DNA from: Candidatus Kapaibacterium sp.
GTDB taxonomy: Bacteria > Bacteroidota > Ignavibacteria > Kapaibacteriales > UBA2268
Assembly (NCBI GenBank): GCA_938031175.1
Contig: CALHGZ010000004.1
Coordinates: 1,527 to 65,526 of the forward strand
Length of the DNA stretch: 64,000 nt
Direction of reading: 5' to 3'
Below, in pieces: positions 1 through 64,000 of the stretch. The notes under the pieces were generated by a model. That model saw nothing but the letters and a program-made list of their open reading frames with translations. It ran no database searches and had not been told where the DNA came from. The number at the start of each line of letters is the position of its first letter. Within the stretch, counting starts at the first letter, position 1. The position numbers and the translations under genes were made by a program.

Positions 1-111
1 TAAAGAGCTTTTTGAGTTGAAGTCAAGATTAATTTTTGGATTTCCCCAATATATTGGAATGCAGTTTACCTCCATTGCTTTGTAAACTTTGTCGGTTGTA
101 TTAACGTGCAT
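1..111 (-). pseudogene. Fragment of a GT10 (alpha-1,3-fucosyltransferase-like) glycosyltransferase, running off the window edge
   Basis: Manual translation of the minus strand gives MHVNTTDKVYKAMEVNCIPIYWGNPKINLDFNSKSSL, which matches the GT10 motif TEKxxxAxxxxCIPIYWGxPxIxxDFNxKS. An in-frame TAG lies at 118-120 and the upstream gene ends at 217, so there is no room for the normal N-terminal half. Confidence 0.6.
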
Positions 112-216
112 CTCCGACTAATCACGGTATGCAGTAACAAAATCCACAATCAGTCGAATTTAATATAGCCTTTATTTTCAAATAGCATTCATATTAATCA
201 ACGAATATATAGATAG

Positions 217-1671
217 TTAATTTTTATTCTTTTTATTACGCGGCTTGAGTAAAAGATATCCGGGATAGTCGAATTCCTTGTGTTCGATTAGTTCCCCATT
301 ATCGATATATTTGACAACTCCAGATTCATATAGCCAAATTGGATTGTGGACAACAATGAAGTCAGGTTTGTAATATTCATACCAGCTTGACAAATCACCT
401 TTTTTTAAATAATCTGCACTTTTAGGGGATATAAGTCCTAAAATATCTACAATATAAAGCTCAGAATACCAGCCAATGTGACCAATTTCAATGCAAGCAA
501 TTTTAGCATCTTTTGAAATGTTCTCTTTCAGCCATAGACCAATATTTTTATAGTCAATTTCTTTGGTTTCGCCTTGTAAAATTATAAATGATCGGATTAG
601 TATTGTAATTATGTAAATACTTGCTAATGAATTTATTAGGAAGTTTAATGTATTGTCTTTAAATTTTTGTGCTAAGTATTTTTGCAAAGTTATCAAACCA
701 AACGCAAAATAAATAAATCCAAAAAGGTAATATGGAGAATAATACCAGGGATAATTCGGTATATTCAACGAAGTATAAAATATTGTTAATACAAGCAGAT
801 ATAAAAGAGAGATCTGAATTAATTTATTTGTTTTTATATTTATTAAAATTCCAATTATAGAGATAATTGCCATTATGATCAGGAAAATTTTAGGAAAGAT
901 TGGGAAAATCATCCAATTGCTATTATAAAGCATAGTTCCTGCACGTAGGAAAGGGAAATTGCCAAATATACCTGAAGTACCCTGAGCAATTTTTGAAGAT
1001 AAAGTTGTGGGTAAAAGCGTACCATAAATGTAATAATTAACTGAATAAAAAATTAAAACGATTGTCAAAGGTAATATGAAATTTTTAATATTTGGAATTC
1101 TACTATTTTCGATGAAATAGTATATCAGTAATATAATAATAAGAAACAAATATTCGCCTCGGGTTAGGAAAAGTAATGCTGAAAGAGTAAAAAATAATAA
1201 ATCTTTTTTCTTGAAAAAAAAGTATAAACACAAACAAAGTAAAAAAAGGGATAATGTTATTTCTAATCCGAAACTGAGATAGAAAAAACAAGATGAGACG
1301 AGCATCAGGGAAGGAACGATGTTAAAGGGGAATTCAATTTTTTGTAATTTCATTAATTCTATTAGTACTATTGCAGTAAGTATTAAAAAAAAACCGGAAA
1401 AAAGATGCATTGATAGTGGGATATGGGAAAAAAAGTAAGATACAGCCAAGCCGAGATATGTATAAAGTTGAGATGATAGAGCATTTATATATTCTCCCGG
1501 ATTATAAACAAGACCTAAACCATTTATTGCATTTCGGAAATATCTATAATAAATCATTGCATCATCGAGCGTTAGATTGCGGCTACGGTAGATGAGCAGA
1601 CAAGAAGTAATTATTATTATTAAATTGGCTAAATTAGCTTTTATTTTGCTCCATTTAATTGTTTTAATCAT
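217..1671 (-). CDS. Polytopic membrane protein, GT-C (ArnT/PMT-like) glycosyltransferase
   Basis: About 11-12 hydrophobic segments, the acidic loop motif DDAMIYYRY after TM1, an RGE motif, and a soluble C-terminal domain with EIGHIGWYS/DILGL. Confidence 0.65.
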   Translation of the reverse strand: MIKTIKWSKIKANLANLIIIITSCLLIYRSRNLTLDDAMIYYRYFRNAINGLGLVYNPGEYINALSSQLYTYLGLAVSYFFSHIPLSMHLFSGFFLILTAIVLIELMKLQKIEFPFNIVPSLMLVSSCFFYLSFGLEITLSLFLLCLCLYFFFKKKDLLFFTLSALLFLTRGEYLFLIIILLIYYFIENSRIPNIKNFILPLTIVLIFYSVNYYIYGTLLPTTLSSKIAQGTSGIFGNFPFLRAGTMLYNSNWMIFPIFPKIFLIIMAIISIIGILINIKTNKLIQISLLYLLVLTIFYTSLNIPNYPWYYSPYYLFGFIYFAFGLITLQKYLAQKFKDNTLNFLINSLASIYIITILIRSFIILQGETKEIDYKNIGLWLKENISKDAKIACIEIGHIGWYSELYIVDILGLISPKSADYLKKGDLSSWYEYYKPDFIVVHNPIWLYESGVVKYIDNGELIEHKEFDYPGYLLLKPRNKKNKN

Positions 1672-1898
1672 AAATAAAGGTCTCGGGATGTTTTAGAAGT
1701 TATTATAAATTAATTTAATTTTGTTATTAAAGATATTTGTGAAAATCAACATAATAAAATTGGCTATTATTTGAGTTTAGGGTAAAAAATAATTATCAAA
1801 ATATTAGCGAATATTTGCAAATTATTTCTAATTATTGTTACATAAACTATTTTATATAATTAATTTTAAATATTTTGATAAAATCATTATTGTAATAT

Positions 1899-3176
1899 TT
1901 ATATTTTGTTGGTTATAATTTCGTACTCTAAACGCAAAAGTTCAATTTCTTCGTTAGTAAGAGATTTATTTCTTCTAGCCATAACGATTTTAGCGACGTC
2001 AATAGCTTTTTCGAATTTGTAATGACTGCAATCTTTTGTACCCCGCCAGGCAAATGAAGGAATATAATTTGGTAACATCCCGTCAGCAATGATTATTGCA
2101 GCAATACCAGAAACTGTACCGGTATTGAATGAAGTATTAATAGCAGTTTTTGTGTGATCCCCACAAAGCAAGCCAAGGAACATCTTTCCCGTGTTTATTT
2201 CTTGCTTAGGGAAGCGTACCTTTATTTGTGAGTAGGTATTCTTGAGGTTGGAATTATTCGTATTAGCGCCTAAATTAACCCACTCTGAAATAAATGAATG
2301 CCCGAGAAAACCATCGTGTTGTTTATTAGAAAAAGATTGTATTATAGTTGATTCTATTTCACCACCAACTTTGCAAAATTCACCGAAAGAGTTGTTGGCG
2401 TATATTTTAGCACCTATTTTAATGCTTGAATTTTTACCAATATAACAAGGACCCAAAATAACAGCATTGGGCATAATAGATACGCCGTCATCGATGATTA
2501 CGTATCCATCACTAGCATCAATAACAACACCGGGACTAATTTTTGTGTTTTTAGCAATTTTGATTGAGGATTCATTAATTAAATGCACTCCATTTTTTTT
2601 TAGATCGGAAAAATCAATTTGATTTTCGTAAAAACGTGAGTCATCATTAATTGCATCGCCATTAAAGTAAATTGCATCCCATAAGTAATTAATTACTTTT
2701 GGTTCTTGTACTTCTATAGTTGGTAAAACCCTGCCATATTCATCCAAAGTTTTAGGGAAAAAAGTTTTGTCTGTTTCGCTTGGATTAATGTATTCATCTT
2801 TATGTATAAATACCATAAAGGGAACCTGATTATAGCTAAATGTAACAGATTTTGATACATTTTCTTGCTTTGAATATTTTTGATATTTTGAAATAATCTC
2901 ATTCCATAATCTATCGGTAGGTAGTATTGCTGAATGATAAATAAGGATATTCTCTTTTGAGAGTGTTTCGTTGTTAAAGTTGAATCTTTTTAGAAATGAA
3001 TTAAGGTGCTTATCTCTACCACTAAATATTAAGCGGGCATCAGGAAACTGTTTTTTAATTTTTTCAAAAATTCTTAAAGCCCCACATCTAATTTCCCATA
3101 GTGGATGCATAATTGAAAAAGGATATAGCAAATTGGTTTTTTCTGGTTCGAAAATAAGTACGGCATCAATATGCAT
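1899..3176 (-). CDS. GlmU-family sugar nucleotidyltransferase/acetyltransferase (Bacteroidetes/Chlorobi type)
   Basis: N-terminal LYPFS..HPLWEIRCGA, hexapeptide left-handed beta-helix repeats, and SNKQHDGFLGHS/WVNLGA. The start was moved to ATG 3176, 1 nt past the FKBP stop. Confidence 0.8.
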   Translation of the reverse strand: MHIDAVLIFEPEKTNLLYPFSIMHPLWEIRCGALRIFEKIKKQFPDARLIFSGRDKHLNSFLKRFNFNNETLSKENILIYHSAILPTDRLWNEIISKYQKYSKQENVSKSVTFSYNQVPFMVFIHKDEYINPSETDKTFFPKTLDEYGRVLPTIEVQEPKVINYLWDAIYFNGDAINDDSRFYENQIDFSDLKKNGVHLINESSIKIAKNTKISPGVVIDASDGYVIIDDGVSIMPNAVILGPCYIGKNSSIKIGAKIYANNSFGEFCKVGGEIESTIIQSFSNKQHDGFLGHSFISEWVNLGANTNNSNLKNTYSQIKVRFPKQEINTGKMFLGLLCGDHTKTAINTSFNTGTVSGIAAIIIADGMLPNYIPSFAWRGTKDCSHYKFEKAIDVAKIVMARRNKSLTNEEIELLRLEYEIITNKI

Positions 3177-3177
3177 T

Positions 3178-3615
3178 TTACTTAATCTCCAATACTTCAA
3201 TTTCAAAAATTAAAGTGGAATTAGCTGGTATATTTCTAACTTTACGATTACCATAACCAAGTTCTGGAGGAATTACAACAATTCTTTTACCCCCTTTTTT
3301 CATTGTCAGAATAGCTTCGTTCCAACCTTTTAAGATGGCTTCATCGCCCAAGGTGAATGTCAGAGGTTTTTGTTGCGTATAGGAGTTTTCGAAAATAGTA
3401 CCGTCTTCGAGTTTTCCAATGTAATTGACTGTAACTTGTTGTCCCTCGCGTGGATAGTTGCCGCTTCCCAGCTGTAAATCGATGTATTTCAGACCTGAAG
3501 GTGTAGTTGAATAATTGGCATAAGGATCTTTAGTAGATGTATCAATTGTAGTTTTACTTGTTTTGCAGGAAACAAGTATAGCAAATGCTAAAATTATAAA
3601 AAATAAGTGTTTCAT
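3178..3615 (-). CDS. FKBP-type peptidyl-prolyl cis-trans isomerase, lipoprotein
   Basis: Lipobox LVSC and the motifs TPSGLKY, VNYIGKLEDG, IPPELGYG, IPANSTLIFEIE. Confidence 0.93.
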   Translation of the reverse strand: MKHLFFIILAFAILVSCKTSKTTIDTSTKDPYANYSTTPSGLKYIDLQLGSGNYPREGQQVTVNYIGKLEDGTIFENSYTQQKPLTFTLGDEAILKGWNEAILTMKKGGKRIVVIPPELGYGNRKVRNIPANSTLIFEIEVLEIK

Positions 3616-3617
3616 AT

Positions 3618-5261
3618 TTAACTCCTTGAATTATTTGTAGATTTTCTATATTTTAAAGCAGCATTGATAAAACTAATAAATAATGGACTTCCAGTAACAG
3701 CTCTTGATTTTAACTCGGGATGGAATTGTACGCCAACAAACCAGGGATGCCCGGAAAGTTCAATAATTTCAACAAGCTGACCATCGGGCGATAAACCGCT
3801 CATAATCATTCCTTTTGATTGTAGTAAATCACGAAAATTATTATTTAACTCGTATCTATGTCGATGTCTTTCAGAAATTTGAGTAGTTTTGTAAGCATCG
3901 TATGCAATAGTGTTTGGTTTAATTATACATGGATAGGCACCTAAACGCATGGTTCCACCTTTGTCTTTGATTTTCTTTTGCTCGTCCATAAGATCAATGA
4001 CGTTATTTTCAGTCTTGGCAAATTCAGCTGAATGGGCATTTATTAGATTGCATACATTACGAGCAAATTCGATGACGGCACATTGCATACCGAGGCAGAT
4101 TCCGAAAAATGGTATTTTATTTTCACGAAGATATTGAATGGAAATAATTTTTCCGTCAATACCTCTTGAACCGAAGCCGGGTCCAACAAGTACTCCATCA
4201 AGATTATGAAGTTTTTCTGCTACATTTTCAAGTGTAATTTGTTCTGAATCAATTAACTCGACATTGACATGTGTATTATTAATTGAGCCGGCGTGGATGA
4301 ATGCCTCCAAAATACTTTTATAGGAATCGCGATATTGAGTATATTTACCGACAAGCCCTACATTAACTTGATATTTGGGATTTTTTATACGGTGAACAAA
4401 CTTAGTCCATGTATTGATTTTAATCGGCTTTACTTTCAATTTCAGTTTATTTAGGATAAGTACATCTAAATTTCTCTTAGCAAACATCAAAGGGACTTCG
4501 TATATTGTAGTTTCTGCATCAGGTACATCGATTACTGCTTGGTCATCAACGTTACAGAATAAAGCAATTTTACTACGAATATCTTTGCTAATTTTGTGTT
4601 CACATCGGCAAAGAAGTATATCTGGGCGTATTCCTGACTCCATTAATGCTTTGACTGAGTGTTGGGTGGGTTTTGTTTTAAGTTCACCAGCACCTTTGAT
4701 ATAGGGTACAAAAGTTAGATGTAAATTGAGAACAGATTGTGGTCCCTTTTCAAGGCCAAGTTGTCTTTGTGCTTCTAAAAATGGTAGAGATTCAATATCA
4801 CCGACGGTGCCACCTATTTCTATGATTATGAAATTATATTTTCCATCGAAAAATTTGATTCTTTTTTTTATTTCATCAGTGATATGTGGAATAACTTGAA
4901 CAGTTTTGCCGAGATAATGCCCTTTTCTTTCTTTGGTTATTACTTCGTAGTAAACCTGTCCGGCGGTAGTATTATTATGTCTTTGAAGTGACTCTCCTAA
5001 AAATCTTTCGTAATGACCAAGATCTAGATCAGTTTCGGCGCCATCATCGGTAACATAGACCTCGCCATGTTGAAACGGATTCATTGTACCTGGATCCACA
5101 TTTATGTATGGATCGAGCTTCATTATTGTTACACTATAGCCACGTTGTTTTAACAATAATCCCAATGATGCCGAAGCTATACCTTTTCCTAAAGATGAAA
5201 GCACTCCACCAGTTATAAAAATATATTTGGAGCTTGCTGGTGGATTTGTGTTACTATCCAT
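3618..5261 (-). CDS. pyrG: CTP synthase
   Basis: [32 protein letters not shown], glutaminase GICLGMQ and QFHPE. Confidence 0.99.
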
Positions 5262-5376
5262 TTAGTAAATCCAAATTTATCACAAATTTTCAAAATTAAA
5301 AAAACAAATATAATGAAAATTTTATGCTACATAAATAAATTTGTAGAAGTTTATAAACAGATTTTAAAAATTTAAA

Positions 5377-6390
5377 ATGAAATTAATAATATTTTTAGTG
5401 ATTACTGTATTAGTATTGTATAGTGGCTGTGAGAATGGACAACTTCCAAAACAAGTAATAAATGTAGTTTCTAATATTAGGGATTCAAGTTTTCAAAAGA
5501 TTTTAACTGAGATTATATCTGAATTTGAGAATGATAATATTGAGATTAATTTAGTAATTTCAGTTCATTTTCAGAATTGGGATGTTGCGATAACTGATAT
5601 AGCGTTGATTGATAAAATGATTGCAGATAACAATTTGAAAAATATAGCTTGTATCCAATTCCCAAATTTATACCAAAATCATATAATTTATTCTAATCGT
5701 TCAGATTCAATTATAGCTGTTCCTGTACTTATAAATCTTGTATTACTATATTCTAATCTTGATCTGTTGAAAAGTATTAATTATGACCCTCAGCAAGAAA
5801 TTAATGAATATGATATATCAAATTTAGCAGAGCTAATTTTTATACCTGATTCCATTTATGGTATGGGGTGTATTAATAATGATTTTGTTTTAACTTTTGC
5901 ATATCATAAAATGTATGGAGGAATCCAAGATTGGGTTAAAAGTGATTTTGATCAAATGATCAATAATTTAGAATTAAATTACTGCAGAAGTGGAATTTTT
6001 GAGACAAAATTTTTCGTTTGGAACTTATTTCTCCGTAACAGGGTTGCTTTTGTCATCGGAGATAATGAGTTGCTTGAAAAATTAAAACTAGCAGACGAAA
6101 AATTTAATTACAAAATCTCTCCTATAATAAATAAGCCATCCCCAAAAGTGCTTTCTAAAAATATTTATGCAATGATAAATGCACAGAGTAATAAAGATTC
6201 GATTGCTTGTCTTTTTATTAAACATTTAATTTCAGAACGAAATTTGTCTAAGTTTTATTCTAATTGCACTTTTTTAGGTTTTCCCTCGGACTCAACCTTG
6301 ATTGAAGGAATTTTAGAAAAAAGTAAGAATAACAAAATAATTGAATTATTAAGAATTAGCCAGCCTTTTAGAAAATTTACTAATTATTAA
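5377..6390 (+). CDS. Lipoprotein, probably a divergent extracellular solute-binding protein (SBP family 1-like)
   Basis: Lipobox LYSGC. IIAVP..LLYSNLDLL and FLRNRVAF resemble sugar SBP motifs. No ABC permease is adjacent. Confidence 0.5.
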   Translation: MKLIIFLVITVLVLYSGCENGQLPKQVINVVSNIRDSSFQKILTEIISEFENDNIEINLVISVHFQNWDVAITDIALIDKMIADNNLKNIACIQFPNLYQNHIIYSNRSDSIIAVPVLINLVLLYSNLDLLKSINYDPQQEINEYDISNLAELIFIPDSIYGMGCINNDFVLTFAYHKMYGGIQDWVKSDFDQMINNLELNYCRSGIFETKFFVWNLFLRNRVAFVIGDNELLEKLKLADEKFNYKISPIINKPSPKVLSKNIYAMINAQSNKDSIACLFIKHLISERNLSKFYSNCTFLGFPSDSTLIEGILEKSKNNKIIELLRISQPFRKFTNY

Positions 6391-6589
6391 TTTATTCTTG
6401 TTTATTAATATATTCCTTACTTAATTTCAACGATTAGCCTCAAATGTTTTTAAATGATTTTGAATGCTTTTCAAATGATCATAATTCAATTGTATTAATT
6501 TAAATCGTCTATGATAAAAAATGCAACATTTTAGTTATAAAATTTATTGGATAATTTTGTAATTTGATTAGTATTCTCTATATTGAGTA

Positions 6590-6603
6590 TTAGTTTAACC
6601 TAA
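6590..6603. promoter_or_regulatory. DtxR/MntR/SirR-type operator upstream of feoA
   Basis: TTAGTTTAACCTAA is one mismatch from the palindrome TTAGGTTAACCTAA. It lies 18 nt before the feoA ATG, and a DtxR-family gene is in the same cluster. Confidence 0.7.
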
Positions 6604-6621
6604 ATATTTAAAATTTTGAAT

Positions 6622-6870
6622 ATGGAATATAAATTAATAGATGCCCCTCTCGGAAAGATATTGAAAGTGACAGGTATTAAAGCAGGCAAAGATGCCCGCC
6701 ATCGCCTATATGCTCTGGGTGTTCATATTGGAGATAAAATAATCAAATTGAGCAATACCAAATGGCGTCCACAATTGATTCAGAATTTAACAAGCGATAG
6801 CTCAAAAATTGCAATCGGGAAAGGCTTATCAGAAAAAATATTTGTAACTGAATCAATTGATGAAAATTAA
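6622..6870 (+). CDS. feoA: Ferrous iron transport protein A
   Basis: SH3-like FeoA motif RLYALGVHIG...IAIGKGLSEKI; overlaps the feoB start. Confidence 0.9.
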   Translation: MEYKLIDAPLGKILKVTGIKAGKDARHRLYALGVHIGDKIIKLSNTKWRPQLIQNLTSDSSKIAIGKGLSEKIFVTESIDEN

Positions 6871-8797
6871 TAATAAAAATATTGATTTTGTAATAGCACT
6901 TGTGGGTCAGCCAAATAGTGGAAAAAGTACTTTGTTTAATGTTTTGGCTGATATTAAAGTTTCAACATCAAATTTTTCAGGCACTTCAGTACAAGTTAGC
7001 CAAACGGTGCTTTCTTACGGTGGTTTGAATTTATTACTTGTTGATTTGCCCGGTACTTATTCATTAAATTCAACATTTGAACATGAAAGAATAACATTTG
7101 ATTATCTATTGAATAGTAAGGTTGATTTGATAATTAACGTTGTTGATGTCTCCCTTCTTACGCGTAGTTTAGAGCTTACAGTTGAACTTACTGAATTAAA
7201 TAAACCAATGATCATTGCTTTGAATATGTATGATGAGGCGATTAGTCAAGGAATTAGTATTGATGAAAATAAATTATCGGAAATACTAGGTGTTGATGTA
7301 ATTCCGACAATGGCAATTTTTGGCAAAGGTGTTAAGGAATTGATGGATACAGCGATAAATAACCTTAGATTTCGTAAGAACAAAGCATCAAAATTTTTAT
7401 TTACAAGCAAAATTGAGCGTTCGATAAATGAAATTGAAAATGAAATAAAAAGGCATTTAAATGGCAACAGCGAATTGGCTCGATTCTATGCAATAAAAGC
7501 ATTAGAGAATCCTGAATTGCTTAAGATTAGTATAAATTCTGATGTAAGAAATAAAATAAAAACAATTGAAAAAGCAATAGTAAGCGACCGTAATCAGGAT
7601 TTGTTTGAGATATTTTCATACGAACGTCATCATATTGCTATGAAATTGTCAAAGCAAATCAGTACTTTTAAAGATACAAGAAAAAAACCAATTAAGCAGA
7701 AAATTGATGAGTTGCTACTTCATCCTGTTTTAGGTTATATATTTTTATTACTGGCATTATTTTTATATTTCTTTTTGATTTTTATTGTTGGTGATACGGT
7801 TTCAGGTTTAGTTGAAACACCTTTATCTAAGTTACCGGAACTATATGAGTCATTATCTGAGAATCAGCCATTTCTATGGTACAGCATAAACGGGGCTTTT
7901 ATGGGTCTAATGGGTGTTTTTGGGATTGTTCTGCCCTATTTTTTACCCTTGATATTTTTAACATCAATATATGAGGAGACAGGCTATACAGCACGAATAG
8001 CATTTTTACTTGATGGACTTTTCCATAAAATAGGTCTTCACGGTAAATCAATAGTGCCATTTATTTTAGGTTTTGGTTGTACTGTACCAGCATTATATGC
8101 CTCGCGAATAATCGAAAGCAAACGAGATAGGACAATAACAGGTATTTTATTGACATTTATACCCTGCTCAGCAAGGATTGCTGTAATTTTCGCTTTAGCA
8201 GCTGCTTTTACAGGTCCAATATGGGCTATGGTTGTTTTCGCATTTGTATTGCTTGTAGTTTCTTTGAGTGGTAAGGCATTATCTAAAGTACTGACTAAAC
8301 CATTAGGATTAATACTTGAAATTCCAAATTTAAAATTACCATCAATAAAAATCTCGTTGGAAAAAACCTGGCGCAAATTAAGGGAATTTTTAAAAGAAGC
8401 GGTACTGTTCTTGTTAATGGGCAGTATAATTTTGGGTTGGTTAGAATATTTTCATTTTGATGTTTACGTTAATAGCTTATTCGCCCCGATTTTGCACAAT
8501 TTACTTGATTTACCAGTTGAACTTGGCTCTACTTTAGTTTTTGGTTTTTTACGTAAGGAACTGATTATTGTGATGTCAACACAGGCATTGGGAGTGGCAA
8601 CTTTATCAGCATTGCCTTTGACTGTAGAGCAGGTAATCGTATTTATTATTTTTGTAACACTTTATTTTCCTTGTTTGGCAACATTTATTGTTATGACTAA
8701 AGAATTCGGCTGGAAAACAAGTGTTTTTGCTGCAGTATTTAGTATAACGGTAGCAACAATTTCTGCATTTTTATTTAAAATAATTTTGTCTATATAA
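6860..8797 (+). CDS. feoB: Ferrous iron (Fe/Mn) transporter FeoB
   Basis: G1 GQPNSGKS, G3 DLPG, G4 NMYD, gate motifs GFGCTVPA and IPCSAR, and a C-terminal membrane domain. Confidence 0.97.
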   Translation: MKINNKNIDFVIALVGQPNSGKSTLFNVLADIKVSTSNFSGTSVQVSQTVLSYGGLNLLLVDLPGTYSLNSTFEHERITFDYLLNSKVDLIINVVDVSLLTRSLELTVELTELNKPMIIALNMYDEAISQGISIDENKLSEILGVDVIPTMAIFGKGVKELMDTAINNLRFRKNKASKFLFTSKIERSINEIENEIKRHLNGNSELARFYAIKALENPELLKISINSDVRNKIKTIEKAIVSDRNQDLFEIFSYERHHIAMKLSKQISTFKDTRKKPIKQKIDELLLHPVLGYIFLLLALFLYFFLIFIVGDTVSGLVETPLSKLPELYESLSENQPFLWYSINGAFMGLMGVFGIVLPYFLPLIFLTSIYEETGYTARIAFLLDGLFHKIGLHGKSIVPFILGFGCTVPALYASRIIESKRDRTITGILLTFIPCSARIAVIFALAAAFTGPIWAMVVFAFVLLVVSLSGKALSKVLTKPLGLILEIPNLKLPSIKISLEKTWRKLREFLKEAVLFLLMGSIILGWLEYFHFDVYVNSLFAPILHNLLDLPVELGSTLVFGFLRKELIIVMSTQALGVATLSALPLTVEQVIVFIIFVTLYFPCLATFIVMTKEFGWKTSVFAAVFSITVATISAFLFKIILSI

Positions 8798-8831
8798 TGT
8801 TTTAATTATTAGCAAGAATTAAATACAATAT

Positions 8832-8850
8832 TTAGTTAATATTAACATAA
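8832..8850. promoter_or_regulatory. Candidate second DtxR-family operator (autoregulation)
   Basis: TTAGTTAATATTAACATAA, with perfect palindromic core GTTAATATTAAC, directly before the SD (AAGGAG) of the regulator gene. Confidence 0.45.
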
Positions 8851-8861
8851 AAGGAGTAACA

Positions 8862-9524
8862 ATGATAAGTCAAGCAATTCAAGATTATTTAAAAACAATT
8901 TACAAGCTTCAATTTAATGATAAAGCTGATGAAACTGTAACAACAACAGCAATAGCCAATGAGTTAAATATTTCCGGAGCATCGGTAACAGGAATGTTAA
9001 AAAGGCTTTCCTCGATGGGATTAGTTAATTATAATTCTTACAAGGGCGTTACTTTAACTGAATCTGGTAAAAAGATAGCTCTTGAAATTATTCGCCATCA
9101 CAGACTTCTCGAATTATATCTTAAAGAGATTCTTGGCTTTTCACTCGAAAAAGTCCATGATGAAGCCTGTCGCTTGGAACACCATATTTCGGAAGAATTT
9201 GTAGATAAAATAGATGATATGCTCGGTAATCCCGAATTTGACCCACATGGTCATCCAATTCCAACTAAAAAGGGTGAAATTCCTGAATGTATCGAGCCAG
9301 CGCTTTACACTGTGGAACCTGGTACTGAAGTTGTTATAAAGCGTTTATCTGATGAAAATCCCGAAATGCTTGCATATTTCGAAAAATTAGGTTTAGTACC
9401 TAAAGTTCGTATTTCACTAATAGATAAAGCACCATTTCACGGACCATTGACAATAAAATTTAACGATAAAGAGCATATAATTGGGCATGAGTTAGCAAAA
9501 TGTATATTCGTTGAACCGGTGTAA
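8862..9524 (+). CDS. DtxR/MntR-family metal-dependent repressor with C-terminal FeoA domain
   Basis: QDYLKTIY wHTH, RHHRLLELYL, EACRLEHHIS, DPHGHPIP, and an SH3-like tail. Confidence 0.95.
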   Translation: MISQAIQDYLKTIYKLQFNDKADETVTTTAIANELNISGASVTGMLKRLSSMGLVNYNSYKGVTLTESGKKIALEIIRHHRLLELYLKEILGFSLEKVHDEACRLEHHISEEFVDKIDDMLGNPEFDPHGHPIPTKKGEIPECIEPALYTVEPGTEVVIKRLSDENPEMLAYFEKLGLVPKVRISLIDKAPFHGPLTIKFNDKEHIIGHELAKCIFVEPV

Positions 9525-9547
9525 AATTTCTAAATCCAATTTAAGTA

Positions 9548-10474
9548 ATGCTGAATGATGGCAGTAGTCAGTTAAGAAGCCAATCCTTAGTAAGTGGCAA
9601 AAGGTTGCTTCTTGCAATTTTCATTAATTTCACGATAACCTTAGCAGAAATAATCGGTGGATTGTTGACTGGTAGTCTTGCACTTCTATCCGATGCACTC
9701 CATAATTTTAGCGATGGATTTGCCATCATTTTAGCTTATGTAGCAAATAGGTATTCTACTCGTGCTTCAAATTATAAACAAACATTTGGATATAAACGTG
9801 CAGAGATATTATCAGCATTTTTAAATTCGATAATTTTAATCGCAATTTGTATATACTTGTGCTTTGAAGCTCTGAAGCGACTTTGGGAACCTTTGCCAAT
9901 TGAAGGCGGGTTAATGTTAATAATTGCATTTATTGGCTTGTTAGGCAATTTAGCTTGTGTTTTGTTATTAAAACAAGACAAAGGAAATAGTCTTAATCTT
10001 AAGGCAGCATATCTGCATCTATTAGGAGATACTTTATCTTCAGTAGCTGTAATATTAGGAGCTGTGTTAATTATTATATTTGGGATTTATTGGCTTGATC
10101 CATTGCTATCTATTGCAATCGCTTTATATATACTCAAGGAAACATTTGAGGTAACCAAAGAAACTGTGGATATTTTAATGCAATCTGCACCCGAAGATTT
10201 GGATATTGAAAAAATTAAAAAATATGTTTTGGCAATTCCTGAAATAAAAGATATTCATCATATCCATATCTGGAGATTAAACGATAGCCAGATACACTTC
10301 GAATGCCATGTCGAATTGAACAAAGATTTATGCGTAAGCGAGTCCGGCAGAATTATAAACCAGCTCGGAAAAATTTTACAGGATGAATTCAATATAACCC
10401 ACACAACATTTCAGATAGAATATGAATCAAAACATAATAAAAATACTATATATAATACCCCCAATTGTTGCTAA
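9548..10474 (+). CDS. Cation diffusion facilitator (CzcD/ZitB-like Zn/Co/Cd exporter)
   Basis: SLALLSDALHNFSD, TFGYKRAEIL, AYLHLLGD (HD-HD site), and the HHIHIW C-terminal domain. Confidence 0.95.
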   Translation: MLNDGSSQLRSQSLVSGKRLLLAIFINFTITLAEIIGGLLTGSLALLSDALHNFSDGFAIILAYVANRYSTRASNYKQTFGYKRAEILSAFLNSIILIAICIYLCFEALKRLWEPLPIEGGLMLIIAFIGLLGNLACVLLLKQDKGNSLNLKAAYLHLLGDTLSSVAVILGAVLIIIFGIYWLDPLLSIAIALYILKETFEVTKETVDILMQSAPEDLDIEKIKKYVLAIPEIKDIHHIHIWRLNDSQIHFECHVELNKDLCVSESGRIINQLGKILQDEFNITHTTFQIEYESKHNKNTIYNTPNCC

Positions 10475-10521
10475 TTATTGTAAAATATCTATGAAATAGC
10501 TAATTTTGTAATTGAGTAAAA

Positions 10522-10594
10522 GCCAGCATAGCTCAGTTGGTAGAGCAGCTCACTCGTAATGAGCAGGTCGGCGGTTCGAGTCCGCCTGTTGGCT
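10522..10594 (+). tRNA. tRNA-Thr (anticodon CGT)
   Basis: Acceptor stem GCCAGCA/TGTTGGC, D-arm GCTCAGTTGGTAGAGC, anticodon arm GCTCA-CTCGTAA-TGAGC, T-loop GTTCGAGTC. CCA is not encoded directly after the discriminator. Confidence 0.97.
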
Positions 10595-10713
10595 CTCCAC
10601 AAACAGCAAAAAATTTTTCAATCTTAAACTTTTTTGAAGTGACAAATCCTGTCGCCTTTTAATTTAAGTTTGTAATATATAGGCATATTTCTCACTAATT
10701 AAAAGGTGACCAT

Positions 10714-12357
10714 ATGAGAATGCTTTGTCTGCTTGCAATGTTATTAATAATAGCATTCTGCATGGCTCCAATGAGAGTAATTGAATTTACAGCACCACAG
10801 CGAGTTGAGGAAAATGAGGAAATCACGTTTTACTGGCAGGTTGAAAATGCTGGAAAAGTATCTATTGATAGAGAGAATCTGCCACATACAGGAATGTTGT
10901 CTGTGAGGGCGGATAAATCAAGGACATTTATTTTAGAATGCGAAGGCAAAGGTAAGAAACTTACAAAAGAAGTTGTTGTTGAGGTTTATCCTAAAATAGT
11001 GATGGATAAACCAAAGATTAAGCCTGAAGTGCACAAAGATGAATCAAAATTTTTGAAAGGATTGGTTGAATATACTTTGACAAGTGATGATGACTAGAAA
11101 TTTTCGATTTTCGGTTTTGACAGGAGCAATTATCCGCAGAGTATGGGAATTTATGTTTCGGTGAAGGATAAGTATGGAAACTTCATTGCAAATTTAGCAC
11201 CACCTTATGGAACAGAGGATGTACAAAGAGAGTATTTCAAAAAAGTAATCGAATCAATCGAAGGCAAAGTTAGAGAAATTACAGATTTTACGGTAACCGA
11301 GCATCACGATTATATCCCACAAAATTATAATTTTTCATTGGTGTTAGATCACAGCGGTTCTATGGTAGGAGAACCAATTCTACAGCTTGAAAATTCAGTT
11401 CGGAAATATTTCAATTTGATCAAAGACGATGATAAAGTTTCAGTTGTAAAATATGATTCGTATTTGCATGTTGAGTCGCCATTAGCTCCAAAGAGAATAG
11501 CAATGAAAAATTATGTTTTTGATCAATTAAGACGCTTTGGTGTGGGAACTTCTTTAATTGCAGGTGGAAGTTTAGGAATCAATACTTTATCAGATGCTGA
11601 TAATAATAAAATTGTAATTTTATTTACAGATGGCTGGGAAAATAGCTCTTTTATAAGTTCTTTTATTTTTTATGATTTAAAATTAGCATTCAAGCCATCA
11701 CATTTAATTTTTCAAGCCCGCGAGATGAATACCAAAATTTATACAATCGGATTTGGTTCTGTTGATGAGTCTTTGTTGAAAAAATTAGCAACCCTAACAG
11801 ATGGCAAATACTACTATACTAATGATGGTAAAGAAATAGAAGACATATTTGAAAAATTGCCAAGACTATTTAATAATTATTACTATATAACTTATGCTCC
11901 AACAGAAAGCGAAGGTATTCATGAGATTGCAATTGAGGGAGTTAATAAAGCTGGTAGTAAAATAAATATAAAAGGTGAAACTTATGTCGGTAGTAAATTG
12001 AATATTATGGAGCAACAAATACCACCACAAACAGTTGCAATGTTTGCTTTCAATAGCGATGCGTTAGATGATGAATACCTGAAATTTATAAAACCTTTTG
12101 CTAATTATTTGAATAAAAATCCGAATGCGACAATTGAAGTTATTGGACATACTGACTCGAGTGGAAAAGAAGATGTGAATAAATTATTGTCGTTAAGAAG
12201 AGCTCAACAAGTAAAAAGAGAACTTGTAAAAAATGGTATTTCAGCAAATAGAGTTAAGGCAATTGGTATGGGCTTTTCTCAACCATTACATGATCCAGAA
12301 ATTTTTGAGTGCCATGCTCAAGAAAATAGAAGAGTTGAGATAATTATTAAGGATTGA
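10714..12357 (+). pseudogene. Secreted Ig-like + VWA + OmpA-family protein, interrupted by one in-frame TAG (11095-11097)
   Basis: ORFs 10714-11097 and 11143-12357 share a frame, and the gap reads KFSIFGFDRSNYPQS. The joined protein aligns with the intact paralog at 53182-55029. MIDAS DHSGS and OmpA GHTD..LS..RA..NRRVE are present. Confidence 0.85.
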
Positions 12358-12367
12358 TTTATTAATA

Positions 12368-12400
12368 AGTAGTCCGGGAATTTTTTATTCTCGGACTACT
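12368..12400. terminator. Stem-loop between the VWA-OmpA and protease genes (terminator or mRNA-stabilising hairpin)
   Basis: AGTAGTCCGGGAAT...ATTCTCGGACTACT inverted repeat; no clear U-tract on the + strand. Confidence 0.5.
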
Positions 12401-12432
12401 AACGATTAGTAATAAATTATAAGGAGTAAACG

Positions 12433-13071
12433 ATGAGAGTTATCATTTTAATTATCTGTTTAGAATTATATACTATTAAAATATTTGCTCAAGATATAAG
12501 TAAATTAATCGAATATGCCACTGGAACAGTAGTTCAAATTATTACTCAAAGCTCAACGGGGAGCGGTGTTATAATAAATTTGAACGGATTTGTGCTGACC
12601 AATTTTCATGTTATTGAGGATTATTATTATTTGGCTTCAACTATTCAAATTATAACCAATTCAAAAGATAGGTAAAAAGTAAATAGTATTATTGATTATG
12701 ATGATGATTTGGATATAGCATTAATAAAAACAGATCCAATTGAAATAGAGCTACCGGCTATAATTGTTCATCCCGATAGTCTCAAGATTGGAGAAGATGT
12801 AATCTGTATAGGTAGTCCGTTTGGTCTTCAGAATTATGTAACCAAAGGTATCATTAGTAAATACGTAACTCCTTATGTCTTTACTTCCGCTTCAATTAAT
12901 CCTGGGAACAGTGGTGGGGCTTTAATAAATATGAATGGGGAATTGGTTGGAATACCAACAATGACACTAAGAGAATCGCAAAATTTGAATTTTGCTATTT
13001 GTCCCAGAACAATCAGGTATTTTTTGGAAAAAAATAGAATTGAGTACTATAAAAGTGAAAATTTCAGATAA
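12433..13071 (+). pseudogene. Secreted trypsin-like (HtrA/S1C, no PDZ) serine protease, interrupted by one in-frame TAA (12673-12675)
   Basis: ORFs 12433-12675 and 12709-13071 share a frame, and the gap reads KVNSIIDYDDDL. The triad is split across the stop: His in TNFHVI, Asp in DIALIK, Ser in GNSGG. Confidence 0.88.
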
Positions 13072-13387
13072 GAAAGATTTATTAAACGATTTACTTTATG
13101 GTATAATATAGGTTTTATAATAAAATCAATTCAAAATAAATAATAATATAATCTAATCTAATCAATAGTGATTTGCTTTTTTGTTGATTACATTCTAAAT
13201 TGAACTCATTAACATACGCAAAACAATCGTTACTTTCTCCCAATAAATAAAAATGCCATCAAATCCTCAAAATAAAACTTTATAACTTAACTTGGTCATC
13301 TGAAAAAACACTCATATTTAGAATTTTTTATTATTTTTGTATTTCTTTATACTACATATTATTAACTTATTTGTCAGAGAAATAATT

Positions 13388-13531
13388 ATGAAAAGAACAT
13401 ATCAGCCGAGCAAGAGAAAAAGACTCAAGACACACGGTTTCCGTGCAAGGATGGCAACGAAAAATGGCCGCAAAGTTCTGAGTGCAAGGAGGAAAAAGGG
13501 ACGTTACAAATTAACAGTTAGCGATGAATAA
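13388..13531 (+). CDS. rpmH: 50S ribosomal protein L34
   Basis: [22 protein letters not shown]; the true start is ATG 13388. Confidence 0.98.
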
Positions 13532-13591
13532 ATTTTTTTTGTTATCAAAATCTTTTTAGCTCTAATTGAAAATTATGGCGGAACATATGAG

Positions 13592-13993
13592 GTGATTATT
13601 AAAATCAAGCCTATTAAAGGCGTGAAAGCATTTACAAATGCAATAAAAAATTCCAGAAAATTCAGGAGCGAAAAAGCAACAGCTTACGTCTGTTTTAATG
13701 AAAACATAAATTTCAATGGAAATTACGATGGAGTAAAAGATATTTTTTTTCTAAGCTATGGCATTATTTTGAGCAAAAAGCTATTGAAAAAAGCAGTTGT
13801 CCGTAATAGAATAAAAAGATTAATAAGAGAAAGCTTGCGAATAATTACAATTGAATACAATGAGCAACTTAAAATTATTAAAACGCTTGTACTCAGTTGG
13901 AATCGAAACCCAATGCATCCAAAATTGATCAATTTGGATGAGGTTAAGACTGAAATGAGGATTTTAATCAATAAAATTTTAGCACATAAATAA
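13592..13993 (+). CDS. rnpA: Ribonuclease P protein component
   Basis: RNR motif [15 protein letters not shown]; located after rpmH. Confidence 0.92.
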
Positions 13994-14001
13994 GGAAACA
14001 G

Positions 14002-14244
14002 TTGAAAAAAATTCTTATAATATTAATTAAAGCATATAAAAAATTAATTTCGCCATATTTGCCTTCGAGTTGTCGTTTTTATCCAACTTGTTCAAGCTAT
14101 GCAGTAGAATCTATTGAACGGTTCGGTATAGTAGTAGGTATATGGCTAACTTTAAAGCGTGTTATGAAATGTCATCCTTTGCATCCTGGTGGTTTTGACC
14201 CCGTACCTGAAAATCTAAATTTTAAACATTCACATAAACATTAA
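14002..14244 (+). CDS. yidD: Membrane protein insertion efficiency factor YidD
   Basis: [11 protein letters not shown]...[14 protein letters not shown]. Confidence 0.96.
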
Positions 14245-14254
14245 TTCGAGAATT

Positions 14255-16174
14255 ATGGATAAGCGTTCGCTATTGGGCTTGATTTTAATTACTATAATAG
14301 TAACAATTTGGCTTTTTTATACTTCTATTCAACAACAACCCGAAATAGTTAGTGAAAAGAAATCTATTGATACTCTACAGGAAGCATCAAAAAAAATTGA
14401 TAGTTTACCTGCAAGTATTGATAGCTTGCAAGAGAAGGAATCTGAGAAAGATATAGATAAAATTAATAAGCAAAAATTTGGTTCTCTTGCACATCTAGCA
14501 AAAGGCGAAAGGTTAATTTATACTATTGAAACAGATTTAATAAAAGCACAAATAGTCAACAAAGGTGCTTCTTTAGTTCGATGGTACTTGAAAAACTACA
14601 AAAAGTGGGATGGAGATTCTGTTCAATTAATTTGGGAACCCAAAGGGGAATATTTCTTAAGATTTCTAACTTACGAAGACAAAAGAATTGATTCTCGTGA
14701 TTTATTTTTTACAATCAATATAGATTCGCCAAATATCAGGCTTACTGGAGATGATTCATTACGCTTAGTAGCAAAACTTGAGATTGCACCGGGGAAATCA
14801 ATTGAAAAAGTACTTACTTTCTACGGTAATAAATATCATATATCGAGCGATATAATATTAAATAATGTAGATGATATCATACCGAGTCGGGGTTATAACT
14901 TGATATGGAGCGAGGGTCTTCATTATCAAGAATTTAATTCAATTGATGAAACTCATGAATCAATGGCGATGGTATCACTCAATGGTCAGTTCGAAGAGTT
15001 ACAGGCTGAAGATAACAAAAAGGTAGAATCGAGTTCAACGGGTTTAATTGATTTTACAGCCGTTAAAATCAAATATTTTACAGCTGCAATAGTTCCCCAA
15101 CCTTTCAGGAGTTTTGATGGTACTGTTGATTTAAGCGGCAGAAAATATTACGTTTACAAAGGTGATGAACGGCGCAATAGTGTGGTTGCTAAACATGCGA
15201 TGGCATTTCGAGTGCCATACAAAGGAGGTAGACAATCAAACACCTTTTTGCTTTATATCGGTCCGCTTGATTACAATATTTTGAAAGATTATAATGTGGG
15301 ATTAGAAGGAATAATAAATTTCGGTTGGCGACTGATTGTAAGGCCTATCGGCGAATTCTTTATGTTGCCAATCTTCAAGTTTATCCATTCCTTTATTCCG
15401 AATTATGGTATAGCTTTAATTGTTTTTTCAGTCTTGATGAAAATCCTTCTTTATCCATTGTCAATACAGCAGATGCGTTCTGCACAGAAAATGCAATTGT
15501 TAGCTCCGGAAATAAATAATATCCGCGAAAAATATAAAGATGACAATACTAAGCAACAGCAGGAAATAATGAAGCTTTATTCCGAATACGGAATAAATCC
15601 AATGGGTGGGTGCTTACCGCTATTATTGCAATTGCCAATATTATACGCATTGTGGTCAGTTTTAAGAGTATCAATAGATCTGCGTCAGGCTGAATTTATG
15701 TTATGGATTAAGGACCTTTCAATTCCCGATTATATTATTGATTTGGGATTCAAATTACCAATAATTGGGATTGATAAATTCTCCGGACTTGCTTTGCTTA
15801 TGGGAGCGACATTGTTTATCCAGCAGAAAATGACAATTACCGATCCAAGGCAGAAAGGTTTGGTTTATATTATGCCTATTATGTTTACATTATTATTTTC
15901 TAATTTTCCATCTGGTTTGAATTTATATTATTTCATTTTTAATTTATTAGGAATAATTCAACAAGTTTATTTGAATAAATTCTCTTCTAAAAAGTTAACT
16001 TTAGCGGATTTGAAGCGAATGCCTAAAAAAGAAGGTTGGTTGCAGAAAAAAATGCGTGAAGCCCAGGAGATTGCTGCTGCTCAAGGTAAATCTATTCCCG
16101 GTCAGCCAAAATTTGATTCTACCCAACAGCAAACAAATAGACCGAGGAAAAAAGGTTATAAACGGAAGAAATGA
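14255..16174 (+). CDS. yidC: Membrane protein insertase YidC
   Basis: N-terminal TM, large periplasmic domain, NYGIALI, NPMGGCLPLLLQLP, PSGLNLYY. Confidence 0.98.
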   Translation: MDKRSLLGLILITIIVTIWLFYTSIQQQPEIVSEKKSIDTLQEASKKIDSLPASIDSLQEKESEKDIDKINKQKFGSLAHLAKGERLIYTIETDLIKAQIVNKGASLVRWYLKNYKKWDGDSVQLIWEPKGEYFLRFLTYEDKRIDSRDLFFTINIDSPNIRLTGDDSLRLVAKLEIAPGKSIEKVLTFYGNKYHISSDIILNNVDDIIPSRGYNLIWSEGLHYQEFNSIDETHESMAMVSLNGQFEELQAEDNKKVESSSTGLIDFTAVKIKYFTAAIVPQPFRSFDGTVDLSGRKYYVYKGDERRNSVVAKHAMAFRVPYKGGRQSNTFLLYIGPLDYNILKDYNVGLEGIINFGWRLIVRPIGEFFMLPIFKFIHSFIPNYGIALIVFSVLMKILLYPLSIQQMRSAQKMQLLAPEINNIREKYKDDNTKQQQEIMKLYSEYGINPMGGCLPLLLQLPILYALWSVLRVSIDLRQAEFMLWIKDLSIPDYIIDLGFKLPIIGIDKFSGLALLMGATLFIQQKMTITDPRQKGLVYIMPIMFTLLFSNFPSGLNLYYFIFNLLGIIQQVYLNKFSSKKLTLADLKRMPKKEGWLQKKMREAQEIAAAQGKSIPGQPKFDSTQQQTNRPRKKGYKRKK

Positions 16175-16186
16175 TTATTAGTGAAT

Positions 16187-16224
16187 AAAAAAACCTCAGT
16201 GTAATTTTCACTGAGGTTTTTTTT
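16187..16224. terminator. Bidirectional intrinsic terminator
   Basis: AAAAAAACCTCAGTG-TAATTTT-CACTGAGGTTTTTTTT between convergent genes. Confidence 0.9.
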
Positions 16225-16237
16225 ATTAATTCAAGAT

Positions 16238-16753
16238 TTACAAAGGGATAATATCGTCAGCTATAAAAATTTTCAAATCACCAATGCTTTTTGATTTACC
16301 AATTAAACCGACGTTTCTTCCAGCATATTTCTTTAATAATTGGACGGGAACTGTTCCTCCCGCATCAAAAACGATGTAAATCTCATTGTTAATCCTAACT
16401 CCAATTAATTGACCTTGTTCGAGTAGTCTTTCAGCCTTATCTACAGTTAAGTTACCGGAGCCTCCGATTATTATATCCTGTATATTTACAATTGTTGCTT
16501 TGATGGGTTTATTCCGAGTACCTTGTAATGTAGGTGTCTCGTCAATGTTAGAAGCTATTATATCTTCGTCAGCGTGACTTAATTCATCGGATTGTTCACT
16601 ATCCATCATATTTTCGTGGTCATGTCCATTATGTTCGTGCATTTCGTGTTGTTCAATATTATCTTTTGGCAGATCATCTTTTTTGTTTTCACCACATGAA
16701 AAGAGAAGTAAAAGACTTGAAATTGTTAGAAATGTTAAAATTCTTATGATCAT
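16238..16753 (-). CDS. Lipoprotein with a His/Met-rich linker and a C-terminal domain paralogous to 16781-17248
   Basis: Lipobox LFSC, segment HEMHEHNGHDHENMM, and a C-terminal ~90 aa that aligns with the neighbouring gene. Confidence 0.75.
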   Translation of the reverse strand: MIIRILTFLTISSLLLLFSCGENKKDDLPKDNIEQHEMHEHNGHDHENMMDSEQSDELSHADEDIIASNIDETPTLQGTRNKPIKATIVNIQDIIIGGSGNLTVDKAERLLEQGQLIGVRINNEIYIVFDAGGTVPVQLLKKYAGRNVGLIGKSKSIGDLKIFIADDIIPL

Positions 16754-16780
16754 ATCTAAATTTTATTTTAATTAGACAAA

Positions 16781-17248
16781 TTAATTAATAGGTTGCATAT
16801 CTGCAGCCTGAATAAAGGTTATTCCACTTCTGGTCAATTTTTTACCAATGACTCCAATTGTGTTGTATGGAGCTAATTTAGCAAGTAAATTTGAAGCATA
16901 ACTTCCATCGGCATTAAATACAAGCATAACTTTTTTGTTGACCATAAGTGCAAGTGGCTGTCCGTTTTTAACTAGTGCTTCGGCTTCTTCTTTGGTAACG
17001 CGTCCCTCTTGACCAAGCATTACTTTGGATAAGCTTACCACATAACCGCGGAAATTAAATTTTGTTTTTGGATCAGCAAATGGCATTTGCTGAGCTTGGT
17101 TACCGCTGCGAGTTTGCGTTTGTTCCTGAATCTGCTCTTGTGGTTGTTGTTGTGTCTCAGTTGGAGTTGATCGTTGACTTCTTTGTGCAAAAGTAAGTGT
17201 ATTTATTAGAATAAGACCTAATGATAACAGAATTAATATTTTTTTCAT
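16781..17248 (-). CDS. Secreted hypothetical protein with a Gln-rich linker, paralog of 16238-16753
   Basis: Signal peptide ending TFA-Q, SD GGAGG, and the shared AE.L...GQ...LVF...G...L.K.A...G.IGK pattern. Confidence 0.75.
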   Translation of the reverse strand: MKKILILLSLGLILINTLTFAQRSQRSTPTETQQQPQEQIQEQTQTRSGNQAQQMPFADPKTKFNFRGYVVSLSKVMLGQEGRVTKEEAEALVKNGQPLALMVNKKVMLVFNADGSYASNLLAKLAPYNTIGVIGKKLTRSGITFIQAADMQPIN

Positions 17249-17278
17249 ATTTTTCCCTCCATATTTATATTAAGAAAT

Positions 17279-17302
17279 ACCTGCCGGTTGGAACCGGCAG
17301 GT
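17279..17302 (-). terminator. Intrinsic terminator/hairpin after 17310-18473
   Basis: ACCTGCCGGTT-GG-AACCGGCAGGT, followed on the minus strand by ATTTCTT. Confidence 0.7.
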
Positions 17303-17309
17303 TTATATA

Positions 17310-18473
17310 TTAGCTATTTGGGGTTTTGGCAAACGGAACATCGACAATTTTTTGATAGGAGATTTCTACTTCAATGTATCTATTTGGCTGTGTTCCCTGT
17401 AGCCATTGTCCACCGGTTTTCTTAATCATAACTTTGGCATAATTCCATTTACCGGGTGTATTTTCAACTCGTACCAGAAATACAACTGCGTTTTTACCTT
17501 TCATATCTATGGCATTTAAGTCTCTATAGTTGTCAGTATAAGTAATGTTTTGATTCATTGGAATATTGTCAAGTGCTTCATCGAGTGAATTGACTAGATA
17601 GTATTCTTCTCCGGCACCTATTTGAGAGTATTTTGGTGTGCCTGAATAGTTATAGGGTAATTTTCTAGCAGGTCCGAAATGAACAACTCCTCCTGTAGTA
17701 TATAAACCAAATTCCCATTTATCACCAACAGCAACAGTGTAAGTTCTTGGACCACCGGTGATAGGATCGAATAAGGCAAGCCCACTTCCGCTTGCAGATG
17801 CACTTTCGAATATTCTAATTGATTGTGCGTTAACTTCTTTAAATCTTGATGCTGGAGACCATTGTACTTTGGCTGATGTTGTACCTTCGACAGCTGTTGC
17901 ATATTTCGAAGTAATTTCAAATGTGTATATTATACCTTCTTCTAATTCAGTAACATCATATTGAGTTGCGGATTTTGGCAAAGTTATGGGAGGTACACCA
18001 CCGCTAACTGTCAATATGTAATTACTAAAAATTGAATAATCTGCTTGTGGAGACTTTTTCCATACTAATCTTACTGTTGTGCTATTTATTGAAGTTGCCA
18101 AAAGCTCGGTTGGTGGTTCGGGATTAGCCGGTACTATTGTAAAATCGACTTCATTGCTTGGTTTATTGTTATTGATTACTACTAATTTGCCACTTTTAGC
18201 ACCATCTGGGATTTTAACTCTGATTCTAGTATCTGTCCATTCAATGTAACCGTTAGGAGGAACATCAAACCCGCCAAATCGGACTGTTCCCGGATCGGTT
18301 GCCTTGCCAAAGCCGCTACCATTAATAGTTAATTCCATTCCAACATAACCTGCATCATAAGTTAGTAATGTTATAACAGGATTTTCTGTTGTAGGTGATG
18401 TGGTTTCATCACAAGCATTGAAAAAGATTATTGATGCTGTAAGTAGTAAAATCAGTGTTGTTAATTTTTTCAT
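17310..18473 (-). CDS. Surface lipoprotein with IPT/TIG and fibronectin type III domains
   Basis: Lipobox FNAC-DE, IPT motif LTINGSGFG..WTDTRIRVKIP..AKSG, and FN3 motif PPTEL..VRLVW..YDVTELEEGIIYTFEI. Confidence 0.8.
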   Translation of the reverse strand: MKKLTTLILLLTASIIFFNACDETTSPTTENPVITLLTYDAGYVGMELTINGSGFGKATDPGTVRFGGFDVPPNGYIEWTDTRIRVKIPDGAKSGKLVVINNNKPSNEVDFTIVPANPEPPTELLATSINSTTVRLVWKKSPQADYSIFSNYILTVSGGVPPITLPKSATQYDVTELEEGIIYTFEITSKYATAVEGTTSAKVQWSPASRFKEVNAQSIRIFESASASGSGLALFDPITGGPRTYTVAVGDKWEFGLYTTGGVVHFGPARKLPYNYSGTPKYSQIGAGEEYYLVNSLDEALDNIPMNQNITYTDNYRDLNAIDMKGKNAVVFLVRVENTPGKWNYAKVMIKKTGGQWLQGTQPNRYIEVEISYQKIVDVPFAKTPNS

Positions 18474-18549
18474 AAAATGACTCCATGATTAGTTCAAAAA
18501 CAGGAAATATATAATTAATTTTCAACGTTTAATAGTAGATTCTATTTTA

Positions 18550-19794
18550 TTATAAATCGGCGACGATTAAAAGCTCTTTTGCAAGATTTGCAGTTAATTG
18601 ATTTCTATCAAATTGTGCAACAAAATTATCATCAGGAATAGGTAAAGAGGCATTTTTCCACCAGTAATACAATTTACTGATTGCATTTTTGATTTGTTTA
18701 ACATCGTCGGGTGCAGTAACTATTGCAGATTGTGAATCTAATGCAATTTTCCTAATATGTCCGTCGGGGACGCAAGCCAGAATTGTTCGACGGGCGCCAA
18801 AATATTCAAATAATTTACCTGGTGTACGGAAATTATCGAATTGCATAAGCCACAAAACATCGGATTCAAGTAAATTTTTTATTGTAGCTTTGTGCGGTAG
18901 GTATCCTGTACAAATTGTTATGTCATCCAATGCGTATTTCTTAATTAACTTAAAATGACTTTTTCGCATAACACCAATAAATCTAAGTTCGAAATCGTTA
19001 CGTGCTGTTGAATTACTCTCTAAGAATTCAGCAACAGCTTTTAAAAAGTATTTTGGAGTTCGGTTGTCTTGGAAGACGCCAGAATGGGTGATGACAAATT
19101 TTTCGGAATTTTCAATATCAATGTTTTCAAAATCTTTAGGGTCGAACCCGTGAGGTATAATGACTATATCCTGGTGATTGAGGAATCTGAATTTTTTAAG
19201 CAAAAATTCTTTTGCAAAGCGGGTTGTAACAATAATTTTTTCGGCTTTTTTTAATAAATCGTTTTCAAGTTTTAGCGATTTTCTTAGATGGAAGGGTGTC
19301 GGATAATAGTAAAAAGGATTACCATTCCATATATCGCGGTAATCAATGATAAAAGGTTTGTTAAACTTTTCGGCTAATTCTTGAGCGATTAAAAAATCGG
19401 TGAAAGGGGGAGCTGTAGCAAAAATTGCATTAATTTGGTGTGCCTCAAAAATGTGTTCAGCAAGTCTTACTGCTGGTTTTTTCCAAATGATTTTACTATC
19501 AGGGATGTAGATAGTATTATAAATTAATCGACCCAATTTTTGAGTAAAATAGTTCGGGAATGATTTTATATTGTTTTTATTTGTTTTTTTGGTTTTAGTG
19601 CGATAAATACTAATTGTATCAATTTCATTGATTAATTCATTATCAAAAGCATAATAGCTTATGGGTTCAGTTGTTAAAACAATCGGATTCCAATTGTGAA
19701 ATGGTAGATATTTGACAAATTTCAAAGTTCTTTGTACACCGCTTAGTCCCATAGGGGGAAAATAATAGGCAATTACCAAAACATTAGGATTCAT
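18550..19794 (-). CDS. Glycosyltransferase family 4
   Basis: YYFPPMGLSGVQRTLKFVKYL, DYRDIW, PGKLFEY. Confidence 0.9.
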   Translation of the reverse strand: MNPNVLVIAYYFPPMGLSGVQRTLKFVKYLPFHNWNPIVLTTEPISYYAFDNELINEIDTISIYRTKTKKTNKNNIKSFPNYFTQKLGRLIYNTIYIPDSKIIWKKPAVRLAEHIFEAHQINAIFATAPPFTDFLIAQELAEKFNKPFIIDYRDIWNGNPFYYYPTPFHLRKSLKLENDLLKKAEKIIVTTRFAKEFLLKKFRFLNHQDIVIIPHGFDPKDFENIDIENSEKFVITHSGVFQDNRTPKYFLKAVAEFLESNSTARNDFELRFIGVMRKSHFKLIKKYALDDITICTGYLPHKATIKNLLESDVLWLMQFDNFRTPGKLFEYFGARRTILACVPDGHIRKIALDSQSAIVTAPDDVKQIKNAISKLYYWWKNASLPIPDDNFVAQFDRNQLTANLAKELLIVADL

Positions 19795-20069
19795 AAAATT
19801 TATAAAGTAATTCTTAACTTAAATCATTTTCAAAATTATCAATTTTTGGATTATAAATAATTAATTTTTGCCTGTTGATGATGATTAGAATTGGAATTTT
19901 TATTAATTGGTATGTTTTTATTAATTAACTTATCAATAAAATTAAATTGCATAACATAATTGAATTTTTTAGGAATAATTATTACAACATATTGCAACAC
20001 AGATTTATTTTTCTTATGTTTGTATTATGGATTGTTGTATAAAAATTTATTTACCAAGCAAAACTATTT

Positions 20070-20843
20070 ATGAATGATAAAATAAATTTATTAATAGTTG
20101 ACGATGAGCAAATAATTTTAGATAGTATTGAAAAGCATCTTCAATCAGATGAATATCTATCAATTCATAAGGCATGTAATGTAAATCAGGCAATGGAAAT
20201 AATCAAAACTAAGGATATAAGAATAATTTTAACTGATTTAATGATGCCTGATATAGATGGTTTGGAATTCATACGTATGGTAAAAGAAATTAATTCAAAA
20301 GCATTAATTGTAATGATTACTGGTTATGCAACAATAAATACAGCTATACAGGCAATGCAGCTTGGAGCTTTCGATTATATTTCCAAACCATTCACTCGAG
20401 CTGAATTACGTAACGTTGTTCATCGTGCTTACGAATTGACTCAGTTATCAGAATCAAACAACAAGCAAATAAATGGTAAAGATTTTTATGAGGCTATACC
20501 ATTGGAGGGAGTTGCAAAGCACTCTTGGATGATGTTATTAGACGATGGGAGTGTCATAATTGGAACAGAAAGACCTTTTATTATCAATATGGGTAAGATA
20601 CAAACTGTTTATTTACCATCTGTTGGAGATGAAATCCGTCAGGGTAGTGTTTATTTTCAAGCTTTTTCAACTGATTTACGAACACATTCATTGTTTTCAC
20701 CTTTATCGGGAATAGTTTCTGATGTGAATTCAAAAGTACTTACAGATCCAAACTTAGCTTTACAAGATCCATATGGTGAAGGCTGGTTGATTAAAATTAA
20801 GCCCACAAATTTCGATGAAGAAATTAAATTACTAGGTTTATAA
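20070..20843 (+). CDS. Response regulator receiver domain fused to a glycine cleavage H-like domain
   Basis: REC motifs VDDE, TDLMMPDIDG, ITGYA, KPF. C-terminal HSW..IIG..LPSVGDEI..SPLSG.V..VN..DPYGEGWLIKI is typical of GcvH. Confidence 0.88.
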   Translation: MNDKINLLIVDDEQIILDSIEKHLQSDEYLSIHKACNVNQAMEIIKTKDIRIILTDLMMPDIDGLEFIRMVKEINSKALIVMITGYATINTAIQAMQLGAFDYISKPFTRAELRNVVHRAYELTQLSESNNKQINGKDFYEAIPLEGVAKHSWMMLLDDGSVIIGTERPFIINMGKIQTVYLPSVGDEIRQGSVYFQAFSTDLRTHSLFSPLSGIVSDVNSKVLTDPNLALQDPYGEGWLIKIKPTNFDEEIKLLGL

Positions 20844-20861
20844 ATTAATAATTCAACAACT

Positions 20862-22037
20862 ATGCGTATTGAAGAAACAAATGTAAGAAAAAGGAATACA
20901 GAGAAAAATCCATCTTGTATATATTGCAAAAGCACACGTGTAATTAAACACGGTAAGACAATCACAGGTAACAGGCGTTTTAGGTGTCTTAATTGTGGTA
21001 AGACTTGGGTACTTGAGAAGAATGAACCTGTTAGACCTGACTTGGCAGACATAACTGAAGCATATTTAAATGGAAGAACATATAGAGATTTAGTGTCAAT
21101 TTATCACAGCTCGCCTCTGAGAATAAATCAAAAAATAAGGGAATTTTTAGAAGGGTGCCCGCACTGGGAAGATTATCTCGATGCAACTGTACGTCACCAC
21201 GAACCTCGGTTGATTAATCTGGTCGGAAGAACATTTTCATGTTCTACTTCAGGTTCGAGTAATAATACTATGTTTTTGGCAATGGCAGTTGATGGTTTAT
21301 CTACAGTTGTTTTGGGGTATGAAATTGCAAAGTCTGAGAATAAAAATGTATGGTTATATCTTCTTGATAGATTGAATTGTCGGGGTTTAATTTGTCCATC
21401 TTTTATGTCTAATGGTTCCCGTAATATTGAAGAAGCTGTGAAAACGATTTATCCTTATGCAAATGTCAGAATCAATTATCACAGGGCATATCGTGACAAA
21501 GAGATAACTTGTTGCATTTATCGCTTACCTATTAATAATAAACTTTTAAACGATGCTGTTAAAATTTACAACTCACTCGAAAATAAAAATTTAAATAAAT
21601 ATTTAAAAGAACATAGTAATAAGAATTTCAATGAGATATTGTTTTTATCTCAAGAAGAGTTTATTAAAAGAGTCAAGGAACGTTTAGAGAATAAACAAAA
21701 AACTAGGGTAGAAGGGTTAAGCAGCACGTTCCAAGCCCGATTTGAGAAGTTCCACATGCTTAAAGATGATCCAGAACCAATAATTAACGGTTGGATTGCC
21801 AAAACAATGCTGCAAAGATTGAACACGGGTTTTAGTAGATTATCATTATATATGCAAGTGCCAGCTATTACTACATTTAAAAACTTTTCTTGTGGTAATA
21901 TACCAAAAGCACTTGATTTGAATTTAGATAGTCCCTTGCTAAAATCTTTTATAATCGAAATTGCTTCACGTGGTCTGCAATTACCTATAATATTTAACAA
22001 ATGTGAAATGAAGTTAGATAAATGTAGTTTATTCTAA
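20862..22037 (+). CDS. Transposase-derived protein (IS1 InsA-like Zn ribbon + HTH + IS256/MULE-like RNase H fold), probably catalytically inactive
   Basis: CIYC..VIKHG..RFRCLNC Zn ribbon and an HTH. W..LLDRL..RGL....MSNG...EEAV..IYP aligns with IS256 W..FL..L..RGL....ISDG..AI..FP. No terminal inverted repeats seen. Confidence 0.7.
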   Translation: MRIEETNVRKRNTEKNPSCIYCKSTRVIKHGKTITGNRRFRCLNCGKTWVLEKNEPVRPDLADITEAYLNGRTYRDLVSIYHSSPLRINQKIREFLEGCPHWEDYLDATVRHHEPRLINLVGRTFSCSTSGSSNNTMFLAMAVDGLSTVVLGYEIAKSENKNVWLYLLDRLNCRGLICPSFMSNGSRNIEEAVKTIYPYANVRINYHRAYRDKEITCCIYRLPINNKLLNDAVKIYNSLENKNLNKYLKEHSNKNFNEILFLSQEEFIKRVKERLENKQKTRVEGLSSTFQARFEKFHMLKDDPEPIINGWIAKTMLQRLNTGFSRLSLYMQVPAITTFKNFSCGNIPKALDLNLDSPLLKSFIIEIASRGLQLPIIFNKCEMKLDKCSLF

Positions 22038-23251
22038 TATGGTAATATTTTATTGAGAAGAGTTTCTTCAATTCTAACAAGAGCAAGTTTTTCGGTTGAT
22101 GCAAATACTATATTCCCATCTTTCGAGATGTTTGGTTGTAGAAATAAAGTAGGCGAATCAGATAGAGAAATTGTGCGGGATAGTTCTCCTTCTTTGGTCA
22201 TGATATATAATCCAGGTGCTTTTCTTGTCATACCAACGGCAGCTATAAATTCTTTTGCAATTAAAATTGGTGCCGGTATTGACATTTCATAATAAATCCT
22301 CCATTTGAGATTACCCTCAATTGAATAACAATAGATTCCGCTTATAGTTTCACCAATACCTGCATTATAACCAGTGAGATAAATATTTTCATTACGATCA
22401 ACGGAGATAAATCTCAGGAAAATTGATATTTCTCGCTCCCAAATAGGATTTCCATCATCGTCAAAAACAAAAATTTTGGATAGCCTTTCTCCGTTTTGAG
22501 TATGAATTCCAATTAAAAAAATTTTGTTTTTATGTATTACAGGTGATTTAATTAGTCTTATTTCATTAAATGATTTTTTCCAGAGTTCTTTTCCGTCTTT
22601 TGAGAGGAAAAGAAGTGTATCGGTTTGATTGAATTCATCAAAAGTGAGATTTAATGCAATATTTCCTTTTTCATCTGCTGAAAAAGTGCGTGTAGAATTA
22701 ATTGAACTTATTCGTTCCCAAATTTTACGACCGTTTGTATCGAGTGAAAATATTTTACCACTATCTGCCGATACGATGATTCTATCATTAACAACTAATA
22801 GGTCGGACATTTGTACTGAATCATAAATAGAATCGTATATGTTAAAAGTCCATCTTAACTTACCCTCAATATTAAATGAATATACAATTCCTTTATTAGA
22901 GGCACAGTAAATATTCCTATTGATATCGGCGCACATACCAGCAGTTACAACTTCTTCCGGTCCTAATTTGTAGTTCCATAAAACTTTTTCGCGTGTGGTG
23001 AGTAATATATATCCCTTTAGAGAAGATAGACAAAATCTTCCATTATCGAGTACAAGAGGTGTAGATATCGATCCGCTTGCATCATCAATTGGTTGAATGG
23101 TATCGGTAACAACAAGTCGTTGGTATATAGTTTTGATATTTTCGTATGAGTTAGTTCTACCTATTCCACCGTATAGATTGAAATTTTCATAAATTGGTTC
23201 TGAATTGCAGGATAAGAGCAATATTAAGATTAAAATAATAAGATATTTCAT
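22034..23251 (-). CDS. PQQ-like beta-propeller (BamB-like) lipoprotein
   Basis: Start moved to MKYLII..LLSC (lipobox). Repeated G..W blade motifs: GKLRWTF, GRKIWER, GKELWKK, GNLKWRI. Confidence 0.82.
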   Translation of the reverse strand: MKYLIILILILLLSCNSEPIYENFNLYGGIGRTNSYENIKTIYQRLVVTDTIQPIDDASGSISTPLVLDNGRFCLSSLKGYILLTTREKVLWNYKLGPEEVVTAGMCADINRNIYCASNKGIVYSFNIEGKLRWTFNIYDSIYDSVQMSDLLVVNDRIIVSADSGKIFSLDTNGRKIWERISSINSTRTFSADEKGNIALNLTFDEFNQTDTLLFLSKDGKELWKKSFNEIRLIKSPVIHKNKIFLIGIHTQNGERLSKIFVFDDDGNPIWEREISIFLRFISVDRNENIYLTGYNAGIGETISGIYCYSIEGNLKWRIYYEMSIPAPILIAKEFIAAVGMTRKAPGLYIMTKEGELSRTISLSDSPTLFLQPNISKDGNIVFASTEKLALVRIEETLLNKILPY

Positions 23252-23267
23252 ATATACGAGCAATATT

Positions 23268-24314
23268 TTACTCCGCGTATCGTACAATTCTTAAACCTGT
23301 GCAAATTGGATTTTCCGTGTAAATTCTTGCTGTTCGTCTTAAGTTATTAGTTCCATCGCAAAATCCACCACCGCGTGATACCTTAGGGCCATTAGTTTGG
23401 TGAAATGAGGGATCAATTGAATCCGATGATTTGTAATAATCAGGTTTATAAGTATCCCAGCACCATTCTCTGACATTACCAGACATATCGTAAAGACCAA
23501 ATTCATTTGGTAAATTTTTGCCTATTGGATGAGTGTGGTATGCTGAATTTGAGCTAAACCAAGCAACTTCATTAGCATCATTTGAGCCTGCATATAGGTA
23601 TTTTCCGCTTGCAAATTCCCATTCTGCTTCGGTTGGGAGTCGCCAACCTTTGGCGTTGGGCTTCCAAATTACTAATGAATCGATAATTTCATAGGATTGT
23701 TCAAGACCATCGCGTTTGGAAAGTTCATTGCAAAACATTATTGCCTCGAGCCATTTGATATTATGAACTGGATGATTTGGTTCTTTTGTAAGTGAAGGAT
23801 TATAATTCATGATTAGTTGCCATAATAGCTGAGTGATTTCAAATTTGCTGATATAGAAATCTTTCGAAATTTTAACACTATGAGGGGGTTCTTCATCCGG
23901 CAATCCTTCTGACGATCCCATTATGAAATTTCCAGCTTTAATTTTGATTAACTCAATGTCGGGGCGTTTTTTTATTGTTAGATAGATATGATTACTGGTA
24001 TCAGAATAATAGACAATTTTAAATTTACCTGAGTGGATATTTTTTGGTATAATAAATTTAATTATGATTTGATTCCATTTGATACAGTCAAAAGAAGGAA
24101 TAATTAATTCATCATTGTAAACCAGGTATGAATATTGATTTTGTTCACCGAAGTTTTTTCCATAAAGTGTTATTGTATCACCCCAGAAAGTTTGATTTTT
24201 GGAAACAGATTGAATGGTTGGTTTGCCAGTTTCTAAAGGGTTATTGTCATCATTGCACGAAACAAATAACAAGCTTGAGATAAAAATATAGAGTATATAT
24301 ATTATCGATTTCAT
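23268..24314 (-). CDS. Lipoprotein with IPT domain and FGE-sulfatase (SUMF1/EgtB/PvdO) domain
   Basis: Lipobox FVSC-NDD and motifs FIMGS, RLPTEAEWEFA, PNEFGLYDMSGNVREW, RGG, GLRIV. Confidence 0.9.
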   Translation of the reverse strand: MKSIIYILYIFISSLLFVSCNDDNNPLETGKPTIQSVSKNQTFWGDTITLYGKNFGEQNQYSYLVYNDELIIPSFDCIKWNQIIIKFIIPKNIHSGKFKIVYYSDTSNHIYLTIKKRPDIELIKIKAGNFIMGSSEGLPDEEPPHSVKISKDFYISKFEITQLLWQLIMNYNPSLTKEPNHPVHNIKWLEAIMFCNELSKRDGLEQSYEIIDSLVIWKPNAKGWRLPTEAEWEFASGKYLYAGSNDANEVAWFSSNSAYHTHPIGKNLPNEFGLYDMSGNVREWCWDTYKPDYYKSSDSIDPSFHQTNGPKVSRGGGFCDGTNNLRRTARIYTENPICTGLRIVRYAE

Positions 24315-24320
24315 CTAAAA

Positions 24321-25892
24321 TTAATGTTTATGAATATCCCGGTGCATAATTCTTCTCGATTGGAATAGTCTTTCTTCTTCAGGTAAAGACATTAACTGAT
24401 TATTCAAGTGCTTGTCATTCTCTCTTTGAAGTAAATCTGCAACATAATTAATAAGTAGATGAGGGAAAATTCCATTTCTTTCATAAAGATTTCTTACCTG
24501 TAGGAGCTTTTCAGCGGACTCTGAACAACTTGTGGCTAATTGTTCTAGATGTTCCATTGAGGCAGTTGCATAAATGTTAGTGCCTACTTTACTTGCCTTG
24601 GCAATGTTTATGGAATCTTTTTTATTAGTTAGCCCCCATTCGACTGCCATGCATATACCGGCTAAGAGCAAATGGGCATTTGCACTTCCATCCGGTGTTC
24701 TTAATTCAATTGTTTGGCGTGGTTCGTCGTGAACCATCTTTTCTTTTTGTTGAGGATTAATTTTCATAGCCAAGTTATTAAACTTTGTCCAGGCAAGTGG
24801 AACTCGTATCATGGCGCTTCGGTTTGAGTCGCTCCAGCATACTTTGGTTGGTGCTTCTTGATTTGGAACCAACCTCATATATGAGGCGGCAACCATATTA
24901 CCGAATGCAGTTAGGCTCGGAGCATATCTACATAAGCCACCAATCAACATTAATGCTTCATCAGATAGGTCACCATTTTTGTCAGTCATAATATTTTTAC
25001 CGTCTCTTTTCAGGAGCATATGAATATGTAAGCCATTTCCAGCGTGACCAATATCAATTTTAGGATAAAATGTTGCAATAAAATTATTCCGATAAGCTGT
25101 ATTTCTGATTATCCAGCTTGCTAAAACCATGCTATCAGCAGCATCTTCAATTGGGGCAGGTGTAAATTCTACCTCCATTTGTTCAGCTATTTTTCCATTT
25201 AATTCCGGATACATACTTTCTAAATGTTCAATATGTCCTACTTCGGCGTGAGCATATTTAACATTACCGAATATTTGGGCAATATTTTTGACCACTTCAT
25301 TCATAATTTTTGCGGTTTTAATGAATGGTTCGGCTGCGTGATATCCTTGTTGTTTTGGTAATGGATAATGTCTGCTTTCGGGTTCTCCGATTAGGTAAAA
25401 TTCAAGTTCACCTAATGCGTGAAGTTCGCAGTTTGTATTATTTTTTAAAAGTTTTGAAGCTCTTAGTAAAATGTTATCAGGTGTAAATTCAGCTAATTCA
25501 CCCTCACGGTTAAAGAATCGACAAATAAAGTCAATGCTTCCGCTATCGAAAGGATTAAAAAAAGCAGTCTTATAAACCGGTACTATATAAAGGTCGGATT
25601 TGCCAACGTCAACTATTCCTTTGAACAAAGAAGAGCCGTCAACACGTTCTCCTTCGGCTAAAATGGTTTCTACTTGTTTTCTGTCAATTATTGGAAGACG
25701 TAGCTCTTTAATCTTTCCATCGAGTGCTGTATAATGGAAAGTAATTCTTTCTAGATTTTTTTCTTTGATGACTTTTATAAAATCTTCTCGTGTAAATTCA
25801 TGTCTATCTTTACCAGTTAACAATGAAATTGGATTTGATAATGTGAATTGTTCCCGTTCAAATTTGACTAACTTACCCATTTGGTATCCCAT
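24321..25892 (-). CDS. Glutamine synthetase family protein (type I-like)
   Basis: DGSSLF, ELEFY, HAEVG..QMEVE, GNGLHIH, RLVPNQEAP, NRSAMIRVP, IELRTPD. Confidence 0.9.
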   Translation of the reverse strand: MGYQMGKLVKFEREQFTLSNPISLLTGKDRHEFTREDFIKVIKEKNLERITFHYTALDGKIKELRLPIIDRKQVETILAEGERVDGSSLFKGIVDVGKSDLYIVPVYKTAFFNPFDSGSIDFICRFFNREGELAEFTPDNILLRASKLLKNNTNCELHALGELEFYLIGEPESRHYPLPKQQGYHAAEPFIKTAKIMNEVVKNIAQIFGNVKYAHAEVGHIEHLESMYPELNGKIAEQMEVEFTPAPIEDAADSMVLASWIIRNTAYRNNFIATFYPKIDIGHAGNGLHIHMLLKRDGKNIMTDKNGDLSDEALMLIGGLCRYAPSLTAFGNMVAASYMRLVPNQEAPTKVCWSDSNRSAMIRVPLAWTKFNNLAMKINPQQKEKMVHDEPRQTIELRTPDGSANAHLLLAGICMAVEWGLTNKKDSINIAKASKVGTNIYATASMEHLEQLATSCSESAEKLLQVRNLYERNGIFPHLLINYVADLLQRENDKHLNNQLMSLPEEERLFQSRRIMHRDIHKH

Positions 25893-26262
25893 TTGTTTTA
25901 TAAAAATTTAAAATTATAAAAACGAAATATAAGTAAATTCAAGAATTTTGCAAATTTTAAAAGGGAAGGTGTAACAATAGTGTTTACAAATTTTTGAATG
26001 TATTTTTAAAATTTTAGGAATTTCACTAATTTGCAACTAATTATAATGCAAATTATTATGTTTAAAGCAAAAAAAATATACCACAATATCAAAATCAACA
26101 TGGAGCATTATGCTTCATCAGTTATACCTTTGCCCAAAACAAGAGCAAGCAAAATACTTGGCTTCAAGCATTATCAAACCGATGCACCAATTTAATTTTA
26201 CCTTTGTAAGTCACAACTTCAAAATTAACAATACATAATTTAAAACAACTAAGAGGTATTTT

Positions 26263-27177
26263 ATGAAAAAAGACTTTCTCAAAGTGCTTGATTTTACACG
26301 TGAAGAGATATTAGCCATATTCAAATTAGCTCAGGATATGAAAGCAAATAAGAAAAAATATGCAAAATCTTTAGAGGGTAAAACATTAGCTTTGATATTT
26401 GAGAAGCCATCTTTACGAACCCGAACCACATTTGATGTTGGAATACAACAATTAGGCGGTTTTTCAATATATTTATCACCAGCAGAGATTAACCTGGGCA
26501 AAAGAGAGTCTGTATATGATGTTGCTAAAAATTTGGAGCGTATGGTTGATGGCATAATGATTAGAACATTTGGTCATCATATAGTGGAAGATATGGCTAA
26601 ATATGCAAAAATTCCTATAATAAATGGATTAACTGATTATTCGCATCCTTGCCAGGCAATGGCTGATTTTTTAACTATTTTAGAAATCAAAGAGGATTTT
26701 AAGGGGCTTAAGTTATGTTACGTTGGTGATGGCAATAATGTAGCTCATTCTCTTATGGGTGCAGGTGCCCGATTAGGTGTTGATGTAACAATTGCTTGTC
26801 CACGAGGCTATGAACCAAACGTGATTGCATATTTGAATGTGAAAGAGGCGGCTAAAGAATCGGGCGCAAAAATCGAAATAGTTCACGACCCGGTTGAAGG
26901 CGTCAAAGGTGCAGATATAGTTTATACAGATGTCTGGGCATCTATGGGTCAAGAAGCTGAGGCAGAAAAGAGGAAACAAATATTTATGCCGTATCAGGTT
27001 AATGATAAACTAATGTCTTACGCCAATCCAGATGCAATATTTATGCATTGCTTGCCTGCGCATCGTGGCGAGGAAGTAACGGATAGTGTGATTGATGCTG
27101 AATATTCGGTTGTTTTCCAAGAAGCAGAAAATAGATTACACGTTCAGAAAGCAATTATGTATGAATTAATGAAATAA
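26263..27177 (+). CDS. argF: Ornithine carbamoyltransferase (probably catabolic ArcB role)
   Basis: SLRT, HPCQ, GDGNN, DVWASMG, HCLP, QEAENR. Confidence 0.95.
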   Translation: MKKDFLKVLDFTREEILAIFKLAQDMKANKKKYAKSLEGKTLALIFEKPSLRTRTTFDVGIQQLGGFSIYLSPAEINLGKRESVYDVAKNLERMVDGIMIRTFGHHIVEDMAKYAKIPIINGLTDYSHPCQAMADFLTILEIKEDFKGLKLCYVGDGNNVAHSLMGAGARLGVDVTIACPRGYEPNVIAYLNVKEAAKESGAKIEIVHDPVEGVKGADIVYTDVWASMGQEAEAEKRKQIFMPYQVNDKLMSYANPDAIFMHCLPAHRGEEVTDSVIDAEYSVVFQEAENRLHVQKAIMYELMK

Positions 27178-27182
27178 AAGAT

Positions 27183-28121
27183 ATGGAAAAAGTTGCTGTA
27201 TTAGCAGTTGGAGGCAATTCATTAATCCGTGCTGGTGAACGCGGAACAATCGAAGAACAGCTTTTCAATGCATATGCAACTGGGCGATCTGTTGCACAAT
27301 TAATTGCCGATGGATGGCATCTTGTAATAACCCACGGTAACGGTCCTCAAGCAGGAGCAGCTCTACTGCGTTCGGAAAGAGCTTCGAATGAAGTGTATCC
27401 TCATCCTCTAGATGTATGCGTTGCAACAACACAAGGAGAAATTGGTTATATACTGGAAAGAGCGATTAATTATCATCTTCGTCAACTTAATCTTAGAAAT
27501 AATGTAGTAACAATACCTACAATGGTGTTAGTGAATTCAAATGATCCTGCTTTCCAAAATCCAACTAAACCAATTGGACCATTCTATTCTAAAACTGAAG
27601 CTGAAGTTAGAAAAAAATTGGGCTGGAATATAATTGAAGATTCTGCACGTGGTTACAGAAGGGTTGTACCATCACCCGAACCTATAGATATATTGGAAAT
27701 TGAAGCAATTAAACAAATTGTAAATATTGGATTAACTTGTATAGCTGTTGGTGGTGGTGGAATCCCTGTAATTTATGAAAATGGAGATATTAAAGGTGTT
27801 GAAGCTGTTATTGATAAGGATAGATCATCAGCATTATTAGCTTCAAAACTTAAAGCAGAGACTTTTATAATTTCTACAGACACAGACAAGGTTTATTTGA
27901 ATTTTAAGAAAACCAATCAGCAAGGAATAGATAGAATAACAGTTTCCGAATTGCAGAAGTATTATGATGAAGGTCATTTCCCTGCTGGCAGTATGGGACC
28001 GAAGGTGGAAGCTGTAATAAAATTTTTGAAAAATGGTGGAAAAAGAGCTATAATTACCTCATATGAGTATTTAGTTGAGGCTTTAGATGGTTATGCTGGA
28101 ACACTGGTTCTACCTGATTAA
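27183..28121 (+). CDS. arcC: Carbamate kinase
   Basis: AVGGNS, THGNGPQ, PTKPIGPFY, RRVVPSP, EAVIDKD, GSMGPK. Confidence 0.97.
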   Translation: MEKVAVLAVGGNSLIRAGERGTIEEQLFNAYATGRSVAQLIADGWHLVITHGNGPQAGAALLRSERASNEVYPHPLDVCVATTQGEIGYILERAINYHLRQLNLRNNVVTIPTMVLVNSNDPAFQNPTKPIGPFYSKTEAEVRKKLGWNIIEDSARGYRRVVPSPEPIDILEIEAIKQIVNIGLTCIAVGGGGIPVIYENGDIKGVEAVIDKDRSSALLASKLKAETFIISTDTDKVYLNFKKTNQQGIDRITVSELQKYYDEGHFPAGSMGPKVEAVIKFLKNGGKRAIITSYEYLVEALDGYAGTLVLPD

Positions 28122-28170
28122 TTTTTCTTAAATTTACAAAATTAAATTTGATATAAAATTTTAAGAGGTA

Positions 28171-29094
28171 ATGATGAAATTAAAGCACATTATTGAATCA
28201 CAGCAGTTCACCGTTCCTTCATTATATGATTTATTTGAAAGAGCAGATCAAATGAAAAAAATTGTGAAGAGAGGCGGTACGCGTGATTATCAGAATAAAG
28301 TAATGGCGACCTTGTTTTATAAGCCATCAACCCGTACAAGGTTTTCTTTTGAATCGGCAATGTATCGTCTTGGTGGTAGTGTATTATCGACAGAACAGGC
28401 AAAAGAATTTTCATCGGAAATCGAGGGCGAAAATCTGGAGGATACTATACGTATTATATCAAACTATTCAGATGTGATAGTTTTGCGTCATTATGAAGAA
28501 GGGGGTGCCAAACGTGCAGCAGCGGTATCGCCGGTACCTATAATTAATGCTGGTGATGGTTCTGGTGGACAACATCCAACACAGGCTTTGCTTGATTTAT
28601 ACACTATTTATAGTGAATGTAAAACACTCGATGGTCTATCTGTAGCATTTGTTGGTGCATTAGACCAGGGAAGAACAGTACGGTCACTTGCTTATTTATT
28701 AGGCAAGTTCGATAGAATCAAATTATATTTTATTGCACCACTAGAAATGACCATCAAAAATGATATTTTGGAATATTTAGATGAAAGAGGAGTTTCATAC
28801 CAATTAGCTGATAGCACTGATGGAATAATAAATCGAGTTGATGTTGTCTATCAAACTAGAATAGATAAAAAGCGGCTCATTAATAAAGACGTAAAATTAT
28901 CACAATATAATATAGATAAAAATGTATTAAGCAAGATGAAATATAATTCAATCATAATGCATCCATTACCACGCTCAGTGGAAATAGATCCGGCTGTTGA
29001 TACGGATCCTCGAGCTGCATATTTTAGGCAAGCAGAAAATGGACTTTATGTTCGGATGGCTTTATTGACAATGCTTTTTGAAAATGAAGAATAA
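28171..29094 (+). CDS. Aspartate carbamoyltransferase-like enzyme (PyrB family) with substituted substrate-binding residues
   Basis: STRT, RH, NAGDG, HPTQ and HPLP are present, but it has SSEIEGE for SSxxKGE, GAL for GDL, and TRIDKKR for TRIQxER. Confidence 0.85.
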   Translation: MMKLKHIIESQQFTVPSLYDLFERADQMKKIVKRGGTRDYQNKVMATLFYKPSTRTRFSFESAMYRLGGSVLSTEQAKEFSSEIEGENLEDTIRIISNYSDVIVLRHYEEGGAKRAAAVSPVPIINAGDGSGGQHPTQALLDLYTIYSECKTLDGLSVAFVGALDQGRTVRSLAYLLGKFDRIKLYFIAPLEMTIKNDILEYLDERGVSYQLADSTDGIINRVDVVYQTRIDKKRLINKDVKLSQYNIDKNVLSKMKYNSIIMHPLPRSVEIDPAVDTDPRAAYFRQAENGLYVRMALLTMLFENEE

Positions 29095-29109
29095 ATTAAG
29101 GAGTTTTTT

Positions 29110-30306
29110 ATGACAACTCAAGATTATATCCAATTAGAAGAAAAATACGGTGCGCACAATTATCATCCCTTAGATGTAGTTATCAAAGAAGCGAAAGGTG
29201 TTTGGGTAACAGATGTAGATGGCAAGCGTTATCTAGATTGTCTTGCTGCATACTCAGCTGTTAATCAGGGACATTGCCATCCTAAAATTTTGGAAGCATT
29301 CATTGAACAAGCTAAAAAGGTTACCTTGACAAGTAGAGCATTCAGGAATGATAAACTACCGATATTCTATAAGAAATTGGCAGATATGACCGGATACGAA
29401 ATGTCCTTACCGATGAATTCAGGAGCTGAAGCGGTTGAAACTGCTATTAAAGTTTCAAGGCGTTGGGGCTATGATATCAAAAAAATTCCCGAGAACAAAG
29501 CCGAAATTATTGTAGCAGACGGTAATTTCCACGGAAGAACTACAACAATAGTTGGATTTTCGACAGATCCAATGTCATATCGAGGTTTTGGTCCCTATGC
29601 TCCCGGCTTCGTAATTGCGAAATATGGCGATGCTGATGATTTTCGCTCAAAAATAAATGAGAATACATCTGCCATTCTAATAGAACCGATACAGGGGGAA
29701 GGGGGAATTGTTATCCCCCCTGAGGGGTTTCTCCGAGAAGTAGAACAAATGTGCCGGGAAAATAATGTGCTTTTTGTATGCGATGAAATTCAGTCAGGTT
29801 TGGGTCGTAGTGGGCGTTTATTTGCTTTTGAGTACGAAGGAGTCCATCCGGATATTGTGATTATTGGCAAGGCATTATCAGGAGGATTTTATCCTGTATC
29901 AGCAATTCTTTCGAGTAGAGATATATTAATGGTAATTAAACCGGGTGAGCATGGCTCTACATTTGGAGGTAATCCATTGGCTGCTGCTGTTGCTGTTAAA
30001 GCTTTGGAAGTAATAGAGGAAGAAAATCTGATTCAACGTTCATTTGAATTGGGGGAATATTTTATGTCGAAACTGAGAGCAATTAATAATCCTCACATAA
30101 AATTAGTACGAGGCAGAGGATTATGGATTGGACTTGTACTTGATACTAAAGCTAGACCATATTGCGAAATGCTCAAAGAAGAAGGAATTCTATGCAAGGA
30201 GACGCATGAGACTATAATTAGATTTGCACCGCCACTTGTTATTACGAAGGAAGAAATTGATTGGGCGATTGAAAAAATTGAAAAAGTATTTAATGCACTA
30301 AATTAA
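29110..30306 (+). CDS. rocD: Ornithine--oxo-acid aminotransferase
   Basis: GAHNYHPL, AYSAVNQGHCHP, DEIQSGLGR, GKALSGG, HGSTFGGNP. Confidence 0.96.
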   Translation: MTTQDYIQLEEKYGAHNYHPLDVVIKEAKGVWVTDVDGKRYLDCLAAYSAVNQGHCHPKILEAFIEQAKKVTLTSRAFRNDKLPIFYKKLADMTGYEMSLPMNSGAEAVETAIKVSRRWGYDIKKIPENKAEIIVADGNFHGRTTTIVGFSTDPMSYRGFGPYAPGFVIAKYGDADDFRSKINENTSAILIEPIQGEGGIVIPPEGFLREVEQMCRENNVLFVCDEIQSGLGRSGRLFAFEYEGVHPDIVIIGKALSGGFYPVSAILSSRDILMVIKPGEHGSTFGGNPLAAAVAVKALEVIEEENLIQRSFELGEYFMSKLRAINNPHIKLVRGRGLWIGLVLDTKARPYCEMLKEEGILCKETHETIIRFAPPLVITKEEIDWAIEKIEKVFNALN

Positions 30307-30315
30307 AATGATGTT

Positions 30316-30972
30316 ATGGAAGAAAATTACATTAATGAATTTAATTTAGAGAACAAAACAAACGAATGGCTTAAGCAAGTAAGACAATTTAATATTCATA
30401 ATATGATTTTGAATAAGGATAAGTCAGCTTTACTTGTAATTGATATGCAGAAGTACTTTTTAAATCCTGCTTCAAGCGAATACACACCTGCAGGTTTAGT
30501 AATACTCAATAACATAAAAAGGCTCATAGATTTTTATCGTCGAGCTGAGCTACCAATAATATATACCCGTCACGCACATCATCACAATGGCACAGATGCT
30601 GGAATAATGAAGTGGTGGTGGCAGGGTATGTGCATAGAGGGAACGCCCGAATCCGAAGTTGCGGATGAAATTGCACCATTACCTACGGAAAGACAAATAA
30701 TTAAGCGGCGCTATTCTGCTTTTTATAATACAGATCTAGAGACAGTTCTAAGATGCCTCAAAGTTGAGGATTTAGTTATTTGTGGAATTATGACAAATAT
30801 GTGTTGCGAATCTACAGCAAGAGATGCTTACTTTAGGGATTTCAGAGTATTTTTTCTGGCTGATGCAACTGCAACTATTACTGAACAAATGCATATTGCA
30901 AGCCTTTTAAATCTTGCATTCGGATTTGCCTATGTAACGACGACAAATTCGCTCATTGAGTTGTTAAAATAA
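30316..30972 (+). CDS. Isochorismatase-family cysteine hydrolase (amidase/N-carbamoylase-like)
   Basis: Triad motifs VIDMQ, IKRRYSAF, TNMCCESTARDA. Confidence 0.92.
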   Translation: MEENYINEFNLENKTNEWLKQVRQFNIHNMILNKDKSALLVIDMQKYFLNPASSEYTPAGLVILNNIKRLIDFYRRAELPIIYTRHAHHHNGTDAGIMKWWWQGMCIEGTPESEVADEIAPLPTERQIIKRRYSAFYNTDLETVLRCLKVEDLVICGIMTNMCCESTARDAYFRDFRVFFLADATATITEQMHIASLLNLAFGFAYVTTTNSLIELLK

Positions 30973-30995
30973 TTTTGTTAATATTAGGAGGTAAA

Positions 30996-32318
30996 ATGTC
31001 AAACAAAAAGAAACGTGTAATAATATTAGGAGCAGCTGGTAGGGATTTTCATAATTTTAATATATACTATCGTGATTGCGAGACAACAGAAGTTGTTGCA
31101 TTTACTGCTGCCCAGATACCTGATATTGAAGGTAGATTATACCCACCGAATTTAGCAGGGAAAAACTATCCTAAAGGTATACCCATTTTTGCTGAGCAAG
31201 ATTTAGAGAAATTGATAAAAGAGTATGAAGTAGATGAGTGTGTACTTTCGTATAGCGATTTATCTTATGAGACAGTAATGCATTTAGGTTCAAGGGTATT
31301 AGCCTCAGGTGCAAAGTTTTCTATGTTGGGTTCTTATCAGACCATGTATGAATCCAGTAAACCGGTTATTTCGATAACAGCAGTTAGAACTGGATGTGGT
31401 AAAAGCCAGACAACAAGAGCGGTGGTCAAATTACTGAGGGATGCTGGTAAAAAAGTTGTTGCTGTACGTCATCCAATGCCATACGGGGACCTTGAATCGC
31501 AAAGGGTGCAAAGATTTGCTACAATTGAGGATTTGCATAAATTCAAGTGTACAATCGAAGAGATGGAAGAATATGAGCCTCATATAGCAATGGGCAGTAT
31601 AATTTATGCTGGGATTGATTATGAAGCTATATTGAAAGAAGCCGAAAAGGAAGCTGATGTCATCGTTTGGGATGGTGGAAATAATGATATGCCTTTTTAT
31701 AAGCCAGATTTATCAATTGTTGTTGTTGATCCCCTAAGACCAGGACACGAAATTAGCTATTACCCGGGGGAGGTAAATTTTAGAATGGCTGATATTATTG
31801 TAATTAACAAAATAGACTCTGCTTATCCAGAAGATATCGATTTTGTGCTTGAAAATATTCGCAATTATAATCCGAATGCTAATGTAATATTAGCAGCATC
31901 AGCTATTAAAGTGGATGATTCTGATTTGATTAAAAACAAGAGGGTTTTGGTTATCGAGGATGGTCCGACTCTTACACACGGCGAAATGGATATCGGTGCT
32001 GGAGTTGTCGCAGCTAAAAGATTCGGTGCAAAGGAAATCATTGACCCTAGACCATATATCGTCGGTACGATTAAACAAACCTTCCAAATATATCCTGATA
32101 TCGGAAATTTACTCCCTGCAATGGGTTATGGCGAACGTCAGATGAAGGATTTAGAAATTACAATAAATAATACTGATTGCGATACTGTAGTTATTGGAAC
32201 ACCAATTAATCTTGCTAGATTTATTAAAATCAATAAACCATATGTACGCGTATATTATGAGTTAGCTGAAATCGGGCATCCTAATCTTCAATCTTTAATT
32301 AAAGATTTTCTCAAATAA
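30996..32318 (+). CDS. Arginine synthetase (ArcE)-like protein; cyclic-2,3-diphosphoglycerate synthetase/COG2403 P-loop family
   Basis: GAAGRDFHNFN, AFTAAQIP, RTGCGKSQT, RHPMPYG, TIEEMEEYEPH, EDGPTLTHG, LPAMGY. SD GGAGG precedes ATG 30996. It shares an operon with OTCase and carbamate kinase. Confidence 0.8.
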   Translation: MSNKKKRVIILGAAGRDFHNFNIYYRDCETTEVVAFTAAQIPDIEGRLYPPNLAGKNYPKGIPIFAEQDLEKLIKEYEVDECVLSYSDLSYETVMHLGSRVLASGAKFSMLGSYQTMYESSKPVISITAVRTGCGKSQTTRAVVKLLRDAGKKVVAVRHPMPYGDLESQRVQRFATIEDLHKFKCTIEEMEEYEPHIAMGSIIYAGIDYEAILKEAEKEADVIVWDGGNNDMPFYKPDLSIVVVDPLRPGHEISYYPGEVNFRMADIIVINKIDSAYPEDIDFVLENIRNYNPNANVILAASAIKVDDSDLIKNKRVLVIEDGPTLTHGEMDIGAGVVAAKRFGAKEIIDPRPYIVGTIKQTFQIYPDIGNLLPAMGYGERQMKDLEITINNTDCDTVVIGTPINLARFIKINKPYVRVYYELAEIGHPNLQSLIKDFLK

Positions 32319-32339
32319 AGCAATAATAAAATTTGTAAG

Positions 32340-32372
32340 AAGCTGTCAGATGCTTATCTGACAGCTTTTTTT
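32340..32372 (+). terminator. Intrinsic terminator ending the arginine operon
   Basis: AAGCTGTCAGAT-GCTT-ATCTGACAGCTT followed by TTTTT. Confidence 0.9.
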
Positions 32373-32494
32373 ATTATACCTGCAATTATCATTTCTCATA
32401 AATTTCCAAGCAATTTATAATATATTTTCCGAAACATATACAATTTTTTTTCGTATTAATATTATAACAATTTTTTATTTAAGGAGGTTTAACT

Positions 32495-32836
32495 ATGACA
32501 AGAATTGTCAGGTATTTTATAATTGCAGTAATTGGATTTATTCTAGTTAATTCAAATTTATTTGCTGAAGAAAAGAACAATGAAGTTATTTTCAAAGCAA
32601 CAATTACTAATGCATCAGCCAAGGAAAAATTGGAAACTATCGTAACTATGCTGAAAGGCGTGAATGAAGCTGAAGTAAATTTAGAGAGAAAAGAGCTAAA
32701 GGTAGAGTATAACCCGAACCTGATTAACACAGATATGATTATCTATACTGTTAAATGTTTGGGGTTTGATCTTACTGTGATTGAAGATAAGGAAAAAAAA
32801 GATGAGGACAAAAAGTTATCTGATACCCAAAATTAA
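32495..32836 (+). CDS. Secreted HMA-fold protein lacking the CxxC motif
   Basis: Signal peptide and LKGVNEAEVNLE..LKVEYNP..LGF typical of HMA; TITNASA stands where MxCxxC is expected. Confidence 0.75.
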   Translation: MTRIVRYFIIAVIGFILVNSNLFAEEKNNEVIFKATITNASAKEKLETIVTMLKGVNEAEVNLERKELKVEYNPNLINTDMIIYTVKCLGFDLTVIEDKEKKDEDKKLSDTQN

Positions 32837-32859
32837 TTAAGCCAGAACTGCGATTAAGG

Positions 32860-32882
32860 GCGGCATTTTTGCCGCTTTTTTT
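32860..32882 (+). terminator. Intrinsic terminator
   Basis: GCGGCA-TTTT-TGCCGC followed by TTTTTTT. Confidence 0.8.
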
Positions 32883-32965
32883 ATTTTTGGATTATCTTTT
32901 TATTAAGTTGAAAATAATTGATAATTTCCGAATAAATTTTGTTAAAACAATGAAGAATAAATTTT

Positions 32966-34480
32966 ATGAGTAAAGTATATATAGTAGGTGCAGGTCCGGG
33001 AGATGAATCTTTAATAACAATTAAAGCAAGGGAATTATTATCCAAAGCTGACATTGTTTTGTATGATAATTTATTAAATCCAAGAATATTGAGCTATTGC
33101 AAAGATAATGCCGAGAAAATTTATGTAGGCAAAGTAGCAGGTAAACATACATTTCCCCAAGATGAAATAAACCAAATGCTTGTTAAATTTAGTAAGCAGG
33201 GAAAGGTTGTGATAAGGCTCAAAGGTGGTGATCCTTTAATTTTTGGACGAGGTTCGGAGGAAGCTTTATATTTGAAAGAGTCTGGTATTGATTTTGAAAT
33301 TGTACCTGGGATTACTTCTGCTTCCGGAGCTTCGGCTTACTCTGGTATACCATTGACTCATCGAAACTTAGTAACGCAAAGTATTTTTGTCACAGCCCAT
33401 GAGGCTCCTGAGAAAGATAATACCCAGGTACAGTGGGAGTTACTCGCAAAAATGAAAAATGCGACAATTGTAATTTATATGGGTGCCAAAATGTTAAAAA
33501 AAATAGCAGAAAATTTAATCAAAAATGGAATGGATGAAAATACACCGATTGCTATTATCCAAAATGCTACTTTGCCTCAGCAAAAAACAATTGCAAGTAA
33601 TTTAAAAAGTGTACTTTTATTTTCGGATGATTATGTAGAACCGCCAGTTATTAGTATAATAGGTGATACTGCTAAGTTGCACAATGATTTATCATGGTTT
33701 GAAAAGAAGATTTTGTTTGGTAAGCGAATTGTTATAACTCGAGCGCAAGATCAATCCAATAAGCTTTATAATTTACTTGCAAATGAAGGAGCCTGGGTTT
33801 TGCTCTTATCCTCGATAAAAACTGAATTTTCCGCACCAAGTGCCTTACTTGCCGATTTGCTTAAGAATAGATATGATTGGATCATTTTTTCAAGTGCAAA
33901 TGGAGTGAGGTATTTTTTCAAAGAGCTTTTTGCTGAAGGATTGGATTCACGCTCTTTATACGGGAAAAAAATTGCTGTTATAGGATCTGCAACTGCAGAA
34001 ACATTATGGCAATATGGTATAACTGCTGATTTAATACCATCACAGTATATTGGTAAATCCTTAATCGAAGAGCTTTCAAATCAAATTTTACTATCAAATT
34101 CCAAAATTTTAAGGGTAAAAGGTGATTTTGAGAATGATTATATTGCTGATTCGCTTATTCAATTTGGAGCGGATGTTGATTTATATGAAGTATATAAAAT
34201 AAAACAAGGCAAACCTGATAAAGAAGTAATAAATGATATAATTGAAAATGGTGCTAATGCAGTTGTTTTTACAAGTTCATCTACAGTAGTAAATTTTTTT
34301 AAAATAATCGGTTCAAACGCTCTATCGGTATTGAAGGAAGCAAACGTTATATCAATCGGTCCAATGACCACCAATAAATTAATTGAATATGGAATTACTC
34401 ACACATACACAGCCAAAGAGCAAACAGTCAAAGGGATTTTCGAAAAAATAATGGAAATTTATAGTAAAAGTGCAATCTAA
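32966..34480 (+). CDS. cobA: Uroporphyrinogen-III C-methyltransferase / uroporphyrinogen-III synthase fusion (CobA-HemD)
   Basis: VGAGPGD, RLKGGDP, VPGITS, GIPLTHR; C-terminal ITRA..FSSANGV..FTSSSTV..IGPMT. Confidence 0.95.
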   Translation: MSKVYIVGAGPGDESLITIKARELLSKADIVLYDNLLNPRILSYCKDNAEKIYVGKVAGKHTFPQDEINQMLVKFSKQGKVVIRLKGGDPLIFGRGSEEALYLKESGIDFEIVPGITSASGASAYSGIPLTHRNLVTQSIFVTAHEAPEKDNTQVQWELLAKMKNATIVIYMGAKMLKKIAENLIKNGMDENTPIAIIQNATLPQQKTIASNLKSVLLFSDDYVEPPVISIIGDTAKLHNDLSWFEKKILFGKRIVITRAQDQSNKLYNLLANEGAWVLLLSSIKTEFSAPSALLADLLKNRYDWIIFSSANGVRYFFKELFAEGLDSRSLYGKKIAVIGSATAETLWQYGITADLIPSQYIGKSLIEELSNQILLSNSKILRVKGDFENDYIADSLIQFGADVDLYEVYKIKQGKPDKEVINDIIENGANAVVFTSSSTVVNFFKIIGSNALSVLKEANVISIGPMTTNKLIEYGITHTYTAKEQTVKGIFEKIMEIYSKSAI

Positions 34481-34501
34481 AGAGGTATTAGATTGCACTT
34501 T
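34467..34501. terminator. 14-bp hairpin between convergent cobA-hemD and EF-G2 genes
   Basis: AAAGTGCAATCTAA-AGAGGTA-TTAGATTGCACTTT, overlapping the cobA stop. Confidence 0.7.
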
Positions 34502-34511
34502 ACTGAGTTTA

Positions 34512-36647
34512 TTATTCTTCTTCCTCGAGTTGCTGTTGCTTATAAGCTTCGATAAGTTCTTGCTGAATATTAGGGGGTACTGTTTGATATTCTAAAAACT
34601 CAGCATTATAAGTAGCTTTAGCTTGAGTCATGGAACGCAATCCAGTAGCATATTTATCGAGTTCAGCTAAAGGCATTCTGGCTTTGATAATTTGATATCT
34701 ACCTTCAGATTCGATACCTAATATTACACCACGTCGAGAGGGTAAATCGCTCATAACATCGCCAACAAATTCCTCAGGGACTTTTATTTCTACGGTATAG
34801 ATAGGTTCTAAAATTTTTGGTGCTGCTTGAGTAAAGCATTCTTTAAAAACCATCATCCCAGCTGTTTTAAATGCTGCTTCATTAGAGTCAACTGGGTGCA
34901 TTTTACCATCGAAAACAACGACCCTAATATCTCGAACATAGGAGCCAGTAAGCGGTCCTATAGTCATTTTTTCCATAACCCCTTTTAAAATAGCAGGCAT
35001 AAATCTTTGATCAATAACCCCGCCGACAATACAATTGACGTATTCGAGTTTACCGCCCCACTCTAAGTCAATAAGCTCTTTACCTCTAACAGTTAATCCG
35101 GATGGATCAGGAATGCCTTCATACCAGGGTTCAATCATCATATGAACTTCAGCAAATTGTCCTGCGCCACCAGATTGCTTTTTATGGCGGTAACTTCCTT
35201 TAACTTGTTTTTGTATAGTTTCGCGATAAGGTACTCTTGGAGTAACGAATTCGGCTTCGACTTTGTAACGGTGCTCAAGTCTCCATTTTGCAGATGCTAA
35301 GTGTAATTCACCCTGTGCATATAATATGATCTGGCGTAATTCCTGTGAATGTTCGACCTTAAATGATGGATCTTCTAAGTTTAAGCTATGTAAACCTGTT
35401 CCAACTTTTTCTTCTTCTCCTTTGTTTTTTGGAACAACAGCGGTTCTAATTTTTGGTTTGGGATATTCAATTTGGCGTAGGGTAACATTGAAGCCTTTTT
35501 CGTGAAGTGTATTGTTAATATTAGTATTCTTTAATTTTACTGTGGCACCTAAATCTCCAGCGTTTATTTGGGAGATATCCTCACGCTTTTTGCCTGTAAT
35601 AATAAATAATTGGCCAATTCTCTCAGAGGAAGATTTATTTTCATTTATTAAATCCATTGAAGGAGTTAATTTTCCTGAATAAACCCTGAAATAGGTCATA
35701 TCGCCAAGGTGTGCTTCAGATACCATTTTATAGACAAATAAGCAAACTTTACCATTCACATCACAGGGAATTTCAGTGCCTTCGATTGATACTTCTGGAG
35801 GCATATCCAATGGTGAAGGGAATAGATTAGTGATACAATCTAAAAGTGATGTAATTCCTACATTTAGTTTTGCAGATGTACAAATTACAGGGAAGATTTG
35901 CCTATTAATCAAAGCTTTTTTAAAACCCCGGTTTATTTCTTCGTCGCTCAAAGAGCCAGCTTCGAAATATTTGTTCATTAAATCATCGTCGCTTTCGGCA
36001 ATTATCTCAATAAGTGAGTTCCTTAATTCTTCAATTTTGTTTTTTTCATTATCAGGCACCGGAAGTTTTTCAAATTTAGTTGAATCAGATTGGAATTTAT
36101 ATAGCGACATAGACATTAAATCAATGATAGAATCGCATCCAGATCCGGTTTTAACAGGGAATTGTATTGGAGTTACCGTATGTCCAAATCTATCTTTTAA
36201 TTCTTCGACAACTTTATCATATTCAATTTTATCCAAATCAATTTTATTGATATTAAATACGACAGGTTTTTTTTCTTTTTCGGAATAATGGAAGGCATTT
36301 TCGGAACCAACTTCAATACCATTTGATGCACTAATGTTAATAATTGCTGTATCAATTACTCGCATGGTAGCGACAACTTCCCCAATGTAGTCATCATAAC
36401 CAGGTGTATCAATTAAATTGATTTTAGTATCATTAAATTCAAAAGTAAGAGGTGTACTGAATACTGAACAACCACGTTCGTGTTCGAATTCATTGTAATC
36501 AGATACTGTATTTCTATCTTCGACAGCTCCACGGCGGTTTATAAATCCAATTTGATATAGAATTGATTCGCACAAGGTAGTTTTGCCGGAACCTGCATGG
36601 CCAAATAATCCAATATTTCGGATGTTTTGAGGGTCATAAACTTTCAT
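34512..36647 (-). CDS. Elongation factor G-like protein (EF-G2)
   Basis: GHAGSGKTT, DTPGYDD (canonical DTPGH), NKID, GELHL, KKQSGGAGQF, HPVDS. It is a stand-alone gene outside the str operon. Start is ATG 36647 with SD GGAG. Confidence 0.93.
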   Translation of the reverse strand: MKVYDPQNIRNIGLFGHAGSGKTTLCESILYQIGFINRRGAVEDRNTVSDYNEFEHERGCSVFSTPLTFEFNDTKINLIDTPGYDDYIGEVVATMRVIDTAIINISASNGIEVGSENAFHYSEKEKKPVVFNINKIDLDKIEYDKVVEELKDRFGHTVTPIQFPVKTGSGCDSIIDLMSMSLYKFQSDSTKFEKLPVPDNEKNKIEELRNSLIEIIAESDDDLMNKYFEAGSLSDEEINRGFKKALINRQIFPVICTSAKLNVGITSLLDCITNLFPSPLDMPPEVSIEGTEIPCDVNGKVCLFVYKMVSEAHLGDMTYFRVYSGKLTPSMDLINENKSSSERIGQLFIITGKKREDISQINAGDLGATVKLKNTNINNTLHEKGFNVTLRQIEYPKPKIRTAVVPKNKGEEEKVGTGLHSLNLEDPSFKVEHSQELRQIILYAQGELHLASAKWRLEHRYKVEAEFVTPRVPYRETIQKQVKGSYRHKKQSGGAGQFAEVHMMIEPWYEGIPDPSGLTVRGKELIDLEWGGKLEYVNCIVGGVIDQRFMPAILKGVMEKMTIGPLTGSYVRDIRVVVFDGKMHPVDSNEAAFKTAGMMVFKECFTQAAPKILEPIYTVEIKVPEEFVGDVMSDLPSRRGVILGIESEGRYQIIKARMPLAELDKYATGLRSMTQAKATYNAEFLEYQTVPPNIQQELIEAYKQQQLEEEE

Positions 36648-36950
36648 CTTTGCTCCAACGTTAATATTTTCCAATAATCGAAATTTAAAGAACTTACAAT
36701 TTATTTAATTTTCTTCAAATATTAAAAATGATTTTAAAAGCTTTTTGAATTTTATGCAATACTGTGTAGTTATAAAATTTATAATTGTCGATTGCAAAAT
36801 ATTTGATTGATAATTATTGTTTTCTTCAAGCAATTTGAAAAATAACCGATATGAAACATAGTTACTGTAATATAAAAAATGTTTTTTAAAATAATTTGTT
36901 TTATAAGATGTGATTTATTAATTTAAATTGAACTTAGAAGAGGAGCTAAA

Positions 36951-37235
36951 ATGAAAAATAAGGATAAAAAAAATAGACCTATCTTTTCAATAACAGTAAA
37001 TGATGTCAATAGTATCGCCCGCCAAATGATAGGTAGAAATTTAACTAACGAGGAATTATCTGCCTTTGAAAAGGGTTTTAAAATAACTGATTATTTAGAC
37101 TGGCAAGGTGCGATTGAAACCATAATTTCAGAAGTAATTAGTGATGCTATTATTGAGGATACATCTAAGTTGAATTTATATGATAGATTGGATGAAGAGG
37201 ATGATGATTATGAAGAAATTATAATTTATCGGTAA
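36951..37235 (+). CDS. Small hypothetical protein with an acidic C-terminus
   Basis: SD GAGGAG, 94-aa ORF, 15 nt before the next gene. Confidence 0.7.
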   Translation: MKNKDKKNRPIFSITVNDVNSIARQMIGRNLTNEELSAFEKGFKITDYLDWQGAIETIISEVISDAIIEDTSKLNLYDRLDEEDDDYEEIIIYR

Positions 37236-37250
37236 CATTACCTTCCTCAG

Positions 37251-38528
37251 ATGGCAAAAGAAAATATATTTGATTTTATAAAATTTAAATTTTATACTCT
37301 ATCCAATGGTTTACGGGTAATAATTGTACCTTTAGTCAAAATTCCACTTGTATGCATTAATTTGTTTTACAAAGTGGGTTCCAAGGATGAACAAATTGGT
37401 AAGTCTGGTTTTGCTCACTTATTTGAACATTTAATGTTTCAAGGTACAGGGAATGTTCCAAATGGTGAATTTGATAGACTTTGCTCATTAGCTGGGGGTG
37501 TAAATAATGCAATGACCAGCTATGACTATACTGCATACGAAATGATATTGCCTTCTAATCAACTTGAATTGGGTCTATGGCTCGAATCCGATAGAATGTT
37601 TAATCTACTTGTAGATGAAGATAAATTTGAAGTCCAACGTAAAGTTGTGATCGAAGAAATAAAGGAAACTATTTATAATCAGCCTTATGGTAAATGGAGG
37701 GAATTTTTAGCTGAAAATGCATTTGTACCTGAATCTGGATATGCTTGGGAGGTCCACGGTAAAATCCAGGATTTAAAAACTGCTAAATTAAATGATGCTA
37801 TAGATTTTTACGAGCGATTTTATCGTCCAGATAATTGTTGTTTAGTGATTGCCGGTGATGTGGATATCAGAATAACAAAAAATTTAATAAGAAAATATTT
37901 TGATCATGAAAGAAATATTAAAACACCAATGCCCCAAAAGAAGCAATTCAAAGATAATTATAAAAAAAGCCCTTTGAGGTATAATTATAAAGATAATGTA
38001 CCACATTCGGGAGTTTTTAAATCATATCATATTCCCGGTTTAGTGTCAGAAGATATTTATTGTGCTGAGCTTGTATCAAGTATCATTGGTTGGGGAGCAA
38101 GTTCACGTATCCAAGAAGAGTTAGTTCATAATAAGGGAATTGCATCCCATGCTGGTTCTTTTATAGATAAGCGAGAAAATAGCTCTTTGCTCACTATTTA
38201 TGCTATTGCCAATAATCAGAAAATAAGCACTGAATACTTGTTTGACGAAATTAGTGATTTAACACAGAGATTTAAAAAAAATCCTGTGATGTTATATGAA
38301 CTAATTAAAGCTCAAAATCAAGTTAAAACACAATTAGCCTTTGCTTTACAATATATCTCCGGAATTGCTGGGATAATAGGTTTGAATACGATATTTTATA
38401 ATGATCCAAATAGAATTTATGAAACTATGAAAAATTACACACGAATAGGATTAAACGAAGTAAATGAATTTATCCTAAATTTCTTGCAAAAAGACAATTA
38501 TGTAAGCATCGAAATAGTTCCTGGATAA
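37251..38528 (+). CDS. M16 family zinc peptidase
   Basis: Inverted zincin motif HLFEH (GFAHLFEHLMF), NAMTSYDYT, WLESDRM. Confidence 0.93.
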   Translation: MAKENIFDFIKFKFYTLSNGLRVIIVPLVKIPLVCINLFYKVGSKDEQIGKSGFAHLFEHLMFQGTGNVPNGEFDRLCSLAGGVNNAMTSYDYTAYEMILPSNQLELGLWLESDRMFNLLVDEDKFEVQRKVVIEEIKETIYNQPYGKWREFLAENAFVPESGYAWEVHGKIQDLKTAKLNDAIDFYERFYRPDNCCLVIAGDVDIRITKNLIRKYFDHERNIKTPMPQKKQFKDNYKKSPLRYNYKDNVPHSGVFKSYHIPGLVSEDIYCAELVSSIIGWGASSRIQEELVHNKGIASHAGSFIDKRENSSLLTIYAIANNQKISTEYLFDEISDLTQRFKKNPVMLYELIKAQNQVKTQLAFALQYISGIAGIIGLNTIFYNDPNRIYETMKNYTRIGLNEVNEFILNFLQKDNYVSIEIVPG

Positions 38529-39755
38529 TTATTTATATAGGAATGAAGAATCACCATAACTTAAAAAACGATAATCATTATTTAAAGCTTCATCATAAAT
38601 TTTCCTCCACAAATTCTTACCAGTAAAAGCAGCAACAAGCAATATTAAAGTGCTTTTTGGCAAATGGAAATTTGTTATCATAGCATCAATTACTTTAAAA
38701 TCATAACCTGGTATAATATAGAGAGCAGTTTTGCCGGCTATAGAGTTGTAATTCTGTTTTATAGTCCAATCATAAACAGCTTGAAAAGCCTCAAATACAG
38801 GAATTTCTGTATTTGTTAATTTATTCCAGCACCATTGTTCAATTTCAATTTTTTGGGGATTAGTTTTTGAAATAAGTAATTCAGTGCCCAACCAGTAAAG
38901 AGATTCGAGCGTTCTTACAGCAGTTGTACCGACGGCAATTACTCTTCCAATTTTATTTTTTAAGTGATTTAAAATTTTTTCTATAGTTTTAAGTGAGACA
39001 GAAAAAGTTTCATTATGCATATTATGTTTGATTGGGTCATCGTTTTTAATTGGTATGAAAGTTCCAGCGCCTACGTGCAAAGTAAGTTCGAGAATATTTA
39101 TTCCATTTTCTTTTAATTTATTGAGGATTTTTTTAGTAAAATGAAGTCCCGCAGTTGGAGCTGCAACCGAGCCAGCTAATTTAGCGTAAACTGTTTGATA
39201 GTTGTACTTGTCAATTTCTTCAGCTTCTCTTTTTATATAAGGTGGTAAAGGAGTTATGCCGAATAAATCCAGTACTTTAATAAAAGGTATATTTTCAGGT
39301 TGATATTCGAATTCTACAATAGCTTCATTAGCATTTTTAGCCAGTATTCTTGCCTCGAGATGCAAATTGGCATGATTTTCAAGAGGTGATAACTTATCCC
39401 CTTTTTTTATATTTTTCCCACCAATTAAGCAATTCCATACTTTTGTGTTTTCAATTTCATTTTCGCAGTTTAGAATTTTATTTGAGTATGGTTCAAGAAG
39501 TAAGATTTCGCATTTACCACCGGTTCTTTTTTGCATAAATAAACGGGCGGGAATAACTTTGCTATTGTTAACAACAATTAAATCATCTTTTTTAAGATAA
39601 TGAATAATGTCTTTAAATTTTTTATGTTCAATATTACTACTAATGACATTGCAAATAAGTAATTTGCTTTGGTCTCGGCTTGGTAATTGCCTGAGGGCTA
39701 TTTTTTCTTCCGGAAGCTTATAGTCATATTCAGAAAGTGTTAAATTAAAGTCCAT
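38529..39755 (-). CDS. queA: S-adenosylmethionine:tRNA ribosyltransferase-isomerase
   Basis: PLPPYIKR, YQTVYA, GSVAAPTAGLHF, LHVGAGTF, TNFHLPKSTL, YRFLSYGD. Confidence 0.97.
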   Translation of the reverse strand: MDFNLTLSEYDYKLPEEKIALRQLPSRDQSKLLICNVISSNIEHKKFKDIIHYLKKDDLIVVNNSKVIPARLFMQKRTGGKCEILLLEPYSNKILNCENEIENTKVWNCLIGGKNIKKGDKLSPLENHANLHLEARILAKNANEAIVEFEYQPENIPFIKVLDLFGITPLPPYIKREAEEIDKYNYQTVYAKLAGSVAAPTAGLHFTKKILNKLKENGINILELTLHVGAGTFIPIKNDDPIKHNMHNETFSVSLKTIEKILNHLKNKIGRVIAVGTTAVRTLESLYWLGTELLISKTNPQKIEIEQWCWNKLTNTEIPVFEAFQAVYDWTIKQNYNSIAGKTALYIIPGYDFKVIDAMITNFHLPKSTLILLVAAFTGKNLWRKIYDEALNNDYRFLSYGDSSFLYK

Positions 39756-39833
39756 TATGTGATTATTTGAAATTATTTAATATGTTTGTTTATATTTGTG
39801 TAATGTTTAAATAATAATCATTGGTTATAAACG

Positions 39834-40160
39834 ATGGAAAATATCAATAATTATTCAATTATATTTGTTACTACCGATACTTTCGATATTGCCCGAAACA
39901 TAGCAAGGATTTTAGTTTCAGAAAAGATAGTCGCTTGCTGTTCTATTGTACATAATGTTCTTTCGGTTTATGAATGGGAAGGTAATTTAAAGGAAAATAT
40001 GGAATATTTGCTAATCATTAAAACAAAAAAAACAAATTTGAATATTGTAGAGAATAGAATTATTGAACTTCATAATTACGAAATTCCTGAAATTATTGCT
40101 GTTTCTCTCGATGCTGTCTCAGTTCCATACTTAAAATGGATGGAGCAGGTTTTAACATAA
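39834..40160 (+). CDS. cutA: Divalent-cation tolerance protein CutA
   Basis: ACC, SVYEWEG, IIKT, LHNYEIPEII, YLKW. Confidence 0.95.
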   Translation: MENINNYSIIFVTTDTFDIARNIARILVSEKIVACCSIVHNVLSVYEWEGNLKENMEYLLIIKTKKTNLNIVENRIIELHNYEIPEIIAVSLDAVSVPYLKWMEQVLT

Positions 40161-40185
40161 TTTTTAAATTACAAGTTAAGAAAAA

Positions 40186-40905
40186 TTGGATTCACCAAAA
40201 GATATCGAATACAAAAGAGCGATCAAGTATAAATCTATTAAAGATTGGCGACTAGATGACAGACCACGCGAAAAGTTGATTAAAAATGGAGCATCCTCTC
40301 TGAGTGATGCCGAACTTATAGCAATCATTATAAGAGCAGGGACCAAAATGTATTCTGCTATAGATGTAGCTAGGGATTTACTTGATTTGTATGGGAACTT
40401 ATCGAAATTGGCATCCTGTGATATTAGTGAATTACAAAAAATTAGAGGAATAGGCAAAACGAAAGCTGTCCAAATAGCAGCGGTTTTTGAATTGGTTCGC
40501 AGAGTACAATCTGAACCTTATGACCCATCTAAAATAATACGTTCCCCTGAGGATGTTGCGAAATTTTATATTCCACGATTCAGAAATTTACGTCAGGAAA
40601 CTTTTTGGGTTTTGATGCTAAATGCTTCAAATCAGATTATCCGTGAAATGAAGATCTCTGAGGGTATATTAGATGCTTCGATTGTACACCCAAGGGAAGT
40701 ATTTCGGATCGCTATTACTGAAAGCGCTGCAAGTATTATACTTTTGCATAATCATCCATCGGGCAATCCTCAGCCATCAAATGACGACATTAAAGTCACG
40801 AAAAAGCTTGTACAAACCGGTGAGATAATTGATATCAAAGTGCTCGATCATTTAATTATTGCCGGTGATTTTTATACCAGTATGAAAAAACTCGAGTTGA
40901 TGTAA
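40186..40905 (+). CDS. radC: RadC/UPF0758 JAB-domain protein
   Basis: RPREKL, LSDAEL, HhH GIGKTK, VHPREVF, HNHPSG, PS.DD, LDHLII. Confidence 0.95.
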   Translation: MDSPKDIEYKRAIKYKSIKDWRLDDRPREKLIKNGASSLSDAELIAIIIRAGTKMYSAIDVARDLLDLYGNLSKLASCDISELQKIRGIGKTKAVQIAAVFELVRRVQSEPYDPSKIIRSPEDVAKFYIPRFRNLRQETFWVLMLNASNQIIREMKISEGILDASIVHPREVFRIAITESAASIILLHNHPSGNPQPSNDDIKVTKKLVQTGEIIDIKVLDHLIIAGDFYTSMKKLELM

Positions 40906-40940
40906 AGATTCGTCAAAGAATAAAGATTCGTCAAAGATTC
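40903..40940 (+). repeat. Short tandem direct repeat at the radC stop codon
   Basis: TAAAGATTCGTCAAAGA at 40903-40919 and 40921-40937 (period 18). Confidence 0.75.
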
Positions 40941-40988
40941 TATTGATTTCCTTTAATAAATGCAATTTTCCAATATAGTATTACCAGT

Positions 40989-42356
40989 TTAATTATATCG
41001 CACTTTGAATTCCAATATGCTATTGGAGTTTTTCCTGACAGGAACATTGAATAATATTGTTCTGGCATCCTTTTTTATGTAGTCATAAGTAGAAGAGAGT
41101 ACAGTCCAATTCCAGCCTAAAAATCTTTCTATTTCGATATTGATGTCCTCTTCTTTCCTGTTTTTAAGTGTAATCTGGTATTTAACTTCACGTACATTGT
41201 CAGAGATTTTAATACTTTCTTTTTCAATTTCATTGGCTAAAACATCGAAAGCATCGCCAACCTTAAGTTTTATAGTTTCATTTTTGGGTGTATGATCAAT
41301 CATATCTTCACCGATAAATTCGATAGATTTTCCATCTGATTTATTCATTCGTACAAGCCCTTTTGGCATTGGTATTCCGAGCTTATTTTCTTTTGAATTA
41401 TCAAATTCGATAATAACAGAAATCTTATTGTCTTGATTTAATCCTTGATAGATTGAATAATTAGGACTTTTATATAGATATTTCTTTTTTATAGAAATGT
41501 CTGAGGCTTCGAATAATGAAATTTGTTTGGTTTCGTTATCTGAAATAGTTGATAATCTTTGTAATTCATAGATATAATATTCAAAAAATTGTTTTTCTTC
41601 GAATTGTCTTGCATCTTCAATAGTTTCTTGCATTTTCAATTGTTGAACAGCATAATATTTTTCCATTGGCTGGTATTTTTGTACATCACCTGCAACAAGT
41701 TTAAGTGTAGCATCTTTGTAAGTTGCACCTGATTTATTGTCAATAGAAACCCAAGCATTGAGGTCAATTTTTGTATCATTATGATTTAATACGGCTACAT
41801 ATTCTGTGTGCCAGTTAATTCCACGTGCTTGATAACTGACCTCAATGTCTTGTTTACCAGTTTTTTTCGAATCAACAGTCCAAACTAAAGTAGGTTTTGT
41901 AATTAATCCCTCTGGTAATGAACCAACGTTAATTTTATAATCTTTTATGTCAGTCAAAATAGTAAGACCACCGTCTTGGTTTTGTAGTACAATTCCATCA
42001 GACTGGCTAGATAATAATTTGCCGGTAATTATATTCTTTCCTGTAAGATTGATTTCTTTATTGATATATTTTGATAATATTTTCATAATGCTGACAAGGT
42101 CATACTGATAGTTCTGTTCCAAAACTTTACCATCAAATTTAATATGAACAGAAGTAGGATCGATTGTTTTTGCAACATCGGTAATCTGTATTTGATTAAT
42201 TCCTTTTTGTATTTCGAGGTTTCTAATTTGGCGAATGACAGCAAAATCATCGTTATAAATAGTGATAAAATTTGATTTTATATCAGCTTCTTGAGTAAAG
42301 ACTAAGCTAATTGTCAGAGGGAAGACAATAAAAGCAAGAAAAAAACAATATTTCAT
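40989..42356 (-). CDS. Secreted DUF4139-like protein
   Basis: Signal peptide and ITIYNDDFAVIR, IDPTSV, EQNYQYDL, NETKQISL, FIGEDMIDHTP. Confidence 0.8.
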   Translation of the reverse strand: MKYCFFLAFIVFPLTISLVFTQEADIKSNFITIYNDDFAVIRQIRNLEIQKGINQIQITDVAKTIDPTSVHIKFDGKVLEQNYQYDLVSIMKILSKYINKEINLTGKNIITGKLLSSQSDGIVLQNQDGGLTILTDIKDYKINVGSLPEGLITKPTLVWTVDSKKTGKQDIEVSYQARGINWHTEYVAVLNHNDTKIDLNAWVSIDNKSGATYKDATLKLVAGDVQKYQPMEKYYAVQQLKMQETIEDARQFEEKQFFEYYIYELQRLSTISDNETKQISLFEASDISIKKKYLYKSPNYSIYQGLNQDNKISVIIEFDNSKENKLGIPMPKGLVRMNKSDGKSIEFIGEDMIDHTPKNETIKLKVGDAFDVLANEIEKESIKISDNVREVKYQITLKNRKEEDINIEIERFLGWNWTVLSSTYDYIKKDARTILFNVPVRKNSNSILEFKVRYN

Positions 42357-42363
42357 AATACAC

Positions 42364-44955
42364 CTATTTATTTATCTGAAATTTTGCGTATTCTATAAAA
42401 CCACCAAAATTAAAAATAGCGATAAAGTTACCACTATTTAAATATTTAAATTCTCTACAGTTAAGGCTAAGAGTTATTTCATTATAGCCAGAATTAAATT
42501 TGAGATTATCAAGCATTTGGATTAATTTACCATCGAGGGTATAAATTTTTATGTAGCCATTTGTTTCATTTGGTAAATCGAATTCAAAAGTAATTTCATC
42601 TTTTGCTGGATTGGGATATGTCTTAATATTGATGCGTAGTATTTTATCGGTGAATTTATGTTGAACAGAGGTAATTTCATTTATTTGGAAATCCCATATT
42701 CCACGTCCGTAAGTACCGAATCTGACAATATTTTTATATGGTATAAATTCTACAGACCAATAAATTTGATCAGGTGCATTTAAACCAGCCATATCGAACC
42801 ATCTGTTAATATCAGTAATATAAACATAGGGACCAGTCTCAGTAGCTGCAAAAATAAATTTTTCGTCTGTTGATAAAGCCATATCATATATTAAAGTTTT
42901 TGGAAGACCATCATTGATTGGGTAAAAAGTTTTACCGCCATCAGTGGATTTAAAAGCAGCAGGATTTGAGTAACCACTACCGCCGAGAAAGATAATATTC
43001 TCGTTAATATTTGAAGGTAGTATTTTTGTCCCATAGAAGTAATGATTTGTAGGTCCAGAAAATTCTTCATTTTTTGTCCAATTTTTGCCCCTATCGGATG
43101 AGTAGTAAAATTTGCCATTCCTTGTTATGGCAAAAAATAGTTCGGGATTGAGTTTAGAAATAGCAATTGAAGCTAATTTTGATTCTCCATCTGAAGCGAA
43201 ATTGAAATCCAACCATTTATGTTTTATATTGTCTTCAACAAGTTCTAATTCACAAATTTTTGAATCACCATTTTCTCCACCACCGGTTAAATAAGCTTTC
43301 AATGGGTTGTATGGGTCAGAAACAATCGGGGGTAGCCACTGATATCCGTTCCCTTTAAAGTTCCAAAAATATGATTGAATTTGATCATTATGAGCGTTTT
43401 GGTAAAGCAAGGCAAAAGTAGGATAAACTGTCCAAAGCGTTATACCGCCATTGCTCGATGCTATGTGTCCATAATCTCCGCTAATTATTTGACTGAATCC
43501 TAGAACAGTGGCTGAGTCAAGCGTACATCTTTGAAAGCCTTGATCTTGACTTCCAGCGTAAATAATTGCTGGGTATAATTCACTTGTTCTAACGCTATAA
43601 TATTGGCTAACATTCAAGCCCAAGAGGGAAATATTTTTTACAGTTTCACAAGCATCATAGGATTTATAGATACCGCCGTCAGTTGAAATCAGAATTAATT
43701 CTTCTTTATCATTTATTTTAAATATATCAACGGCAGGGATATCAGCGTGTAACAAATTTTCAGGTTCCTTATAATAAGCCCACCAATCATTAATTTTGTA
43801 CCAGCTTATACCTTGGTCAGTACTTTTAAATAATTCAACGCCTCCATAGAAAATCATATTTGAATCTATTGAAGAAACTGCAAAGCTATTTAGAGTAAAA
43901 GGTCCAAAAGTAAGGGTTCCACGTTTGTCCCATGTCTTGCCTGAATCAACAGAAATAAAAAAATGTTCGCTTGGTGAAGTCGAAGTTCTCAATACTGAAT
44001 AAAGATAGACCTTACCATTAATATTTGTACCTCGCATTAATATTCTTTTAACTTTTGTAATATCAAATGGGAAGTTAGCAATAATTGGTGTTGGGAAGTC
44101 GTTGGATGGTTCAGTTAGTATAAAAACTGAATCTTTATGTATAAAAAAAACCGATGAATTGTCAGTCCACAAGTCCATAAAATTAGAATTGTCAGGGTAA
44201 TATTCCCTTAAACGGATAAAAGATTCAGCCAAGTCATCAGAACGATAGAAAACTGTTATTGGATTCCAATTAATCCAATCCCATTCGACCCCGATAGCGT
44301 AAATAACATTATTTTTTTTATTCATAACAGCCCGAACAATCCACCCCCACTTTTGTAATTGCTCGAAACCTTTTGCCTCATTCCATGTCAAACCTTCATC
44401 TTCAGTATAGTAGAAATTTGAATTGCTTGCCACTATTATTCTATTGTAATTATTTTGCTTTACAACTTTAATCATTGAACCGCCGAAACTATTTCTGTCA
44501 TTAAGACAAGTCCAATTTTCTCCGTTTAATCCACTTCGCCAGACATTTCCACCAGCTGAGATAAGATAAATCAGATTTCTATTAGAATCAATATCAGCAG
44601 TCATTATTCTACCGGCTTGGTTATTGCTGCCTTTTTCAATCCATTTTCCTTTCAACCAGCCATCAGCAATGATTTCTTCGTTTAAAATTTTATCTAAAGT
44701 ATTGTTTTTCATATTTTCAATGATTATTTGTTGTCTTTGGTTGCGTTTGAGCGTTCTGTTCTCTTTTTCGATAATTTTCCAGTTAATACCATCTTCAACT
44801 CTATGCATTTCTTCAATCCATTGAAGTCTTTTTAGCTTATATTCAGGATCGGCTTCTCGATTGAATTTCAGGATTTCATCAGAGTTAAAGATTTTCGGAT
44901 GTATTACTTGATGACTCAAAGTAAAAATTATAAGGAATGATAAAATAATTTTCAT
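42364..44955 (-). CDS. BNR/Asp-box beta-propeller (VPS10/GH74-like) protein with T9SS type A C-terminal sorting domain
   Basis: Many SxDxGxTW boxes, LHAD, STDGGIY, GSQDQG, GTYGRGIW; C-terminal YPNPA...IYTLDGK..G.F. Confidence 0.85.
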   Translation of the reverse strand: MKIILSFLIIFTLSHQVIHPKIFNSDEILKFNREADPEYKLKRLQWIEEMHRVEDGINWKIIEKENRTLKRNQRQQIIIENMKNNTLDKILNEEIIADGWLKGKWIEKGSNNQAGRIMTADIDSNRNLIYLISAGGNVWRSGLNGENWTCLNDRNSFGGSMIKVVKQNNYNRIIVASNSNFYYTEDEGLTWNEAKGFEQLQKWGWIVRAVMNKKNNVIYAIGVEWDWINWNPITVFYRSDDLAESFIRLREYYPDNSNFMDLWTDNSSVFFIHKDSVFILTEPSNDFPTPIIANFPFDITKVKRILMRGTNINGKVYLYSVLRTSTSPSEHFFISVDSGKTWDKRGTLTFGPFTLNSFAVSSIDSNMIFYGGVELFKSTDQGISWYKINDWWAYYKEPENLLHADIPAVDIFKINDKEELILISTDGGIYKSYDACETVKNISLLGLNVSQYYSVRTSELYPAIIYAGSQDQGFQRCTLDSATVLGFSQIISGDYGHIASSNGGITLWTVYPTFALLYQNAHNDQIQSYFWNFKGNGYQWLPPIVSDPYNPLKAYLTGGGENGDSKICELELVEDNIKHKWLDFNFASDGESKLASIAISKLNPELFFAITRNGKFYYSSDRGKNWTKNEEFSGPTNHYFYGTKILPSNINENIIFLGGSGYSNPAAFKSTDGGKTFYPINDGLPKTLIYDMALSTDEKFIFAATETGPYVYITDINRWFDMAGLNAPDQIYWSVEFIPYKNIVRFGTYGRGIWDFQINEITSVQHKFTDKILRINIKTYPNPAKDEITFEFDLPNETNGYIKIYTLDGKLIQMLDNLKFNSGYNEITLSLNCREFKYLNSGNFIAIFNFGGFIEYAKFQINK

Positions 44956-45009
44956 ATTTCTTCCGAAATTATTTTTAATTAGCGACTAGAAAATAATTAT
45001 TATAATACT

Positions 45010-45038
45010 AAAGGGCATAATATATTATTATGCCCTTT
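45010..45038 (-). terminator. Hairpin terminator after the large M16 peptidase
   Basis: AAAGGGCATAAT-ATATT-ATTATGCCCTTT. Confidence 0.7.
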
Positions 45039-45058
45039 GATTTCTTTCTTCTTGATTT

Positions 45059-47875
45059 TTATTGACTATCCTCAGGTAAAAGCACTACTTGAATATAGTT
45101 ATCATTAAAGTATTTTTTAGCGTATTGTTGAATATCGTTAGCTTTGAGTTTATCGAAATATTTTATAAACTTTGGAATTTCTTTCAAATCTTCACCATTG
45201 ATATAGTAGGAAGCTAAGTTATTGAGCCACCAGTTATTGTTCTTAATATTAACCTCATTTTCTCTTTTCTGGATCTCTTTTACTTTGGCAATATAATCAT
45301 TTTTTGGTGGATTAGATTTTAGTTCATTAATAATGCTTTTGACTTCGTTTGTTAATTCATCAACTCTTTGCGGATCGCATCCAAAGCCTATTGTGATAAT
45401 ATAATTAGACTTAGGATATTTATTAATAGATGGATAAGCATATATTCCGTAAACTCCGCCTTTATCTTCGCGAATTCTCTCGCGAAGAATGATATTGAAA
45501 ACTTCTAACAATGCTCTTAATTCATAACGATTTTGAGAATTATAGTCAAAATCGCCAGTAATTGCTATTCTAACAGAGGATTTTTTTTCAATACCTTTTT
45601 TTACCACCTTGGAAATATTACCTGTAGCTAATTTTACTCCAATATCTCGCCAGTTTTCTTGTTTATTTCTTGTTGGGAGACTTCCTATATACTTTAGTAT
45701 CAGTGGTTTAATTTCATCAATTTTGAAATTACCAACAAAGAAAAATGAGTAATTTGCTGGATCGGCAAACCTTGCTTTAAAGAAATCATAGGCATCGTCA
45801 GGATCTAATTGATTTAATATTTCCTCGGTTAAAGGCAAACGTCGGGGATGATAATTGTATAAAGTAACATTAAATGTATCACGAAAAGCATTTTCTGGAG
45901 AAAGTTTTGCATTTTTTACCGATTCCCTTAATCTTTCGATGTAAACCTGTGAAGCTTCGTAATCTAATCTGGGATCTGTAAAATATAAGTGAGCTAATTG
46001 CAGAAGAATTTCAAGATCGGCTGGTGCTGCAAAGCCATATAGATAATTATAAAATTCACTTATTGAAGGTGTTACACTTACAACTTTTCCTGTCAAGAAT
46101 TTTTCGAGTTGCGTTCTGGTGAAATTTGCAATGCCCGATTCGGAAATTATACTTGTTGAATTCGAAGCTGAAATATAAAGTTTATCATCTGCTAAGGAAT
46201 GACCGCCGGGAGCAACAGCTCTAAATAGAATTTCATCATTTTTAAAATCTGTTGGCATTAAGAAAACTTTAGCACCATTTGATAGTGTTAATTGAGTTAC
46301 ACCTATTTCATTTATTTGGGTTTCGTTTGTAACGGTACCAGGATTCACATCTTTTTCGAAAAGTGGAGATGTTGCAACTATATCTTGGTATGGTTCAAGA
46401 TTTTTCTTACTTATAGTTGTATAAAGATTTAGAATTTCGTTCTCTTGTGGCATAATAACTTCAGGTTTTTCTGGTCCACTCATAGTTATGACAAGGCTAC
46501 CTTCATTGATAAGTAAAGTGGCTTGTTTGTTAATTTCTTCAAGTGTAATTTCTGGTAAAAATAATTTAGCAAGAGCAAGTTCATATTCAATGCCAGGGAC
46601 AGATTCACCAAATTCGAAATGACGAGCTAATTCGTCGGCAAATAAATATGATTCTGTTTTATTTTTCTCATTAAATACAGTTTCGATCTTGCGCAGATAT
46701 TCGGCTTTAGCTCTTTCCAATTCTGATTCAGTGAAGCCATACTGAATAACTCGAAATGCTTCGGTTGTTAAAGCTTCGAAACCTGATTTAAACTTATCGT
46801 TTTTGACTTGTGCTATTAAAGCAAATATTGAAGAGCGACCTAGTGCATTATCCATCTGATATGAAATCGCAAATAAAAATGGTGGATCTTTTTTGCGGCT
46901 GATTTCAGAAAATCTTTGATTCAGCATTGATTGAATGAGTGAATTTTTAATGGATTCACGATAAGCTCCAAAAGTTCCCTCTATTGATGGAGGATGTTTG
47001 TAGTACATTACGATTTGAGAGAAAGGTAATTCCTTGTCAGTATCGATTGAAACTATAATTTCATCGTGTTTGGGTAAATCGTAATAAATTCTTGGTTTTG
47101 GATTAGGATGTGGTTTTAAATTAGTAAAATACTTTTTAATTAGATTTTCCATTTCATCAATATCAAAGTCACCTACTGCAATAACTCCCATTAAATCGGG
47201 TCGATACCAATCCCGATAGTATCTTGTGAATGCTTCATAAGGTGCATTCAGAATAATAGCAGTATCGCCTATTGGTAATCTTTCAGCATATCGGGAATTG
47301 TATAATATTTTTGGTAATTGTCGTTTTTGAATTCTATCCATAGCTCCTTTACCCAATCGCCATTCTTCTAATATAATGCCTCGTTCCTTGTCAATTTCCT
47401 CAGGATCAAAGGTTGCTTTGTGTGCCCATTCTTCAAGAACTTTTATTCCTTTTTCTAATAATTGTTTGTCATCAGTTGGTAGTGTTAGCATATACAATGT
47501 GCGGTCAAATCCGGTAGAAGCATTTAAATCAGCACCAAATCGGATGCCGGTTTTTTCGAGAAATGAGATTAACTCATTTTTGGGGAAGCTTTCTGTTCCA
47601 TTAAATAGCATATGCTCAACAAAATGGGCAAGACCTTTTTGGTCCTCATCTTCGAGTATAGAACCTGCTTTTATTACTAAACGCAGTTCAGCTCTTTTTT
47701 CAGGTTTTTGATTCTGTTTTATAAAATATTGAATACCATTTTCTAATGTTCCTCTTTTGATGGATGGGTCAAAAGGGACAGGATCATTTAAACTTTGGAA
47801 TTCGACCTTGAGTTGTGCTTGAGCAAAAACAAATGGATAAAATATAAATATGATAAGAACAAGTAACTTTTTCAT
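45059..47875 (-). CDS. Periplasmic M16 zinc protease (PqqL-like, two-module)
   Basis: Signal peptide from MKKLL (ATG 47875), GLAHFVEHMLFNG, FGADLNAST, WYRPD, LRERIREDKGGVY. Confidence 0.93.
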   Translation of the reverse strand: MKKLLVLIIFIFYPFVFAQAQLKVEFQSLNDPVPFDPSIKRGTLENGIQYFIKQNQKPEKRAELRLVIKAGSILEDEDQKGLAHFVEHMLFNGTESFPKNELISFLEKTGIRFGADLNASTGFDRTLYMLTLPTDDKQLLEKGIKVLEEWAHKATFDPEEIDKERGIILEEWRLGKGAMDRIQKRQLPKILYNSRYAERLPIGDTAIILNAPYEAFTRYYRDWYRPDLMGVIAVGDFDIDEMENLIKKYFTNLKPHPNPKPRIYYDLPKHDEIIVSIDTDKELPFSQIVMYYKHPPSIEGTFGAYRESIKNSLIQSMLNQRFSEISRKKDPPFLFAISYQMDNALGRSSIFALIAQVKNDKFKSGFEALTTEAFRVIQYGFTESELERAKAEYLRKIETVFNEKNKTESYLFADELARHFEFGESVPGIEYELALAKLFLPEITLEEINKQATLLINEGSLVITMSGPEKPEVIMPQENEILNLYTTISKKNLEPYQDIVATSPLFEKDVNPGTVTNETQINEIGVTQLTLSNGAKVFLMPTDFKNDEILFRAVAPGGHSLADDKLYISASNSTSIISESGIANFTRTQLEKFLTGKVVSVTPSISEFYNYLYGFAAPADLEILLQLAHLYFTDPRLDYEASQVYIERLRESVKNAKLSPENAFRDTFNVTLYNYHPRRLPLTEEILNQLDPDDAYDFFKARFADPANYSFFFVGNFKIDEIKPLILKYIGSLPTRNKQENWRDIGVKLATGNISKVVKKGIEKKSSVRIAITGDFDYNSQNRYELRALLEVFNIILRERIREDKGGVYGIYAYPSINKYPKSNYIITIGFGCDPQRVDELTNEVKSIINELKSNPPKNDYIAKVKEIQKRENEVNIKNNNWWLNNLASYYINGEDLKEIPKFIKYFDKLKANDIQQYAKKYFNDNYIQVVLLPEDSQ

Positions 47876-48068
47876 ATAGACCTCAAATTTTATATTCCAA
47901 AAAGTATACATTATACTATTTTTTTAAAAAAATGTTTCATAAAATATCATTATTTGAGAATTTTAATATAATAAATTATTAATTAAAGTTGATTGAATAA
48001 AAAATTTTGAAAAGTCACTAAAAAATAATATAATTGTAGCTTGTATTAAATTTAAATTTGGTTCCAAT

Positions 48069-51000
48069 ATGTTTGAATCATTACCAGAAAAATTTAATTA
48101 TCCATCTATTGAACGTGAAATTCTCAAATTTTGGGAAAAGAATAAAATTTTTGAAAAATCTTTACAGAAACGTGAGGGTGCTAAATATTTTACTTTTTAT
48201 GAAGGCCCACCAACAGTTAATGGTAAACCCGGAATCCACCATTTAATGTCAAGGACGATAAAAGATACCGTTTGCAGATATAAATCGATGACGGGCTATT
48301 ATGTACCACGAAAAGCCGGATGGGATACGCATGGTCTCCCAGTTGAACTCGCAGTTGAGAAAGAGCTTGGGATAAGAATAAAAAGCGATATTGAAAAGTT
48401 TGGAATTGATAAATTCAATGCTGTTTGCAAAAATACTGTTTATAGTAACATAGAGATGGATCAAGGCTGGCGGGCTTTAACTGAGCGTATGGGCTATTGG
48501 TTAGACCTTGATTCTGCTTACATTACTTGTACGAATGAATATATTGAATCTCTTTGGTGGGCTTTAAAGCAGTTTTTTGATAAAGGACTTATATACAAAG
48601 GTTTTAAGGTTGTTCCTCAATCTCCAACAATCGAAACACCGCTTAGCTCACACGAATTATCTCTTGGCTATAAAGATGTAAGGGATCCAAATTGCTATTT
48701 AAAGTTGAGAATCCTTTCTTCTCCGATGAAGCAAATCGAGAATGCTTTCATTATTGTTTGGACTACAACACCTTGGACTTTGTTTGCGAATGTGGCATTA
48801 GCCGTTGGTGAAGATATTGATTATTGTCTCGTTAAAAATACAAGAAAAATAAAAGAAGAGATAACAACAGAAAATTATGTATTAGCAAAATCAAGATTGA
48901 ATGTGCTTGATGGCGAATATGAAATATTATCAGAATTCAAAGGTAAAGATATATTAGGGACGGTTTATGAGCAAATTTTCGAATATTTGAAAATTGACAG
49001 GAATGAATATCCAAATGCACTTACAGTATTACCGGGGGACTTTGTATCAATTGAAGAAGGTAGTGGAGTTGTTCATTTAGCCCCTGCTTTTGGTGAAGAT
49101 GATTTGAGAATGGCATCATTATTTAATCTTCCTTTTTTACAACCTGTAACACCAAATGGTCATTTTACTGAAGAATTAGGTGAATTCGCGCATCGAGCTA
49201 TTAAAAACTTTACTTATGAAGACCACGACGAAGAAGGAGCTGATAAAGATATAATTATCTCACTCAAATATGCGGGTAAAATTTACAAAGCGACTTATGA
49301 TTATGTTCATAGTTATCCACATTGCTGGCGTACGGGCAATCCGATAATGTATTATGCCCGTGAATCTTGGTTTATCAAATCCCCTGAATATAAAGAGCGG
49401 ATGATAGAACATAATAAAAAGATACGATGGCAACCACCGGAAATTGGAACCGGTCGTTTCGGGAATTGGCTCGAAGAGGTAAAAGAATGGGCTTTATCAC
49501 GAGATAGATATTGGGGAACGCCGCTTCCCATTTGGATCGCTGAGGATGGTAGCGATATGTTCGCAATCGGTTCAATCGAGGAATTGATGGAGGGAACATA
49601 TATTTTTGCTGATGGAACTTCTGCTAAATTAAAAGAATGCAATTTAGAAATTGACCTTCACAGACCTTTTGTGGATAATATAATTTTTGAAAAAAATGGG
49701 AAAATTTACAGAAGAGTAAAGGAAGTAATAGATGTTTGGTTCGATTCCGGTGCGATGCCTTTTGCCCAATTCCATTATCCATTTGAAAATAAAGAAGAAT
49801 TCGAGAGAATGTTCCCTGCTGACTTCATTGCAGAAGGCATTGACCAAACAAGAGGTTGGTTTTACACACTCCACAATATTGCTGTTGCCCTTTTTGATAA
49901 GCCTGCATTTACCAGTATCGTGGTAAATGAGCTTATATTAGACAAAACAGGGCAAAAGATGTCGAAATCAAAAAAGAATACTGTTGATCCGTTTTTAATG
50001 ATGGATAAATACGGAGCGGATGCGCTACGATGGTATTTGCTCGTAAATAATCCACCTTGGAAACCAACATTATTTAATGAAGAAGATATAGCCCGGACCG
50101 TAATTTCAGACTTTCTTCGTTCGCTCACCAATACTTACGCCTTTTTTTCCCTATATGCTAATATTGACGGCTTTAGCGGGTATGAGCCGGAAATACCAAT
50201 CGAGGAACGCCCAGAAATTGATAAATGGATTATCTCCAGAATGAATAGTTTGGTTCGCTCTTATCGTGAATTAATGGAAGAATATGAGTTAACAAAGGCA
50301 CAGCGAGCTATCCAAGAATTCACAATTTATGAGTTATCTAACTGGTATGTGAGGCGTAATAGACGAAGATTTTGGAAAGGAGAAAAAGATAAGGAAAAAA
50401 TTGCAGCCTATCAAACTCTGCGTTCTGTATTGATTAAACTATGTACCTTGATTGCACCAACGGCTCCATTCATATCTGAGTATCTATATCAAAAGTTAAG
50501 AATACCTGAAGATAAATTATCGATTCATTTACTTGATTTGCCGGAACCTGACATTACTTTAATTGATTCTGATCTTGAAAGAAAAATGGAGAAAGCCCAA
50601 ATTATTGTGAATTTAGTCAGGAATTTAAGAGAAAAAATTAAAATACGCGTTAGGCAACCTTTACGACGAATTCTAATTCCTGTTCTTACACCTCAGGAAA
50701 GAAGAGATATTGAATCAATTCAAAATATCGTTATTGAAGAAGTCAATATCAAAGCCATTGAATTTATTACTGAAAATGATGAAATTGTAAGACGGAAAGC
50801 AAAACCTAATTTTAAATCTATTGGAAAAAAATTCGGCAAACTAACCCAAAAAGTTGCTGAATATATTAAGGGATTAAAAGAGAAAGATATCAAACAACTC
50901 GAACAAAACAAACAACTTGAATTGCAAATAGATAATGAAATCATCAAGCTCGAATTACAAGATATTGAAATTTACAGCGAAGATATTGAAGGCTGGCTCG

Positions 51001-51308
51001 TAGCAAGTGAGCAAGGTATCACTGTAGCTCTCGATACCCAACTCGATGAACAGCTTATTGATGAAGGAATAGCGAGAGAATTTATTAACAGAATTCAAAA
51101 TTATAGAAAAAGCATAAATCTTGATGTAACTGACAGAATCAGTATCAAATTTAATGCAAGTGATAGGATTACCAAGGCAATATTAAATCTTGCAAATTAC
51201 ATAAAAAATGAAACTCTGGCTATAAGATTGGAACAAGTCAACAATCTAAGCGGTACTGTTTTAGATCTGGATATTGATAAAGTTACTGTAACCATAAATA
51301 AAGTATAA
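48069..51308 (+). CDS. ileS: Isoleucine--tRNA ligase, type 2
   Basis: FYEGPPT, signature GIHH, GWDTHGLP, WTTTPWT, KMSKS, and a long IleRS2-type C-terminus without a Zn finger. Confidence 0.98.
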   Translation: MFESLPEKFNYPSIEREILKFWEKNKIFEKSLQKREGAKYFTFYEGPPTVNGKPGIHHLMSRTIKDTVCRYKSMTGYYVPRKAGWDTHGLPVELAVEKELGIRIKSDIEKFGIDKFNAVCKNTVYSNIEMDQGWRALTERMGYWLDLDSAYITCTNEYIESLWWALKQFFDKGLIYKGFKVVPQSPTIETPLSSHELSLGYKDVRDPNCYLKLRILSSPMKQIENAFIIVWTTTPWTLFANVALAVGEDIDYCLVKNTRKIKEEITTENYVLAKSRLNVLDGEYEILSEFKGKDILGTVYEQIFEYLKIDRNEYPNALTVLPGDFVSIEEGSGVVHLAPAFGEDDLRMASLFNLPFLQPVTPNGHFTEELGEFAHRAIKNFTYEDHDEEGADKDIIISLKYAGKIYKATYDYVHSYPHCWRTGNPIMYYARESWFIKSPEYKERMIEHNKKIRWQPPEIGTGRFGNWLEEVKEWALSRDRYWGTPLPIWIAEDGSDMFAIGSIEELMEGTYIFADGTSAKLKECNLEIDLHRPFVDNIIFEKNGKIYRRVKEVIDVWFDSGAMPFAQFHYPFENKEEFERMFPADFIAEGIDQTRGWFYTLHNIAVALFDKPAFTSIVVNELILDKTGQKMSKSKKNTVDPFLMMDKYGADALRWYLLVNNPPWKPTLFNEEDIARTVISDFLRSLTNTYAFFSLYANIDGFSGYEPEIPIEERPEIDKWIISRMNSLVRSYRELMEEYELTKAQRAIQEFTIYELSNWYVRRNRRRFWKGEKDKEKIAAYQTLRSVLIKLCTLIAPTAPFISEYLYQKLRIPEDKLSIHLLDLPEPDITLIDSDLERKMEKAQIIVNLVRNLREKIKIRVRQPLRRILIPVLTPQERRDIESIQNIVIEEVNIKAIEFITENDEIVRRKAKPNFKSIGKKFGKLTQKVAEYIKGLKEKDIKQLEQNKQLELQIDNEIIKLELQDIEIYSEDIEGWLVASEQGITVALDTQLDEQLIDEGIAREFINRIQNYRKSINLDVTDRISIKFNASDRITKAILNLANYIKNETLAIRLEQVNNLSGTVLDLDIDKVTVTINKV

Positions 51309-51397
51309 TCATATTTATCATTGAATTATCACCAAAAATGATTATCTTTAGATCTAATATTCAGCTACAAAATAAATAAAAATACAGGAGAATTAAA

Positions 51398-52525
51398 ATG
51401 GCTAAAACAAAAAAGAAAGCAGAAGTAGCGGAGAATAATTACGAGAAAAAGGAAGAATTATCGAAAGCAAAGAAAGTTGTAAAATCTGTTATAAAAGAAA
51501 AAACTGACCCAAAAGTTAAAGCTATTGCTACTTCTGATGATAAAGTGTCAAAAAAAACCACAACTACATCAAAGGGAAAAACAAAGATAAATACGAAACC
51601 AATTTCTGAGCCAACGATAGATGAAGAAAAAAAAGCAAAGAGAATATCGAACAAAGAGGAGGTCAAAAGAGTAAAAAAAGTGGAAAAGCAATCGGAAATA
51701 AAATCTGAGGCACAATTAAAGACAAATAGAAAAGATAGCGATAGCAAATTAGAAAAACAAAAAAAGACATTAGACAAAGGAACTAAAACTAGTGCAATTC
51801 AGAAAGAGGAAGTGGATAAAATAAGTAAAATAAAAAGCAAAAAAAAGCAAGAACAAATAATTGAACAGCCTGAAATAAAAGTAATAAAAACGAAAACAAA
51901 AACTAAAAAATCAAAAGATATTAAACCTGTTGCAAAAACTCAAAAAAAAGAATCAGTAATAAAAGAAACACCCAAGTTAGCTACAAAAGAATTTGACACA
52001 AAGCAAAAATTAGCAAGCAAGAAAGAAGTAACAAAAGGAACAGAATTAATCGGTACAAAAGTTGAACAAAAAGGGAAAAAAACTAAAATTGGTCCTGTAA
52101 AAAAAGAACCTACCGTTAGATATTCGGATGAGGATTTAGAGATGTTTGCTAAGGTAATTCAGGAAGCAAGACGTGAAGCTCTCGAAGAATTGCAAATGTT
52201 AAGAGACCGATTGGAAGACCTTACTAATTATGATTATGCAGAAGAAAGTATGATTTATTCAATGCATATGGCGGAACAAGGTTCGGAAGCAATTGAAAAA
52301 GAGAAGACCTATGCACAAATCCAACGGATAAATGATTACATCAAAAAGCTGGATGAAGCTATGCAGAGGATTAAAGATAAAACTTATGGAATATGTAAAG
52401 AATGTGGTATATTAATAGCCAAAGAACGTCTATTGGCTGTTCCCATCACAACCCAATCGGCATCTTGGAAAATACATAAAAAATGCCCTGAGGATGGTAT
52501 CGATAGAATTGAACCGGTAAAGTAA
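51398..52525 (+). CDS. TraR/DksA family protein with a long Lys-rich N-terminal extension
   Basis: C-terminal RYSDEDL..HMAEQG..ERLLAVP with YGICKECG; conserved ileS-dksA-lspA position. Confidence 0.85.
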   Translation: MAKTKKKAEVAENNYEKKEELSKAKKVVKSVIKEKTDPKVKAIATSDDKVSKKTTTTSKGKTKINTKPISEPTIDEEKKAKRISNKEEVKRVKKVEKQSEIKSEAQLKTNRKDSDSKLEKQKKTLDKGTKTSAIQKEEVDKISKIKSKKKQEQIIEQPEIKVIKTKTKTKKSKDIKPVAKTQKKESVIKETPKLATKEFDTKQKLASKKEVTKGTELIGTKVEQKGKKTKIGPVKKEPTVRYSDEDLEMFAKVIQEARREALEELQMLRDRLEDLTNYDYAEESMIYSMHMAEQGSEAIEKEKTYAQIQRINDYIKKLDEAMQRIKDKTYGICKECGILIAKERLLAVPITTQSASWKIHKKCPEDGIDRIEPVK

Positions 52526-52582
52526 TTTTTTGAAGTCAATTAAAGGAAAAGTTCAACACGAAGATTTAAATTCCGAATTAGA

Positions 52583-53176
52583 ATGCAAGTCCAATCATCA
52601 AGAACATATTTCATAATAGCGATTATCCTTGTTATATTTGATCAATTGACTAAGATTGCAGTTAAAGGTTTTAATATTTTTGGAATTGAGCATACCGGAA
52701 TGATGTTAGGTGAATCAATACCACTAATAGGTGATTTTTTAAGGATTACTTTTGTAGAAAATGAAGGTATGGCATTCGGTATCAAATTTGGTAGTGGTAA
52801 AATTTTTCTCAGCTTGTTCTCAGTAATTGCTTCTATTGCATTAGGAATATTTCTACACAAGTTGAAGCAGTATAGTCTATTTGCTAAAATCCCGATTATG
52901 CTGATTTTTGCTGGTGCAATAGGGAATTTGATTGATAGAGTTTTTTACGGTGTGTTTTATGGTGAATCACCTTTATTTTATGGCAAGGTGGTAGATTTTA
53001 TTCAAGTAGATATACCAGATGTTACAATTTTTGGTAGTACCTATACCCACTGGCCTGTGTTCAATATTGCTGATTCTTGTGTAACTTGTGGTGTGATCTT
53101 GTTAATTTTGTTTCATAATAAGATACCACCGCTTAAAGAGGTATTTAGAAAAATGGATGTAAAGCAAGAATTGTGA
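52583..53176 (+). CDS. lspA: Lipoprotein signal peptidase II
   Basis: DQLTK, NEGMAFG, GAIGNLIDR, VVDF, FNIAD. Confidence 0.97.
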   Translation: MQVQSSRTYFIIAIILVIFDQLTKIAVKGFNIFGIEHTGMMLGESIPLIGDFLRITFVENEGMAFGIKFGSGKIFLSLFSVIASIALGIFLHKLKQYSLFAKIPIMLIFAGAIGNLIDRVFYGVFYGESPLFYGKVVDFIQVDIPDVTIFGSTYTHWPVFNIADSCVTCGVILLILFHNKIPPLKEVFRKMDVKQEL

Positions 53177-53181
53177 AATAT

Positions 53182-55029
53182 TTATTCTATTACCAGCGAT
53201 AATTTATATTCTTTCTTCAAAAGTTTAATAGCATTTTCGGCATCTTCAAAAGTTTTATATCCCCATAGTTTAATTTTATAAATAGGGAAGTTATTTTTAA
53301 GATATCTTTGATAGTAGGCTCTAAAGCCTCTTCTCTCCCATAATTCGACATAATTCAGGGCATCGAATTCACTATCATATTCACCTGCTATAATTTCAAA
53401 TGGCATTAAACTTGGGTCGAGCCATCTTATCTCAACGCGTCTGTTGTAATATTGTTGCCAGCCTATATTTTGTAAGTAGTAAATTGGCAAGTTACTTCCG
53501 TCAGTTCTGACTCTTATTTGATTTGGAGAGGCTCCAAGTTCGATAAGTTTACGTCTTGATTCTTGTGCTCGTCGTAAAGCTATGTAGTTATTAAATTCCT
53601 CTGAACCTTCTTGACTACTATGTCCGATTAGTTGAATTGCAGTGGATGGATTGTCCCTGAGTAGTTGAGCGAGTAAGTAAAAGTTTTCGTCAAATTCAAT
53701 ATCAATCAGGCTATCTCTATAGTTAAATGCTGCCAAAATTTGATTATCGGCATATTGATTTTCAATTGCTTTTACGATACGGAATTTATCAGTAGGCTTA
53801 GTCGATATATCAAGTGTAACAGTAATAGGGACTGATTTATCGGGTGAATTTGGCAATGTTACTGGGAAGTAGTAATATGCTCTTTGAACAAAAACGATTT
53901 CTTTCAAAATTGAACGTATGTTACGGATATTGTCTTCTGTAATAAAATAAAAATAACCACCTGTTGCGTCTGCGAGATATCTTAAATTATATGTTTCTAA
54001 AGCTGTACCCACTCCGATAATGTAAATTGGGACTTGTTTGGAACGTGCTAATTCAGCGATATCCCTAAGTTCAATTGCAATTGAAGAATTGTCCTCAATG
54101 TAGGTAATTAGAATACAGATATTATCATAATTTTTATCGGTATTGTCAATATTGGAAATGGTATTATAGAGAGCTTTATAAGAGGCATTCAATCCAAAGT
54201 TGGGTGGTAAATCCTGAGATGATAAGGCTAAAAAAGCATTTGCAGCAGGTAAATTTTCGTATAATTTTCTATTGTAGTGATTGTAATATGAAAAAGTAAT
54301 TAAGTCATTAGAATGAAGTGATGTTATCCAATCTTTTATGTAATTGATTATTGCAGTGTTTGATTCGGCAGCAGATGAATTATCGAGTAATAAATTTATA
54401 TTTAGTAATGGGGTGGATACTGAATAACTTTTCTCAATTATTTTTTCAGGGATAAATTTTCCATTGCTAATATTATCGAAAGTAAATTTAATTTGATCAT
54501 GCAAATTAGCTGAACTGATATAATTTCCGAATTGGTCAATTAGTACTACTCTCAATCCAAGCTGGTTTGTCATTGGTGTTGGGTAGATTTTCCTTATAAC
54601 CCTGATTTGATTGATTTGTTCAGGATTTTTGAACGAAACAATACCTTCAAGGTATTTAGCAGGTGAACTGGAAGGAGATAGGTTCATTCCCTTTAAAATT
54701 TCCGGTCCTCTAACTGGTTCTATTTGCTGTTTTTGTCTGACATAAACACGCCAATCTGTTATTAGAGAATCAGTTTCATTTTGGTATGCTTTAATAATGT
54801 ATTTTGTTGTTTTGACAGGAGTTACATTAATGCTATCGGTTGGTGAAAACCTACGGTTTAAACCTTCAATAATTACATAATCAGCATTTTCGAATGACCA
54901 TTTAATTGTTGCACTTTCGCCTTCTTTGATTTCGCTAAAACCTTTGTAGTAAAGTTCTTTGATTGGACCACGTGAGCAGGCGATTATTATTAGAATAGAC
55001 AGACATGAATAAATTCGTAAGCGGTTCAA
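53182..55029 (-). CDS. Lipoprotein with Ig-like, VWA, OmpA-like and C-terminal SPOR-like domains
   Basis: Lipobox IIAC, VWA LLLDNSS..IYIIGVG..LADATGGYF, OmpA GHSS..RRA..NRRVE, and a SPOR-like tail. Confidence 0.82.
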   Translation of the reverse strand: MNRLRIYSCLSILIIIACSRGPIKELYYKGFSEIKEGESATIKWSFENADYVIIEGLNRRFSPTDSINVTPVKTTKYIIKAYQNETDSLITDWRVYVRQKQQIEPVRGPEILKGMNLSPSSSPAKYLEGIVSFKNPEQINQIRVIRKIYPTPMTNQLGLRVVLIDQFGNYISSANLHDQIKFTFDNISNGKFIPEKIIEKSYSVSTPLLNINLLLDNSSAAESNTAIINYIKDWITSLHSNDLITFSYYNHYNRKLYENLPAANAFLALSSQDLPPNFGLNASYKALYNTISNIDNTDKNYDNICILITYIEDNSSIAIELRDIAELARSKQVPIYIIGVGTALETYNLRYLADATGGYFYFITEDNIRNIRSILKEIVFVQRAYYYFPVTLPNSPDKSVPITVTLDISTKPTDKFRIVKAIENQYADNQILAAFNYRDSLIDIEFDENFYLLAQLLRDNPSTAIQLIGHSSQEGSEEFNNYIALRRAQESRRKLIELGASPNQIRVRTDGSNLPIYYLQNIGWQQYYNRRVEIRWLDPSLMPFEIIAGEYDSEFDALNYVELWERRGFRAYYQRYLKNNFPIYKIKLWGYKTFEDAENAIKLLKKEYKLSLVIE

Positions 55030-55196
55030 TTTTCACTCCTGCTATTTTTGTTTAACTAATACAAAAATAGTTTATTTTAAATATATAAATTTAAAATATT
55101 TAATTTAAAGCTCAAATTTTCGCTTTTGAATTCTTATCATTCTTCAAAATATCTATCTTGGTTATACGATTTAAAAATATTTGATTAGGGTTTAAA

Positions 55197-55661
55197 ATGG
55201 CAGTATTTACATTTCAAAGAGAACAATTGCTAAAATCATCTATTGAGATGGTTTGGGATTTTATTTCCTCGCCAAAAAACTTAAAAATTATAACACCTGA
55301 ATATATGGGATTTGAAATATTGAATAAAAATTTACCTGAAAAAATGTACACAGGAATTATTATAAATTATAAAGTTAGTCCTTTATTTGGGATAAAATTA
55401 ACCTGGAGTTCAGAAATTACTCATATACGTGAATTTGAGTTTTTTGTAGATGAGCAAAAAGTCGGTCCTTATAAATTTTGGCACCATCAACATCATATTA
55501 AAAAGTATGATAGCGGTGTTTTAATGACTGATATAATCAATTACTCGCCACCATTTGGTTTTTTAGGAGCTTTGGCAAATACAGTTTTAATACAGAAAAA
55601 GTTAAAAGAGATTTTTGATTATCGTGAAAAGAAATTTAACGAGATTTTCAATCATAGATGA
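55197..55661 (+). CDS. SRPBCC (START-like) family protein
   Basis: WDFISSPKNL..ITP, FVDEQ..GPY..WHHQH. Confidence 0.9.
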   Translation: MAVFTFQREQLLKSSIEMVWDFISSPKNLKIITPEYMGFEILNKNLPEKMYTGIIINYKVSPLFGIKLTWSSEITHIREFEFFVDEQKVGPYKFWHHQHHIKKYDSGVLMTDIINYSPPFGFLGALANTVLIQKKLKEIFDYREKKFNEIFNHR

Positions 55662-55676
55662 GTTTTATATTTGAAT

Positions 55677-55708
55677 AAAAAAAGGGGATGTTAGCAACAT
55701 CCCCTTTT
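55677..55708. terminator. Bidirectional intrinsic terminator
   Basis: AAAAGGGGATGTT-AGC-AACATCCCCTTTT between convergent genes. Confidence 0.9.
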
Positions 55709-55723
55709 ATATATTGTTGAGAT

Positions 55724-58396
55724 TTAATCTTCGAATTGTGAGAGTGGTGTTCTTATGATGACTTGTACAGTTCTATTATAGAATCTGCCTTCAGGTAAAT
55801 CGTTTGTATAGAGTGGTTCATCTTCACCGACACCTCTTTTAGTTAGCTGTGCATATTTGCCTTTGGTTCTGTTTTTGATTCCCGTTTCAACAGTATTAGC
55901 TCGTCTTTCGGATAGTCTTTTGTTATGATCATACATACCGACGATATCAGTATGACCAACGACTTCAACTACTGAGGTTGGGAATACTCGATCGTAAACA
56001 TAATCACGCATAATTCGTTCGTTAATAGGACCGGTATCGGCTCTGTCAAACGGGAAAAGAATAAGATTATAACGCTCTAATGTACTGTCAGCAATTTTTA
56101 TAACTTCTTTCTTTTCAGTTGAGACTTGCATTACGGGAATGGTAATCGGGTCTGATTTACATTCGGCACCTGAATGTGTCGTTACAATTAATTGTGCAAC
56201 AAAGCTTAATTCATCTTTGGGATATCTGCCACGTTCATTTTGCCAATTCCACTGAGCTGTTGGCTCGGTAATTCCAATATCAGTTAAAACTTTCCACATT
56301 TCATTTCCTCTTTTGATTTCAACTCTTCTTTTAGCGACTATAACGTCCTCAATACCATTTTTTAGAACAAATTGCATTTGCTCTGGTTGTGGGAATGTTT
56401 TTGGATCTTTGTCGAAAACGGGTTTCATTATTTCCCAATCGTTAGAAATAATTTCAACTCGCCAGTTTTCTTGGATACCCAAAGAATCTTTTAGATTTGA
56501 AACTACCTGTGGTTGGTTTCTGTATGTTAGTTTCATTCGCTTTTCATCAATTTTCCAGATATCTCTTAAATATTTGAAAACATTGTCGGCTCTTTCTTTG
56601 GAAAGGCCGGGTCTTTTTTCCTCTGGGCTTACACCGTCATTGCAACCTACGATTTCTATTTTTGTATTTGGAAATTTATTTAATCGGTAACCATAAATAT
56701 TGAGAATATGGTAGTATTTATCTAATGTACCCCCTGCAATTGTTGTATCTGTGAAAAGTTTTGTATCTTCAGGTGACTCGAAAAGTATGTATCTATCTGG
56801 TATAACAGATGATCCAATATCAAAGAAAACGTAGTTGAGCAATGGATATAGATCCCAGGTTTTTACTTCTTCCATCACTAAACCTCTGAATTTAGCAAGG
56901 GATGGGTCATCTCTTTTGGCACGGGAGATATAATCGGCTTCGTCTATTCTTGCTTCAATAATGGGACGCTGGCCAAGGGTCAATTTGACAAAAATTTCAT
57001 CAACAGGTTTTTCGGCAGCATCGGGATCCTCGACCATTGGCGGTTTATCTACTCTTTGAATTTTTTTTGTGATGCCATATTTAGGATTTTCAGCAGTAAT
57101 TTCTAAGTCAACGTAAAGTAAGGAGTCCTTGGGATCGCCATAATCCTGATTAGCAATTATAATTGAAAATTCTGTTTTAAAGGTTGTAATTTCTTCTTCG
57201 TGAACTTTTCCAGTGATAGGATTCTTAATAGTAATTTTTGCTGGAATGAATTCATCTGAACATTCATCAACTACAGTACCTTTGAGAAGAACTGTTTGAT
57301 AGAATTTCGGTACAAATGCCATAAATATATCAAAATCACCCTGATAGCCCGGTAAGTCTGTTCTTCTTGATGAAAAATACAATATATCGCCTGATGCAGG
57401 TAAAGTTATGAATTGCTCGTCTAATTTTGTATTAATTGGAGCGCCTAAGTTTTGTGGCTTGCTCCATTTTCCGGTCTCAGGATTATATCGAGTTACATAG
57501 AAGTCTAAACCACCAATTTTATCTGGATAACCATCGGAGGCAAAAAATAGGGTCTGGTTATCAGCTGCTATGAAAGGTGAGACCTCTCTACCTTTTGTGT
57601 TAATTTCGACTAAATTTTTTGCAGGTTTCCATTCTTCAAGTTCAAAATCCCAATCGGAGTACCAAATATCAAAATTTTCTGGAATGTTTCTTCCGTCGCT
57701 ATTCGGACCTTCGCGAGTTGATACAAAATACAATCTACTTTGATCTGGTGCGATTGAAGGTTGACTATCAAAATTTTTTGAATTTACGTTTGGACCGAGG
57801 TTTATTGGGCGCCCCCATTTATCACCTTCAATGGTTGTTTTGTAAATATCACAATCACCTAAACCATCGGGACGATTGCAAGCTGTAAAGTATAGGGACT
57901 GACCATCGGCGGCAATTGAGGCTGCACCTTCGTTTAATTCAGTGTTTACACCGAATACTCCAAGATGTGTTGTTGTGTCAATATTATATGGTGGGAAAAA
58001 TATAGTATCTAAGCGGTGATTTTTCTTTGCAGCCCAGAAGTCGTGTGAATATTCTCCTTTATTTGTCAATTTACTACCAGGACGATTGGAGACAAAATAT
58101 AATGTTTTGCCATCTGCGCTTATTGTAGGTGCATAATCAAGTCCTGCAAAATTGACAACTGGTCCTAAATTAATAATTCTGATACGTTTATTGTCAAGAA
58201 TTGTTGAACTTGGTTCATCCTGTGGACGTTCTGAACCAGACAATAAAACCAAGCCATATAAATGTAAATTGCCATCAGCATATATACCTTGGTCATTAAT
58301 TTGATGTTTATTTTCCGCTAAAATATGCTGAAAATTTAAAGCTGTAAATGCAAGAACAATAAAAATTGATGTGATTATTGATTGAATCTGTTGCAT
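55724..58396 (-). CDS. PD40 beta-propeller protein with two OmpA-like peptidoglycan-binding domains (PorE-like architecture)
   Basis: Repeats of NLGP.VN..D..P.I..DG..LYF.S; OmpA-like GCND..LSKERA..RVEI and GHTD..LSERRA..NRTV. Confidence 0.85.
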   Translation of the reverse strand: MQQIQSIITSIFIVLAFTALNFQHILAENKHQINDQGIYADGNLHLYGLVLLSGSERPQDEPSSTILDNKRIRIINLGPVVNFAGLDYAPTISADGKTLYFVSNRPGSKLTNKGEYSHDFWAAKKNHRLDTIFFPPYNIDTTTHLGVFGVNTELNEGAASIAADGQSLYFTACNRPDGLGDCDIYKTTIEGDKWGRPINLGPNVNSKNFDSQPSIAPDQSRLYFVSTREGPNSDGRNIPENFDIWYSDWDFELEEWKPAKNLVEINTKGREVSPFIAADNQTLFFASDGYPDKIGGLDFYVTRYNPETGKWSKPQNLGAPINTKLDEQFITLPASGDILYFSSRRTDLPGYQGDFDIFMAFVPKFYQTVLLKGTVVDECSDEFIPAKITIKNPITGKVHEEEITTFKTEFSIIIANQDYGDPKDSLLYVDLEITAENPKYGITKKIQRVDKPPMVEDPDAAEKPVDEIFVKLTLGQRPIIEARIDEADYISRAKRDDPSLAKFRGLVMEEVKTWDLYPLLNYVFFDIGSSVIPDRYILFESPEDTKLFTDTTIAGGTLDKYYHILNIYGYRLNKFPNTKIEIVGCNDGVSPEEKRPGLSKERADNVFKYLRDIWKIDEKRMKLTYRNQPQVVSNLKDSLGIQENWRVEIISNDWEIMKPVFDKDPKTFPQPEQMQFVLKNGIEDVIVAKRRVEIKRGNEMWKVLTDIGITEPTAQWNWQNERGRYPKDELSFVAQLIVTTHSGAECKSDPITIPVMQVSTEKKEVIKIADSTLERYNLILFPFDRADTGPINERIMRDYVYDRVFPTSVVEVVGHTDIVGMYDHNKRLSERRANTVETGIKNRTKGKYAQLTKRGVGEDEPLYTNDLPEGRFYNRTVQVIIRTPLSQFED

Positions 58397-58680
58397 AAGC
58401 TCCTACCCATTTAAATTAATATTAATATGAATTTTGATTTTTTCCAGTTTTGTAAATAACTAACATACAAAAAATAAATATTTAACAATATTAAGAATTA
58501 TTAATGTTGTTTTTGAAATTCAAAATTTGAAAATAACTTTAATAAATACAAAAATTAACTAAAAATGTTATCAATAATTTCAATTTTGTAAATATGAAAT
58601 AATTAATTTAATTGCTAAATTTTTAAAACACAAGTTAAAAATAAATTAGGGAGTAAAATTTGTATTTTAAGGAATGACTT

Positions 58681-59511
58681 TTACTTGATGTATGAGATTC
58701 TATCTTCTTTTAGGGAGTATCTTATTTCGATTAAAAATCGCCAGGAATTAATTTTGAAATTTTTCCCATATTCTGAAATATTATTCATTGGGATATTGTA
58801 TTGGAATTCTGGGGAGAAAAATAAACGATGGGATAATCTAAAATTAAATGCAATAGCCGATGATAAATACAGTTGAAAAGAATTTAGTTGAGGTAATTTT
58901 TCATCTTGTAGGGTTAAAGTATTTCCTTTACCCGTTCCAAAACTGATTGTTGCTGTTTCACCGTTACTTAATAGAGCTTTTTTATCTAGTAATTCTTGGG
59001 AATGCTTGATATTAGCATTAATTACGAAGGAACCGTTAAGAGCAAACTTAAAGTATAAGAAATCTGCTGTTGACCACTTAATATATGGAGCTAAGGTAAA
59101 ATATGAGAGATCGACTTCACCTATGTGTCGAAATAGTACTGGTACAGTTTCATAATCATCAGTTCCTTCAATTTTGAATTTTATGGATTCTCTTTCGCGG
59201 TAAGTACTTGTTATGTCCATGATATCGAACAAAACTTGAGCACCAAGGTAAAGTGATTCAAATATTTCATGTTCATATAAAGCGCCGATTGTAAATCCGA
59301 AACCGTTTCCTTTATCGAAGATGCAATCATCGCATTCAACATAAAATTCCCCACTTTGGAAATTACTACCAAATCCAACTAAAATTCCGATTTGTTTATC
59401 AGGGGGTAATTCACCTGGAGCTATAGGCGAGGCTAATTGTTGTGAAAAGCTTAAGCTATATGTAAATAATATAGATAAGATTATAATTAATGTTTTAAAC
59501 AATAATAACAT
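58681..59511 (-). CDS. Outer-membrane beta-barrel protein (PorT-like)
   Basis: Signal peptide, alternating beta strands, and a C-terminal strand with aromatic residues. Confidence 0.65.
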   Translation of the reverse strand: MLLLFKTLIIILSILFTYSLSFSQQLASPIAPGELPPDKQIGILVGFGSNFQSGEFYVECDDCIFDKGNGFGFTIGALYEHEIFESLYLGAQVLFDIMDITSTYRERESIKFKIEGTDDYETVPVLFRHIGEVDLSYFTLAPYIKWSTADFLYFKFALNGSFVINANIKHSQELLDKKALLSNGETATISFGTGKGNTLTLQDEKLPQLNSFQLYLSSAIAFNFRLSHRLFFSPEFQYNIPMNNISEYGKNFKINSWRFLIEIRYSLKEDRISYIK

Positions 59512-59566
59512 TATTTACCTCGTATATAAATTATTCGAAATCAAAGTTTTATTTAATATATAATTT

Positions 59567-60964
59567 ATGGATATAAAGCCAATGACGATGGATAATGTTA
59601 CAGATTTTGTAGAATTTCATCAAGAATCAATTCTTTCCAATGTGAGGTACAAAGCTATCAAACTATTAAGTCTTCACGAACGAACAGATGCTTACCTTGA
59701 TAAAATACTTGACAATGAGCAAAAGTTTTCAGATTTATCCCCATTAGATAGTTCTCTTTTGAATGAATTGGTATGTGGTGTTATACGTTGGAAGGCAAAA
59801 ATTGATTGGGTATTAACAGGCTTTTATCGCGGAGATTATCAAAAATGCCTAAATATTGTTAAGAATGCAATGAGAGTTGCACTTTATCAATTAATGTTCC
59901 TGAATAAAATACCCGCCTATGCAGCGATAAATGAATCTGTCGAAGTTGTAAAGAGAATTCAAGGTGATAAAACAGCAAATATTGTAAATGGTGTATTGCG
60001 AAATATTCAACGCAATATGGATAATATCCGTTATCCTGAACCGGAAGAAGATATTGTTTATTATTTATCAACATTGCATTCCCATCCGAAATGGATGGTA
60101 AAAAGATGGTTGGAACGTTTCGGTCAAGAAGAAACAGCCAAATTACTTGAAGCTAATAACAATAGACCGAACATTTATTTACGCATAAACACTTTAAAGA
60201 CTTCAGCTGAGAGTTTTTATAGTCATTTGGAAAGCAGAGGCGTTCCTTACGTTCGCTCGGAATATCTCAAAGAATCTTTCTACATAGTTAATCCACGCAG
60301 AAGTTTAGAAAGTACAGATGCATTCAAGAATGGATTAGTTACGGTTCAAGATGTTAGTGCAGCATTAGCTGTAAGACTCGCTGATGTCAAACCGAATATG
60401 TCAGTCATTGATCTATGTAGTGCACCCGGAGGAAAATCGTTTTATTTAGCCGAATTAATGAACAATCAAGGGAAAATTTTGGCTGTTGAGAAGTATTCTT
60501 CAAAAGAAAAATTTATTTTAGAAGGAGCAGAAAGACTCGGAATAAATATTATTGAAATAAGAAACGCTGATGCTACTAGTATTACCTCAGAGGAGTTGTT
60601 TGATGTCGTATTTGCCGATGTTCCTTGTTCTGGACTTGGTACTTTATCCAAAAAACCTGATATAAAATGGAAACGGGATATTGACGATATTCCAAAATTA
60701 GTTAACTTACAACGGGAAATTTTAAAAAATGCAAGTAGGTTGGTTAAAATAGGTGGTGTTCTAATATATTCGACCTGTACTATCGAAAAAGAGGAAAATG
60801 AGGAAAATATTGAATATTTCCAGAATGAATTTGATAATTTTTATTTAGATCCGGCTGAGAATTATTTGCCGCAATCTGTTTGTAAGGATGGATATATGCA
60901 AACTTTTCCTCATATACATTCAATTGATGGAGCTTTTGCTGCAAGATTAGTCAGAAAATCATAA
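59567..60964 (+). CDS. rsmB: 16S rRNA m5C967 methyltransferase
   Basis: NusB-like N-terminus, SHPKW, VQD, DLCSAPGGK, DVPCSGLG, YSTCT, DGAF. Confidence 0.96.
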   Translation: MDIKPMTMDNVTDFVEFHQESILSNVRYKAIKLLSLHERTDAYLDKILDNEQKFSDLSPLDSSLLNELVCGVIRWKAKIDWVLTGFYRGDYQKCLNIVKNAMRVALYQLMFLNKIPAYAAINESVEVVKRIQGDKTANIVNGVLRNIQRNMDNIRYPEPEEDIVYYLSTLHSHPKWMVKRWLERFGQEETAKLLEANNNRPNIYLRINTLKTSAESFYSHLESRGVPYVRSEYLKESFYIVNPRRSLESTDAFKNGLVTVQDVSAALAVRLADVKPNMSVIDLCSAPGGKSFYLAELMNNQGKILAVEKYSSKEKFILEGAERLGINIIEIRNADATSITSEELFDVVFADVPCSGLGTLSKKPDIKWKRDIDDIPKLVNLQREILKNASRLVKIGGVLIYSTCTIEKEENEENIEYFQNEFDNFYLDPAENYLPQSVCKDGYMQTFPHIHSIDGAFAARLVRKS

Positions 60965-60981
60965 ATTTAAGAGTATATTTT

Positions 60982-61389
60982 ATGAATAAAGGTTCTGAGA
61001 GCGTAACCGAAGGAATAAGAATACAAGTTTTACCGGAATATATCCCTCCAAACATATTAAAAGGAGAAGAAGGTAAATATTATTTTTCTTATACCATAAC
61101 AATTACAAATGAAGGTAGTGAATGGGCAAAACTTTTGAGCCGTCACTGGATTATTATTGATGCCGATGGTAATCGAACTGATGTAGTGGGAGAAGGTGTT
61201 GTTGGATATTTCCCTGAATTAGAACCCGGAGAATCATTTACATATACGAGTTATTGCCCATTGGATACACCTTGGGGAACAATGGAGGGTGAATTTCAAA
61301 TGCGAAGAAAAGATGGAGAAATATTTTATGCCAAAATTGATAGATTCTATTTAGTTTCAGATGAGGTTACGCAGGATAAAGACATTTAA
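60982..61389 (+). CDS. apaG: ApaG protein
   Basis: YTITITN, LLSRHWII, GEGVVG, FTYTS, GTMEG. Confidence 0.96.
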   Translation: MNKGSESVTEGIRIQVLPEYIPPNILKGEEGKYYFSYTITITNEGSEWAKLLSRHWIIIDADGNRTDVVGEGVVGYFPELEPGESFTYTSYCPLDTPWGTMEGEFQMRRKDGEIFYAKIDRFYLVSDEVTQDKDI

Positions 61390-61391
61390 AT

Positions 61392-61988
61392 TCATTCGAA
61401 TATTTTATTTTTTGAAATTTTTTTTTCTTTTAATAATGTGTTGTAGATAGCATCCAAAATGCCATTGATGAATTGGCTACTTTTTTCTGTGGAAAATTTT
61501 TTTGCAATGTCTATAGCTTCATTTACGCTGACTTTGTAGGGAATATCATCAAAAAAGAGAATTTCAGCAAGAGCAATATGCATAAGAATTCTATCTATGC
61601 GGGCAATTCTTTCCAATTCCCAGTTATCTGTATGTTCTTTAATGTATTGATCGAATTTTTCATTATTTTCTAGAACACGGTTAATTAAGTTTCTTGCAAA
61701 AATGACATCATCATCATTCCATTGAATTGGTATATCAGCTTCAAGCTCATAAATTTCATCTGGTGTGAGAAGTCTTGGAGAATTTTTGTCCGCAGATTCT
61801 TCGGAGATATTGAATTTTCTGAAAAAAATGTGATCGAACAATAATTCAAATTCAAGTTGACTGATTTGGAATGCATATATAAATTGCAGAATTTTTTCTC
61901 TTGCAAGCCTTCGACTGCCTTGTACCCATTTAGTTCTGCTAAGTGGGAATTTATTCTCGTTTTGCTCTTTTGCTTTTTTTGAAATCAT
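61392..61988 (-). CDS. nusB: Transcription antitermination factor NusB
   Basis: RRLARE, WELERIARIDR, VSVNEAIDIAKKF, FINGILD. Confidence 0.95.
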   Translation of the reverse strand: MISKKAKEQNENKFPLSRTKWVQGSRRLAREKILQFIYAFQISQLEFELLFDHIFFRKFNISEESADKNSPRLLTPDEIYELEADIPIQWNDDDVIFARNLINRVLENNEKFDQYIKEHTDNWELERIARIDRILMHIALAEILFFDDIPYKVSVNEAIDIAKKFSTEKSSQFINGILDAIYNTLLKEKKISKNKIFE

Positions 61989-62177
61989 ATTGATAAAATT
62001 TGATAGAAAACTTAGTGCATATTAACGAAATAATATGAAAAAATTTTGTGAAATCTTATTCCCCAAAGATATTTATTCGCTTACATCTATTTAGCTTAAA
62101 TTTCATCTATTGTATTGGTTGTGATTTGATAAAAAAAGTTATATTTGATATGTACAATATTTTTAACATTAATAGAA

Positions 62178-63311
62178 ATGGAAATTAAAGAAAATATTTG
62201 CTTAGTTGAGAAACAAGATACTAATTTATTTATTCATTTACAGGGTGATGTTATTATCCAGAATGCAAAATATTTCTATGAATGTCTTGATAGTATTACA
62301 ATAGAAGATATAAAGAAAATCACACTCGATTTTTCAAAGATCAAAAATTATGATACTTTTCTCTATCTTTTTACAATTCGACTTGAAAAGCTATGTAGAG
62401 CAAATAACCTTGCATTCGAAAAGCTTGGCTTAAGAATGGATATGCAAGATTTTTTAAATGTTTTAGCTGCAAAAAAAACTAAGGAAGAAGAATTAGCTTT
62501 TACAATGAATCCATTAATTGCTCAAATTTCATCTATTGGTAGCGGATTTGTAAGAGTGATCAAAGATTTTTATGAGTTTACAGCATTTGGCGGTGAGCTA
62601 TTTTTACATTTTCTTAAGTTACTTATACATCCACGAAGCATCCGTTGGGAAGATTTTCCTTTTTTATTTATGCGTGTAGGAGTATCGGCATTATTCATTG
62701 TACTTTTAATTGTATTTCTCATTGGGATAATAAGTGGGTATCAGGGAGCTATTCAACTCAAAGAGTTCGGAGCTGATATTTATATAGCTGATTTAGTAGG
62801 TATTTCGATAACAAGGGAATTATCGCCATTGATGGCAGCAATTATAGTCGCAGGCCGTTCAGGTTCAGCTTTTGCTGCCGAAATTGGCACTATGAGAGTA
62901 TCTGAGGAAATAGAAGCGTTGAGGTCAATGGGATTCAATATATTTGAATTTATTGTTATGCCTCGAGTTTTAGCTGTAATGCTTGCTCTACCATTACTTG
63001 TTCTGCTTGCTGATGTAGCTGGAATTTTTGGTGGAATGATTGCTGCAATAACTACATTAGATATCTCTGTAATATCTTATCTAAACCAACTTCAAAAAGC
63101 ATTAACATACGAGCATATTTTTACAGGGGTTGGTAAAAGCGTCGTTTTTGGATTTCTGATTGCAACAGCTGGCTGCTTCAGAGGGCTTCAGGTTTCAGGA
63201 GGAGCTGAAAGTGTCGGGAAATATACAACTGCATCAGTTGTAATGTCGATTTTGCTTATTATAATTTCAGATGCAATATTTACCTTTTTGTTTCAGGCTC
63301 TGGGGATTTAA
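62178..63311 (+). CDS. mlaE: MlaE-family lipid ABC transporter permease with N-terminal STAS domain
   Basis: RELSPLMAAIIVAGRSGSAFAAEIGTM, EEIEAL, GAESVG. Start at ATG 62178 is likely; the ORF track gives TTG 62145. Confidence 0.92.
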   Translation: MEIKENICLVEKQDTNLFIHLQGDVIIQNAKYFYECLDSITIEDIKKITLDFSKIKNYDTFLYLFTIRLEKLCRANNLAFEKLGLRMDMQDFLNVLAAKKTKEEELAFTMNPLIAQISSIGSGFVRVIKDFYEFTAFGGELFLHFLKLLIHPRSIRWEDFPFLFMRVGVSALFIVLLIVFLIGIISGYQGAIQLKEFGADIYIADLVGISITRELSPLMAAIIVAGRSGSAFAAEIGTMRVSEEIEALRSMGFNIFEFIVMPRVLAVMLALPLLVLLADVAGIFGGMIAAITTLDISVISYLNQLQKALTYEHIFTGVGKSVVFGFLIATAGCFRGLQVSGGAESVGKYTTASVVMSILLIIISDAIFTFLFQALGI

Positions 63312-63319
63312 TAATTATA

Positions 63320-64000
63320 ATGGACAATAAGATAATCGAAGTTAAAAATTTGTCAGTTTTCTACGGAAGTACAACAATCTTACAAAATATAGACTTCCAT
63401 ATATTGCGTGGTGAAATATTCATAATTGCTGGTTCGAGCGGCTGCGGCAAATCATCATTAATGAGGCAATTAATTGGTTTAGAAATTCCGTATTCCGGGG
63501 ATATTTTTATAAATGGGATAAATTTTACAAATTCAAGTCCTAAAGTCCGCAGTCAAATTATGCGAGATTTCGGTGTGCTATTTCAATCGAGTGGTTTGAT
63601 AGCTTCGATGACAATTGAAGAGAACATTGAATTACCACTTCGTGAATTTACAGATTTAGATGATGAGGACATATCTGAAATTGTAAAAGTTAAATTAAGC
63701 TTAGTGGGTTTGGCGGGCTACGAGGAATTTCTACCCTCTGAATTAAGTGGTGGAATGCGCAAACGTGCTGGCATTGCAAGAGCAATGGCTCTTGACCCAG
63801 ATATTTTGTTTTTAGATGAACCATCATCTGGACTAGATCCTGTAACTGCTGCTGCTCTGGATAATTTGATAATCAATATAAACAAAGCATTGAAAACAAC
63901 TATTGTAGTTGTTACCCATGACCTTTCAAGTATCTTCAATATTGGGCATCGGGTTATTTTGATTGATAAAAGTATAAATGGTATTATTGCTCAAGGGACA
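63320..64000 (+). CDS. mlaF: MlaF-family ABC ATPase (3'-truncated by the window edge)
   Basis: Manual translation from ATG 63320 gives Walker A GSSGCGKS, GVLFQS, ELSGGMRKR, Walker B FLDEPSSGLDP, VVTHD. Confidence 0.93.
   Translation, partial: MDNKIIEVKNLSVFYGSTTILQNIDFHILRGEIFIIAGSSGCGKSSLMRQLIGLEIPYSGDIFINGINFTNSSPKVRSQIMRDFGVLFQSSGLIASMTIEENIELPLREFTDLDDEDISEIVKVKLSLVGLAGYEEFLPSELSGGMRKRAGIARAMALDPDILFLDEPSSGLDPVTAAALDNLIININKALKTTIVVVTHDLSSIFNIGHRVILIDKSINGIIAQGT

What the first reader, a model, noticed from the sequence alone, without database searches (positions are those of the whole stretch)
26263..32372. Bacterial arginine-synthetase (ArcE)-type operon without arginine deiminase, extended by two extra enzymes
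Seen in sequence: six co-oriented genes with gaps of 5-49 nt, ending in one strong terminator. They encode OTCase, carbamate kinase, an ATCase-like enzyme, ornithine aminotransferase, a cysteine hydrolase and a COG2403 P-loop protein. No arcA or arginase lies in the cluster. Established: the COG2403 subgroup starting GAAGRDFHNFN was characterised in Thermococcus kodakarensis (TK2200) as arginine synthetase (Arg + ADP + Pi <-> citrulline + NH3 + ATP). With OTCase and carbamate kinase this gives 2 ATP per Arg, versus 1 for the ADI pathway. Inference: this FCB-lineage bacterium runs that energy-conserving route and sends ornithine to P5C/Glu via RocD. Automated pipelines would likely label the gene a GTPase or cDPG synthetase and miss this.
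Basis: partly seen in the sequence, partly recalled or inferred. Interest (0 to 1): 0.85.

Follow-up and report, generated by a model that had tools for sequence, protein, structure and literature searches.

The report
Bacterial arginine synthetase (ArcE) operon
A six-gene operon in an uncultured Kapaibacteria-like bacterium encodes the recently discovered ATP-yielding arginine synthetase route for breaking down arginine, probably also the cell's source of carbamoyl phosphate, plus an aspartate-carbamoyltransferase look-alike whose substrate is unknown.

Summary
Six co-oriented genes (26263-32318, gaps 5-49 nt) end in one 15-bp-stem terminator. They encode OTCase, carbamate kinase, an ATCase-like protein, ornithine aminotransferase, an isochorismatase-family hydrolase and a COG2403-type protein.

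The last protein is 64% identical, without gaps over 439 residues, to the Thermococcus and Pyrococcus homologues. It is only about 16% identical to solved cDPG synthetases. Public records label it cDPG synthase or GTPase.

The 97%-complete genome shows no ADI, arginase, ArgG, ArgH, ArgC, ProA, CarA or CarB. It keeps PyrB, PyrD, PyrF and RocA. The likeliest role is catabolism of imported arginine for ATP, ornithine to glutamate or proline, and carbamoyl phosphate for pyrimidines. This matches the published T. kodakarensis model.

All 8 CarB-less relatives carry ArcE. The hydrolase is a genus-specific insert. The ATCase-like gene always follows carbamate kinase and lacks the ATCase RxQxER signature in 0 of 119 homologues. 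Its substrate is unknown.

This is a new variant of a known pathway. No biochemistry or RNA data are available.

The parts
25893..26262 (.). 370-nt AT-rich intergenic region between the divergent GlnA-like gene and the operon. It is the presumed promoter region.
   Evidence: sequence; several sigma-70-like matches, not above shuffles by much: 38 against 30.7 +/- 4.8. The palindrome at 26027-26055 is not conserved in 10 relatives. No ArgR was found in the genome.
26263..27177 (+). Ornithine carbamoyltransferase (arcB/argF type).
   Evidence: TIGR00658 422 bits (cut-off 281), NF001986 441 bits. The translation shows DVWASMG (DxxxSMG) and HCLP, the motifs named for OTCase in PMC4581275. It is the only OTCase in the genome.
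27183..28121 (+). Carbamate kinase (arcC).
   Evidence: TIGR00746 374 bits (cut-off 358). Among 31 relatives, CK was found only in ArcE-positive genomes: 13 of 14 ArcE-positive and 0 of 17 ArcE-negative.
28171..29094 (+). ATCase-branch carbamoyltransferase paralogue with intact carbamoyl-phosphate site but altered second-substrate site. Its substrate is unknown.
   Evidence: TIGR00670 303 bits (cut-off 237). STRTR, R105, HPTQ, R167, R229 and HPLPR are kept, Q231 is D and K84 is E. Q at position 231 in 0 of 119 close homologues. It lies directly downstream of CK in 16 of 16 loci with the flank present. A canonical PyrB sits elsewhere (G000:C1).
29110..30306 (+). Ornithine--oxo-acid aminotransferase (rocD type).
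   Evidence: TIGR01885 561 bits (cut-off 378). It keeps this position in the relatives' operons.
30316..30972 (+). Isochorismatase-family (cysteine) hydrolase, a genus-specific insert in a variable slot.
   Evidence: PF00857 170 bits; only sub-threshold RutB (89 bits, cut-off 378) and BiuH hits. It was not found in 11 relatives' loci at E<=1e-10. The same slot holds a NagZ-like gene in 4 loci; it is short (about 50-80 nt, or 236 nt in L027) with no ORF listed in 4 loci, and the rest hold only small or withheld stretches.
30996..32318 (+). ArcE, arginine synthetase orthologue (a TTG at 30975 is an alternative start).
   Evidence: 64% identity, 81% positives and 0 gaps over 439 aa to the Thermococcus sp. 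21S9 and P. furiosus homologues; 64-65% to 7 of 7 Thermococcales; model pLDDT 92, with best folds cDPGS (16% id) and LpxK 4EHY; no Pfam or NCBIfam family.
32337..32370 (+). Intrinsic-terminator-like hairpin closing the operon.
   Evidence: 15-pair stem, 4-nt loop, T-rich tail, 18 nt after the ArcE stop.

Best explanation
The six genes form one operon for a bacterial arginine synthetase pathway that runs in the degradative direction on imported arginine.

- ArcE converts arginine + ADP + Pi to citrulline + NH3 + ATP.
- OTCase phosphorolyses citrulline to ornithine + carbamoyl phosphate (CP).
- Carbamate kinase turns CP + ADP into a second ATP.
- Because the genome has no carbamoyl-phosphate synthetase, part of the CP is probably taken by the separate housekeeping PyrB for pyrimidine synthesis.
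- Ornithine aminotransferase sends ornithine to glutamate semialdehyde/P5C. A RocA-type dehydrogenase encoded elsewhere oxidises this to glutamate, or a ProC-like enzyme reduces it to proline.

Shown here: gene identities, operon anatomy, conservation, and the gene content of this genome and its relatives.

Inferred: the direction of flux, co-transcription, arginine auxotrophy and the CP-supply role. These are by analogy with the genetics published for T. kodakarensis.

Not explained: the ATCase-like gene, which is always coupled to carbamate kinase, and the genus-specific hydrolase.
For: Identity of ArcE:
- 64% identity over 439 aa without gaps to the Thermococcus and Pyrococcus homologues, and 64-65% to 7 of 7 Thermococcales.
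- The PNAS 2024 paper (PMC11032458, sections 6 and 15) identifies TK2200 as ArcE. It says homologues occur throughout Thermococcales and in many bacteria. It says they were annotated as GTPase, lie near arcB/arcC in some genomes, and complement ADI.
- The fold search returns LpxK 4EHY, the same entry the authors used.
- CK lies beside the ArcE homologue in 14 of 80 loci from many phyla, and OTC in 8 of 80.

Genome content of G000 (96.99% complete):
- No ADI, ArgG (19), ArgH above cut-off (20), ArgC (35), ProA (34), CarB (15) or CarA (72).
- The arginase-fold gene is agmatinase.
- Present: canonical PyrB (25), DHO dehydrogenase (73), OMP decarboxylase (71), RocA (78) and a ProC-like gene (37).

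Co-occurrence:
- Among 31 relatives, the 8 genomes without CarB all have ArcE. The 5 family members without ArcE all have CarB.
- CK, OTC and the ATC-like gene travel with ArcE.
- In a 251-genome phylum sample, 4 lack CarB and 3 of those have ArcE, against 47 of 247 with CarB.

Published parallel: arcE or arcB deletion makes CPS-less T. kodakarensis a pyrimidine auxotroph, and arcC deletion does not (PMC13260591, abstract and section 10).
Against: - There is no enzyme assay, and no RNA run holds the stretch, so co-transcription and direction are inferred.
- TK2200 itself was not compared, only other Thermococcales homologues.
- No arginine transporter was looked for.
- Carbamate kinase could in principle make CP itself.
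- Six ArcE-positive relatives keep CarB, so the operon is not only a CPS substitute.
- One CarB-less Bacteroidota genome (G193) has no ArcE.
- Relatives are kin, so the co-occurrence counts overstate independence. G000 itself prompted the hypothesis.
- Absences rest on a 97%-complete MAG and on single family models.
- ArcE is reversible, and the genome lacks ArgG and ArgH. Arginine synthesis from salvaged citrulline or ornithine is therefore not excluded.
Confidence: 0.7

Rival explanations
1. The operon is anabolic. Carbamate kinase makes CP from carbamate. OAT makes ornithine from glutamate semialdehyde. OTCase makes citrulline. ArcE makes arginine from citrulline, NH3 and ATP, replacing the missing ArgG and ArgH. 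The ATCase-like enzyme feeds pyrimidine synthesis.
For: ArgG, ArgH and CPS were not found. ArcE is reversible and supported arginine formation from citrulline in vivo in T. kodakarensis. The authors raise a biosynthetic role for organisms lacking ArgG/ArgH (PMC11032458 abstract and section 15). A GlnA-like gene lies divergently upstream.
Against: No route to ornithine was found. ArgC is missing and ProA is missing, so there is no glutamate semialdehyde for OAT. The authors' biosynthetic candidates have CPS and ornithine synthesis, which this genome lacks. In T. kodakarensis CK could not replace ArcE/ArcB as the CP source (PMC13260591 section 10). A RocA gene for the degradative branch is present.
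Confidence: 0.12
2. The sixth gene is a cyclic 2,3-diphosphoglycerate synthetase or a GTPase, as public annotation says. Its place next to arginine genes is incidental.
For: Names given by NCBI and JGI. The best PDB sequence and fold matches are cDPG synthetases.
Against: The cDPGS match is partial: 35.6 bits for the single sequence, 73.5 bits for a family profile, and 16% identity in the structural alignment. In contrast, identity is 64% over the full length to Thermococcales ArcE homologues. Those homologues carry the same misleading names. The linkage to OTC, CK or both recurs across phyla and in three gene orders. 2-phosphoglycerate kinase was not searched for.
Confidence: 0.02
3. On the ATCase-like gene only: it is a working aspartate carbamoyltransferase isozyme, co-expressed with arginine breakdown, that drains arginine-derived CP into pyrimidines.
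For: TIGR00670 is above its cut-off. All CP-site residues plus R167 and R229 are kept. It is 42% identical to E. coli PyrB. The genome lacks CPS.
Against: [quoted passage not shown] It also states that Q231 and K84 bind aspartate. Here position 231 is D 94, E 9, N 6 and others 10, with Q 0, out of 119. Position 84 is K in only 19 of 105. A canonical RxQxER PyrB exists elsewhere in the genome. ArcE-negative relatives have only that one. The paralogue is always next to CK, which is typical of catabolic transcarbamylases. Diverged copies sit in a ygeW/ygeY/xanthine-dehydrogenase cluster.
Confidence: 0.25

Closest known systems
Arginine synthetase pathway of Thermococcus kodakarensis (ArcE TK2200, ArcB TK0871, ArcC TK2158; PMC11032458, PMC13260591)
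   Same: It has the same three enzymes. The ArcE here is 64-65% identical to Thermococcales homologues. The genome background is also the same: no ADI, ArgG/ArgH or CPS, pyrimidine genes are kept, and ornithine is a possible proline precursor.
   Different: The host is a bacterium (best hits are Candidatus Kapaibacterium MAGs). All genes sit in one operon, whereas the archaeal gene numbers are far apart. The operon also carries ornithine aminotransferase, a CK-linked ATCase-branch paralogue and, in this genus, a cysteine hydrolase. Nothing has been tested biochemically here.
Arginine deiminase (ADI) pathway, arcABC operons
   Same: OTCase and carbamate kinase are clustered with the enzyme that converts arginine to citrulline. 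ATP is gained from carbamoyl phosphate.
   Different: No ArcA was found (PF02274). The hydrolytic step is replaced by an ATP-forming P-loop enzyme. This gives 2 rather than 1 ATP per arginine according to PMC11032458.
Cyclic 2,3-diphosphoglycerate synthetase (Methanothermus fervidus, PDB 8ORK/8ORU; also 9SXB)
   Same: It is the best solved-structure match in sequence and fold, and it is the source of the public name.
   Different: Identity in the structural alignment is only 16%, with TM 0.43-0.46. The sequence match is limited to about 110-150 residues. The gene context here is arginine/CP metabolism.
Aspartate carbamoyltransferase (E. coli PyrB) and ureidoglycine carbamoyltransferase, for the third gene
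   Same: It belongs to the ATCase branch. It is 42% identical to E. coli PyrB and keeps SxRT, HPxQ, HPLP, R167 and R229.
   Different: RxQxER is replaced by Rx(D/E/N...)x.. and K84 is not conserved. It has HPLPR, not the H(T/S)LP motif described for UGTCase (PMC4581275). It is strictly adjacent to carbamate kinase.

Membership tests
Arginine synthetase (ArcE) | Close full-length sequence relationship to the characterised enzyme TK2200 | tested here: met
   TK2200 itself could not be fetched, so proxies were used. Identity is 64% with 0 gaps over 439 aa to Thermococcus sp. 21S9 (representative of a 201-member 90% cluster) and P. furiosus. It is 64-65% to 7 of 7 Thermococcales. The paper states arcE homologues occur throughout Thermococcales.
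Arginine synthetase (ArcE) | P-loop NTPase fold resembling LpxK (PDB 4EHY), as reported for the TK2200p model | tested here: met
   Model pLDDT 92.1, pTM 0.90. Foldseek rank 3 is 4EHY, E 3e-8, TM (target) 0.63. A conserved G-K (GCGKS) is nearly invariant in the family alignment.
Arginine synthetase (ArcE) | Genomic association with arcB and/or arcC, and no ADI in the genome | tested here: met
   It is in the same operon as OTC and CK. PF02274 was not found in the genome. CK is adjacent in 14 of 80 and OTC in 8 of 80 diverse loci.
Arginine synthetase (ArcE) | Catalysis of Arg + ADP + Pi <-> citrulline + NH3 + ATP | not testable with these tools
   This needs the purified protein.
Cyclic 2,3-diphosphoglycerate synthetase | Close sequence relationship to characterised cDPGS | tested here: not met
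   35.6 bits to 9SXB and 20 bits to 8ORU, both partial; 16% identity. A rooted tree with full-length cDPGS was not built because no such sequences could be fetched.
Cyclic 2,3-diphosphoglycerate synthetase | Partner 2-phosphoglycerate kinase in the genome | not tested
   I had no verified family accession for 2PGK.
ADI pathway | Arginine deiminase ArcA | tested here: not met
   0 matches to PF02274 in a 96.99%-complete genome. The control search hit 3 of 14 genomes.
Aspartate carbamoyltransferase (third gene) | Carbamoyl-phosphate site motifs SxRT, HPxQ, HxLP | tested here: met
   STRTR, HPTQ, HPLPR. HPLPR occurs in 119 of 120 close homologues.
Aspartate carbamoyltransferase (third gene) | RxQxER 240s-loop motif (Q231) and K84 that bind aspartate | tested here: not met
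   The window copy has TRIDKKR and E at position 84. Q occurs in 0 of 119 at position 231. K occurs in 19 of 105 at position 84. The motif definition is from PMC4581275.
Aspartate carbamoyltransferase (third gene) | Curated HMM score | tested here: met
   TIGR00670 scores 303 bits against a cut-off of 236.95, so pipelines will name it ATCase (names).
Ureidoglycine carbamoyltransferase (third gene) | H(T/S)LP motif | tested here: not met
   It has HPLPR. The motif is from PMC4581275.
Ornithine carbamoyltransferase (first gene) | Curated HMM plus DxxxSMG and HCLP motifs | tested here: met
   TIGR00658 scores 422 bits against a cut-off of 281. DVWASMG and HCLP appear in the translation.
Ornithine aminotransferase (fourth gene) | Curated HMM score | tested here: met
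   TIGR01885 scores 561 bits against a cut-off of 378. NF003145 scores 623, just under its cut-off of 656.

The most novel reading that the evidence does not exclude
The carbamate-kinase-coupled ATCase-branch paralogue has an acidic residue in place of Q231 and has lost K84. It may be a new catabolic transcarbamylase that phosphorolyses an unidentified N-carbamoyl compound. The operon would then have a second ureido substrate feeding carbamate kinase. It would work alongside an ArcE pathway that is the sole carbamoyl-phosphate source of CPS-less bacteria.
Probability: 0.3. Interest if true: 0.7.

Novelty: new variant of a known kind. Interest (0 to 1): 0.55.

Why it matters
Arginine synthetase was described only in 2024 and has been studied only in one archaeon.

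This operon is a clean bacterial case where the whole route is written in one transcription unit. Its genome background repeats the archaeal physiology: no ADI, no ArgG/ArgH and no CPS. It makes testable the idea that some bacteria depend on arginine as their source of carbamoyl phosphate.

It also shows a systematic misannotation. The label cDPG synthase or GTPase is applied even in Thermococcus records. Metabolic reconstructions of Kapaibacteria and Ignavibacteria MAGs would therefore miss an ATP-yielding pathway.

The ATCase-like gene is likewise named aspartate carbamoyltransferase although it lacks the defining aspartate-binding motif. It points to an uncharacterised transcarbamylase specificity.

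Tried and rejected
- **Reaching TK2200.** A last search for homologous proteins with representative P0129 finally listed named Thermococcus and Pyrococcus proteins. T. kodakarensis itself was never seen by name.
- **cDPGS outgroup.** A tree with a cDPGS outgroup was not built because no full-length cDPGS sequence could be fetched. 2-phosphoglycerate kinase was not searched.
- **Expression.** No RNA holder was listed.
- **Anabolic reading.** This was considered and set aside because ArgC and ProA were not found.
- **Regulation.** No ArgR C-domain was found. The palindrome at 26027-26055 was not found upstream of the operon in 10 relatives.
- **Substrate of the ATCase-like gene.** Neighbours of the alternative arrangements (L121, L122, L124) share no further gene.
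- **Literature.** Searches found 'arginine synthetase' in only four held papers. One search (Kapabacteria + carbamate kinase) found none, and one search found nothing on a catabolic ATCase.
- **Supplements.** Supplements are closed. SI Figs S2B, S10, S11 and Table S1 of PMC11032458 may already show bacterial clusters like this one.

Full report
**What is in the sequence**

One search lists six + strand ORFs between 26263 and 32318. With the ATG at 30996 as the start of the last gene, the gaps are 5, 49, 15, 9 and 23 nt. The 440-aa database form and the alignment to Thermococcus both begin at that ATG.

Pfam and NCBIfam identify the products as follows.
- Ornithine carbamoyltransferase: TIGR00658 422 bits.
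- Carbamate kinase: TIGR00746 374 bits.
- A protein that passes the aspartate carbamoyltransferase model: TIGR00670 303 bits.
- Ornithine aminotransferase: TIGR01885 561 bits.
- An isochorismatase-family hydrolase.
- A 440-aa protein with no Pfam or NCBIfam family.

A 15-pair hairpin with a T tail lies at 32337-32370. The only other terminator-like hits are 5-6-pair stems inside the hydrolase gene.

**The sixth gene**

Its closest database relatives (74-100% identity) are from Candidatus Kapaibacterium, Ignavibacteria and Bacteroidota MAGs. They are named 'cyclic 2,3-diphosphoglycerate synthase', 'predicted GTPase' or 'hypothetical'. The family is large: 3695 representatives at E<=1e-3 and 637 at E<=1e-30.

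The paper that defined arginine synthetase is PMC11032458. I read its abstract and sections 6, 8, 15 and 18. It states the following.
- TK2200 of T. kodakarensis is ArcE.
- Homologues occur throughout Thermococcales, in most Desulfurococcales and Thermoproteales, and in many bacteria, including Bacteroidota.
- They were annotated as GTPase.
- They lie near arcB/arcC in some genomes.
- They show only low similarity to cDPG synthase.
- They mostly complement ADI.

I could not fetch TK2200 itself. A search seeded with a representative did return named Thermococcus and Pyrococcus proteins. The window protein is 64% identical (81% positives, no gaps, 439 residues) to the Thermococcus sp. 21S9 and P. 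furiosus proteins. It is 64-65% identical to 7 of 7 Thermococcales sequences. It is 59% identical to three Thermoproteota homologues (two named Desulfurococcales, one Thermoprotei), and 46-50% identical to more distant members.

By contrast, the best solved-structure sequence match is a partial 35.6-bit hit to a cDPG synthetase. A family profile raises this to 73.5 bits.

An AlphaFold model built on a 27-sequence alignment has pLDDT 92.1. It matches M. fervidus cDPGS at 16% identity (TM 0.43-0.46). Its next match is LpxK 4EHY, which is the entry the discoverers superposed on their TK2200p model.

I conclude that the gene is an ArcE orthologue and not a cDPG synthetase. A tree rooted with cDPGS was not possible with the sequences I could obtain.

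**Context across genomes**

ArcE homologues from 80 loci of many bacterial and archaeal phyla are 48-66% identical to the window protein. Within about 8 kb, carbamate kinase lies in 14 of 80 and OTCase in 8 of 80.

In the window's own family (19 genomes including G000), ArcE was found in 14. It was found in 0 of 12 genomes of sister families. Carbamate kinase was found in 13 of the 14 ArcE-positive genomes and in 0 of 17 ArcE-negative genomes.

ArcE-positive genomes have three carbamoyltransferases: OTC, the ATCase-like gene and a housekeeping PyrB. The one exception is a fragmented genome with two. ArcE-negative family members have only the housekeeping PyrB.

The order OTC-CK-ATClike-OAT-(slot)-ArcE is seen in 10 of 11 relatives' ArcE loci, four of them cut at a contig end. 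It is also seen in an Ignavibacteriaceae MAG (L100). In G009 and G263 the ArcE gene sits apart from OTC-CK-ATClike-OAT.

Other orders exist: ArcE-OTC-CK-ATClike (L121, L122) and OTC-CK-ATClike-ArcE (L123).

In a 251-genome sample of the phylum, ArcE occurs in 50, of which 39 are in the same class.

**Genome background**

G000 is 2.69 Mb, 18 contigs and 96.99% complete.

Not found:
- ADI.
- ArgG.
- ArgH above cut-off.
- ArgC.
- ProA.
- CarB (best hit 59 bits, to other ATP-grasp enzymes).
- CarA (best hit 42 bits).
- ArgR.

The single arginase-fold gene scores as agmatinase: TIGR01230 219 bits (cut-off 174), against 99.5 bits for arginase (cut-off 228).

Present:
- A canonical PyrB on contig 1 (NF002032 351 bits).
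- Dihydroorotate dehydrogenase.
- OMP decarboxylase (found in 31 of 31 relatives).
- A RocA-type glutamate-semialdehyde dehydrogenase (TIGR01237 725 bits, cut-off 660).
- A ProC-like gene just below cut-off (176 against 197 bits).

The organism therefore shows no known way to make ornithine, arginine or carbamoyl phosphate de novo. It keeps the pyrimidine pathway downstream of CP.

This is the situation described for T. kodakarensis in PMC13260591 (abstract and section 10 read). There, arcE or arcB deletion causes pyrimidine auxotrophy and arcC deletion does not.

Among the 31 relatives, CarB is missing in 8, all in the window's family. All 8 have ArcE. The 5 family members without ArcE all have CarB, and 6 genomes have both.

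In the phylum sample, CarB is missing in 4 of 251: G000, G118, G158 and G193. Three of these have ArcE, against 47 of 247 genomes with CarB.

These counts come from related genomes, and G000 prompted the idea. They are suggestive, not a test.

**Most likely mechanism**

Imported arginine is deiminated by ArcE with formation of ATP. Citrulline is phosphorolysed by OTCase. CP either yields a second ATP through carbamate kinase or is used by PyrB. Ornithine goes through OAT to glutamate semialdehyde/P5C, and then to glutamate (RocA) or proline (ProC-like).

Gene identities, anatomy, conservation and gene content are shown. Direction, co-transcription and physiological roles are inferred.

The anabolic alternative is weakened by the lack of any source of ornithine. 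It is not excluded if citrulline or ornithine is salvaged.

**The two 'extra' enzymes and the ATCase-like gene**

OAT is a conserved member of the Kapaibacteria-type operon.

The isochorismatase-family hydrolase is not. It was not detected in the 11 relatives' loci. By gene spacing it is probably present in the one genome of the same genus. The same slot holds a NagZ-like gene in four genomes (NF003740 184 bits, below cut-off 207). It holds no gene in others. I see no reason to tie the hydrolase to the pathway.

The ATCase-like gene is the more interesting part. It is conserved at 70-80% identity in relatives' operons (59-80% when cut or divergent copies are counted). It lies directly downstream of carbamate kinase in 16 of 16 loci where that flank is present. 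It occurs only in genomes that also have a canonical PyrB.

Aligned with E. coli PyrB, it keeps STRTR, R105, HPTQ, R167, R229 and HPLPR. Q231 is Asp, and K84 is Glu in the window copy.

Among the 120 closest database homologues (75-100% identity, named aspartate carbamoyltransferase):
- Position 231 is D 94, E 9, N 6, V 4, P 2, I 2, H 1, L 1 and never Q, in the 119 where the motif could be read.
- Position 84 is K in only 19 of 105.

[quoted passage not shown] It states that R229 and Q231 anchor the beta-carboxyl of aspartate, with R167 and K84 positioning the alpha-carboxyl. It gives H(T/S)LP as the mark of ureidoglycine transcarbamylase, which the protein here lacks.

A 55%-identical homologue with canonical RxQxER and K84 exists in another Bacteroidota genome (L120). 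Still more diverged CK-linked copies have lost STRTR and R229. They sit in a ygeW/ygeY/selenium-xanthine-dehydrogenase cluster in genomes without ArcE (L118, L119).

The protein therefore fails the ATCase membership test at the aspartate site, although curated HMMs accept it. Whether it is a low-affinity ATCase, a catabolic transcarbamylase for another N-carbamoyl compound, or something else cannot be decided here. No shared extra neighbour gave a clue.

**Comparison with what is known, and novelty**

The pathway and the enzyme are published. The discoverers already list bacterial homologues, including Bacteroidota, and mention clustering with arcB/arcC.

In the held library, 'arginine synthetase' appears in four papers, none on a bacterium. 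A search for Kapabacteria with carbamate kinase found nothing.

What is new here:
- The operon form (OTC-CK-ATClike-OAT-ArcE).
- The evidence that a set of bacterial genomes has lost CPS, ArgG/ArgH and ornithine synthesis while keeping this operon.
- The CK-coupled ATCase-branch paralogue.

I rate it a new variant of a known kind with moderate interest.

**Limits**

- No RNA run holds the stretch, so co-transcription rests on spacing, conservation and the single strong terminator.
- Absences rest on a 97%-complete MAG.
- TK2200 was represented by other Thermococcales proteins.

Noticed in passing
window 24321-25892 (-): A 523-aa glutamine-synthetase-like gene is transcribed divergently from the operon. 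It has the Gln-synt_C and Gln-synt_N domains, but TIGR00653 scores only 219 bits against a cut-off of 429. The same neighbour (61-65% identity) sits upstream of the operon in two relatives (L019, L023). It could take up the ammonia released from arginine.
   Followed up: partly
G000:C1:141696-142628 (L015:8697-9629): The housekeeping PyrB (RxQxER, HPGP type) lies between pgpA and prmC with no carB nearby. In sister families the PyrB match lies within about 1 kb of the CarB match; see the coordinates, for example G019, G023, G027, G029. This suggests that carB was lost from beside pyrB.
   Followed up: partly
L118 (G137:C1:1779000-1795000) and L119: An anaerobic purine-degradation-type cluster lies here. 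It holds selenium-dependent xanthine dehydrogenase, YgeW knotted carbamoyltransferase, YgeY hydrolase, a CysK-like PLP enzyme, carbamate kinase and XdhAB. It also holds a degenerate ATCase-like gene that has lost STRTR and R229.
   Followed up: partly
L017:8866-9948, L018:3739-4788, L021:3824-4858, L024:3996-5006: In four relatives a NagZ-like beta-N-acetylhexosaminidase gene sits between OAT and ArcE, in the slot that holds the hydrolase in the window.
   Followed up: partly
proteins P0436, P0448, P0449, P0451, P0494: Thermococcus and Pyrococcus homologues of ArcE are themselves named 'cyclic 2,3-diphosphoglycerate synthase' or 'GTPase' in NCBI and UniRef records. The misannotation is therefore general.
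   Followed up: no
G000:C9:241418-242161: A ProC-like gene (176 bits, cut-off 197) is present in this genome. ProC was found in only 2 other genomes of the 31 relatives, and ProA in 1 of 31. This hints at proline synthesis from arginine-derived ornithine.
   Followed up: no
G193 (phylum sample): This is a complete-looking 6.0-Mb single-contig Bacteroidota genome with neither CarB (E<=1e-150) nor ArcE. Its source of carbamoyl phosphate is unexplained.
   Followed up: no
window 26027-26055: A perfect 9-nt inverted repeat, TAATTTGCA-N11-TGCAAATTA, lies upstream of the operon. It was not found upstream of the operon in 10 relatives.
   Followed up: yes
window 23268-24314 (-), 32495-32836 (+), 32966-34480 (+): The flanking genes are an FGE-sulfatase-domain protein, a small protein with a sub-threshold HMA-domain hit, and a fused uroporphyrinogen-III methyltransferase/synthase. 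They are unrelated to the operon.
   Followed up: partly

Follow-up and report, generated by a model that had tools for sequence, protein, structure and literature searches.

The window, a stretch of 64,000 nucleotides from the genome of a Candidatus Kapaibacterium sp., contains a plus-strand operon in which a gene derived from aspartate carbamoyltransferase (ATCase), here called ATCl, lies directly downstream of a carbamate kinase gene. The genes and features of this locus are as follows:

24321-25892, minus strand: glutamine-synthetase-like gene (Pfam Gln-synt_C/N), divergent from the operon and possibly associated with it
26263-27177, plus strand: ornithine carbamoyltransferase (OTC, argF/arcB), first gene of the operon (NF001986, 441 bits, cut-off 306)
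27183-28121, plus strand: carbamate kinase (CK, arcC), directly upstream of ATCl (TIGR00746, 374 bits, cut-off 358)
28171-29094, plus strand: ATCl, an ATCase-derived paralogue of 307 aa (intact open reading frame, NCBIfam and Pfam matches, clade)
29110-30306, plus strand: ornithine-oxo-acid aminotransferase (rocD/OAT; TIGR01885, 561 bits, cut-off 378)
30316-30972, plus strand: isochorismatase-family hydrolase (Pfam PF00857, 170 bits; weak RutB/BiuH matches)
30975-32318, plus strand: probable arginine synthetase ArcE, of the COG2403-type "predicted GTPase" (homologue names and context; the start may be 30996)
32337-32370, plus strand: terminator-like hairpin of 15 pairs with a T run, which ends the operon

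The ATCl reading frame starts with ATG and ends with TAA, with AAGAGG 4 nt upstream of it, and no RNA run is listed as containing the 6.2-kb stretch of this locus. In an NCBIfam profile search its product matches TIGR00670 with 302.6 bits, above the equivalog cut-off of 236.95, and it is on account of such scores that databases name the ATCl family ATCase. The Pfam domains OTCace_N and OTCace are both found, and the motifs KPSTRT, SSEIEGE, RH, HPTQ, GALDQGRT, TRIDKKR and HPLP are present. Identity as an ornithine carbamoyltransferase was considered and rejected, since the protein has HPLP and TRIDKKR rather than HCLP and DxxxSMG, and its 146 bits with TIGR00658 fall short of the cut-off of 281. 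Arabidopsis PYRB (6ypo) is its best solved relative (E 1.4e-97), and EFSS, RTVRSLAYLL and DPRAAYFRQ are common to both in the alignment, which bears out the plant-like backbone remarked on in the first-pass annotation of this DNA. The AF2 model of ATCl has a pLDDT of 87.4 and a pTM of 0.88, with residues 77-84 of the 80s loop below 50, and a Foldseek search with this model gives a TM score of 0.91 at 52% identity to 6ypo.

The canonical pyrB for which the first-pass annotation had suggested looking is present elsewhere in the genome, on contig C1 (G000:C1:141729-142607; 286.8 bits, against 302.6 for ATCl), with SSLAKGE, GDILHSR and RLQNER, so ATCl is not the housekeeping ATCase. Likewise, ATCl and a canonical pyrB are both complete and above the TIGR00670 cut-off in 17 of the 19 genomes of family f9, the other two having fragmented copies, and the idea that ATCl is the sole ATCase of its genome is ruled out by canonical pyrB both here and in the f9 genomes. 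Neither pyrC nor pyrI is among the genes flanking ATCl, again as first reported, and pyrC is on contig C10. Thus, unlike a usual ATCase, ATCl accompanies a canonical pyrB as a second copy and belongs to an arginine-catabolic operon, not to a group of pyr genes. In the tree, the ATCl rows form a single clade with an SH-aLRT of 100 (26 rows: 24 labelled ones with P0121 and P0138 inside). The frame is intact in the present genome and in all 80 related loci, at 59-82% identity over several phyla, with record titles naming Ignavibacteriota, Kapabacteria/Bacteroidota, Chlorobiota, Kryptoniota, Acidobacteriota and Myxococcota. Mean identity to the present proteins over these 80 loci is 74.2% for ATCl, next to 73.9% for OTC, 73.2% for OAT, 69.6% for ArcE and 63.0% for CK. 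ATCl is a monophyletic and strongly conserved paralogue.

Residue equivalences were taken from an alignment to E. coli K-12 PyrB from NC_000913. The following features mark the ATCl gene:

28270-28290, plus strand: RGGTRDY, residues 34-40, the clade-specific motif RGGTxDY (from clade versus canonical counts)
28321-28323, plus strand: Lys51 at the E. coli Glu50 position, codon AAG
28411-28431, plus strand: 80s loop SSEIEGE, with Glu85 at the Lys84 position (codon GAG, 28423-28425)
28564-28566, plus strand: Gly132, a one-residue insertion before QHPTQ (GDGSGGQHPTQ), visible in the PyrB alignment
28654-28680, plus strand: GALDQGRTV, with Ala163 at the Asp162 position (GCA, 28657-28659), Asp165 at Lys164 and Arg168 at Arg167
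28855-28875, plus strand: TRIDKKR, with Arg230 kept at the Arg229 position, Asp232 at Gln231 (GAT, 28864-28866) and Lys234 at Glu233 (AAG, 28870-28872)

Codons and alignment agree on the substitutions originally reported at the Lys84, Gln231, Glu233, Asp162 and Glu50 positions, and these positions are indeed near-invariant in ordinary ATCases, the usual residue being found in 107-121 of 124 representative relatives, unfiltered (Lys84 in 118, Gln231 in 116, Asp162 in 121, Glu233 in 114 and Glu50 in 107). For counts across the clade, 191 non-identical ATCl members were set against 103 canonical ATCases, the latter having been picked for Lys84 and Gln231 (103/103 each). Ser-Thr-Arg-Thr, Arg105, His106, His134, Gln137, His-Pro-x-Pro, Ser80, Glu86, Arg167, Thr168 and Arg229 are each kept in at least 189 of the 191 members; Arg167, Thr168, Arg229 and the Pro of HPLP occur in all 191 and Leu267 in 184, and in the 80s loop the two Ser and the last Glu are found in 191/191 and Glu83 in 172. 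ATCl therefore has in common with E. coli PyrB and Arabidopsis PYRB the fold, STRT, RH, HPTQ, HPLP, Ser80, Glu86, Arg167 and Arg229, whereas it departs from ATCase in an unconserved Lys84, a lost Gln231, the changes of Asp162 to Ala and Lys164 to Asp, the insertion before HPTQ and the RGGTxDY loop.

The changed positions behave differently from one another. At the Gln231 position, Asp is found in 133 of the 191 members, Glu in 25, Asn in 12, Pro in 6, Val in 5, Ile and Arg in 3 each, and Gln and Ser in a single member each. The Lys84 position, at which substitutions nearly abolish activity in E. coli ATCase, holds Glu in 70 members, Lys in 42, Gln in 30, Pro in 12, Ser in 8, Thr and Ala in 6 each, Asp in 5, Gly in 4 and other residues in the remainder; the Glu of "SSE" in the same loop is also found in motif-canonical sole-copy ATCases. 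At the Glu233 position there is Glu in 119, Asp in 25 and Lys in 4, the Lys being nearly private to the present genome. Asp162 is replaced by Ala in 165/191 (canonical Asp in 102/103), and the Lys164 position is Asp in 178/191, with Lys in 45, Leu in 20 and Ala in 11 of the 103 canonical ATCases. Glu50 has given way to Lys in 112, Arg in 22, Gln in 16, Ala in 14, Asn in 9 and Ser in 7, with Glu left in 6 (canonical Glu in 90/103). In ATCase, Glu50 contacts Arg167/Arg234, Asp162 contacts Gln231, and Lys164 contacts Glu239; Arg167 is invariant in ATCl despite the loss of its usual partner Glu50. The remaining differences are gains: the inserted Gly132 is Gly in 188/191 members and a gap in 98/103 canonical ATCases, and the positions of RGGTxDY are nearly fixed (Arg 186, Gly 189, Gly 190, Thr 190, Asp 190 and Tyr 190 of 191), the Tyr position being Leu in 87/103 canonical ATCases. 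The 30s loop of ATCase sits at the trimer interface. Besides RGGTxDY, clade-specific conserved positions of surface type are Asp165, Lys179, Arg182 and Lys184, and the 240s loop is shorter in most members.

These counts alter the picture drawn in the first-pass annotation, which had proposed an acceptor site of altered charge and suggested checking whether its Lys-to-Glu and Gln-to-Asp changes are conserved in homologues. Gln231 is lost in all but one member of the clade, with Asp as its commonest replacement, and the Lys84 position is free. The changes are not private to this genome, as orthologues also lack Gln231 and most lack Lys84, so the refuting outcome named in the first-pass annotation did not occur. 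A conserved change of charge is nevertheless not supported: Glu233 to Lys is rare, and Gln231 to Asp occurs together with Asp162 to Ala in 133/191 members, which suggests that an acidic group has shifted its place and not that one was gained. A swap of Glu/Lys for Lys/Glu between positions 50 and 84 was also considered and rejected, the pairs following no clear pattern (K-E 36, K-K 25, K-Q 25, R-E 13 and others). As a point against the altered acceptor site proposed below, the changed positions vary between subclades, a pattern that suggests a relaxation of constraint more than the tuning of a new pocket. A charge switch is not what the ATCl clade conserves.

Measured against the features of an ATCase, ATCl has SxRT, HPxQ, HxLP and Arg105, both Arg167 and Arg229, and a score above the TIGR00670 cut-off, and it lacks RxQxER, Lys84 and the role of its genome's pyrimidine-pathway ATCase. 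The RxQxER motif of the 240s loop is given, in the sections of PMC4581275 on ATCase motifs, as present in all known ATCases; with Gln231 lost (R-I-D-K-K-R here), ATCl falls outside this description. The one known non-ATCase on the ATCase branch is the ureidoglycine transcarbamylase (UGTCase) of Rubrobacter. According to PMC4581275 it is ATCase-like, annotated as ATCase or "pseudo ATCase", and stands in a catabolic context with carbamoyl phosphate (CP), all of which it shares with ATCl; it has a different acceptor, as is proposed below for ATCl. However, as far as PMC4581275 describes it, UGTCase has H(T/S)LP, keeps K106 as its Lys84 equivalent and has S258/K261 in the 240s loop, whereas ATCl has HPLP and no fixed Lys, and the context of UGTCase is purine degradation while that of ATCl is arginine. 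ATCl is thus not a UGTCase, given HPLP in 191/191 members and a variable Lys position. Catabolic OTCases and putrescine transcarbamylases, of the arginine deiminase (ADI) and agmatine deiminase pathways, are alike in being transcarbamylases beside arcC in energy-yielding operons, but they group with the OTCases, which have HCLP and DxxxSMG or variants of it, whereas ATCl belongs to the ATCase branch and has a bona fide OTC in its own operon.

The neighbourhood is conserved to different degrees across the 80 related loci. CK adjoins ATCl in 69 of the 72 loci that have at least 1.1 kb of upstream sequence, so the tie to the neighbouring carbamate kinase drawn in the first-pass annotation is well founded; OAT adjoins it in 48 of the 70 with at least 1.4 kb downstream. 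OTC is found in 67/80 loci and an ArcE-like gene in 55/80, the complete set of five genes (OTC, CK, ATCl, OAT and ArcE) in 39/80, and at one locus (L081) CK and ATCl occur alone. An ArcE homologue is also present in 37 of the 39 ATCl-positive genomes of the class sample (lists compared by eye). The glutamine-synthetase-like gene is upstream in 4/80 loci. The isochorismatase-family gene is in none of the 80 and is therefore an insertion specific to the present genome; as a clue to the substrate (of the N-carbamoylsarcosine, biuret or ureidoacrylate types) it was for this reason set aside. Once OTC/ATCl, CK, ArcE and OAT are set aside, none of the clusters formed by the 797 open reading frames of the 80 loci spans more than 11 loci, and the two largest of the remainder look to us like antisense frames of GC-rich loci. 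As a counter-point to a special acceptor, these loci hold no conserved accessory gene that would suggest the acceptor or the fate of a product. Our literature searches turned up no account of ATCase-like genes clustered with ArcE, arcC or rocD, and the supplementary arcE-neighbourhood figures of PMC11032458 and the supplementary table of PMC13260591 may show some.

The product of 30975-32318 has no Pfam or NCBIfam match. It has 440-447 aa and matches cyclic 2,3-diphosphoglycerate synthetase 9sxb weakly (E 4.8e-8); among its homologues the names "predicted GTPase" and cDPG synthase are used, the same kinds of name that homologues of TK2200 (ArcE) carry in the part of PMC11032458 that treats them. 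It is this likeness at the level of annotation, together with the arcB/arcC neighbourhood, that makes ArcE the probable identity of the protein. In the present genome, which is 97% complete, arcA was not found; with arcB (OTC) and arcC (CK) present and no arcA (ADI) found, the operon agrees in these genes with an arginine synthetase operon. The same set of OTC, CK, ArcE-like protein and OAT makes up the ArcE-ArcB-ArcC and OrnAT system of T. kodakarensis, in which, according to the passages of PMC11032458 and PMC13260591 on this pathway, pyrimidines are made with CP, and proline with ornithine, that ArcE/OTC provide. The present genome resembles T. kodakarensis, as portrayed there, in lacking ADI, CPSase, ArgG/ArgH and proA; it differs in that its operon is bacterial, with all genes clustered, and includes an extra ATCase-type gene of which those passages make no mention. 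No carB, argG, argH, arcA, argC or proA scores over cut-off in it, and pyrB, pyrC and pyrE are present. Without CPSase, the pyrimidine pathway of the present genome must use arginine-derived CP, on the account of the pathway in PMC13260591. As a general replacement of CPSase, by contrast, the operon can be rejected, because carB is matched at E up to 1e-100 in 36 of the 39 class-sample genomes that have ATCl, the exceptions being G000 (the present genome), G042 and G070 (lists compared by eye). The arginine-forming direction is unlikely in the present genome, where no proA, argC, argG or argH is over cut-off. An argG-like gene scoring 223-246 bits, under the cut-off, is present in 11 of the 19 f9 genomes, so the operon occurs both with and without such a gene.

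A second, separate ATCase lineage has a like association. In the sister families f8 and f19, ATCases form another clade (SH-aLRT 100), not sister to ATCl, which keeps Lys84, Asp162, Arg229, Gln231 and Glu233. In all eight f8 and f19 loci fetched, the gene lies within ArcE/CK/OTC clusters (ArcE and/or CK), and in 5/5 genomes examined it is the sole ATCase-family match over the cut-off, with pyrC present in 5/5. Since the clustering is seen in two separate lineages, an ATCase-type consumer of CP has repeatedly been grouped with arc genes, and ATCase-type enzymes are thereby tied to arginine-derived CP.

Structure prediction offers a possible physical basis for the pairing with CK. The predicted complex of CK and ATCl scores 0.55 (runs 0.51-0.61; best control 0.00), a weak pass of a mark reached by 58/80 solved complexes and 2/110 mismatched pairs; at scores of 0.60 or less, 7/80 solved complexes and both mismatches passed. 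According to the prediction method itself, a pass of this kind is wrong in more cases than not when the pairing is not already likely. Predicted contacts agree by at least 92% and partner pLDDT is at least 86. According to the text of PMC6022934 on CP channelling, the CK of P. furiosus passes CP on by channelling to both OTCase and ATCase, being physically or kinetically coupled to transcarbamylases for the sake of the labile CP; the adjacency of CK and ATCl and their weakly predicted interface recall this arrangement. In P. furiosus, however, the partner is a canonical ATCase in a hyperthermophilic, anabolic system, whereas ATCl has a degenerate aspartate site. On the complex model, ATCl may contact CK.

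We therefore propose, tentatively, that ATCl is an active transcarbamylase that would use the CP of the operon with an altered acceptor. ArcE would convert arginine to citrulline with a gain of ATP, OTC would phosphorolyse citrulline to ornithine and CP, and this CP would go to ATP by way of CK or to biosynthesis; ATCl, probably docked on CK, would draw on the same pool. It would do so with its machinery for CP binding and catalysis complete and both of the arginines that bind substrate in place, and without the contacts that define the recognition of aspartate, those of Lys84, which comes from the neighbouring chain, and of Gln231. Consumption of CP is mildly favoured over the reverse direction. 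The residue pattern suggests an acceptor other than aspartate, and as both arginines are invariant, an alpha-amino acid with an anionic group would be expected. The more specific proposition, that ATCl is a new non-aspartate transcarbamylase in a CP-channelling complex with CK inside a bacterial arginine-synthetase pathway, is put forward with somewhat greater reserve.

One may argue that ATCl is instead an aspartate carbamoyltransferase isozyme dedicated to the operon, one whose aspartate site is unusual and which makes carbamoyl-aspartate from CP that comes from arginine or from CK. With Arg167 and Arg229 kept and a score over the ATCase cut-off (TIGR00670, 303 bits), aspartate is still conceivable as the acceptor; Thr55, Arg105, His134 and Leu267 are kept as well, the sole, motif-canonical ATCase of the sister families is grouped with the same arc genes, and pyrimidine synthesis in the present genome must draw on arginine-derived CP if the description in PMC13260591 applies. 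On the other hand, Lys84 is variable and Gln231 is found in 1/191 members, compared with 118/124 and 116/124 representatives, and Lys84 is a residue that E. coli ATCase can hardly change without loss of activity. In addition, RxQxER is called universal in known ATCases in the motif sections of PMC4581275, and a canonical pyrB coexists with ATCl. We regard the isozyme as less probable than an altered acceptor, though it deserves serious consideration.

The first-pass annotation had also raised the possibility of reverse phosphorolysis, in which ATCl would release CP from some ureido compound, not citrulline, and the adjoining CK would make ATP from this CP. The position of CK directly upstream in 69/72 loci and the locus with CK and ATCl alone fit this reading, and pairs of a transcarbamylase with CK mark the catabolism of ureido compounds in the part of PMC4581275 on such pairs, which treats a catabolic ATCase or beta-alanine transcarbamylase as hypothetical to date. 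Yet none of the 80 loci has a conserved gene to import or produce a second ureido substrate, the isochorismatase-family gene being in 0/80; biosynthetic ATCase is grouped with the same arc genes in the sister families; and the reaction is thermodynamically uphill, as PMC6022934 states for citrulline. Reverse phosphorolysis thus appears unlikely. Of about the same low probability is that ATCl has no catalytic role and binds CP as a sensor, buffer or scaffold within a CK/OTC complex, a relic of ancestral CK-OTC-ATCase channelling left after a separate pyrB took over catalysis. Such a subunit would account for constraint relaxed exactly at the acceptor contacts and for the gain of conserved surface-type positions (RGGTxDY, Asp165, Lys179, Arg182 and Lys184), and it agrees with the weak pass of the CK-ATCl interface and with the CK-transcarbamylase complexes of P. 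furiosus (PMC6022934). However, the full catalytic set, including His134, Gln137, Arg105, Thr55 and both arginines, is kept in at least 189/191 members, which exceeds what CP sensing alone should need. Finally, a redundant copy drifting to loss, which the loss of two near-universal ATCase residues beside a canonical pyrB might suggest, or sequencing errors can be given very little credence, because the frame is intact in 80/80 loci, ATCl is as conserved as OTC and OAT, orthologues have the same changes, and of the words sampled from the stretch 99-100% are present in four DNA sequencing runs, which may be the source samples.

The public name "aspartate carbamoyltransferase" for the ATCl family is likely a systematic mis-annotation over several phyla: the family fails two features that define an ATCase, and a real pyrB is always alongside where this was checked. 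The family is also tied to ArcE, an enzyme described only in 2024. The two ATCase lineages in ArcE/OTC/CK clusters provide gene-cluster evidence for a bacterial route from arginine-derived CP to transcarbamylation, as in Thermococcus. They form a natural experiment as well, since the clustered ATCase is sole and canonical in one lineage and stands beside a second pyrB, without Lys84 and Gln231, in the other, and this contrast shows the fate of an ATCase freed from its housekeeping role. Once the question of its acceptor is settled, ATCl would either join the few transcarbamylases known so far or stand as a pseudoenzyme that binds CP. If ATCl indeed uses a non-aspartate acceptor and is channelled CP by CK, it would represent a third fate or source of arginine-derived CP beside ATP and pyrimidines.

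The gene here called ATCl, the window's member of a clade of paralogues derived from aspartate carbamoyltransferase (ATCase), sits within a tight same-strand gene run (26263-32318), which is laid out as follows.

26263-27177, + strand: ornithine carbamoyltransferase (OTC)
27183-28121, + strand: carbamate kinase (CK)
28171-29094, + strand: ATCl, an intact reading frame of 307 aa from ATG to TAA, with AAGAGG 4 nt upstream
29110-30306, + strand: ornithine aminotransferase (OAT)
30316-30972, + strand: isochorismatase-family hydrolase, between OAT and ArcE
30975-32318, + strand: 447-aa protein, probably arginine synthetase (ArcE)
32337-32370: strong terminator-like hairpin, after the gene for the 447-aa protein

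The hydrolase is weakly RutB/biuret-hydrolase-like, and its gene is inserted in this genome only (0/80 related loci). A 523-aa glutamine-synthetase-like gene (24321-25892, - strand) diverges from the operon, is found upstream of OTC in 4/80 loci, and encodes a product that may re-assimilate released ammonia. A 391-aa ORF (20862-22037, + strand) with an N-terminal CxxC...CxxC zinc-finger-like stretch is possibly a transposase.

Both domains of a transcarbamylase are present in ATCl (Pfam OTCace_N and OTCace), which scores 303 bits against the NCBIfam ATCase equivalog TIGR00670 (cut-off 237). Among solved structures it is closest to Arabidopsis ATCase (6ypo, E 1.4e-97), with chains of E. coli PyrB at E about 1e-65; its AF2 model (pLDDT 87.4) superposes on 6ypo with TM 0.91 at 52% identity. 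It fails two of four ATCase-defining features. Alignment with E. coli K-12 PyrB (NC_000913), the source of the residue equivalences, bears out all the substitutions by which the first-pass annotation had described a charge-altered acceptor site: Lys84 is replaced by Glu (codon GAG, 28423-28425), Gln231 by Asp (codon GAT, 28864-28866), Glu233 by Lys, Asp162 by Ala, and Glu50 by Lys. Among 124 representative ATCase relatives drawn from a 1.8-billion-protein library, the replaced residues are present in 118 (Lys84), 116 (Gln231), 114 (Glu233), 121 (Asp162) and 107 (Glu50). One library protein, P0139, has Ala and Ser in place of Lys84 and Gln231, and the maximum-likelihood tree described below places it outside the ATCl clade. 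UGTCase, a known exception within the ATCase branch, was ruled out as an identity for ATCl, since it carries H(T/S)LP and retains the Lys (PMC4581275), whereas ATCl has HPLP and its Lys position is variable.

ATCl is a paralogue, with a canonical pyrB beside it in the same genome (97% complete): a second ATCase-family gene over cut-off, at C1:141729-142607, has the canonical motifs SSLAKGE, GDILHSR, RLQNER and HPGP of the B. subtilis type. Within the related family f9, both genes are complete and over cut-off in 17/19 genomes, and copies are fragmented in the other two. A word-indexed search listed 120 close homologues at 75-100% identity, mostly unnamed or named 'aspartate carbamoyltransferase', and a 50%-identity library holds one close representative (440 bits; next score 346 bits). 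In a maximum-likelihood tree, 24 operon-linked sequences and two unlabelled representatives form one clade (SH-aLRT 100), nested among ATCases bearing Lys84/Gln231. Across 80 related loci taken from single-species genomes, mean identity to the window copy is 74.2% for ATCl, on par with OTC (73.9%) and OAT (73.2%) and above ArcE (69.6%) and CK (63.0%), which argues against a decaying copy, a very improbable reading.

Setting 191 non-identical members of the clade against 103 canonical ATCases separates what is kept from what is lost and gained. The CP (carbamoyl phosphate)-binding and catalytic residues Ser52, Thr53, Arg54, Thr55, Arg105, His106, His134 and Gln137, the HPLP motif as His-Pro-x-Pro, Ser80 and Glu86 in the loop from the neighbouring chain, and Arg167, Thr168 and Arg229 are each present in at least 189/191 members, and Leu267 in 184. 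The Lys84 position is essentially free (E 70, K 42, Q 30, P 12, S 8, T 6, A 6, D 5, G 4, others), as is that of Glu50 (K 112, R 22, Q 16, A 14, others). Gln231 is gone from the clade, with a replacement that varies with subclade (D 133, E 25, N 12, P 6, V 5, I 3, R 3, Q 1). Thus, of the changes first noted in the window copy, the loss of Gln231 holds clade-wide, whereas Lys84 to Glu and Glu233 to Lys are not fixed; position 233 is mostly still Glu (E 119, K 4), and the window's Lys is an outlier. Asp232 and Ala163 occur together in 133/191 members, whereas canonical enzymes pair Asp162 with Gln231, so the acid looks relocated rather than added. Clade-specific gains are Ala163 (165/191) and Asp165 at the Lys164 position (178/191); Glu83 (172/191) is found also in motif-canonical operon ATCases of sister families. 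A one-residue insertion before QHPTQ, Gly132, is present in 188/191 members and is a gap in 98/103 canonical enzymes, an RGGTxDY loop (residues 34-40) is kept in at least 186/191, and the 240s loop has 14 residues in 175/191, against a mode of 17 in canonical ATCases. An Acidobacteriota/Myxococcota subclade (L071, L074, L076, P0121; VGELDRGRT ... TRIRPER) shows the opposite pairing to the main clade's Ala and Asp, with Glu/Asp at 162 and Arg at 231.

CK lies directly upstream of ATCl in 69/72 loci with enough upstream sequence, the exceptions being solitary copies (L011:8001-8918, L018:5412-6329, L021:2835-3752), which have no CK, OTC or ArcE nearby and carry Lys at 84, Pro at 231 and Ser at 162. 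OAT adjoins ATCl in 48/70 loci with enough downstream sequence; OTC is present in 67/80 loci, ArcE in 55/80 and the full five-gene set in 39/80, while one locus (L081) has CK and ATCl only, and no further gene family is common to more than 11 of the 80 loci. Kryptonia-type loci have the order ArcE-OTC-CK-ATCl followed, in place of OAT, by a 764-aa ORF (L079:8977-11271) that may be metE, judging from its N-terminus. In a class sample of 151 genomes, with lists compared by eye, ATCl occurs in 39, of which 37 also have an ArcE homologue, and 54 genomes that lack ATCl have an ArcE homologue, so ATCl is an accessory of the ArcE module and not the reverse.

The 447-aa protein has no match in Pfam or NCBIfam searches and weakly matches cyclic 2,3-diphosphoglycerate (cDPG) synthetase; its homologues carry the names 'predicted GTPase' or cDPG synthase, the terms in which Michimori et al. 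refer to proteins homologous to TK2200, the arginine synthetase ArcE (PMC11032458). ArcE converts arginine, ADP and Pi to citrulline, NH3 and ATP, and was discovered as a companion gene of arcB and arcC where arcA is missing (PMC11032458); a search of the window's own genome did not find arcA. Homologue names and context make the 447-aa protein a probable ArcE.

What ATCl does is best approached from the residues that remain. Two observations speak for a protein that still uses CP in catalysis: its CP-binding and catalytic residues are all invariant, and so is Arg167, despite the loss of Glu50, its usual partner in ATCase. The missing Lys84 and Gln231 speak against the standard aspartate reaction. 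We tentatively favor an active transcarbamylase that would use the operon's CP with an altered acceptor, at somewhat less than even odds; its main weaknesses are that positions 84 and 231 vary between subclades and that the loci hold no accessory gene. The predicted CK-ATCl interface scores 0.55 (runs 0.51-0.61; best control 0.00), a weak pass, since the mark is reached by 58/80 solved complexes and 2/110 mismatched pairs and, at scores of 0.60 or less, only 7 of those 80 complexes passed along with both mismatches; it lends weak support to a CK-ATCl contact. In P. furiosus, channelling between CK and transcarbamylases is known (PMC6022934). Given the loss of both contacts, it is unlikely that ATCl still carbamoylates aspartate, through an unusual site. 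Less likely still is one of the two first-pass proposals, that it runs in reverse, phosphorolysing another ureido compound for CK, and a non-catalytic CP-binding partner of CK/OTC, against which the invariant catalytic set speaks, is about equally doubtful. A literature search covering ArcE papers apart from their supplementary figures found no paper on an ATCase-like gene in ArcE, arcC or rocD clusters. Within the transcarbamylase family, ATCl represents an uncharacterised branch that at present carries the annotation ATCase.

The window's genome has pyrB, pyrC, pyrE and a proC-like gene, and no carB, argG, argH, argC or proA over cut-off. This content mirrors the arginine synthetase metabolism of T. 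kodakarensis, in which pyrimidine synthesis takes its CP, and proline synthesis its ornithine, from ArcE and OTC, and CK gives ATP (PMC11032458; PMC13260591). The organism seems to be a bacterial equivalent of T. kodakarensis: auxotrophic for arginine, it would obtain CP, ornithine and proline from this amino acid by way of ArcE, OTC and OAT. A general tie between ATCl and CPSase loss was ruled out, as 36/39 ATCl-positive genomes carry carB.

A second ATCase lineage occurs in f8 and f19, two sister families of the class. It lies within ArcE-CK-OTC clusters or directly beside ArcE/CK in 8/8 fetched loci (L085-L092, from genomes G028, G004, G102, G110, G038, G134, G075 and G118), and, from coordinates, four more f8 genomes seem to share this layout. 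These proteins are 356-360 aa long, extended at the N-terminus by about 45 aa, and share 34-36% identity with E. coli PyrB and 39-43% with ATCl. They keep Lys84, Asp162, Lys164, Arg229, Gln231 and Glu233, with only Arg234 changed, to Tyr. They are the only ATCase-family match over cut-off in 5/5 genomes tested, all with pyrC, and form their own clade (SH-aLRT 100), not sister to ATCl in a quick tree with a weak backbone. Since both lineages lie in such clusters, an ATCase-type CP consumer has been repeatedly clustered with arc genes; judged by its residues, the clustered enzyme is canonical where it is the sole copy and has lost the aspartate-specific contacts where a separate pyrB is present. 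The f8/f19 gene clusters are evidence for a bacterial coupling of pyrimidine synthesis to CP that comes from arginine, and the pathway to which the ATCl branch is tied was not described until 2024.
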